A DNA stretch of 57,733 nucleotides, the filler included, from Platydemus manokwari (lineage: Eukaryota), in NCBI GenBank assembly GCA_037951405.1. It is 5 parts of 5 records of this genome, joined end to end, with 100 filler letters (N's around TTAATTAATTAA, not from the genome) between each part and the next. Parts side by side here need not be neighbours in the genome. Positions count along the whole stretch, not along the records: positions 48,145 to 57,733 come from JBBMOY011228543.1; 4 more parts are not named here. One strand, written 5' to 3'. This document shows positions 1-57,733 of the stretch, piece by piece. The position numbers were made by a program, and so were the translations under genes. Under the pieces are notes generated by a model, which ran no database searches, was not told the origin of the DNA, and saw only the letters and a list, made by a program, of their open reading frames with translations. Every line of letters begins with the position of its first letter. Position 1 is the first letter of the stretch.

Positions 1-731
1 TTATTATGTATAATATATGAGATACTTTGTAAATAAAACCATTTTCTAATAAACGAAATTGATTTTTACACGAATTATTTGTTATCTTTAATTATATTTT
101 CTTTCATAGGACAATGACTTGAGCTGTATTCCAATGATCTTCGCTTACATTGTCTACGCACTAATTATTACAGCTTAAGGATTTATATTTTTGTAATTTT
201 GATTATGTATGTTATTCAGGTAAATCCACGTGAAACTATACATTTTCATTTTTTTATTGATTACTTAATTATTTTCCAGACTGGAAGAACTTTTAAAGTC
301 GTTTCCAATTTGTAGGGTACAATAATAATTTTATTGGACTTTGATTTAATACAGTATAAATATTCCAACAATAATTTTATAATAAATACATTGTGAATTA
401 CCTATTTTGCTAAATTAAACCATTTTTATTTTCGTCTTCCATAATACTTTATAATTAAAAAGAACATCTATTCTGCAAATAGTTGTAGTTGTGATAATTT
501 CTTTTCCTATTAAATTCTGTTGTCCAATCTCTGAATTAACTTGATGGTACGATTGGGTTTTGTTAGAAATTATTTTTAATTTCTCAAATAAAATTCATTA
601 TTTAATTGGAAGCAAATTTATTACTGGTTTGTTCTAAGTCTGATGTTAAAACAGAATTAGTTGAATTATTTATAAGTCATTCATAAAATATCATTTTTAA
701 ATTAGATATTTTTATTATTTTATTTGGTTAG

Positions 732-7855
<7,124 letters not shown>

Positions 7856-9379
7856 ATATTTATCGAAATTATGATAATCATAGAACTGATTTTTCATTTT
7901 TAGTTAATTTTAAAAATTTTAATGATTGAAAACGTTTTTAACAATCAAATACTCAAGATTTCATCGAGTTTATATTTCAGTTAAAATTGAGGGAGACTTT
8001 AAAAATTCGAATTGCACAAACAATTTTTATTTTTATAAAACATTAACTTTTTTACCATCTTATTCGCAGCATTTCATTTCACACTTCAAAAGAATAATGT
8101 ATAAATTTATTTATATTGTATATGAATTAGCACATGACAGCTGTTAGAACATCTTTAAATTCTTAGCTTTACAACGATTGAATTTTTTAGATCTATGTGC
8201 AATATAAACATTAAATGTGCGTGACAATTAAAATTTTACTTGAATGATTCATCGAGATGTCCTATTATTCAGGATTTGTAGGACTTGGTGCAAGACAACT
8301 TACATTTTAATATATTTTTACTGAAATGTTTATTTTCAATTCAATTTTATCGTTTGAATATCTTTAAGTTATAAATATATCTTTTTAATTTATCATATGA
8401 AATAATCTTAATTTTAAATTTCTACAAATATATTTGGTGTGTAAAGTTGAATGTTTTATGTAAATAAATAATATAGTTATAATATCTAATTATATTATAT
8501 TTAAAGGTAAATATTTAGTTTTATTAAATAAAATTTGATGTTTCTGTTTGCTGATTTTATCAAATAACTATTTGTCTTAATAAAATTCTATTATACATTA
8601 TTGTTAAAAATTTAATTTTTAATTGACATTATAAATTAACCCTCTATTGAACTTTTAAACATCAAACTATGTGTGTCGACATATGACATTATTTATTTTA
8701 AATAATCTGATGAATAGATTATAAGTAGACATGTACAAAACCAGTATTAAATAATATTTATATAAAAATTAAATATTTGGTATTTAATAATTAAATGGAA
8801 AAATTTTGATTTTTCCTGGAAATGAATTTTACATAGTTGTAGGTTGAACCAAATTTTCATTTAGAAAAAAATCAAACCACTTCATGATAAGTCAATCTCA
8901 AATTTTAAAAAATATATTTTCACATAGACGATGTGGATATTTAACATTTCTTTTGGTATTACTTCATTATATTAAAGAAGAAAAATGTAATTCTGCTTTA
9001 ACCCTCACAATTTTAAATTTTTCTGCATCACGTCTGGCACGTGACATCAGGAAAGTAGCACATTTTAACGAATACTTCATTTAATTTTAAACTTAAATTT
9101 CAAAATTCTTACCTTAATAATAATGTTGGGGTTTTATGAAGATAAATGAAATTGAATCAAAATTTTGGTGTTACATGATAACAATTAATACAGTTGTGGA
9201 TTTATTTTAAAGTTATAGATACGAAATTAGTTTTCAATTTTATTCCCAACAAAATCTGCTCTTTTGAGATACGAAGGAAGTGTTTGATCACTCTTATAAT
9301 AAAAATAATAGTTTAAATATAAATAGTCAGGGTGAATATTGTCTATCCAAGATAAATTAACTAACAAGATAAATCAAAT

Positions 9380-9650
9380 TCTATGATACTCTAAAGATAC
9401 ACTTGCTAATGTGGACGAATAAGCCCTTTAGAAGTGTCCAACTTAGTGGTGAGACACTCCTGTGATTAAAAAAGAAGGCGGAGATAAGTATTGTCTTAGT
9501 AGATTTTAAATCAACCATACAGCTATCGACAATTGAAAATGTTTCGTAATAATAGTTAACTGCTTCTGAATAATAATTGAAATGCTTTGGAAATATAATT
9601 AGACTGTTTGGAAAAACAATTGCAATGCAATAAATATTTGAGGTCGTGAA
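9380..9650 (+). mobile_element. Highly degraded Gypsy-like RT fragment
   Basis: Broken frames give TPVIKKEGG..L.DFKSTI-like words resembling the Gypsy RT W-x-T-P...K...C-x-D-F-K region; many stops. Confidence 0.3.
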
Positions 9651-10106
9651 ATAAAGTGAAATCAGACTGAATTTGTTTTCACTTATATACTAATTTTGTA
9701 AGTCGCATGTGTCATGTTGTTGTGCGAATTTTTTGTCTCTTTTTGTTACTAATTTTGGCAATGCTTAAGACGTCATGAATTTCATTTATTTTCTTTTTTC
9801 TATTTTATGTATGAATTTTTTAAATTTGTGGAGATTTCGTTTCTTACGGATTGAGCGGTCTGATAATTAGCAATCTGACTCCAAGGATTGCTGATACTAG
9901 CACTCTTAATACCCTTATGACAATACAAACAACAAATTGAGGCGTATAATATTTATTAAACGTATTGCAATAAATACAAGCTGAACAACTAAATGATTAG
10001 ATGAAGAGTTGCCAGAAGATAAGATTCGGTTCTTATCCCTGAAGATGATGGGTATTGTCGGTGCCGCCTAATAGCTCGGACACAGACCCGGACCCGGTTA
10101 AAGATT

Positions 10107-10206
10107 NNNNNNNNNNNNNNNNNNNNNNNNNNNNNNNNNNNNNNNNNNNNTTAATTAATTAANNNNNNNNNNNNNNNNNNNNNNNNNNNNNNNNNNNNNN
10201 NNNNNN
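10107..10206. other. Assembly spacer (44 N + TTAATTAATTAA + 44 N)
   Basis: Identical 100-nt construct at four places; the 12-mer places stops in all six frames. Confidence 0.98.
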
Positions 10207-10434
10207 GAGTTTGAGTTGAAATGATCTAAATGTGAAAATATATAAAAAAAATTAAAATAGAATAATAATTATTAAAATTAAAATTATTTTGCCTGAAAAT
10301 AAATATTTAAACAATTTAATATTAGAAATAAATAATAAAATTAATTAAAAATAATTCAGTTTGTTTGACTGAATCATTTTATTAAAAATATAAATCAATA
10401 TCCGAAGTCGGAAATTATCATGAATTTAGCATAT

Positions 10435-11281
10435 TGTCAGGACCAAAGTACCAACTAGTGAAATTTGTGGGAAAATCGACTTTGGCCTGACTGGAAGATA
10501 GTCAATTGACGAAATGGTTTCGACCGATTTTAGGACAGAACAATATCAATTCATGGAATTGGTGGTTAACTAGCACGAGGTGGTGCAGTATAAAAGCGAA
10601 GGCACTCAATTGCTGATTGCAATAATTTTCGCCAGAAATTCAGACACAGTTGAAAAATTACAGTTTAGACTTCAAGAGAAGGAGAAGCTAGACAGACACT
10701 TGATTTAACAGAAAATTATTGGGAATTTTCAGAAATTAACAGAAGAATTCAGTTTACCAGAGTTACTAGAAACGATTTTAGTGAAGAAGTTACTACCAGA
10801 GTTGCCTGAGAGTATATTTACCAGCCAAGAATCAAATTGAATAGTGAAGTCCAAGTGTAATCAGGAAATCTCGGAATTCAAGAAACAGTTAAAATTAGGA
10901 TCAAACTTACACAAGAACAGATTATTGATTTGTTTATATTGAAAATTTATAGAATATTCGTGGACATGTTCCCGAATATTGGTATTAAGTAAAAGTAAAA
11001 TTATTTTGTAAGATATTCGTGGGCAGAGTTTCCAGAATATCGGTTATAGTATAAAGGTGATTGTGTAGTAGTAGTCCCTCGGCCAGTATTCCTAATTATG
11101 AAGCGGACCTGATCCTTATTTTATTTCTGTGACGAAACTTTAATATGGGCTCGGCCCTTGATCGTGTAAATTGAGGTTGTATACTGTTATATAAATATAA
11201 CTTAGTGTGTAACCGTTTTTTTGTTTTTGGAGTCGGATTTTTAGAGAGAACTGTTGTGTTCTACACCAGGTAGACCCAACA
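10435..11281 (+). mobile_element. Probable solo LTR
   Basis: Starts TGTCAG and ends CCAACA; GC content above flanks; TATAAAAG near 10589; no ORF; internal near-duplicate blocks ~10952-11000 and ~11011-11060. TSD poor (CATAT/TAAAT). Confidence 0.4.
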
Positions 11282-12489
11282 TAAATATCAATTTTTCACG
11301 CTGGGTTTCACTAAAATATTCCGAGAGTTGTTAAAATATAAAAAACACATGCTGATTAAATAAAATTTAGTACAATAAAATTTATGCAAATTTTATACTT
11401 ATTGGCATGAATTGTTATAAAAATTCATACAATGCTGTCCATGATTTTTAGTATGAATTAAGTGTTGGGCCAAAACCCCAACGTAATAGTATATATAAAA
11501 ATTCGTAAAGTATTCTGTGTGATTATTTTTGATAAAAATGTTGTGAGGATTAATAATTTTAAAATTTATTGGTAAATAACTGGAAAATTTTTTTAATATT
11601 TTAGCTATCCCTGATCCAGATTGAAAATCAAATCTCTCTAGAAAAAGAAATTATATTTTGTTTAAAAAATTGTATTAAGTGTTGGAATTAAATAAAATTT
11701 AAGAAAATCGATGTAATGAGTTCTTTTGTTGAAACATCAATTACAAGTGAAGTAGTCTCTACTAACAGCAATAATTAGAGTAAATCAAAGGGAGGTGTTC
11801 TCCATAACTGATTTTGGATAATAATTAGACATTTCTAAATAACGATGAACTCGATAATATGGTTTAAGGACAAGAGCAAATATAAAGCTAGCAGATAGTA
11901 CATCAAGAATCATAAGAAGAACAACAGTAAGATGGATATTGTTGGCGGTTGTTTGAATTTAACGTTTTACATTTTGGATTAGCAGGAGCGTCAGCTATCT
12001 TACAAAGATGTAAGGATTTTATATTAATTGGTGTTGATGGACATATTAATTATATTGAACAGATATTCAAGAGATTGAAGCTAGTAAATCTGAAAATAGT
12101 GAGCTAAACCAGAGGTTATGTACATTGGACATGTGATTCAAAAGAAAAATATCCAACCTAACCCTATAATAGTCGACAAAATACTAAAAGACACAGATGC
12201 TGTCCTATCGTTTCTAGGATTAGTATTGCGCATCCTATTAAAATCCAGTTAAATGAAAAATATAGTATTTCAATGGAAAAATGAACAGAAATATTAATTT
12301 CAGGAATAATATTCAGAAAAATTTCAGAAATCACAATTATTATTTCAAATAATCATCTAAGAACATGATTTAAGATCGGATATTTAATGAGTATTGTGAT
12401 GTTTATTTAAAATTTACATAAGATTAAAATTATACAAATTTGAATTAAAAGATATTTTTAAAAAATTATTGTTAAAATAAAAATATAAT

Positions 12490-14907
12490 ATTAATACCTC
12501 ATTAATTTGAACTTCAATAATCCAAAAACTTCATAATCCGAAATTTTTTATTTATTTCGTCAATTTTCAAACGTTTCCAGACAAATTTGATCCATTAATC
12601 CGAAACTTCGTGATCCGCAATTGGAAAGCTCTTTTTTGAATTAGATTTCTGATAATTTTTAAAAGTTTCTGATTAATATTGTTTAAATATTAAAGTTGTT
12701 TCCAATTTTAATTTATTTAAATTAAATATCCACTTGGCTAGAAAAAGAACCGAAATTACAATTCATCAAAAGGCAAAAATGTGTGCAATAAAGGAGCCAA
12801 AGAAAATGTCGCCGAACAGAAATTTCAAAACATAAAGAAAATTGGAAAATTGTAAAGCTCAAACACTTACACCAGACAGTCTTCTAAAATTCATTCTCTG
12901 CTTGAGAATTCATTGATCAAATTGATATCTCGAGTGGGTGCGATTAATGGTTACGTGACTGTTGAAATTATCATTACAAAAGCAAAGTAATTTGGACAAA
13001 AACTAAATGTTGATGACCTGCAATTCACCAAAGGGTATCTCTATGAATTCAAAAATCGATTTAATCTGAAATTGAAAGTTCTCCATGGAGAAGCAAATGA
13101 TGTTGATGATTCAGCCCATAGAAAAAAAATATTTGAAAAATTGACACAGAAGTTATACTCTATATGGATGAAACTGGACTTTTTTTCAAGCATTTCTTAC
13201 AAGAACGATTTCATTAAGTGAAAGAAAAAGCATAAAACAATTTAAAATTAGAATAACCATAGTTTTATGTTCAAATGCTAGTGGATCACATAAAATTACA
13301 TCCTTTGTTATCGGACATGGTAGGGAATTGGAAAAACCGAATCAATAAATAAGTAACAATATTCAAAAAATCGACTTAATTACATTTGACAATAACAGTG
13401 ATTATAATTGATGTATAATGTACTAGGTGCATAATCTAGTAAAATGTGCAATAGTTAATATACATCGTATTAAAATTTATATACTAATGTATTTGATCGA
13501 TTTTAAAAATCGTTACAGCTATTCTGTTGTAATTATTTTTGTAATAATTATTTTTTCATTTAAATATTCTAACAAATATCTGTTTTGTTGATAAATGATA
13601 ATCAATTTGAAATAATTAAATATAAATATTGACGAATATTTTATATAGAACTTATTTTAATTAGCAAATGGCAACACTTAAATATTATTTTGAATAATAT
13701 TTTATAAAATCAGGAATATTAGAGAAAAGCGTTTGATAAAAATTATAGGGAAATTAATTTAAAATGAAGCGATTAAAAATAATTGTAACAATAAACGAGA
13801 CAAGTCGTAATGATTATCTAAGACCAATGGGAAACTATATAAGGAGGTATAAACAGTTCAATCTTGCACATTCTTAGAAACCACTAAATTGAGTGTGCTA
13901 TAGTGCGTTATTCATTCGAAGATAATTTGATCCAAGAACTCATTGATCTACGACGTATTTGTTATTTGCCTGAAAGCCATTTACAGTTAACTTAAGTCAG
14001 ATAGTGTATTAACAACTGATCATTACTGTATACTTATCGAATATCATTTTATTACCGAGCTTTGACTCAAAAAACTCTCTTAAAGGTAATTGGTTTTGCT
14101 CCAAGAGTGTGGCATTTTAATTCCAGAATAGTCGTTTAAGTGTCATTTTTATTTTGTGTATAATCTTATTGTAAAATCAATTTTTATGCTTTTTATTTGG
14201 TGTTAATTTGTTGTATCAATAAAAGGTATCAATAAAGTATCAATAATGTATCCCAGTTCGTGTTTACTGATAAAAAATAGCATAAGTTGAGTGTAATAAT
14301 AATAATTGTTGAGACTGATAAATTTAATAAATTTTATAGATTATAGTTGCCGTATATATTGTCTCCATGCGTAGATAAACAATAAGAATAAGCTTTAATA
14401 CATTGTACCTCATCAATTCCCTTTCTAGAGACACACAAGAATGGGCTTGACCAAATAATGGTTGAAGAGGATATGATCCAAACAGAATAAGTCACTGATG
14501 TTGATGAAATCATTGCATTGTGTCCTGAAGAATGCACTGTTGAAGATGTTGTACTTAGTGCTGAAGATGGTCAGGTCGATGACAGTTACAACATAAGTCC
14601 AAGCAATTTATTCCACGCAATTGAAATTTTCATCAAAGCAAGTTCTTCTTCAAACAGCTTCACTCGAAAAATAACCAATGATACCAAAAAAATTTAAAAG
14701 AAGTCAAAGTTAATTTACAGAAATTCATTCAAAAGAAAACTCTACAAAAAACTTTAAAAGATTTTTTAAATAAGTAATTGTCTTCTTAATAATTTCATCA
14801 TTAATATGGCGATCATATAGGTTTTAAATTCCTTCAGATTCGAATTAATTCACAATCCGAAAGGAGATCGATTTTAAATTTTTCCGATTAATGAGGGTTG
14901 ACTGTAT
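12490..14907 (+). mobile_element. Degenerate Tigger (pogo-like, CENP-B/DDE_1) DNA transposon, interrupted
   Basis: ARKRTEITIHQK (HTH), FTKGYLYEFKNRFNLKLKVLHGEANDVD, MDETGLFF and RITIVLCSNASGSHK at 12.74-13.32 kb. C-terminal piece ending QKTLKDFLNK* at ~14.45-14.78 kb. Right end ...GATTAATGAGGGTTGACTGTA with the shared core CCTCATTAAT near 12497. Stops and frameshifts throughout. Confidence 0.8.
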
Positions 14908-16599
14908 TTATATAACGTTAAAAAATATAGTTTTTCTGAAGTCTATCAAATATACTTTAAAATGCGGTTAAATTTTACTGATTAGATTGAGAGGAAAAGC
15001 ATAATTTATCAGATATCTAAAAAAAATTATTAAAATAACTAAGGCATTCAAACAGGTTTTATCCATTGTATTTTGTTTTACGTTTAATTTAATAAGATTA
15101 AAAACACAGACGTGCAAATTGGTTCCGTCAGAATCACAAACATTAAATCCCATTAATAATTTTCCAGCCAATTATCTCGATTATTTTCAACTCGATTCCA
15201 AAATATCAAGGTTCGATTAATATCATATTAAAAATTTCGACAAAAATAACATTGGTTTTTCGAAATTTAATTATCGTTGAATGATTTCTATCAAACTCTT
15301 GCACCCATTAAATGGTTTTACATTGATGACATTCAGGAATGACAGCATATTTAGCTTGATATATTTTCGATTTTGTTTATTTTCAATAAATTTATCACCG
15401 TAATATGCATAATTAATGTCGGTACTTTAAACCATTGACAACACATGACAAGAAAGTATCTGAGAGAGTGGTTTATTACTAAAAAGTAATATGGCGAAAT
15501 TAAACGGTTCACCAGATACATATACATTTTGATGGCTTACGTCTCCCGGTTTTGTCGACAATTGAAAAACATTATCTTCCACACTTACTGGAAATATATT
15601 CTCGCATTGTAGCGTAAATAATTATGTGAATAAGAACTTCAATTAAAGAACGTAAAAATATATGTGTAATTTTATTAGAAAATTCCAAGTAATTTCGATT
15701 AGAACATTTCCGATATTCAACAAATATTTTATTCGATAAATATTTAAATTCTCCCCAATAAAATTGCAGAAAACTATTCTTTGGTTGGATTTGAAAATTA
15801 TTGTAAAATTGGAGATCATTAAATACAACGGCGTTAGTGTGTGAGTCCTTATATTAATCCTGCCTAACAAAACTAAAGTTCAAACGTGGTCTACCAAACA
15901 ATATCTTGATATACACAAACTCATCAGAAATACCTATGATTCACGAGCCTTCCAGATTCTATTTACTCGTCTTAATTTCACACTAAATGATTTACGCCCT
16001 TTTAGAAAGTAAAACACAAATACTTCAAAACCCGGATTGTAAGATTTTTGGATTAGCAACATGGATTATCAATTACTTCAGTAATTCACGGAAACAAAGA
16101 GATTCTATTGTCAATTTTGTGCTATGCTGACTTCAGTTGGAGATCTGGATTGTTTTGATAAATCTGACTAAAAAAATCAGTTATTCGGACACCAACATTG
16201 GTCTTCAGATCAGCGAACAAATCCATCACAATTCACGAAAATACAATCGATCATTATGTTGGTGATAACACACTAATAAAATAAGATAAGAATTCAGAAA
16301 TAAGTACCAAACTTAACTTTGATAAATTTATAAATTTTTTAATGAACTCTTTAAAGGCAATTGTGGAATCACTAAATGTTTTTTGAAATCCAAGGATGAT
16401 AATTGTGCGGATTTTGAGATGAGTTAAAATATTTAATTTAGATATTATATGGAATTTGTTTAAATAATTCGTATTAAATTTTGTGCCGTGGCTTTTCAGT
16501 TTGTCATTAATTCGTGCTGTATAAAATAATAGCGACTTACAACAATCACGAGGTTAATGATAAATATAATTAAGGTCATATTATAAATATTATTTGTGT

Positions 16600-17460
16600 C
16601 GACTTGTGCCCATGCCCAAGTGTTGAATAAAATGACTATGGATTCAGATCCACGTGATAGAGAAACAAGAATTTGGTCTGTCGGTAGGTTTTTGTAGGTA
16701 TTTCAAATTAATAATTCAACATACCATCTCAACCCAGACATTAGCTGGTATATTAGCCGTGTGATTTGTCCCTTAATGGTTTGAACGAGTTGGTTGATTT
16801 TTCTCATTCTCTGCGTTGGTCGGCACCTATTTACAAAATATGACTCTGGCGTTGTTTGTTTCCTTTCTTTTCATTATTTCTTGTGCTCTCTCTTCAGATT
16901 ATATTTATGAACCCATTACGGTTATCTATTTTGGGAACCATTTATTAATCTATTTTCCGATTTTCATAACGATAAATTTCAACTGCTTATGCGGTGCCAA
17001 GTCTCATGTTTTCCAGGATAAATCCATAAAATATTAAGTAAGATGCATATCTTGATTATGAATCATCAATATTTTATGCTCCTGGTTATATCATGAGCTA
17101 TTTGAGGACACCATTAAAGCATTTTGAATGTTATCTTCTGATCAACAGCCGCACTTTTCAAATTGAAGGCAATCTGAACTCACTGACTTTGAGAGAATGA
17201 TCAATTAATAGGATCAGTTACTCATCCATGATTTGTTTGGTTTCTCATTTATTGAATTCACGAGTTATTTACCCTGAAGCTGTGGAAGCATACAGTTCAA
17301 TAAATATTTTGATCTGATTTCATTTTAGAACGATATGGATTATATCATGGGTTTATCAAGTTGTTGCTAAGATATTGATTTAGAGTATGAAATTAAATGG
17401 CAGAAATGAGTCAATGTTTTGTTACAGTGCTTGAGATGAATGTCTTATTATTTTGATTAT
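16600..17460 (-). mobile_element. Degraded LTR-retrotransposon integrase-like relic
   Basis: Minus strand gives NQLVQTIKG-like words resembling the integrase E-helix; no intact ORF. Confidence 0.25.
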
Positions 17461-17664
17461 GTTTATAATGTGTGGGGGAATTTACCCCATCCGTACAAAT
17501 AATTCTTATATTTGTTTGAGTGTCTTTAGAGATTGTTATGAAAAAAATGTCAATATAATGATAATCGAAACTATATTTGCAAACAATATTACAACAGGTT
17601 TTAATAATAATACTTATAATAATATTAACTATAATTATAATAAAAATAAAAATTAAAAAAAAAA

Positions 17665-17721
<57 letters not shown>
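17665..17721 (+). repeat. (AAT)19 microsatellite
   Basis: Perfect AAT run following a poly-A stretch. Confidence 0.97.
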
Positions 17722-17722
<1 letters not shown>

Positions 17723-19310
17723 GAAATCTTTAAATGTATATACAATAGTAATTTTAAGTGAAGTAAAAGAGTTAAGCGAGCTTGATTCGAGGAATCCAGG
17801 TTATAGCAATTGCAGAATTAATTTTAAAATAAAGTAATATTTGAAAACAAATCCTGACATATGGTAAAAATAATGTATTGTATCACGTAAGTAAGTGAAT
17901 TGACAAATTGATCACTTTAGAGACTAATGGACGCTGAAGAAGCACAGTTGATCTAAAATAACGAAGATAATAATTATATTCAAAATGAAAGCGAAATTGC
18001 TAGCCCTCAACAACCATATCGACATATTATTAAGAGCCATATCTGATTGGCAATTGCCTAAAAGAACCATTCACATTATGAGAAACTTTTTCTAATGAAA
18101 GAAATTTTATTTGACGCCCTATAGAGAGCGATGCAACATGGCCCAATAGTATAAACAGAATATACCGGAAGCAGAATAAACCATCGGCAGACCATGAAAG
18201 TATAGGCAAGGAAAAAAAACTTCCTGAAGCAGAACGCTTTAAAATATATTATAAAGGATCGATGTATAATAAATTTAACAAGCACAGTGGCTGATGCACA
18301 GAAAGTTTAGTAAAATAAGGAGATTAATCCATTTTGATGAAGCAAGTATAAGATACTCAATTAGATCCAAACAAAGTTACCATCATATGAACCAATTATT
18401 CATTCATATATGCTCCAAAAATCATCATTCTGCAATCATTAGTAACATTTAATGAAATAAAGTTGTAAATGGAAAAGTATTTTGTATTTTTACCATTAAC
18501 ACTAGATTGAATTTAAAAATGATGTTCTAAATAAGAAAAATTAATTTTTTTATATTTTATTTATATTTTTTTTTATATTTTATTTATATATATTGTATTT
18601 TTTAAAAACGATAGCATAAAAGCATCGTACAGAATAAGTAAAAAAATATTTTAGAAATAGTAGTATATTATTTGATCTCGTAGTGGTTCACGAAGAACCA
18701 TTAGTAGTTGTAATGATTAAGTGTGGTAAAATCAGAAAAGCCAACGCGATAAACAAAATAATTATAAAATTATGAATATAATAAGTGGCAGCAATAATTA
18801 TCGAGAAATGCATTTGTTTAAAAAAGGAGAGCAGCAACCGTCGATTGATATTACAAAAAGGTTAAAAAGAGAAGCGAAAACGGAGCGTGCAACTTCATCA
18901 AAACATAATACGGCAGCCTCCGGATATTATTTGCAGTGTATAATTAAATATTGAAATTCCTCTATTCAATAACTCACAAACAAACCATAACTTTATATTA
19001 TAAATCTAGGCATAAAGTGAATGCATATAAATATCCTGGTCTTTAAATATAGATAGTATATCGGAGATTTGTGCAGTCATTACTTCAATATCAGGTAATC
19101 TTAAGCGCGATTCATTATTTTCTTCAATTTTCAAAGCTTAATCCTTATAAATAAATATTGAATATTCTCATCAATCAATGCTGAAATCAATAATATTTTC
19201 ATTTAATGTAATTCAAGTGAAAGCGAAAGGTTCTTTTTATTATTTTTTCTATGAAATTTAAAATAAACTATGATTAAGTAAGCTAAGATTCAACTATTAA
19301 TTAAAAATAA

Positions 19311-20429
19311 CTATAAATAAATTGCCAAGAAATATAAATAGAGAAAATAGGAAATACATTTAATTTTATTTAAAAATTTACTGAAAATTTTGTTTTGTTT
19401 CTTTTTAATAATTGCTTCGAATTTTTGAAACTTACATTTGTAAGTCGAAACATTTACTTTCTTCCATTGATAATATGAATCGACCAGCCAATCAAAAGTA
19501 ACATTGCTTAAATGCTGATATTTTTTAAAATCATCATAATATCCATTTATAGAAACATTTACACACGATGAAAAATGTTCTCTTTCTTCTCCTCCGAGAC
19601 ATGCAACTAACTCCGAACCTGTCATTGAGTGACACTGATAATTTTTATAATTTTTATTAGCGAAATATATTATCGTATCTTTCAATATGGTAGATCTTTT
19701 AAACTTCATTATTTGCCTAATATCGGGGATTATTGTATTTGTTGGACTCTTAAGCCGCAACATATCGAAGCTTTTGAAGAATTCATGATGAATATCTTCT
19801 AAAACATTTTGTAGTATATACAGATAATTATCTTCAGTCTCTATTTCATTTAATAATTGTTTTATTTTTATTTTTATGAGATCTATTCGAAATAAAGAAG
19901 AAATTTTAACTATATTTTTCACTGATGAAAGACATTGAAAAGGTTTGATATGAACAACTGATGCACAATGGTCCCATACATCAAGTCTATCATCTAAAGA
20001 AATAACCATGTTGTCATAAAAAGGAAACATATTTCTTTTTGTTTGGGCTTTATCAAAGTTATCAACAATATTTTCTTTAGTAATAATTCTTGAACCAAAA
20101 TATTTTTGTTTGGGATCAAATATTTTTAAACACTCTTCGACATAATCTCTTGATCCTAATGACATCAAATGTAATTCAAAAATTTTATCCATATTAGACA
20201 AAAAATCGTCTAAATGTGGTCTTTTTATTACGCAATAGTAATCCGCAACACCATCATCAATGAAGTTGAAGTAAGAAAACTTTTGATAATCATCTTTCAC
20301 ATCAAATGATTTCAAACTAGAGCTTGATATCAATGTTTCATCTAAGTCACAAATTAGAATAATTTTTCGTTTTTGGAGCAGATTTAAAAAGTATGTGTGT
20401 TTGTAAACCATTTTAGTTTCCTTAACCAT
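19311..20429 (-). CDS. FCP1/CTDP1-like RNA polymerase II CTD phosphatase (HAD fold + degenerate BRCT), intronless ORF, 372 aa
   Basis: DLDETL (DxDxT), KRPHLDDFL, DPKQKYFGSRIIT, ISLDDRLDVW, the FCP1-type linker DNYLYILQNVLEDIHHEFF...PDIRQIM, and BRCT-like LGG...VTFDWLVDSYYQWKKV. True start may lie slightly upstream. Confidence 0.88.
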   Translation of the reverse strand: MVKETKMVYKHTYFLNLLQKRKIILICDLDETLISSSSLKSFDVKDDYQKFSYFNFIDDGVADYYCVIKRPHLDDFLSNMDKIFELHLMSLGSRDYVEECLKIFDPKQKYFGSRIITKENIVDNFDKAQTKRNMFPFYDNMVISLDDRLDVWDHCASVVHIKPFQCLSSVKNIVKISSLFRIDLIKIKIKQLLNEIETEDNYLYILQNVLEDIHHEFFKSFDMLRLKSPTNTIIPDIRQIMKFKRSTILKDTIIYFANKNYKNYQCHSMTGSELVACLGGEEREHFSSCVNVSINGYYDDFKKYQHLSNVTFDWLVDSYYQWKKVNVSTYKCKFQKFEAIIKKKQNKIFSKFLNKIKCISYFLYLYFLAIYL

Positions 20430-22109
20430 TCTTTTGCTATCACACAGCTAAGTAAAAAATATTATTATCTACTTGGTATATATCTTATCGTATTACTTAA
20501 TTTTGATATTCATTATTACGAATTGCATTTATCTCTTCCGTAATTTTCTATATTTTCGATATTATTGTGGAAATTTTAAACAACAGAATGAGTCTTTACA
20601 ATTTCCATGATTGAATCCAACATCAGCTTCAAATTTATTTTATTTGCTCCTGGGAAATGATATTTTATTATTTTATTTTAAAATTTAAATTTAAAGTCAC
20701 GTTTTTGACAGAAAGGAAATTTCGTCTTAACAATTCGCAACTTATAGTATGATGCAAATATTGCTTGGATTTCGTAATGTTGGAGGTTTTGGGATAGGTT
20801 ATCGTTGACTTTTTCCAGTCAGATCTACTTCAGACTGCAATCGATAAAAAAAATTAATGAATACTATTTATCGGTTTCATTAGCACATTATTTATCAATC
20901 GCAAGCTAACTGGTGTTGTCCTACACGAGTTCATACTTGAACACACTGCTTATTAATATTACAAAGTAGTTTAAGAACCTAATCAATGCAAATAACAAAT
21001 TAGCATATTTACAACATCTCACAAAACGAAAGATGACATATCTGTGTATTTTTTACTGAAATTACTTCTTAATTATATCTTGGATATCATGTCTCTTATG
21101 CAAGAATTTTTAAATGTTATCTAAATTCAGGCTTTGACTAAAAAACATTCTCAGGTAATTGCTCGACTACATACTATCACATAACCGTATGTTTCCATCA
21201 CTAACTCATAAAATATAAAACCTGTCCAACTAAGCATTTCAGATCTAATATAAATACTAATTCATGCCATAATTTATTACTGATCTATTATGTTGACTAA
21301 TTATTTATTTGTGACAATTACTCTAAATCTACTTGTCAAGAATGTATATTTCTATTTCTATCTCTGTATTTGTCAATAGTAATATTATCATGAGGCAAGA
21401 GATAACAAATATTTCATTTTAATAAAAAAAATACAAAGGAGTAACTAATCCTAGTCATCAGAAATCAATAACTCAAATTTGAATCTCGAAAATCAAAACA
21501 TCAAATGAAAATTGAGTACACTATAAATTCATTTACAAGCATTTCTTATTACCAGTTTAAACCAATCGAAGAGAATGGACATTTTTGTTTTTCGGTTATG
21601 TCGGTGCTGAGTAGTATTATTTGTTGTCAATAAACATTTTAGTTGCAATCTCAGTTTTATTTATTCAATATATTATTTTTGAATTTATTTGCTAATTCTG
21701 AATTCTGACAGTTAGATAATATTATTACAGATAATAATTATTGTTATATCGTGTTGGCATTTATAAAAAATTAATTATTTTGAGTAGAACTTTGTATTTT
21801 GATTTTGAACTAACAGTAGCAGTGATTGTTTATTTGAATTTAATTATTGTTATTAATGTTTATTTACTCATTAATGTTTCAGTGGGCTCTTAAAGTTTTC
21901 TAAATGGTAACTGTCATTGTGAAAGAAAATTTTCAAAAAAAAATGTAAAATGTATTGTATTAAATGTAATTAATAATAATAAGCCAGATAAAATAAAAAC
22001 TCAATCAAAAATTAAAAGATATATGAAAATTAAAAGGCTTATTTCATTAATAGATTCATTTCAAAAATATCAGTGAAAGAACACAATTCACACTACATTT
22101 TAAATTCAT

Positions 22110-22600
22110 ATTTCTACACAAAACATTACTTAATCCAACCCTATTTAAGATAATAAAAGAGCATTCTTAATCTAACGCGATTAATAGTAATTGGCTATCT
22201 GTATTATTGGATATATTTCAGAGTAAATACAAGCTTTTAATCAAGGGTTAAACTTCTGCCAAACAATACAAATCAATACAGAAGTTAAGTTCTTTCTCTG
22301 CAATCTTAGTCTAAGTAGATGTCAGCTTCTTTTTAGAAATTTAAAATACCTCCTCAGAATTATCTCCTGACCGAAACACAATACAGTTTCAATACCATAT
22401 GGTTATCAGTGATATCATTGAACTCTAGAATAATAATATACTCTTCACGGTTTCCACTGACACTCAAGGCTTCTTGAATAAAAATAACTTATATAACCCT
22501 AAATATTAATAAATTAATATATTCTAAATGTTTACTTTATTTCTGATGTTTACATATGATTCGCTACCGTTATTTATTATTTGGTAAAAATTTTAGGTAA
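22110..22600 (-). pseudogene. Candidate degraded NUMT of mitochondrial large-subunit rRNA (rrnL)
   Basis: Plus strand carries decayed reverse-complement 16S motifs in the expected order and spacing: CTTAATCCAAC/TTCTTAATCTAAC (22129/22164), GCTTTTAATCAAGGGT (~22233), CCTGACCGAA (~22366), CTTCACGGTTT (~22443), ATGATTCGCTACC (22556). Confidence 0.45.
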
Positions 22601-24199
22601 TTTTAGATAACCTTATTATTTTTTTATTAGGCCGATGAACCTTAAAATATGCTACTTTGTATAATTATAATGTAAAATAAATTTTGTGAATTACTATTGC
22701 GTATAATTAATTTTTTATTTATTCTGGGGTTTTAAATAATCACTGTAATGTAAGAGGCAAAAAGCGATCAAAATATCTACGAAGAATGAGAACAACCCTC
22801 AAAGGGTTGATACATCCTTTCGGTGGTAACCACGCGTGCAATAATCAATCAGATGCCCTCAAATTATAAACCTATAAATAGATATTGGGCGGTCAATTAG
22901 CCCACACCAACAAATGGCAATGAACACCGATATAGTTCAGTGTCATGAAAGGTAGAAGAAAATCTATCAATAGTCTAGAATTCAGACTGTTCTGATGAAT
23001 GAAAAGCAAAGCTAGAAGACATCAGTCAAACACTTACTACAAAAATAATTGATTCTCGAGTGCAATTGTCGTTCTTTTATGATCAATAACAGTTGTAGTT
23101 ATATTTATCTTTCGGTTGCTAATTCTGTTGTGATTTGGCATGTTACTTTTCGAATTTTTGTTTTCTGAGTAACCTTGATTTATGATTTTGAGTGCTATAC
23201 GTTGAGAATCTTATTGAATTTGCACGAACTGATATTTTAAAATTATAAATTTGAACATTCAGTATTAGTCACTATTCTAACACTGTATTCTCAAATGGAT
23301 CTTAAGAAGCATTGAACGCGTGGAATAGGATTTCTGTCTTTCAATTTTATATTAAAAGTTTAGTTTAAGTCGAATATCCAGTTATCTCTAATATGTATAT
23401 GTGAAAGAGATTTTTAAAAATTTCAAACATAAAATCATTTTAGTTAGTTTAAGTGCGTCCGTTGTAACAGCCATTTGATTCATATAATTAAGACTCTGAA
23501 TTTTATCAAGGATATTGCATCACATCAAGGACAATTAAACAACAAATATTTCTTTTCTATGAATGCATCCTATTTGGATATAGATATTAACAATCGTTCC
23601 TTCGAAAGAATCCAAATTCATCTGATAATATCGGAAATCACTTTCCCCACTTTAGTATACTCTAATGACCTAGTTCGCATCGACAGTTGGTGAAAAGATT
23701 AGAAACAAAGTCATAAACATATTTCACAGGGCAAGTGACATACAGCTTAAATTGATTGTCACTAAGTCTGGGAAGATTTCTCACGTGATAAATCTTAAAA
23801 TTTTAAAATAATATCTGATTGACGATACTTGTCTTTCTGGAGAGTAGAATTTAATATTTTCTGAATTATTAAAATTCATAACATATATTGAAGTGTCAAA
23901 AAAGATTAAATTAATTCATAGACTAAAGGAAAATACAAACATTTTCAGATCCGATTTAAATTATATCAGAGCATGATCGCCCAACACGAAGCAGTTTCGG
24001 AATAAAGTCTGAGGAAACCCTTTGGTTAAAATAGATTATTAGTACAAGATTAGTTGAAAGCCATTCAATACCAAATGCGATCGGAATTGGTAGAAATGTT
24101 TGTTAATATGATAGAACAGATTGCCAATGACATTTTGTCACACAAAACTTGTTAAATATAATCTTCAGTGTACCCATTTTTCCTTATGTTCATATTGTT

Positions 24200-24760
24200 A
24201 AATATAATCAACCAATCACAACATAATAAATATAAACACAAATTAATTAATTATAATCATTGACTCAAAAACTAATGTAAAAGACAGCCATATGATATAA
24301 TTAACATAATTAAAGATAATCATACGGTTTGTCTACTAATTGCCGAATATTGACAGTTTATTATTATTAATGAAATAAGTAAAAAGCCAGTATTCCACAC
24401 AAATAATTTAATATTTCAAAATAGATAAATAATATAATTTCTGCTTTGTGATGCAAACAAATGATATACAACAAAGTTTATAATTAACAGTTAATGAGGA
24501 TAGAAATAATAAAAGAAGTAAGATACCACAACAACCCAATAAGACAATATAGCAATAAAAACCAATGGTATCGCAACACAAAAGTCAAACCCATTAAATA
24601 AGTAAACAGACACCAGCTTATAAAATCGCAAGTAAACAATCAGCTAAAAAATCAGAGAACATAAAACTATATAAACCATTATAAAAATCAAGGAATGGCA
24701 CAAAAAGTTTTTACAAGTAAAGGAATCAAATCACCGTAAATATGATTGTTACCTTCAAAC
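24200..24760 (-). pseudogene. Candidate degraded NUMT (nad5-like)
   Basis: Strong T-over-A skew on the minus strand; fragments AGVCLLI (24597-24617) and YHLFA (~24452-24466) plus a GxxL..F.S segment (~24260-24290) in nad5 order; many stops. Confidence 0.28.
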
Positions 24761-25235
24761 ACCAAAACAAATGAGGAAATTTTTGCTTTGTAATTCAGTG
24801 ACAGTGCCTACAATTGAATTACTACTTATAAATTAACCTGTTTAAGTCCATATTTAACATTTGATGTATTTCCTAAAATCGAATCTACTCCGATTTTATT
24901 TCCTTAGAATTGTGTGGCATAAGTTCACTGCACTAATTGTTTGCAGTCTACGGGGAACACAGTAACACAAAAATAGAACCTTACACATCTGATATTTGTA
25001 ATTGTAGTGTGATTAAATACATTCTGTCGACATTTATTAATGATCTATATAAAACGTTTCAAATAGGCATCTTTATTGACTATTAAGGGTTAGATCCTTA
25101 AGTATTATGTATACTCAGTGTTTCTCAACAGATTTTTAAATAAAAAACTTTTTTTGGTTTTCCACATTTTAGAGCATATTGTACTAATTTTAAATTTTTT
25201 GTAATAAATCTTTATAAATTATGAATAAAATTATT

Positions 25236-25335
25236 NNNNNNNNNNNNNNNNNNNNNNNNNNNNNNNNNNNNNNNNNNNNTTAATTAATTAANNNNNNNNN
25301 NNNNNNNNNNNNNNNNNNNNNNNNNNNNNNNNNNN
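25236..25335. other. Assembly spacer
   Basis: 44 N + TTAATTAATTAA + 44 N. Confidence 0.98.
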
Positions 25336-25932
25336 ACTCACAGTCATTCACTTATATATATAGTAATTATCGGTTGAAAAATCGTTGATTTACTATTAAA
25401 TTATCACCAAACGAGTTTCCATCAATATGATAATTCATTGTTTTAAAAGGATAACTTTGTTAATAATATTATGGATTCTGATGAGTTGGTTACGAAAATA
25501 TTTAAAACTCCAGCTAAATATCATCTCCAATGTCGTTTACAAAATAAGCAATATCACCTGAGACATGATTTTAAAATTGGTAGGATGAGGTCATAATGAT
25601 TTTGAAATGAAATTGTTAATTTTTAATTAATATTTAAAATACAATTTTGATCTTTTAAATTTTAAGTGTAAATAATTGAGGAAATATAAACAATGAAAAT
25701 TTCAAAGAAAATATGCGGAATGAATGAATTTCAAATTTTAAAAAATAAAATGAATTTTCTCTATATTTCAAATGATGAAGAATTTATTAAAAATTATTTT
25801 TCAATAATTTTTGACATTTTTTAAAACTTTAATCGATTTTAATAATTTTCGAGAATAAAATATAAAGTTTAATTGTTTAAAAACTAAAGATTAATATATC
25901 ATTAAAAATCTTAATTAAATAAAAGTGGTGAA

Positions 25933-26727
25933 ATGGATACCGAAAATGTTTGCATAATTTGCTATGATTATCTAATGGAATTTCAATATGGATTTTTGGG
26001 ATGTTTCAATAATCATGGATTTTGTTATTCATGCATTAGTGAATTAGCAATGGACGAGGTACAATGTCCAATTGATAGAAAATCTTTCAAAGCAGTACAT
26101 TATTATAATAAAGATAGAAACCGTTCCGGACTCATATCGTTGAAGTATTTTCAGAAAAAAATGTTACCAGGAAAAGTGGAAGCATTTTTAAAAGACAACA
26201 AAGAAATGATTGTGAAAAGTTTTCAAAATTGTTTGAATAATATAGACATATTAGAAAAATTAGAATTAAAAAATTTAAAGATTTTGAATGAAGTAAAAAG
26301 ATACATAAATGTTTTTGATAAAAATCAAATTCGAGAATTTGTAGCATTGAAAAATCAGGAATTGGATGAATATATAGTAACGGAATGCCAATATTCACGA
26401 AATGATTTTTCCTATCTTGATGAACAAATGGCTCATTTGAAAAAATTTATTTCCAAATCCTTGATATGTCAAAATTTACGATATCAACAAGCCGTTTATG
26501 TCGTTAATCAATTGTATTCTGCATATATGTTGATATACAACTCTTCTATTTTCTCTTTAGAATTTGAGAAAATGAATCTTGATAGATTTACCGAAGCATC
26601 CGATATCGAGGAAGCTAGTTTTGTTTTTAGAGAGATTTTAATCAAAAATAACAATAAATTATTGTCGATAAATGAAAACATTGAAAGAGCAAGATCGATA
26701 TTATTCGAACTAAATTTGTTCCAATAA
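25933..26727 (+). CDS. RING-finger protein (C3HC3D type, PHRF1/SCAF11-like RING) with helical C-terminus, intronless, 264 aa
   Basis: N-terminal CIIC-x13-C-x3-H-x2-C-x2-C-x10-CPIDRKSF; ATG-to-TAA ORF with no intron; remainder is helical/coiled-coil-like. Confidence 0.82.
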   Translation: MDTENVCIICYDYLMEFQYGFLGCFNNHGFCYSCISELAMDEVQCPIDRKSFKAVHYYNKDRNRSGLISLKYFQKKMLPGKVEAFLKDNKEMIVKSFQNCLNNIDILEKLELKNLKILNEVKRYINVFDKNQIREFVALKNQELDEYIVTECQYSRNDFSYLDEQMAHLKKFISKSLICQNLRYQQAVYVVNQLYSAYMLIYNSSIFSLEFEKMNLDRFTEASDIEEASFVFREILIKNNNKLLSINENIERARSILFELNLFQ

Positions 26728-27454
26728 ACAGATATTTTATTGAAGAGAAAAACGTTTCAGATATCTAAGAGACATATTTGAATCTCAAAGATTAATTCAA
26801 ATTAATTTAACAATACACTTGCTCCATCTTTAGCATTCCAGTTTTAACCGACAACAGAAAGATGTCTGCTAAATAGAAGAAAGAAAAAAAATATTAAAAA
26901 TAATATTTTACATATCGTGTTCTGTGATACTCAATCTGCAGATCATCTGATAAACTTACGGATATTTTTATTTAAATTGTCATTAAGAAATATAACTTTT
27001 CTCTTGAAATCTCATTTCATAATCAAATTCTTTGACATAAGATTAAGGCTGAAAAATTTAAGTTAAGTAAAATAAGATCACAGAATTAAACCAATCAAAA
27101 TCAATGAAAATATATTATGTTGAACTTTCATCATAATATTATCATATTCGATTGTCATTATGAAGAATTTCCTGACAGAATTTCTACTCGGAAGTAATTT
27201 TTATATTAAAAAAATGAAGATAAATCAGATGAAAATAAATTTTAATTTGTTTGTTAATTATAAATACTTATTATTTGTCCAGTGAAATCATGTTTTTTGA
27301 TTTAAATATTAAAACGAAGAAGTATTAGCAACTTATAAACATAATATTAATAATTGATCCAAATGCAGCAAGTGAGATAAAAATCTTATTTTAAAAATTT
27401 AGTAAGATTCACACAACTGTTTAAACTAATTTTTTTAAAGTTCAAACTTGAAAT

Positions 27455-28234
27455 TTATTTATTGATAATATTTAAAAACAAATTCTCTTTATCAAAAACA
27501 GCATTGCATCCAGTTTCACTCGAAACTTCTCTGAAATCTTCATATTGCATGAAGCACCAATTAAAAGCTTTGAGAACGGCCTTCATATCCTTGCCAATTA
27601 TGGAATAGCATCGAACGGTTGTCGATTGTGAACCAAAAAACAATTCACTTATAATTAAGAAAGTCTTAAACTTGTTTCGTAATTTTTCTTTCATTCGTCT
27701 CGATGGTAATTTCCTTGACAACTCCCAATTTTTGACATTTTCCAATTCAAACATTTTCGTTGATTCATCTGATTTTCTATGGTCTAGATTTACTTTATTT
27801 GTATCCAAGAAATCTTTTGTAGCTCTAAGGGTGTTTTTCAAATGTGTATTACATATCCAATATATTTCATTTTTATATCGAATACTAAAGATTCCTTTTT
27901 GTTTAATTGAAGAATGCACCTTTTCTAATAATTCAAATGGGAAATCATTGTCATTTTCCTTTTTTCTCTCACTAACTTCTAATTTGGTTTTTTCATCACC
28001 CAGAGCCATCTTTAGTGTTTTTTCTTTATAATCTGAAAGAGTCTTGCTGGAAACATGTGAACTATGCATAGAATGAATTGAAGCGAAATTATCTTCAGCA
28101 GAAAAAATTTCTGATATCGGATCTACAATTTTCGAAAACAATTTCAATTTTGGTTTCGTTTGACTAGGTCTCGGTAATTTTTCTCCTTTAAAATATTTTA
28201 CGCGTTTCTCTTTTTTTGGACATGAAAAACACAT
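27455..28234 (-). CDS. Hypothetical protein, 259 aa, intronless
   Basis: 780-nt ATG-started ORF in very AT-rich DNA; K/S-rich N-half and a beta-strand-like C-half; no family recognised. Confidence 0.65.
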   Translation of the reverse strand: MCFSCPKKEKRVKYFKGEKLPRPSQTKPKLKLFSKIVDPISEIFSAEDNFASIHSMHSSHVSSKTLSDYKEKTLKMALGDEKTKLEVSERKKENDNDFPFELLEKVHSSIKQKGIFSIRYKNEIYWICNTHLKNTLRATKDFLDTNKVNLDHRKSDESTKMFELENVKNWELSRKLPSRRMKEKLRNKFKTFLIISELFFGSQSTTVRCYSIIGKDMKAVLKAFNWCFMQYEDFREVSSETGCNAVFDKENLFLNIINK

Positions 28235-28645
28235 CAGTTAACAATGATGTATTAAATAATCATGCATTAATTATAATACGAAAAAGATAATTATAGATTT
28301 CAATTTAAAAATCAAATAAATTTTTTAATAATTAAGAAAAGATCTTAAAGAATACATTGTAATATTGAATTAATTAAGAATAAATAATTTGGATTTAATA
28401 TTATTTTAAAATTCTTAAATTTAAATCGCGTGTCAGGGGAATTTCAAAAATGTTTTCAATAGAATTTTATGTGAAGAGATCATTATTTCAACTCCAAAAC
28501 TTTAATTTGATTTCATTGCTAATCGTTCCAGTAATATTAAAGAAATCACATTTCAAGTTGTATAATTATTAATACCTTTGACAGATACGGTTAGACTGTT
28601 ATTCAACTTCAAATTTTATAAACATAACGATAATATCAACCGTTG

Positions 28646-28750
28646 CAGGGGTGGCCAACCAGTCGATCTTGAAGCCAATTTTAGTCGGTCGCGTGAGATG
28701 TTATTCAAATGAAAATTCGATGTTACGTGCACAAAAGTTGGCCACCTCTG
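28646..28750. mobile_element. 105-bp hAT MITE
   Basis: Perfect 8-bp TSD AACCGTTG (28638-28645, 28751-28758); TIRs CAGGGGTGGCCAAC / GTTGGCCACCTCTG (13/14). Confidence 0.9.
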
Positions 28751-29764
28751 AACCGTTGTGTTGGTAAAATGATTTGAATTTTGAATATTTACTAATATAT
28801 TTCAAATATATTTTTTTCCATCAAATTTCACTTTATATTTATTAAAAATATTGAACTGAACTCTATCAAATTTTCTGAATCCATTAATTTTATTATTACT
28901 ATATGATTTTTGATGTCTGTTTACTTTATAATACATATTGATTCGAGTTGTGCTCTGATAAACTAATTACGATAATTGTAAATACATAATAAATAAAAAG
29001 GCAAATAATATAAACAAGTTAGTGATGTTGAGATGAGCATTTCGAGTCTCTGGCATGTTTTATATATTTAGAAATTTAATTATAAGACATTTTAATGATT
29101 TTTGTTAATATTTGCTTTGAAAAAAGTAGATATTCAATACAAACCAACATAACAATTCTCTTATTATATATTTAATTTTCATTCATTTGATTAATGCTGC
29201 CAGATTTAATTTACTGTTGGCCACTAGACTATTCTTATTTCAACCAGGACGTCATTCACAATTTTAAATTTTAAAAATATTAAAGTGTGAAAATATAAGT
29301 ACTTATTTCTTCATAATCAGATTAAAAAATTAAATTATAACTAATAGGCATATTAGGCACTCGTCGATTTATGTTTAAAACAACTCAATAAATGACCAAG
29401 AAAAAGATCTTTTCAAATATTTAAATTATTTTATCTTTCACAATCTGAAATAAGAAATAAATTGTTAAGTTAAATAATTAAAAACAAAACCACTGAGATT
29501 TAATAAAAAATATATTATTTTGGAAAAAACAACAATAAATTCAAAATTAACAACATAACACATACAAATAATAGCAAAACAACTAGGCTGTGCTTTTCAA
29601 ATTATTAAAATTTATTTAATCCAAGAATCATAATAACCAGCAAAAGAGATTTTAATAAAAATAATAATAATGAGAACAAATTCAACATGTCGATTTGAAA
29701 TTTCCATACATTTATTTTTTCACAAAGAACAGATTAATTCATTTACCACGTTATTCTACATTTA

Positions 29765-32916
<3,152 letters not shown>

Positions 32917-33780
32917 CTTATAAAAATAATATTAATATTTAATGAGTTGATAATAATAATATTAAAAAAAAATAATAGTACAAGTTGTATTTAATATTTG
33001 TCAGTATAATTAAATGTTTTAGTTTCAGTTTATCGATATTTCGATTTAAGTCTTTATGGTTATGTTTGCCCAATAGCTATTATATACTATGAAAAATGCT
33101 TGAATAATTATAAAATAATTTGTAACAATTTCAAATTGTTCCGGATTTTAAAATGAAAAAATTTTTTAAAATAAAATTATCTGAAGAAATTATTTTTAAA
33201 ATTGGATTAAAATATGATTTTGTTGTATTCAATTTCACGGTGGATATTGAAATGCCTCAACAAAACAAGCTTAAATAATTGAATTTTGTTATTGAATTTA
33301 ATTTCATATTTATTAATAAAACTATAATTGCTCTGAGTTGAAAAATATACAAATAAATTAAACATACAAAATGTTCATTATTAATTGATACCAGATAGGG
33401 GCTAAAATGAATTATTAAGTCAACACATAAGTTAACACAGTAATCAGAATATCCAATGCTTTAATGGGCCTTAAAATAAAGTAATTATAAAACATATAAT
33501 TAGTGTTATTAAGTTTCATAAATGAAGAATGGTAAATCAAATTTATAGCCGTTGGAATAATAACTACTAATATTTCTCTTATTTTTATCTAATCAAATTC
33601 TAGATTTTTCTGGATTTGATCTTTAACCTGTATAATTCATATAAATATTAATTCAATGGATGACATTTTATAGACTTTTTTCAAATTAAATTCTAACAAT
33701 AGCAGCTGTAGTTACTAATAACGGAACTGGTTTCGCTGGTGATGTAATATTATCTTAATACTGTAAATGTGAAGGGACTC

Positions 33781-34325
33781 ATCAAAATATTTGTGATACC
33801 AATAATGTTTTAATGTAATCATATCATTTTATATGCAATATAGATATCGAAAAATTTAGTAAATTAATTAAATAAAATTATAAATATATTCGGCGCAATT
33901 TCAAATGTATTGAAATTTCAATTCATTTTCTGTTGTGACCCAAGTAATTTTCATGTTTCACATTGTTTGTTTATTTATATTTGTTAATTATACTTGTAAT
34001 TTCAATATTCAACAATTTGAAGGTAGAAATTCAAACGAGGCCGCAAAGTGGATGCAAGATACAAAGAAGTGGCTATTAATTAATAGTCTCAGCCTGATTA
34101 GCGCATTCGATTTACTGCTTCTAGACGAGACACGTATTCTTTGGGAAAACTTCAAATCGGAAGATACCACAGAAGAGTCAGCTAAATCGTGGTTTGAAGA
34201 TATATTTACAATCAAAATATTTGTGATACTAATAATGTTTTAATGTAATCATATCACATTATATACAATATAGACATCGAAAAATTTAGTAAATTAATTA
34301 AATAAAATTTTTAATATATTTGGCG
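33781..34325 (+). repeat. 115-bp direct repeat (33781-33895 and 34211-34325), LTR/PBS-like
   Basis: Two copies with 8 mismatches by manual comparison, each containing TGTGATAC near the start and ending in (C/T)GGCG. Confidence 0.9.
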
Positions 34326-36265
34326 GTAATGAGTTCGGTATTGAAACAAGATTCCATAGTGAAAGATATCATCAGCAAGATCACGATCGAATGAGTTTAA
34401 AGACGCTCTTGCCCTGAATCCAGACATGAATATAATAGAAGTTAGGAGTGTTGCAAAAGATGTTCGAGAATCGAGAATAAAGTTTACAACGAGATTCCCA
34501 GGCAGTCAATACAATTCGTAGAGACAGCTATGATCAAGCGCTAAAAACTGGAAGAAGCAACCGATGAAATAACCAGTTCAAAAAGGAAAGCAACGAGTCA
34601 AGTAATTTTAAACCACTCCATATTATCAAGACACCGAACCCCGAGCCAATAGCTTAAAAACAGAAAATCACCTCAATTAGAAAAAGATGAAATGCGTCGC
34701 CAAAAAACTTTACAATAAGTGTCGAGGCATGTCAGACCCAAAAGAAGAACGCTTGCATTGAGACAATTGCTACTGCCGTGGAGAAAGTGGTCTGTACAGA
34801 AGCCCTCTAAGGCAAAAATTTTTAATATGCGGACAAGAAAAACATCATTTCAGATCATTCATTTAATACGAGGTACCAGACAGAAAGCGGAAGGTAGAAT
34901 TTTATGTATTCAAGACGAGATCGAGAAGCAATATGATCCAATTGAAGACCCAGTGATGCACAAGGTAAATGATAAAAAAACCACAACAACTTCGTCACAT
35001 ACATTGAATAAATAGATAACAAGAGAATTCAAAATGGAACCAGACGTGAAGAGATGTTTAAGAACGACGCTAGGGTGCGGGGTAAAGTGTTCGGCACTCT
35101 GTGAAGCACCCATTTTGGATTATCCAAGAGAAAACAGGATATTTAATGCAATCAGGGCTTTTCTAACCCAAGTCAATGAAGAAGTAGCAGAAGTAGTTAT
35201 ACCATATGTGTCTCGATTACTGACTAGTCACGAGAAAGGGTACTGTGTTACCAGGAAGGTGCTGCTGGCTATCCACTAATATGTTGTTTACTTTAGACAA
35301 TACTTGTTTGGGAAGAAATTCACCGATCACAAAGTCAAGGTATTCTTGAACTCGACATGAAAAACAAGAAGCCCTCAATTTCAAACATGTATGGCAGGGC
35401 TGTCAGAATACGATTTCGATTTAAGATATAGAAAGGAGAAAATCATAACAACACAGATGGATTGTCTAGGATCAACGAGACACTATGTTCCCAGTGCTAG
35501 ACGAGACACGATGGAGCAAAGACGGAAAAGCCGAAAACCAAATATTTAGCCCAAATACAAATAAATTCGGAGATAATGCAGAAAATACAGGAAGCACTGT
35601 ATAAAGATGCAAAAATAGTGGAGACATTCAGATTTCTAAATGGTGAAATAACTCTAACTAGCACGGAATTCTGGAATAAACATTCACTTTTGAGAATTAA
35701 AGATAAGCTGAAGGTAGTCGACTATATGCTGATGCTGGAGAGAGAGAAAGGTTTGGCTGGTATAATACGCGAAGATTTTGCCACGTTCAATTTGTCAAGA
35801 CAATTCACGAGGAGCTCTACCACTTAGGATCAAAGAAAACCTTCGCATATTTGACAGTTTTTATTGGCCAGACATGTTCAACACCATCAAAGAAATACTG
35901 AAAGAATGCATTATATGTGCAAAGAGAATCAATCCAGAACTAAGGAGTTTCTGATACCTCGGTTAGGCTCTGAGTTTCAAGAGCAAATCGTGGTGATTAT
36001 TGCCAAAATGAACTCGATACATACTAACAAGAAGTACCTAGTAGTCATTATCGACAGGTTCAGTAAGCCGGTGAGCCTAAGGGCTATATCTAAGCAAGAC
36101 GAAAAGACAATCTTCCAGGTCATTTTGAACTCGTGGATTTATCGTTTTGGAAAGCCAAAGAACATTTTATCTGATAACGGGAAATAATTTATGAGGAAGG
36201 CGTGTTCAAAATTATATATCAAACAAGAATTCAGCTCAACATACCAACGTCAACCTATCGGGCTT
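33781..36265 (+). mobile_element. Degenerate Ty3/Gypsy LTR retrotransposon (gag, RNase H, integrase remnants)
   Basis: Gag-like NIQQFEGRNSNEAAKWMQD; RNase H SHEKGYCVTRKVLLAI..YFRQYLFGKKFTDHK; integrase VVIIDRFSK...WIYRFGKPKNILSDNG...KQEFSSTYQ. LTR-like block followed by PBS-like (T/C)GGCG. Most RT is deleted; frameshifted. Confidence 0.88.
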
Positions 36266-38642
36266 CCGCAACCCAGAGCATCCAGTATAGGGGTCGGTAG
36301 GCGCATAACTGTCATCGCGAAACCATGATTGAATCTATTCTTCTTGAACCAATCAGTGTTTATCCCGATGACGTTCACCTCTCCAAACCCTCATCAGATG
36401 ATGCCGATGTCGAATTAATCACGCAAACCCTAACTAATGTTGACACCATTCCATCCAAATTATACGGAGGCGCACCAAATATTACCACCCACCTGTTAAT
36501 GCCGGACGACAAATCCGCAACATGCACCGCTGCGACAAAACCTACTGCTATCATTTCACCAACACCAAAAGCGTTCCCAAACAAAATTCAGGAAAATATT
36601 CAGGAATCACAAACATTGGAATTTATATATAATTGATACCCCCAAATCTTCATCAAATTTCATCGATCCCGCCACCTTCTTCCTCAGTGAGTTCAAAAAA
36701 CCTTCTAGAACACATTAGATGAACGCTATAAGATCGATTATCACCATAACCCAGCAACTTATCAGAAACCTCCCAAAGCAACTGAACAACACATTTTGTG
36801 GTCTGTTCGTTATGCAACATATATTGGATTATGCCTAACAATCAACAATATTCCATTCTCCATCCCAACCAGGTCTACGAGACGAAATAAATAAGGCAAT
36901 ACCCAATATTCCAATATATTAAGGATATCCAAAAATGTTAATACAGCGTCTTCTCAAATGATACACCCATACTCCAGGATGCCCTGAAACTCTTTGAATT
37001 AGATAATCCAAACATCACTGACATACTCACAATGGTCCGCACTGCACTCACTACATAAGATCCATCGCCTATCAAACCATTCCTTTTTACCTCACTAGCC
37101 TAGAGTCATCTGAGTTTAAACTCTGCAAAAACTACTCTATCCAACCCGAGAAAACTCTCCGACAGATTCTTCCATCTTGTGCCCCACTATCACCCCCTTC
37201 CATTGAAAATATTATATCCCATTTAAAAATTCCACCACCACCGCCAATCTCTTAAGATGTCAACCCAACTCTCTCGCGACTTGACGATAATTCTAATCTC
37301 GAACCTATTACAATAGAAGAACTACGCCTTACCTTCAAAGGTCTCTCCAACTCCGCTCCCGACAGCGAGGATATCATCTATAAGGACTGGATCATGATAG
37401 ACCCCCAACACATCTACTTACTCACCTTATTCAATAAGATTTTATCATCAATGAAGATTCCCTATCAATGGACCTCATGCAAAACATCTTTACTCATGAA
37501 AGAGGGCAAAAACGCGACGTCCCACATTGTCTCATTCTTGCGTCCCACAGCCCTCATAAACACAGCATATAGACTTTTTGCCACCATTTTAAACAATACG
37601 CTTTTGAAATGGATTATTGGTGGTAAGCCTCTCTCCGATAACCAAAAAGCAATCCTGGCCTCTGATGGTTGCGCTGAGCACAACGCGTACCAATTTTCAT
37701 TTTCGGAATTCTCATTGTACAACAGCTCAGATATCCACATATGCTGGATCGACTTTAGTGAAGATTTCCCCAGTCTGCCTCACGAACTTATTTGGCTAAC
37801 TCTCAGCAAAATGGGTTGTAATTCCCATTACATACAAATGGTTAAATCACTTTATAGGGAATCGACCACAGTTTACACATTTCACCACCTAATTACCCCT
37901 TCTATCCCAATTCACTGCGGAGCAAACAAGACTGCACACTCTCCATGACCCTTTTTTGCCTTTATATAGATTTCTTGCTCACCAGTTTGGGTACAATAGA
38001 AGACCAGTCACTGTTCATTCCAATCTATTCTCAACTCTTGCTAACGCTGACGACATACTTATTATTGCCAACTCCGGTGAAAATCTCAAACATAGACTCA
38101 ACCACATTTACCACCTAGCATCCTCCATTTTCCTCAAACTGAATGCTCAAAAATGCGGTCTTCACAAACAACGCAAAAAATAGGATAATGACCCAATCCC
38201 GATCATTGACGACCAAAACTTTTACGAATACTTAAGAGTTCCTTTTGGCCTACCCAAAAGTGCCTCTGCTTCAAATATACTTTGTGGCATCCTCTCTGAC
38301 TTTGTAAACAATTCCAAGCCTATAATACCTTTCTGCACTCCAGACTTCCATTCCATTTCAGAATTGAACCGGTCGAAACAACGCAACTTGACTCCTGTAC
38401 CCTAATACAAGACGGAGACAATTCAAAATCCCAAGCCTTCGACAAACAAATTCGTTACATTGCCATAGACATACTTAAGATGAATTGCTCTAAATCATCA
38501 AACATTCCCTTCTTTAATTCACCACACAAACTCGGTGGCTTGGGACTCACACCATCCCTACTTGAATATTGCATACAATCCATAGTTTGCTCTTTTCGAT
38601 ATCTGACCAGCCTTGATCCCACATTCCGTGAATTTATTGTAT
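36266..38642 (+). mobile_element. Degenerate early-branching non-LTR retrotransposon (R2/NeSL/Utopia-group RT), truncated by the gap
   Basis: RT motifs KIPYQW, RPTALINTAYRLF, LSDNQKAI..DGCAEH, CWIDFSEDFPSLPHELI, LANADDILII, KLNAQKC, YEYL.VP, SPHKLGGLGL. CxxC relic near 36803. C/A-rich strand bias; frameshifted. Confidence 0.88.
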
Positions 38643-38742
38643 NNNNNNNNNNNNNNNNNNNNNNNNNNNNNNNNNNNNNNNNNNNNTTAATTAATTAANN
38701 NNNNNNNNNNNNNNNNNNNNNNNNNNNNNNNNNNNNNNNNNN
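38643..38742. other. Assembly spacer
   Basis: 44 N + TTAATTAATTAA + 44 N. Confidence 0.98.
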
Positions 38743-39406
38743 TTAAAATGTAGCTAATTAATTACTGTAGACCATAAAAAAATGTAAGATAGTTATAGTC
38801 TATTTTATTTTTAAAAATGCACATTGTTATTCTTAGAAATATGATAAAAATAAATTTAACAGCTCGATGTATGAAAATTAACACATTACAATGAAGTTTA
38901 AGGTAGTGCTTAATCAAAAGGATAAATAGATTTGGATATAAAAGTTCTATTTTACTTGTATTATGTAACATCTACATGCAGATTTTATACATAATTTTTA
39001 ATTAGATTTTGCTTTTTCTTTTATTTTGTTTTTAATAATCATATTTTATTTACCTTAATTTACTATAATACTGTTGAAATAAAATGTTTATACTGTGCAT
39101 TTGTAATTTCCAAAGACAAAGTATTTAAAAAATCTTTAATATACGAAGATAAAACAAAATGAAAAGTTTTACGCTATTAGTTGACATAAATGATGATATT
39201 TTTGAATAGTTTTTATGTTGTATTTAACATTTTTGTAAAGTACGAAATATTGATATAAAACTTAATTTATTAAATGCAATAAGCCATTTAAGATATGCAA
39301 GATTTTTATAATTGATATTTTAAAACTTAATTGGTCTAAATTACAAAATAAATAATAAAACACCAGAAAATTTTCAAAATTTTAAGTTTATTTAACCGTT
39401 GTTTAA

Positions 39407-39903
<497 letters not shown>

Positions 39904-42900
39904 ATAATTTCTCGATTAATTTTTGTTCATCTTGCTTTCTAACAAACTTATTATCGTGTAGTGTAGTTACGTCATTTATAAGTTTAATTTAGAAAAATAA
40001 CTTTAAAGAATATAATTTACTGTTATTTATTTTATGTAATTACGAATATTGGACATGCTGTGTTCAAGACTATGTGAATGATACTAAAATGTGCTATTTA
40101 GATTTATTTTTTCTTTATAAATAAATTTATTATTTATGAATTTCACATCATTTTGTGTTGTTATCGAGTATTTTTTGAAATATCTATTTTTACTTGATTT
40201 TTGCTGCTGGAGAATAGCATGTTTCACATTCAGATTTTTATTAATCTGCCATGTATGTGCTAAATAGCATGTTGATGGTGTCAATGATCGTGATTTGGAA
40301 GGTTGATTGGTCATTTGTTGGGTGCGTTGTTATTTGATATTTTTTCAACTTGTAACTGTACATATATTTTTACATTAATATAACTTCATGCAAATTTTAT
40401 TTATTAAATTGTCCTGTAAAACATATAATAAATTAATTAGGAAATTTAGCGTATCAATTGAAAAAGTGAATTAAATATTTGCATTATCTTTAAATTATTA
40501 TTTTGGTTTATATAAACAATGATGAACTTACTTGAATTATACTTTCAGAATTATTGATATTTTGAAATATAACTTCTTCAATTTTAGGAAGAAATTGTGA
40601 CGTTAAGTGATCTTGGTTATAAATATATTTTATTAACAGATTATTTATCTTCACAATATATTTCTTTTAATTCATATTTTTAATACATGTAACTTTTCTT
40701 TATGAAAAATAATTTAAAAAGATTATTTAATATCAATTAGTAATGTAGGTTGAAATTTTCTAAATTTGGAACAGTTAGATCCTGAATCCGAATATATTGT
40801 CATGACAAATTGATGGTCACGTGTGACATACATTGAGCAACGTACGATATTGGTATAAGTTATTAACGATATTATTGAACTCAAATTGCGTAATCATTTC
40901 AATATTCAATTACTTTCAATCAGATGAAAATATTGAGGAAAATATTCAATAAATTTGTATTGCTAAATGAAACTAATTTGGAAAAGATAAAAGAATGTGA
41001 ATTTCAATGGAATTCTTTGAAAATAATTAGGCGTCATTTAATTTGCAAAGAATTTATGATAGAAGGGTTTACCAGTTTGCTCAAAAACTATCAGTTGGAT
41101 AAATCTTATTCAGCTTTATCGAACTGAAACCATTGTCCAGATATATTTAGTTCAAAAGTCATTACAATAATAATAATGATAATATCAATTAAATTACTCG
41201 AATTTCGCTTTGATAAACTAAACAGCCATTTCTCCGGATTAGCTTCTTAACAAAACAATAAACCCAAACCAATTCATAACATATAAAACATTCACTCTAA
41301 TTTGCCTGAAAAAATTGTATTGATTAATTTTCATTGTTATATAACATAATAGTGGTCTTCAGAAAGCCATTATTCATTGAATCAAATATCGAAACAATAG
41401 GTAAACAAACTGGGTTGGTGAAATTAAACATTTTATTAGTAGATTGTTTATTTTAACGACTAATAATAATATCAGCGAAAAGAAATGTTTATAATCTATA
41501 TATATATGTGGAAATGGAAATTATCGTTAGTAATATTTCGACTTCATTTCTAATAAACTAGATTACATAAATTTACAAGATACTTTATCCCGAGCTTTAT
41601 TATAAATCATTAAGAACAAATTATTAATCTGATTATAAGCAGTATAAATGTGTTTTTTCAAATAATATGAAAAACTGGAATCCTGTGACTTTCTTTTATC
41701 AACTAATTATTATAAATATCATTGATTTAGAATCTTCATAAACAACGCCTAAATGAATCATGTATAAAGCTCTACTTTTCAGATGATATCGAAAGCATTC
41801 ATTGGAATTCATTAGAATATAATGCTATTAAACAATAATAATCAGCAAATAATATATGACGTTGAGAATGCTTCATTGAATTGCAAATAATAAAATCCAA
41901 TTGATAATATTGATTATTTAATTAACTTATTTCATTGCGATTTAAAATGGATTTATAAGTATATATTTGTCAGATTACTTGAACTATGAATTGCCAGTCT
42001 AAATGAAAATAATTTGTTTATAAATCGATCGATATGTCACAGAAAATGCTCAATTTATAAAATATGATTTTATAAATGTAATGACAGTTGGTGCATATTG
42101 TAAATAAATGAACACTGGTTTCAAATGAACAATTATCTCAATGTTGTTCATACTATATAATGACAAAATAACTTAAGTCATAAAAATGTTTAAAATCGTA
42201 ATATAATCGATTGTATTTGTCATTTTAATTAAATGTGTTGCAAATTTTATTTTTATGCTCGTCATTATCTATAAAACTGTTCCTACTCACTAGTTGGTGT
42301 TCGTGTTTGCTTCTTAGCAGTGTTTTTTAATATTCGACTCATTTAGATTTGTTAGTATATCGAATTTGCATATCGATTAGTAATTATAATTAGTTGTGTG
42401 TATTAGCTGGCCATGTAAACTCTATTCAAGGGCTTGGTAATTTTTCAATGGAATTCTTTAATATTCTATAAGAATTTCAAAATTATAACAATCAATATTA
42501 TTTTTATTGACATACTGCATGAAATTTTTACTGAAAAATTTTGATTTTTGTTAATCCATTAATAATATTATTTTGATTTATTTATTGAAAAAAAATTATT
42601 TACTTTGACAATCATACAATGACTTTTCTATTCTTTGTAATGGTTTATGGATGAAAAATTATTCTATTTTTAATCTATCAACCACAACGTAATTCATTTA
42701 GTTTATCAATTATCTTCTATTTCTCTAGCATGGAAAGGAAAATAAAGGCCTAGAGGTAGAAAAAATGAAATTCGATTCTTATTTGCTTCGCTTTTATTAG
42801 ATTGAAATTATTATTTAAACAATGTAAACAACATAAATAAAAAAACATTTTATATATTGATTATTTAATTTATAATTATAATATTATTATTAATAATAAT

Positions 42901-43347
42901 CAATAAGATGTGGAAAATTATAAATTATAATAATATTGAAAACATGATTAAGTAAAAATAAATGATTTTATGGACTTTGAAATTTCAAAAACCCGATGAA
43001 GTAGAAATGGCTTTATAAATCAGACTTAAAAATTATTTAAAATTATAGATTGGCTTCAATACGATTCATCATTTGAAGGAATTTCAATGGTTAAATTGTT
43101 AATCTAGGAGTAAATTCAATCTAAATATGAGCAATTTTGAAAAAATCTCTGTCTGTATTTAGCAAAAATATTTTCTTCCCTCTTAGTTTGAATCCATTCA
43201 ATCTAGACTGTTCACAACTCGGCATACTGTTTCCCATACCTGCTCTATCATCCAATATCTGCTTTTCTTATTGATTTGTCAACTTATTAATGAAATAAAT
43301 CAAGATTTTTTCCAACAGAAATTCTTAAGAAAATTTTCTTACGTATT

Positions 43348-44073
43348 ATGGGAGACAATGAAATTATTTTCAACGCTCCTGAATTATTGACAAACCCATT
43401 GTTCTTATTTGTGCCCAAAAGACTACCACCAAACAGTCTGCAATCCCCTTCTTTGGGATCTATTGTGAATTCGGATTTTAATCAAAAATCTAGTCATACA
43501 ATGTCTCCGAAAGACGATTGGTCGGCGGTTGTGCAACCATCTATTTCTAACAAGCGTTTGACGGGCTGTCGTACAGGGTCTTATAATTCGTTTGAAAGTT
43601 TTAATGCCAGATTAAATGATTTGAACACCGAATATCCTACTATGAGACAACTTCATTCTGACGTCGTGTCGATGTGGAGTCTTGATGAATCAGTGAGTAG
43701 ACATATCTCATCCGAATGGGTGACGACAAAAAATCTAATGCATGAAAGTGTAATTTATCCGCCAAGCTATCAGAAAGATAACAAAATACAATATCACAAT
43801 TCTCAAAGAAAATTTTCATGCCCAGCATTGTTTCAGCTCCAAGATTTATCGATAAATCCAAAAATATTCTATCAAAATCCAATGGATAAATTCCAAGCGA
43901 AAGACATGGATTCCACGAAACCGATTCCTTCAAATAGCTATTTAGAATGCTTAGAAACCGGTCCAAAAACCAGCGCAATATCTCCGTTGATACAAGCACA
44001 TTCGAAAAATTATCGCTATAAATGTGAGTCTTGGCTCAAAGAAATAAAAATCAATAATTTTCAAGAAAATTGA
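43348..44073 (+). CDS. Hypothetical S/P/N-rich protein, 241 aa, single ORF
   Basis: 726-nt ATG-started ORF with GC above flanks; composition suggests disorder; no family recognised. Confidence 0.65.
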   Translation: MGDNEIIFNAPELLTNPLFLFVPKRLPPNSLQSPSLGSIVNSDFNQKSSHTMSPKDDWSAVVQPSISNKRLTGCRTGSYNSFESFNARLNDLNTEYPTMRQLHSDVVSMWSLDESVSRHISSEWVTTKNLMHESVIYPPSYQKDNKIQYHNSQRKFSCPALFQLQDLSINPKIFYQNPMDKFQAKDMDSTKPIPSNSYLECLETGPKTSAISPLIQAHSKNYRYKCESWLKEIKINNFQEN

Positions 44074-45056
44074 TTTTCTCTTCTTTCAGGTGTGATTACT
44101 CAACATTTGATCTATTGTAGTTGTTGTTTGTGATCGAAAATGTTTTATTAAGATTCTATTTTGATTTTGAAACTCTTGTTTCTAATCACGTTATTTGTTA
44201 ATTAATTTATTTCAATGAAAAATTTTAGAAAATCAATTAATTTTTTGATTTTAGATTATTAAAATTCAATTTATTACATTTACTTATTCAATGTATTTAT
44301 TTTTTCACTAAATTCCAATTCAAGTCAACTATTAAATGCAATTTTAAACAAATCTCATTTAATTAGTTGATTCAATTGTAAGCTTAAACATGTCTTTTCC
44401 AAAATCAAAATTTTAAATCGTATTTAATACTTTCAGTAATAAGTAATTAATTTATCAATACTTTTATCTGTGACATTAGAAATTGATTTTGAGAAATTTA
44501 CATATCTCTGCGACGATGTTAGAAATTATTAAATTTCTACAATATATTTTAATTTTTCAAAGTTTTAATTGATTACCAATATCGGAATTCAATATGGAAA
44601 ATGTTAAATACTAGAATAGTAATTAACGAGTTATACTTTGCCTTATGCTTCGATATTGTTAGCTGTACTTTGTATAGTTTTCTTTTTCTTGTAGTCTTCA
44701 TTATTATTTACCTGTTAGTAAAAGTGCTTTTTTACAGAAGGGGACTTTGTTTTCTTGATGCTACATTATTGACTTTGTTGTATATCGTGATAACTGTCCA
44801 AACATAGCCCAGTTGAAGACATAGAAAAATTTTGTTCCTGTTTGATTTCAATATTTTCAGTATTAGGCATTTTCTTTGTATTGTAAATATTAAAATCTTG
44901 CTACATCCGACACTCCCTTATCTAGTAATTTGCAGTCCTACAAATAATAATTCTCATTTTAATTATGTAAGCCGCTCCTATATTATAAGGTAAGCATTGA
45001 AAACGAACTGAAAAATCACGACACCAAATTCTCTATTTAAGAACAATAGTTTAAAC

Positions 45057-47483
45057 CGGTGGTACTCAAGGTTGGGCGTTTGCCCCGCAAGGGGGTAAAT
45101 TTATTTTTTATGGGGGCAAAGGGTTATTTTTTGTTTGAAGGGGGCTATTTCAGTATTAGTTATTAACATTGAATAATATTCCAAATTTACATGTGATATA
45201 TTTTAATCATAATGCAAAAGTCTGTTTCTACCCAATCTATGGGTTTATAGTCTATGATCCAATTGTAATGATGTGTTGTGTTCGAATACGTCAAATTATA
45301 TTTTGCGCCGATCTGTTGATTGTTTAAAAGTTGTGGTATTCACTAGTTACTAGTGTAAATTAAAGCCTGATTTGACATTCTAAGTATCTATAATACTTGT
45401 TTCACACCACTAAAACAACTGTCTATTTTATTCAATTTCCATGAGTATTTTTATGTTTATTTCATTTAGAAATGAACCCAATGTCTAACAGTGATATAAT
45501 TACTGCGACGAAGAAAAAAGTTTGTCAATATTCAGATGAATATCAGCCAACCATGATAAACGTTTGCCTTTCTGCCTTTTATGTCAGCAAATGGTTGTCT
45601 GATGAATCAATGGAAAAAGGTCGTCTTCAGGTGCATTGAATGGCGAAACATAGTCCATATGTAGATTCAGATTTACATTATTTCAAGTCTTAAAATGATA
45701 AGTTTGAAAAGCGATCAACAACAAAGTCTCTGTTTACTGCACAAACTGTTTCGATCAGTCGTACTCTTGAGGCTAGCTATGAAATTTCCTTTATCATTGC
45801 TAAATCTTGGAAAAATCATACCATAGGGGAGAAATTACTTAAACCGGCAATATCTACATATATTTAAACAGTTCTAGAAAAAGATGACCGAGATGTGAAA
45901 GCCATGTCACTTAGTAATGATACTGTCAGAAGAAGAATAGATTAAATGAGCGATGACATTGAAACACAACTTGTTGAAAAGCTGAAATCAAGAAATTTCT
46001 CACTACAGCTGGATAAATCAACTGTAAGGGATAGTGAGGACAATATTGCTAACCTATGTAAGTTATATTGATAAAAATGAATTTGCTGAAAAACTGTTAT
46101 TCTGCAAATCTTTAGAGACCACCGCTACTACCTCTGATATATACAAAAAGCTCAAAGACTATTTGGATACCAATAACATACCAATGGAAAACATAACATC
46201 TTGTGCTGCAGATGATGCTCCAGTTATGATGGGGAAGAAATCGGGCTACTTAAAATTAATGAAAGATGCTAATCCTGACATGGTTCTTGTGCACTGTGTT
46301 ATTCATAGAGAGAACTTAGTGGCCAAAAATGTTTCTCTTGTGCTTAATGACATTATGGAGTCAGCAATAAAATGTATCAATGGCATCGAAGCCAATGACA
46401 AATGTGAGCGTGTCTTCAAGCAGTTTTGTAAAGATTATAATGCAGATCATGTGAGACGTTTACTTCACGCTGAGTTGTCGAAGGGGAAATGCTTAAAAAC
46501 ATTCATGGAACTATTTGATGTTCTTGGTGAATTTTTAAGAAATAAGAATGAAATGAAAAATCTACTAACTACGGTTGATAAAGCATGTGTCAGTTACTAG
46601 GCAGATATTTTCGGAAAACTGAATGTATTGAAACAGCTTCAGGGTACAAACAAAATTCTTGTTGATGCAAAGACCAAGATATTTGACTTCATTACATTAT
46701 TAGGCTTAAGTCAAAAACATATTTCTGAAAGAAACTTTGAACTGTTTTATTGGCTAAAAAAATATGAGGTAACTGATGCTGCTGTGCTTGTCATCATGGA
46801 TCATCTAAAAATATTGGCATCTGATTTCAATGAAAGATTTTCTTATTTTAATCAAATTGATTTCCCATCATGGGTGATGCAACCAATGCTAGTAAATGCA
46901 ACTAATGTTTCAATGCAGTATCACGAAGAATTTTCAGATATGCAGAATGATGATTCATGAAAAACTTTGTTCAGTATGAAAGGATCAATGGCATGGTTGT
47001 GTTATGAGACAGAAATTAAATATCCACATTTAACCAAATTTTCAAGGAAATTGTTGCTGCCATTTCCATCTTCATATTTAGCTGAATGTGGCTTTAGTGC
47101 TGGTACTGATTTCGTACTGAAGAAAAGAAATAGACTAGATACCACTGAAAGGGGAGACTTAAGACTAAAATTGTATAAACTGGTACTTAACATACGATCT
47201 CTGTATAGTAAACATCAAGGACAAGGATCTCACAACCTGTGTACAATTTAGTGAAGGATAATTAAAATTATGATGGTTTATTCAAATGCTTTTATTAAAT
47301 CTGTTCTCTATTTATGCAATTTAGTTTTGATTTGCATATCTTGATTCTGTCGTTCCTATTTTCATAAAATACATTACTATTACTATGATTATAGAATTTT
47401 TCCCATTTGTTCTTTAAATGGGGGACATCTGGATTTTAAAGAGACTTTGATGGAGCTTGGTCTCATAAAGGTGAGAACCACTG
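45057..47483 (+). mobile_element. Full-length but inactivated hAT transposon, Buster/Charlie (ZBED8-like) group, 2427 bp
   Basis: Perfect TSD GTTTAAAC (45049-45056, 47484-47491; central TA); TIRs CGGTGGTACTCA / TGAGAACCACTG. Transposase ~45470-47251 with BED CxxC relic, LSNDTVRRRI, FSLQLD, CAADDAPVMMG, HCVIHRENL and LLPFPSSYLAECGFS; several stops and frameshifts. Confidence 0.95.
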
Positions 47484-47689
47484 GTTTAAACAAATAAATA
47501 TCTTTTGATATTGATATATAAATCATTTCTATATTAAAGTTTATAAATCTCCATTCTTTATAAGCATTTATGACCTTTTATGACCATCCTAAGAATAATT
47601 TTTAAAAATTAGGACATTAATTCTATCATATAAGCTCAAAGTGTTTTTATACTGTTTATGGCGTATTGTGTATTTGTGTTAAGATATGT

Positions 47690-47880
47690 TGTGGGTGATT
47701 GCCTCGATTTTACCATTGCTATTGAATCCATCACAATAGACTTCGTAAACTTTTTATTAAGGAACAATATCAAATTTATCAACACTTGTATAGCTTATTC
47801 GATCAGCTCTTCTTAGTTGGCGTAGTTTTCTTTCGGGAATTGCTCTTCGACAAATTTTTGAATTTGCTCCTTCTTTCATT
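47690..47880 (-). mobile_element. Short Gypsy pol relic
   Basis: Minus strand MKEGANSKICRRAIP...NGK resembles the pre-RT segment of Gypsy pol; broken frames. Confidence 0.3.
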
Positions 47881-47936
47881 TGATTCGAATGTCGCGATCT
47901 TTTATATATATAAAAGATTGCGACATTCGAATCAAA
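47879..47936. repeat. 58-bp near-perfect palindrome
   Basis: TTTGATTCGAATGTCGCGATCTTTTATAT|ATATAAAAGATTGCGACATTCGAATCAAA: 28 of 29 pairs Watson-Crick, one G-T. Confidence 0.95.
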
Positions 47937-48044
47937 ATATTTTCCATTTGCAGATATGACATTGGCTCATCTTTTAGGCAACGATTGAATTCCACGAAAA
48001 AAAAATTCTTGATCTTTTGAAGAAATCCATCTATCAATCCATTT

Positions 48045-48144
48045 NNNNNNNNNNNNNNNNNNNNNNNNNNNNNNNNNNNNNNNNNNNNTTAATTAATTAA
48101 NNNNNNNNNNNNNNNNNNNNNNNNNNNNNNNNNNNNNNNNNNNN
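48045..48144. other. Assembly spacer
   Basis: 44 N + TTAATTAATTAA + 44 N. Confidence 0.98.
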
Positions 48145-48753
48145 ATAATTTAATTATTAAATTTCTTATATAACACAATATGCAAATTAGTGTCCCGACT
48201 TATGAGTAAAGCTTTAATTCTTTAATTTTAATTTAATTAAAATGATGCAATTTTATTTAATGCTTATGATTAATTTTAATGGATTGAACCTGGTCAAAAT
48301 AAAACTTAAAAGTTATTAGCGTAAACTGACTAAGTTCTAAGAGCGGTTGCTTGAACTTATAAGCTCGACCATCAGTGAGCTATCCAACATTGAAGGAGAC
48401 TTAATTTTGAATCTTAGAACCCTATCAAAAAGTAATCAAACAATGATATCTGGTTATTGTCTCATAAAAGTATAGCAATTTTATGTATATTAAACTAATT
48501 TGGCAAGTTATTTCGTAGATCAAATTCGGCAGATTGATATAACTGATTCCCCAGTGAATATCATATGATAATTTAATACATATCACCGAGGAAAATTAAC
48601 AAACTTGAATATAAAGTAAAGCTTTTATACAATAATCATAAACAAAATATTAATTATTTTAGAAAAATACCAATTCAAAATAACACTGAAGCATAATATT
48701 GGAATATTAATGTTAATTAGTTGCAAAAATATTGAAAATAATATGAATATCAA

Positions 48754-51700
48754 TCATCTACTGTACATCACACCAATTTCAATCCCAGAACAACAAGAAA
48801 TATCTCTCAACTCTAGATTTCTGAAAGGGAATATGAACATAAAATAAATAAAATTTTTATAACAAACCCATTAGACTCGATTTTCCACCACTGATTTGAC
48901 TTGAGTTTCCTGTGCAAAATCGTTGATCCATAATTGTTTTTTACTATCACAGCACGCGGTGAATATAATATATCTCCGTTATCAGCTAAATAAATAAAGA
49001 TTATTACAGATCAATTGATTGATAAGGCTTATACATGGAATTCTAATATCATCACATATTTTCTCAAAAAAGATCAAATTTATCTCATTTGAATATCTGT
49101 ACATATCTGACAAAAATAAAGTTATCAAAAGATTATGACAAATAATTGATAATTACGAATAAACAGATATTGTGGAGCAAGACTAATAACTCGTTTCAAC
49201 TTCAACTGAACAAAATTACAACAATGCCAATTCTAGTAAAATATAATGAGTATAAATCAGAAATATAAAAAGTACATTCATTTCGTGTTTTTGTGGAGTG
49301 AATAAATGCAAAATTGCCTCTGTAGATGACATAGAAAATTCTTTAATTATTTTCAAAATAACACATTCAATTTTGAGAAAATATTACTTGATACTGGTAT
49401 AGTTATTCCAATCATTTTTTGATATAGATTTGAATGAATTTGTGAACAATTCTCACAATATCCAGTTAAACTTTCTTTAGCAAAGAATAAATCTAAAATG
49501 TAAAAAGTATAATAAATATTATTATTTACTGATTATGTAATAAAAATGTTTTCAGTAAATGAAATTATTTTGAAAAGTAAAAAAGTTTATTACACATTCC
49601 CGTAAATGAGCGCGAGTGTTTCTCCTGTATTTTTGTGCTTAACTCAAATCAAGTTTTCGGTTTGCTCTATCACATAGGGTTTTTCCAGGACATGTGGATT
49701 GAAATTTTTATTATTTGAAGAGAAAAAAGGTTCTGGAATAGATATGTATATTTATGGCCACAAAAAGGAGCTCTTTTCGAAATTATATTAGGTTATTTCA
49801 AATGCTCATAGCTTTGAATTTTAGAGTTCGAAAAAAATTCCAGAAATTGTAATAATTATCCATAATCGTTCTTCTATGTTTGTGTTGTAGTGATATCTAA
49901 ATATAGAAAAAACTTTACTCCTCTCATTACTAAGTGCCATGAACTCTGTCTTCGATGTAGGATTAGATATTAAGTGAAAGCTTGGATTTGAATTTTTAAT
50001 AATTAAATTTATATCAAAATAAAATACAATTAATAATATAGTGATAAATAATAATATTAATCTATTTATATCATAATTAATATCATAATCTTTCAGAATA
50101 AACAGTATATTTAGTTAGTGTTTATTTGCGATTAATAATTTATTTTATTTTCCTTAGCTTTATTAAAAGAACTAAAAAACTACTTTAGCGGTTAATTAAA
50201 TAAAAATAAAATAATTATTTGGCCAACCTTAATAAAGATAAATATTTTCCAGCGTAGCACAGAAATAAAACAAAAATTACCGTATACAAATCCAACATTC
50301 TGAGATGTTTCATGAGGACTTAATTTTTTTTTAAAAACCGAATTTATTTTTTCTAACAAAAACGAGTAACATTTGAATAAATCAAAGCTGAAACACAAAT
50401 AAATAAAAATCAAATAATTTTTTAAAAAAATAATTTTAAATATCAATTTTAGGAATAAATTTTTTACTAAATGAGAAATCCAAAAAAAACTTATTTATTT
50501 ATCCGCTCACATGTTCGAATCGGTTTAATATTGTTTCCAATTATAACCGTAGATAAATTGGTTTTCTAATGACGTTAATAATTGCTAAAACTTCAATTGC
50601 AAAACAATCTCAAAATTTGATCATTTTATCATTTGAAAATAGAATCAAATATATTATTAATTTAAGTGAAATTTGGAGTTATTTTTGTAAATACATGACT
50701 TCAATTGTCAAATCCATTTTTAAAGTCTTCATTAGTTAATCAATTGTTGGGTGTAAACGAATACAAAAATAATATTTGGATCCGAAAGTTCTGTACATCA
50801 GATAATTATTTCTAAACCATTTGAAACACATTAAGATTTTGAAATTTTTTTTTAAATGTTACATTTCGAAAAAAGAAAAAAATACTTCTGAGCAAATTTT
50901 TAATAAAAAGTTAAAAAGTAAAAACAACGTAATTTCTATCATTTTATAAATTTGATTTGTATGACATTAAATTTGTATAAATTCATCAAACAATTTTTAA
51001 TTTAAAAGTTATTTAAATCAGTAATTAAATGATATTCGTGCAAGTTTTCTACCTACTAATAACATAATTATACTTTAATATTTGAAATGAAAGAGTTTAT
51101 AAAGATATCAACTTATAATTGAATCAATATATCAATTTCAAATGAATTTTAATATAAACAAATGCAAATAAGATGTGAAGAAAGAGAAAATTAATTGAAA
51201 GATATATTAACAAATAATAAAAGCACACAACTAAGGACCTTCAAAGCTCATTTGAACACGATTAGTCTGGTATAATGACATTGTTTATTTATGGATAAAT
51301 ATATTTTTCCGGTGATTTTTTGCTTTTTCCAAGTTTGATTTTTTCAAGTAATTGTGTATTTTTTAATTCATATTTAATATAAGGCAAATAAATATATTAC
51401 AAAGAATAATTTCCAAAAATAAGTTTAAAATTTCTCAGGGGTTCCACAGCTATGACTATAATCCATCATGGAAGATAATTTCAATTGTATTCAGAAATGA
51501 GTGTGTATACATAAAATCTATCACTTTGTTTAACTCAGTTATTGTTTTCCAATTAATTATTGAGCTGTTGTTAAGTCATCTTTGAAAATGATTAACGTTT
51601 GGAAATACTTAAAATCTTAGGTGTTAAGAATGGCGAAAGTCTTTCTTCGTAGACAATTAACACACCGCAATTCATATATATATAACTGTTTAACTGAAGT

Positions 51701-54700
51701 GCACATAAAATGTAATTTAAACGTGTTATAATATTGAAATATACAAATATATAAGTTAAGAAGCTCCTTGATAAATGTGATGCTCATCTTTAGCTTATTC
51801 AATTTAATGGTCAATCTGGCAATAGTTAAAATATAAGTAAATTTAATATGATAACCGTCATCAATTTTATAAAACATTGTAATTATAAATCACAACAGAC
51901 TACAAAACCAGAATTATCAGTAAACATGGTCGAAATAATTTCAAATCAACAATAGACAATCACGCAAAATGGGATTAGCAATCGAATGTCAAACGGCAAA
52001 ACAGATGTCAATCACAAAGACTAATCAGATAAATATATTTCAGCATTCAATATTTTATTAAATAAAAGTTTTAAAAATTCTGAAAACATTCCATCATGAT
52101 ATTTAATTTATAAAATTTGTCAGAATTAATTACCCAAACCGATTTTAATTATAAAGATAGATTCTCGATAATTTATAACTTTAAAAATAATATTACTCTT
52201 GTGAAGATTCCGAAATGTTCCATTTGATTGTTTTCACTGATTCTATAATTCTATCATGAGCACCATCAACAACGAAATGAAGTAATTGACATAAATCTAG
52301 AATATTTTAAATATGTAATCATACAGAAATCTATTATAAGCAAAAATTAAATAATACATAAAGGTTTGAATTTATTTATAAATGCAAAGAAGCTGATTAA
52401 AATTAATTTAAAATGATATAAATTAAATAAAATCCAAATACAAGGAATGAGGCACTTTAGATTCATCATTCATAAATTTGTAGAATTAGAGTTGCCAATC
52501 AATCTAAAGATGTTTCATGTAAATTTTAAGAATGACGCAAAATATAATCTTTCATTAGCATCGAATCCAATATTCAAATTTTATAAAGATATTAATATTT
52601 AAATTATTTTAGTGTTATTAATTGAATATTGATTGATATTGAATCGAATCGAGTGGATTTTCAATTAATTTAACCTCAATTGATCTTGACAGGAGTAAAT
52701 CTTGAAAATTAAAACTTATTTTCAAAATTCATCAATGTCCAACCAAAATATATTTTCTAATTTAATATTTCAATAAAACAATACACAAGATTAAGACGGT
52801 GTATTAAATAGTTTTTAAATTTCGTAACATTATCGTTATTATATTTTCTCTCAAATTCTAGTTTATCATTGATTTCAAAAAATTTCTTATTTGATTGAAG
52901 GCCTATTTGTGTTATTTGCAAATCGACTTAAATTATTTCTTAAAATCATAAAAATAAAAATCAATCATAAGAATGGTTATATCTTAAAAAATTCGCGAGC
53001 TAAAGTTAACATCAATCCTTGCTACTTCAATGAAACACCAAAAGAAATAGTAAATTTTTCAAAAGTAATTTACCAACAAAATACAGTTTATTAGGAAATA
53101 ATATAAAATTGGTTAATCTCAGTTTCATATCGTGCAAGTACAGATCTTTATTTCTATGAAATCTTGTTAGGATTGCTTTAACATTTGAAGTTAAGATTTT
53201 CAAAATTGTTTGAAGACAGACTAAAGATATAAATGATTGAAAATTATCTAGATTTTTTTAATATAATTATAATGATTATGAGATTCTGTTTACTGAACTG
53301 CTGACAATTATTCCGACATAAAGTCTTCTGGCAGACTCATATAGAAATTCTTTCCACTCATAAGTATCTGATAGGACATCGAATCGAGCTCCACGCTAGC
53401 ACGTTCAATGTCAGAAATAATTACAATTAAATTGTGAGAAATTGTTATGATTTAATTTTGATTTTATCTCAGCATATCTTTCATAGTAATAAATTATTAT
53501 TGAATTTAAATTTTTCTCAAAGAATGAGATAATCAAAGTTACAAACCATTGATAAAAATCAAATCTTGGACTGTTAAATCTGGATATAATTTTAAATCTA
53601 ATTTAGCAATTTCATCGCTATTGTGTAATTCCAGCAATCTTTCTACAAAAGGTGAACAAGCAAAAAGCATTCCCAATATTAATACAGAAGAGTTTACATC
53701 CTAAATGTATAGAAAATAATGTGTATAATTAATATTATTTAGATTACATTATTACAATTTAGAGTTATTGCAATTGACTTGAGTGTTTTTTCAAAGAGTT
53801 CTTCGTTAACATTGTCATCATGTTGATCATGTAATATCTCTTTATCAAAATTCTTCAGAATATCAGAATAAATCTCCTCCAGAATGTCTCTGGCGAATTC
53901 GTGCACAGAAAATTGATCAATTACTATATCTTTAACATCATTAAGACACTCAATAATTGAATAATTCAGAATGTCAGAATAAATCTCATCGAGAATTAGT
54001 GTGTAAGTTGTATGAGAATCTTCAATAAAATCGGAATTATCATCATTTTGCTGAAATAGTGCTTCATTTGCCTTAGAATAAGAATTTTCAATTTTATTTT
54101 CATCTTGTATTTCAATAATATTAGGAAAGTGTTTCTCCAATAATCCTTTATCTTTTTCATTCTTCTTACTGACACTGCTTTCGATATAAATATTGATGGA
54201 TGAAACAGAATCACTAAATTGTTCCAAAAGTTCCATCATAACACCCGCCACATTATAAGTCACCAAATCTTTCTCTGTAATTTCATGGGACCTGTAAAAA
54301 AGAATATTTCATAAAATTTTAAAATAGGCATGATTCATTATTCAAAGTGAGTATCAAAATTTTTGAAAATCTTCTTTTAACCAAATAACTCCAAGTGCAA
54401 AAATATATGATTTCTCTCTACTTTGTCAAATAAATGCCTGAAGATGTTCAACATTTCTTAGAAAACATTTAGAATTTCGGTATTCTCTTGATGGAAATCT
54501 TAAATATACAAACATATTCGAATGTACAACTAATGAGTTACAATGTGTACAATGTATAATGTTTTTAAATATAAAATAGATAGAAAATGTAATAAATTTA
54601 TCACGACATTCAAAATTAACAAAATAACAATTATAGTTTTAATGCGTTATGACAGAACAGATTGTTCTGTAAAAAATATACACTAGGTGGATCTTATTAG

Positions 54701-57166
54701 TCAATTTTTATGCAGTTTTACATAAATGAAAATTAAATATAATGATTCTGCTTTCACTTTTCATGCACAGAATTCATTCTATCGTTGTAAATTTATGATC
54801 CTCATTTATAAGATCATTTATTTCAATATTGGAGAGTAATACAAGAGATGCAGTGTATAAGAACCATTCATATAGTTTGAGTGTTAAATGCAAGTAACTA
54901 CACTAATATGATTATTAAAAAAGTTTCATTAAAAAATTATTGAATTATTTCATTTTTTGCAATCAGGGGCGGTCAAGCTTGGTAATTTTGCCCATAAATA
55001 TATCTACAAATATACATATAATAACTTGTATATAATCATAAAATGTTTGAGATAATTGTGTCCGTAAGACATTTGCAAAACCAAGAAAAATATTTGTTAT
55101 AAACATATTTCAGAATGATTTTCAAAATCAACCTCCTGAAATATTTTTTCTATTATTAAATTCCATATCTTTCTGAAGCTGTATCGAGGAAATATCGGTT
55201 TTATTTGATAATTTGAGGTTTTTTAAACCAATTTTAATACATCCTGGTATAACTGAATCGGAACCTAGTAATATCCATTTAAATATTTAAGAACATGATT
55301 CTTTTTAGAATTTTACAAATTTTTGTAAACTTATGAAGATTGCCCCCGTAATCCATTTATTCCATTCATAACGCAATTTATGTTTTAAAGATTTGCAGAC
55401 AGAAATATCTAAACCTTAGGTAATTTTGGGTAAACCAGAAGGTGTAATGGTAATTGAGAGTATTTTTTTTATTAATTTCTCATTTATTAATAATGATTCG
55501 GGATAAAAGAAACTATCAATCTCGTATTTCCAAATTTTACTTCTTAATTTTTCATCAATTATTGACTCAAACAATCTTTTCCATTAACTTTAAAAACTAT
55601 TCCTAATTTAATTTTCACTATTGGTACTGTTTTTCTTTACAAAATTACTATTGTTGTGAATTTACCGATCATACAAATGTGAAGCTACATTTAATCAAAA
55701 GCCAAGTTACTCGGCATGTCCAAAGTTATCAGAAATTTATCAATAATTTCTTATCGAATTTATTCATTTAAATTTCATTGATTATTTCTTCTAATAAATT
55801 ATAAAAAAACGGTAATTGAAAATAAAAATCTTATTGAAATATAATTAAAATTCACTCACTCGAAATCTTCATAGGTCCTCAAATTTTTGTTTATATCAGT
55901 GACCAAATATTTAATATCATTTGCGTCATTAAGTTGATGCAAAATTGACTTTAGCGAATATATTTTATTTCCTGATCAAGATGAACAAATATTAATATGT
56001 ACTTGTAACAACAGAATACAAACCAGGTAAATGGACTGTATTTACCAATATAAGGGATTTTCTAAAAGTCGAATTTTTCTCGAAACCTATACAAATCAAT
56101 TTAATAAAATAAATAAATTATTTACATAAGAATAAATATTTGGGAGTACAGCACATTTCTAAGTTAGTGGAAACGTTTTGATAAGATTCGTTTATCTTTA
56201 CAACATTAATGTGAATTTGAACACAGACAACAATTAATTTACATTCTTTTCAGTCGAAGACCTTAGACCATGAATATATTTTTCAATAGATTCTTGGAGA
56301 CTTTCCTCCTTTTCCTAAAATTTAAATTTAATAATATGATTTCTTGTAAAATTATAAGGTTTACTGAGAACTGAAATGGGGAAAAATATTTGATAAAAAT
56401 TTACAATTTCAGAATAGATTTTATAATTGATGTTTAATCAAATTGTTTCAATGAAAAACGAATAATTTAAAAAATAAAACTAATATTTAATTCTACATAC
56501 ATAAAAACAAATCAAGAATTTAATCAATTAATTCATGAACTATACACAACGTGTTTGACCAAGTTCATTATTTAACCATTAAATTTACAAAACTATGAAA
56601 ACAAAAACTAATTAAAATCAGATAAACACAAAATTCATTTCCATGTATGCACCATTTTGAATTGATAAATTATGAATTGCAAAAAGTGCTCTACTACGCA
56701 CGAAGCGACATTTGGTAAGACATTTTATCTTCAAGGGGTTTATCAATGAATGCAAAGAAAAATTAATTAGTATTAAATCATGTGAAAAGCCAATTTTTCT
56801 TATTTTGAATATTAACATCTTACGATGAAGTTTCAAAATAGAAAACAACAAATATATTTATCAAACTCCGAAAATTATTATACAAGTTAAAAAAGATATT
56901 TAATTAAATACTACGTCAAAATACAATATTCAAACAAAGACGAGATTTTTATTGCTAATAAGTGATGAGTTCTTATTTTACCAGGTTATTAGAATTCTAT
57001 TACATAAAAGTAATTTAAACAGTAAAAATATCATCATTGTTTTAATTCTAAACAATAATTACCGTTAGTGGCAATGAAATAGCCACGAATGGATTAATTT
57101 CTTTTTCAAATACATGTTCGCATTTCAAACATTTACTTTTTAAAGACATTCTTCCAGTAAACAAGT
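48754..57166 (-). CDS. Multi-exon protein with two tandem, catalytically degenerate USP (peptidase C19) domains; 5'-partial
   Basis: Domain 1 exons 57166-57063 (LFTGRMSLKSKCLKC...PFVAISLPL), 56314-56243, 56195-56126 (TPKYLFL), 56086-56024, 55971-55860 (YSLKSILH), then ~54498-54380. Acidic linker exon 54291-53748. Domain 2 exons 53700-53547 (Cys-box helix LGMLFACSPF), 52296-52197 (LCQLLHFVVDGAHDRI), 49492-49388 (LFF...CENC...ITIP), 49340-49276, 49232-49157 (APQYLFI), 49106-49035, 48985-48868 (YSPRAVIV...QWW) and 48820-48754 (VMYSR*). Some internal exons (49.6-53.4 kb, ~54.4 kb) are not fully resolved. Confidence 0.8.
55130..55813 (-). mobile_element. Degraded pogo-family (DDE_1) transposase relic inside a USP-gene intron
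   Basis: Minus strand: ITLDMPSN, RKTVP..KI..GIVFKVNGK, IDSF, TPSGL..*GLDISVCKSLKHKLRYEWNKW, KWIL..DSV..CIKIG, following pogo motifs (FDMP, LQPLDVSVNK.FK..LR..W..W). A TACCGT-type end lies at ~55813. Confidence 0.75.
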
Positions 57167-57733
57167 CTAAAATAATATAGTACAGATTTTATAGTTCATG
57201 CAAAATTAATGGAAAATTTTATAAAGCGAGACCAAGATATTTTATAGTTGTTGAATTTATAATTCAAATGCTTTATTAATTTTTAGGTACTAAATAAATC
57301 CAATATCAGAAGCAATTTATAAATGATAATATCAAAATATAGATTCTAGTTTATATGCGTCAAAATCTTCAATGATACAAAAAAACAATTACATAAGCGT
57401 TACACAACATTGTAAATAAATATTGTTATATATTATATTTAGTGGTACAAAACACTCATTGAAAAATAAATGATTCTTTTTAGTAGAAATAAATCACATA
57501 TATTATACTCAGACTAATAAGTGAAATTTCATTAAAAAAATAGGTGTCTGAAACTTATTACTTTCTTAACGAATTGAAGAAAAACATACAGAGGAAATAG
57601 AAATATTGGGCTGAAAGTTAAAGAATGATAAAATTGAATAAGAAATTTGAAATATACTGGAAAATATAATATAATCGAAACTTTTGTTGTTATTATCAAA
57701 AATAATTTTGAGATTTAACTAAACTGATATAAT

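What the first reader, a model, noticed from the sequence alone, without database searches (positions are those of the whole stretch)
48754..57166. Tandem double-USP pseudo-deubiquitinase made by internal domain duplication
Seen: manual splicing of the minus strand gives two USP-fold domains in one reading path, separated by a 181-codon acidic exon. The domains mirror each other in exon structure. The 'LF...CxxC...LP' exons are 104 vs 105 nt, and intron phases along the fingers/palm run 1,0,0,1,1,2 vs 1,1,0,1,1,2, with introns at the same place after P-x-YLF(L/I). Established: active USPs need the Cys box (GNTC), His box (H-x-G...GHY) and a following Asn/Asp. Seen: domain 2 reads LNCNNDVNSSVLILGML over the Cys box, YSPRAVIVKNNYGST over the His box and WWKIES in place of W..FND; domain 1 reads ILHQLNDANDIKY in place of GHY. 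Inference: an intact, spliced, two-domain pseudo-enzyme that may act as a di-ubiquitin or substrate scaffold. I know no characterised animal USP with this architecture; known inactive ones (USP39, PAN2) have a single domain.
Basis: partly seen in the sequence, partly recalled or inferred. Interest (0 to 1): 0.78.

Follow-up and report, generated by a model that had tools for sequence, protein, structure and literature searches.

The report
Two degenerate USP-like domains, one frame
On the minus strand, 15 cleanly spliced exons read as one open frame with two diverged, apparently non-catalytic copies of a ubiquitin-protease (USP) domain joined by an acidic linker, but no RNA data show that both copies sit in one transcript.

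Summary
Fifteen GT-AG exons on the minus strand (57166 to 48754) give one open frame of 602 codons ending in TGA. Fingers exons are 104 and 105 nt, the linker exon holds 181 codons (pI 4.3), and intron phases are 1,0,0,1,1,2 and 1,1,0,1,1,2. Nine introns are 39-68 nt. Chains like this do not arise on the plus strand or in shuffles.

Two corrections:
- The "54498" exon cannot join 54291 in frame and ends in a stop. The direct 55860-to-54291 splice is in frame.
- Domain 2 keeps a His (ILHRK) at the canonical His-box spacing.

USP identity is weakly supported. Exon a's best PDB matches are USP1 fingers (E 0.05-0.7) and its nearest ESM Atlas clusters carry PF00443. No domain-2 exon is recognised by any tool. 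It is tied to domain 1 only by exon-anchored similarity (z 5.5) and shared intron positions.

The spliced protein has no reference, so it was not given to Pfam or AlphaFold. No RNA run and no relatives were found.

Best reading (about 0.5): one gene encoding a tandem pseudo-USP. Main rival (about 0.3): two tandem paralogous genes, or an alternative terminal exon at 54498.

The parts
57063..57166 (-). Exon a, domain 1 fingers (LFTGRMSLKSKCLKCEHVFEKEINPFVAISLPLT); 104 nt, enters in phase 1, leaves in phase 0
   Evidence: Best PDB matches are USP1 fingers (E 0.054-0.19 for the ORF piece; 0.24-0.71 for the exact exon). The ten nearest named ESM Atlas clusters all share the PF00443 family or clan, top score 0.92.
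56243..56314 (-). Exon b, domain 1 (EKEESLQESIEKYIHGLRSSTEKN), phase 0 to 0
   Evidence: ttttag acceptor and gtaaat donor.
56126..56195 (-). Exon x, domain 1 (..NLEMCCTPKYLFL), ends in phase 1 straight after YLFL
   Evidence: Upstream intron is 47 nt. Paralogous to exon g (x/g alignment z 2.4).
56024..56086 (-). Exon y, domain 1 (CFEKNSTFRKSLILVNTVHLPG), phase 1 to 1
   Evidence: Flanking introns are 39 and 52 nt.
55860..55971 (-). Exon H1, domain 1 His-box region (NKIYSLKSILHQLNDANDIKYLVTDINKNLRTYEDF); Lys where the catalytic His is expected; donor GA|gtgagt in phase 2
54426..54498 (-). Candidate alternative terminal exon (E-FPSREYRNSKCFLRNVEHLQAFI-stop). It is in frame with the H1 donor but cannot be joined in frame to 54291
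   Evidence: The acceptor scores 7.0 on a small PWM trained on the other model acceptors. 13 of 59 AG sites in this interval give 24 or more open codons, so the open stretch is unremarkable.
53748..54291 (-). Linker exon, 544 nt, 181 codons, acidic (pI 4.26). Starts SHEITEKDLVTYNVAGVMME (possible last strand of domain 1) and ends KSIAITLNCNN (start of the domain-2 Cys-box region). Enters in phase 2, leaves in phase 0
   Evidence: 184 open codons from the acceptor, the longest in the interval. No relatives found. AlphaFold2 single-sequence model has pLDDT 38.
53849..53996 (-). Two 37-nt direct repeats inside the linker exon (53849-53885 and 53960-53996), 111 nt apart (in frame), encoding IL(D/E)EIYSDIL(N/K)
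   Evidence: family D1, 86% identity.
53547..53700 (-). Exon d, domain 2 (DVNSSVLILGMLFACSPFVERLLEL...), reached over a 47-nt intron. No Cys at the nucleophile position
   Evidence: No PDB, Pfam or Atlas recognition. Motif likeness to the USP1/12/46 helix after the Cys box rests on memory only.
52197..52296 (-). Exon e, domain 2 (D-LCQLLHFVVDGAHDRII..), in the position of the QQDAHEFL block
   Evidence: Phase 1 in, phase 2 out. Motif reading only.
50281..50387 (-). Exon m, domain 2 (FDLFKCYSFLLEKINSVFKKKLSPHETSQNVGFVY), phase 2 to 1
   Evidence: tttcag acceptor and gtaatt donor. This exon is needed to keep the frame between e and f.
49388..49492 (-). Exon f, domain 2 fingers (LFFAKESLTGYCENCSQIHSNLYQKMIGITIPVS), 105 nt
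   Evidence: a/f alignment z 6.75. Not recognised as USP on its own.
49276..49319 (-). Exon k, domain 2 (K-AILHLFTPQKHEMN)
   Evidence: Flanking introns are 68 and 43 nt.
49157..49232 (-). Exon g, domain 2 (NWHCCNFVQLKLKRVISLAPQYLFI), ends in phase 1 after YLFI
49035..49106 (-). Exon y2, domain 2 (H-MYRYSNEINLIFFEKICDDIRIP)
   Evidence: Flanking introns are 50 and 49 nt.
48868..48985 (-). Exon h, domain 2 His-box region (DNGDILYSPRAVIVKNNYGSTILHRKLKSNQWWKIESN). A His lies 17 residues after the Tyr. Donor in phase 2
   Evidence: The only PDB matches are chance SH3 hits.
48754..48820 (-). Terminal exon (G-NLELRDISCCSGIEIGVMYSR-TGA)
   Evidence: cctttcag acceptor after a 47-nt intron. GVM lies at the same offset as in the start of the linker exon (p about 0.09 on its own).

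Best explanation
This is one protein-coding gene of an AT-rich, intron-rich eukaryote. Its 5' end lies beyond the piece. Its product carries two USP-type (peptidase C19) modules in tandem.

Domain 1 is seen only from the fingers onward. It resembles USP1/12/46 in its fingers exon and has Lys where the catalytic His should be.

Its last exon junction (phase 2, 55860) splices to the 544-nt exon at 54291. That exon would supply the final strand of domain 1 (..VAGVMME..), then about 145 acidic residues with an in-frame duplicated IL(D/E)EIYSDIL motif, then the start of domain 2 (..ITLNCNN).

Domain 2 runs through nine more exons to a stop at 48754. It has no Cys at the nucleophile position and Glu-Ser where the F-D/N-D motif is expected, but it keeps a His at the canonical spacing.

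Shown: the open spliced frame, the paired exon layout and the residue replacements.

Inferred:
- Both modules still fold like USPs.
- Neither hydrolyses ubiquitin.
- The protein acts as a non-catalytic binding scaffold for ubiquitin or ubiquitin chains, or for a WD40-type partner of the USP1/12/46 kind, with the acidic linker as a flexible or interaction segment.
For: One open frame across 15 GT-AG exons, 602 codons.

Nine introns fall in a tight 39-68 nt class, median 47.

The short-intron chains (850 nt; up to 7 introns) far exceed the plus strand and shuffles.

Coding periodicity is present in all three parts, and stop frequency in introns is 0.082 per codon.

The H1 donor and the 54291 acceptor are both phase 2. 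That acceptor opens the only long frame in the interval, 184 codons.

The linker-to-d intron is 47 nt, the modal size, and is phase 0.

The start of the linker exon parallels the terminal exon of domain 2: same intron phase, and GVM at the same offset.

Exon-anchored similarity of the two half-domains has z 5.5, with 0 of 3000 shuffles reaching it. The unanchored local alignment is 23% identical, with 18 of 2000 shuffles reaching it.

The fingers pattern occurs twice against 0.003 expected.

Exon a's best PDB matches are USP1 fingers, and its nearest ESM Atlas clusters carry PF00443.

A separate 5176-nt Logan contig spans 52349-57524 with no differences, so the junction of the two modules is not an assembly join.
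Against: There is no RNA evidence at all.

The interval between the modules holds an exon-like stretch (54498-54426) in frame with the H1 donor. It ends in a stop after 23 codons, about the size of domain 2's terminal exon. Its acceptor scores higher than that of 54291 on a small PWM. An in-frame Met-Met follows 17 codons into the linker exon. Two genes therefore remain possible.

The linker-start / terminal-exon likeness is weak on its own (p about 0.09).

No profile or structure search recognises any domain-2 exon.

Exon a's PDB E-values are not significant by themselves.

The spliced protein could not be tested against PF00443 or folded.

No orthologues were found, so selection is untested.

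Exons were chosen to keep the frame open, which flatters the model.
Confidence: 0.5

Rival explanations
1. There are two tandem paralogous USP-like genes, or one gene with an alternative 3' exon. Gene 1 would end in the exon 54498-54426 (..YEDFE-FPSREYRNSKCFLRNVEHLQAFI-stop). Gene 2 would start at the Met-Met at about 54240 inside the acidic exon. It could be reached from its own 5' exon or, if the organism trans-splices, by leader addition at the 54291 acceptor about 135 nt after the stop.
For: The 54498 exon is in frame with the H1 donor, has a usable acceptor (PWM 7.0 against 4.1 for 54291) and ends after 23 codons, like domain 2's terminal exon (21 codons). An in-frame Met-Met lies 17 codons into the linker exon. 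By general knowledge, tandem gene copies are far commonest outcome of duplication compared with two-domain fusions. The frame match between 55860 and 54291 has a one-in-three chance.
Against: 13 of 59 AG sites in that interval give 24 or more open codons in this phase, so the 54498 stretch is not special. It places its hydrophobic strand (CFL) only 13 residues after the Asp, against 16-17 in domain 2 and in the linker-exon reading. The frame is open from the 54291 acceptor onward. An out-of-frame ATG with an 8-codon upstream ORF precedes the Met-Met. The start of the linker exon shares GVM at the same offset as domain 2's last exon.
Confidence: 0.3
2. The locus is a decaying pseudogene array. 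It would hold relics of duplicated USP genes that are no longer expressed, with the open path an artefact of choosing splice sites in AT-rich DNA.
For: Catalytic residues are lost in both copies. Domain-2 exons are unrecognisable to Pfam, PDB and Atlas searches. No relatives were found. My first path search found 445 lenient splice paths between two anchor exons of domain 1, which shows how easily a path can be found.
Against: Open spliced chains of this length and this many short introns never arose in 40 shuffles or on the other strand. Codon-position GC periodicity is present in all three parts. All 14 introns keep GT-AG and a tight size class. With 0.082 stops per intron codon, 602 open codons are not expected without selection.
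Confidence: 0.12
3. The gene is real but domain 2, or both modules, are not USP folds. The CxxC-containing exons would belong to some other zinc-ribbon protein and the USP likeness would be a motif coincidence.
For: No significant profile hit was found anywhere. The exon f profile hits are small zinc-finger families at E about 0.005. Adding exon f to exon a in a profile weakened the USP1 match.
Against: Exon a's best PDB matches are six USP1 sequences aligned exactly over the fingers motif. All ten of its nearest named Atlas clusters share the PF00443 family or clan. The family blocks appear in the right order in domain 2: helix after the Cys box, QQDAHEFL-like block, LF..CxxC, P.YLF, Y...AV..., W..., then a hydrophobic strand before the stop. 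That block order is compared from memory of the family.
Confidence: 0.08

Closest known systems
USP1 / USP12 / USP46 clade of ubiquitin-specific proteases (peptidase C19)
   Same: Exon a aligns with the USP1 fingers strand-turn (LF.G..L...CL.CE......F..IS.P), and USP1 sequences are its best PDB matches. From memory of USP12/46: the helix after the Cys box (NS.VL..L.F.C.PF) and a protein end shortly after the last hydrophobic strand (VMYSR-stop against LFYQSRD-stop) look alike in domain 2.
   Different: The catalytic His is replaced in domain 1. There is no nucleophile Cys in domain 2, and the second CxxC pair of the zinc ribbon is altered in both. Two modules sit in one frame, whereas these enzymes have one. 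The USP1-type inserts were not seen. No significant sequence score was obtained.
USP39/Sad1 and PAN2 (USP52), non-catalytic USP-fold proteins
   Same: Each has a USP-type module lacking catalytic residues, used as a structural or interaction module rather than a hydrolase (PMC3988567, PMC3632086; review PMC10919355).
   Different: Those have a single USP module joined to other domains (ZnF-UBP; WD40 and an exonuclease) and are conserved across eukaryotes. This locus has two USP-like modules with an orphan acidic linker and no detectable relatives.
Ordinary tandem duplicates of USP genes
   Same: Two collinear copies on one strand share intron positions.
   Different: Here no stop codon separates the copies along the best splice path. 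The exon between them is open for 181 codons.

Membership tests
USP / peptidase C19 (Pfam PF00443, PF13423) | Whole-domain profile match above the gathering score | tested here: inconclusive
   Single exons and ORF pieces give no UCH hit, as expected for 23-51-residue pieces. The spliced protein has no reference and was not submitted.
USP / peptidase C19 | Fingers zinc-ribbon block LF-x-G...C-x-x-C...[LIV]-x-[LIV]-P | tested here: met
   Present in both modules against 0.003 expected per shuffle. Exon a's best PDB matches are USP1 fingers and its nearest Atlas clusters carry PF00443. Exon f is not recognised alone.
USP / peptidase C19 | Cys box with nucleophile Cys (G-N-T-C-[FYW]) | tested here: not met
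   Domain 2 reads LNCNN|DVNSSVL. Under either register against the following helix, Asp, Val or Asn sits at the nucleophile position, and the only nearby Cys is about 5 residues upstream. The Cys box of domain 1 lies off the piece and cannot be tested.
USP / peptidase C19 | His box Y-x-L-x-[SAG]-[LIVMFT]-x2-H-x-G-x(4,5)-G-H-Y (PROSITE pattern, from memory) | tested here: not met
   Domain 1 is YSLKSILHQLNDANDIKY, with Lys at the catalytic-His position. Domain 2 is YSPRAVIVKNNYGSTILHR, with His at position 18 but the flanking Gly and Tyr lost. The pattern as a whole fails in both.
USP / peptidase C19 | Asp/Asn after W-x-x-F | tested here: inconclusive
   Domain 1 reads RTYEDFE, so an acidic residue is available. 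Domain 2 reads WWKIESN, with Glu in place of Asp/Asn. Neither register could be fixed without a family profile.
USP / peptidase C19 | USP fold (fingers, palm, thumb) in a structure model | not testable with these tools
   Only contiguous references can be folded. The linker exon alone gave pLDDT 38.
USP1/12/46 clade | Closest sequence relatives are clade members; binding of WDR48/UAF1 at the fingers | tested here: inconclusive
   USP1 chains are the top matches for exon a, but at E 0.05-0.7. No USP12 or USP46 chain was listed. Partner binding cannot be tested here.
Pseudo-deubiquitinases (USP39/PAN2 type) | USP fold retained, catalytic residues lost, gene under purifying selection | tested here: inconclusive
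   Residue loss is shown. The fold is not shown. Selection is inferred only from the intact 602-codon frame. No orthologues were available for dN/dS.

The most novel reading that the evidence does not exclude
The locus is an expressed single polypeptide with two complete USP folds in tandem, both non-catalytic, joined by an acidic linker with a duplicated IL(D/E)EIYSDIL motif. To my knowledge this would be the first tandem-USP pseudoenzyme. It could read ubiquitin chains or hold two ubiquitylated partners or cofactors.
Probability: 0.35. Interest if true: 0.65.

Novelty: new variant of a known kind. Interest (0 to 1): 0.45.

Why it matters
USP-fold pseudoenzymes are few (USP39, PAN2). How a dead protease fold is reused is an open theme in ubiquitin biology. 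I know of no characterised protein with two USP folds in one chain, and full-text searches found none, though those searches were swamped by "universal stress protein" hits. If this protein is real and expressed, it would show that the fold can be duplicated and kept for binding alone. It would also offer a natural two-site ubiquitin or cofactor binder to test.

As things stand, the case rests on one 9.6-kb contig of an unnamed organism. There is no RNA and there are no orthologues, and the first module is cut in half. It is a lead rather than a result.

Tried and rejected
- **Pfam on ORF pieces and exact exons**: no UCH hit, only chance zinc-finger hits for exon f.
- **PDB phmmer on pieces**: exon h gave chance SH3 and LukS matches. 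Exons d and f and the linker gave nothing relevant.
- **Two-row profiles of paired exons, a+f and H1+h**: these weakened rather than improved the USP1 match.
- **Relatives of the linker exon**: word search, HMMER over 1.84 billion representatives and JGI metagenome contigs found none.
- **ESM Atlas** on exons d and f: no usable hit.
- **AlphaFold2 on the linker exon alone**: pLDDT 38, so no fold search was made.
- **RNA evidence**: none. The only holder is a DNA run. Its contigs show continuity but no spliced forms.
- **Rfam and tRNA scans**: empty.
rejected, because it has no phase-compatible donor and has an in-frame stop.
- **My first domain-1 path ending exon y at the gtaaat donor (56046)**: rejected, because it breaks the frame into H1. 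The donor at 56024 restores it.
- **A small acceptor PWM**: it could not separate 54291 from 54498.
- **Left out**: the 602-residue spliced protein and its two modules have no reference, so they were not sent to Pfam, PDB, AlphaFold or the protein searches.

Full report
**What is there.**
The piece (48145-57733) is 25% GC with no N. On the minus strand I rebuilt a splice path from the sequence. It has fifteen exons:
- a 57166-57063
- b 56314-56243
- x 56195-56126
- y 56086-56024
- H1 55971-55860
- linker 54291-53748
- d 53700-53547
- e 52296-52197
- m 50387-50281
- f 49492-49388
- k 49319-49276
- g 49232-49157
- y2 49106-49035
- h 48985-48868
- term 48820-48754

Every intron is GT-AG. The frame is open for 602 codons and ends at TGA 48754. 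The first exon enters in phase 1, so the gene starts beyond the end of the piece.

All of them hold:
- The two LF..CxxC..P exons are 104 and 105 nt.
- The middle exon has 181 full codons and is acidic: 40 D+E against 14 K+R, pI 4.26.
- Intron phases are 1,0,0,1,1,2 and 1,1,0,1,1,2.
- Both copies have a phase-1 intron straight after P-x-YLF(L/I).
- The quoted peptides read as stated.

**Is it more than chance?**
- Nine of the fourteen introns fall in a tight 39-68 nt class, median 47.
- I ran a dynamic search for open spliced chains using short introns only. On the minus strand the longest chain is 850 nt, and the chain with most introns has 7 (621 nt). The plus strand gives 233 nt and 1 intron. 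Forty dinucleotide shuffles give at most 427 nt and 3 introns.
- The fingers pattern occurs twice, against 0.003 expected per shuffle.
- Exons are GC-richer than introns (0.296 against 0.231). Codon-position periodicity shows in the domain-1 exons, the linker and the domain-2 exons alike.
- Stops occur at 0.082 per codon in the introns.
- A lenient path search found 445 ways to link two domain-1 anchor exons. So "an open path exists" is not evidence by itself. The chain statistics and the intron size class carry the argument.

1. Read from the phase-2 H1 donor it gives E-FPSREYRNSKCFLRNVEHLQAFI and then TGA at 54426. Its only GT sites are in phases 0 and 1, while the 54291 acceptor needs phase 2. 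The direct splice 55860 to 54291 is in frame.
2. Domain 2 is not wholly without a His box. In YSPRAVIVKNNYGSTILHRK, a His lies 17 residues after the Tyr. That is the spacing of the catalytic His in the PROSITE His-box pattern (from memory). Its Gly and Tyr neighbours are lost. In domain 1 the same position is Lys (..DIKY).

**Are the modules USP-like?**
For domain 1 the support is modest but comes from two methods. The exon-a piece has USP1 as its six best PDB matches, aligned exactly on the fingers strand-turn. E is 0.054-0.19 for the ORF piece and 0.24-0.71 for the exact exon. In the ESM Atlas feature search, its ten nearest named clusters all share the PF00443 family or clan, with a top score of 0.92.

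For domain 2 no tool recognises any exon. Its USP nature rests on two things:
- Paralogy with domain 1. Exon-anchored alignment gives a summed z of 5.5, with 0 of 3000 shuffles reaching it. This is driven by a/f (z 6.75) and x/g (z 2.4). An unanchored local alignment gives 23% identity, with 18 of 2000 shuffles reaching it.
- The family's conserved blocks appearing in the right order, judged from memory and not tested here. They are a helix after the Cys box (NSSVLILGMLFACSPF), a QQDAHEFL-like block (DLCQLLHFVVDGAHD), the fingers, P.YLF, Y...AV, W..IE, and a hydrophobic strand just before the stop (GVMYSR).

It was therefore not sent to Pfam, PDB, AlphaFold or the protein searches. That step is left out and named.

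**One gene or two?**
This is the crux, and it is not settled.

For one reading frame:
- The H1 donor and the 54291 acceptor share phase 2.
- That acceptor opens 184 codons, the only long frame among 59 AG sites in the interval.
- The exon then leaves over a 47-nt, phase-0 intron into the rest of the domain-2 Cys-box region.
- Its first 21 residues parallel domain 2's terminal exon. The intron phase is the same and GVM lies at the same offset, though this is weak alone (p about 0.09).
- The spacing from the acidic residue to the hydrophobic strand is 16, against 17 in domain 2.

For two genes or an alternative end:
- The 54498 stretch is in frame with H1 and stops after 23 codons, the size of domain 2's last exon.
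- Its acceptor scores above 54291 on a PWM trained on the other 14 sites. That training set is very small.
- An in-frame Met-Met lies 17 codons into the linker exon.
- Against this, 13 of 59 AG sites give 24 or more open codons in that phase, so the stretch is unremarkable.

I put the single-frame tandem protein at about 0.5 and two genes or alternative isoforms at about 0.3.

**Other evidence.**
- No RNA run holds the stretch. The single holder is a DNA run.
- One of its contigs (5176 nt) spans 52349-57524 without a difference. The two modules are therefore contiguous in DNA, and no spliced forms appear.
- The linker has no relatives in the word search, in 1.84 billion representatives, in JGI metagenomes or in the PDB.
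- Alone, it folds at pLDDT 38.
- It contains a 37-nt direct repeat 111 nt apart, in frame, giving two IL(D/E)EIYSDIL motifs.
- There is no DNA-level similarity between the modules. The duplication is therefore old or fast-evolving. Internal duplication cannot be told apart from fusion of tandem genes.

**Mechanism.**
Shown: the frame, the paired exon layout and the residue replacements.

Inferred: a non-catalytic protein. Domain 1 lacks the general-base His, and domain 2 lacks the nucleophile Cys and has Glu-Ser for Asp/Asn-Asp. Its USP-like modules would serve as binding surfaces for ubiquitin or for WD40 partners of the USP1/12/46 type, spaced by an acidic linker. The known pseudo-USPs, USP39/Sad1 and PAN2, use the fold structurally (PMC3988567, PMC3632086, PMC10919355).

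A remodelled active site in domain 2 (Cys of LNCNN with His of ILHRK) is unlikely but not excluded without a model.

**Novelty.**
Full-text searches found no described protein with two USP protease domains. Most hits concerned universal stress proteins. I rate this a new variant of a known kind, of moderate interest, with the main claims still to be tested by RNA data and a fold prediction.

Noticed in passing
window 53849-53885 and 53960-53996 (minus-strand coding): There is an in-frame 37-nt direct repeat, 111 nt apart and 86% identical, inside the acidic linker exon. It gives two IL(D/E)EIYSDIL(N/K) motifs. The acidic-aromatic-x-x-aliphatic shape recalls short linear interaction motifs, but that is only a guess.
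   Followed up: partly
window 48754-57166, introns of the model: Nine of fourteen introns are 39-68 nt (47, 39, 52, 47, 68, 43, 50, 49, 47). The others are 748-1809 nt. This bimodal intron size with a minimum class near 47 nt may help place the unnamed organism.
   Followed up: no
window 54291-54426: Only about 135 nt separate the stop of the candidate exon 54498-54426 from the pyrimidine-rich acceptor at 54291. If the organism uses spliced-leader trans-splicing, this would look like an operon-type junction. An 8-codon out-of-frame upstream ORF starts at 54286.
   Followed up: no
window 53228-53415 and 56048-56235: Summed contig depth in run X1 rises to about 41-42, against about 10 elsewhere. 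A contig of depth 285 touches 53232 and 56105. This suggests short AT-rich stretches shared with high-copy sequence elsewhere in the genome.
   Followed up: no
window 49214-49222 (exon g) and 57122-57133 (exon a): The second Cys pair of the USP zinc ribbon looks altered. Domain 2 has H-C-C (NWHCCNF) where C-x-x-C is expected, and domain 1 has no Cys pair there (INESYQN). Both keep the first C-x-x-C. Zinc binding may be changed or lost.
   Followed up: no
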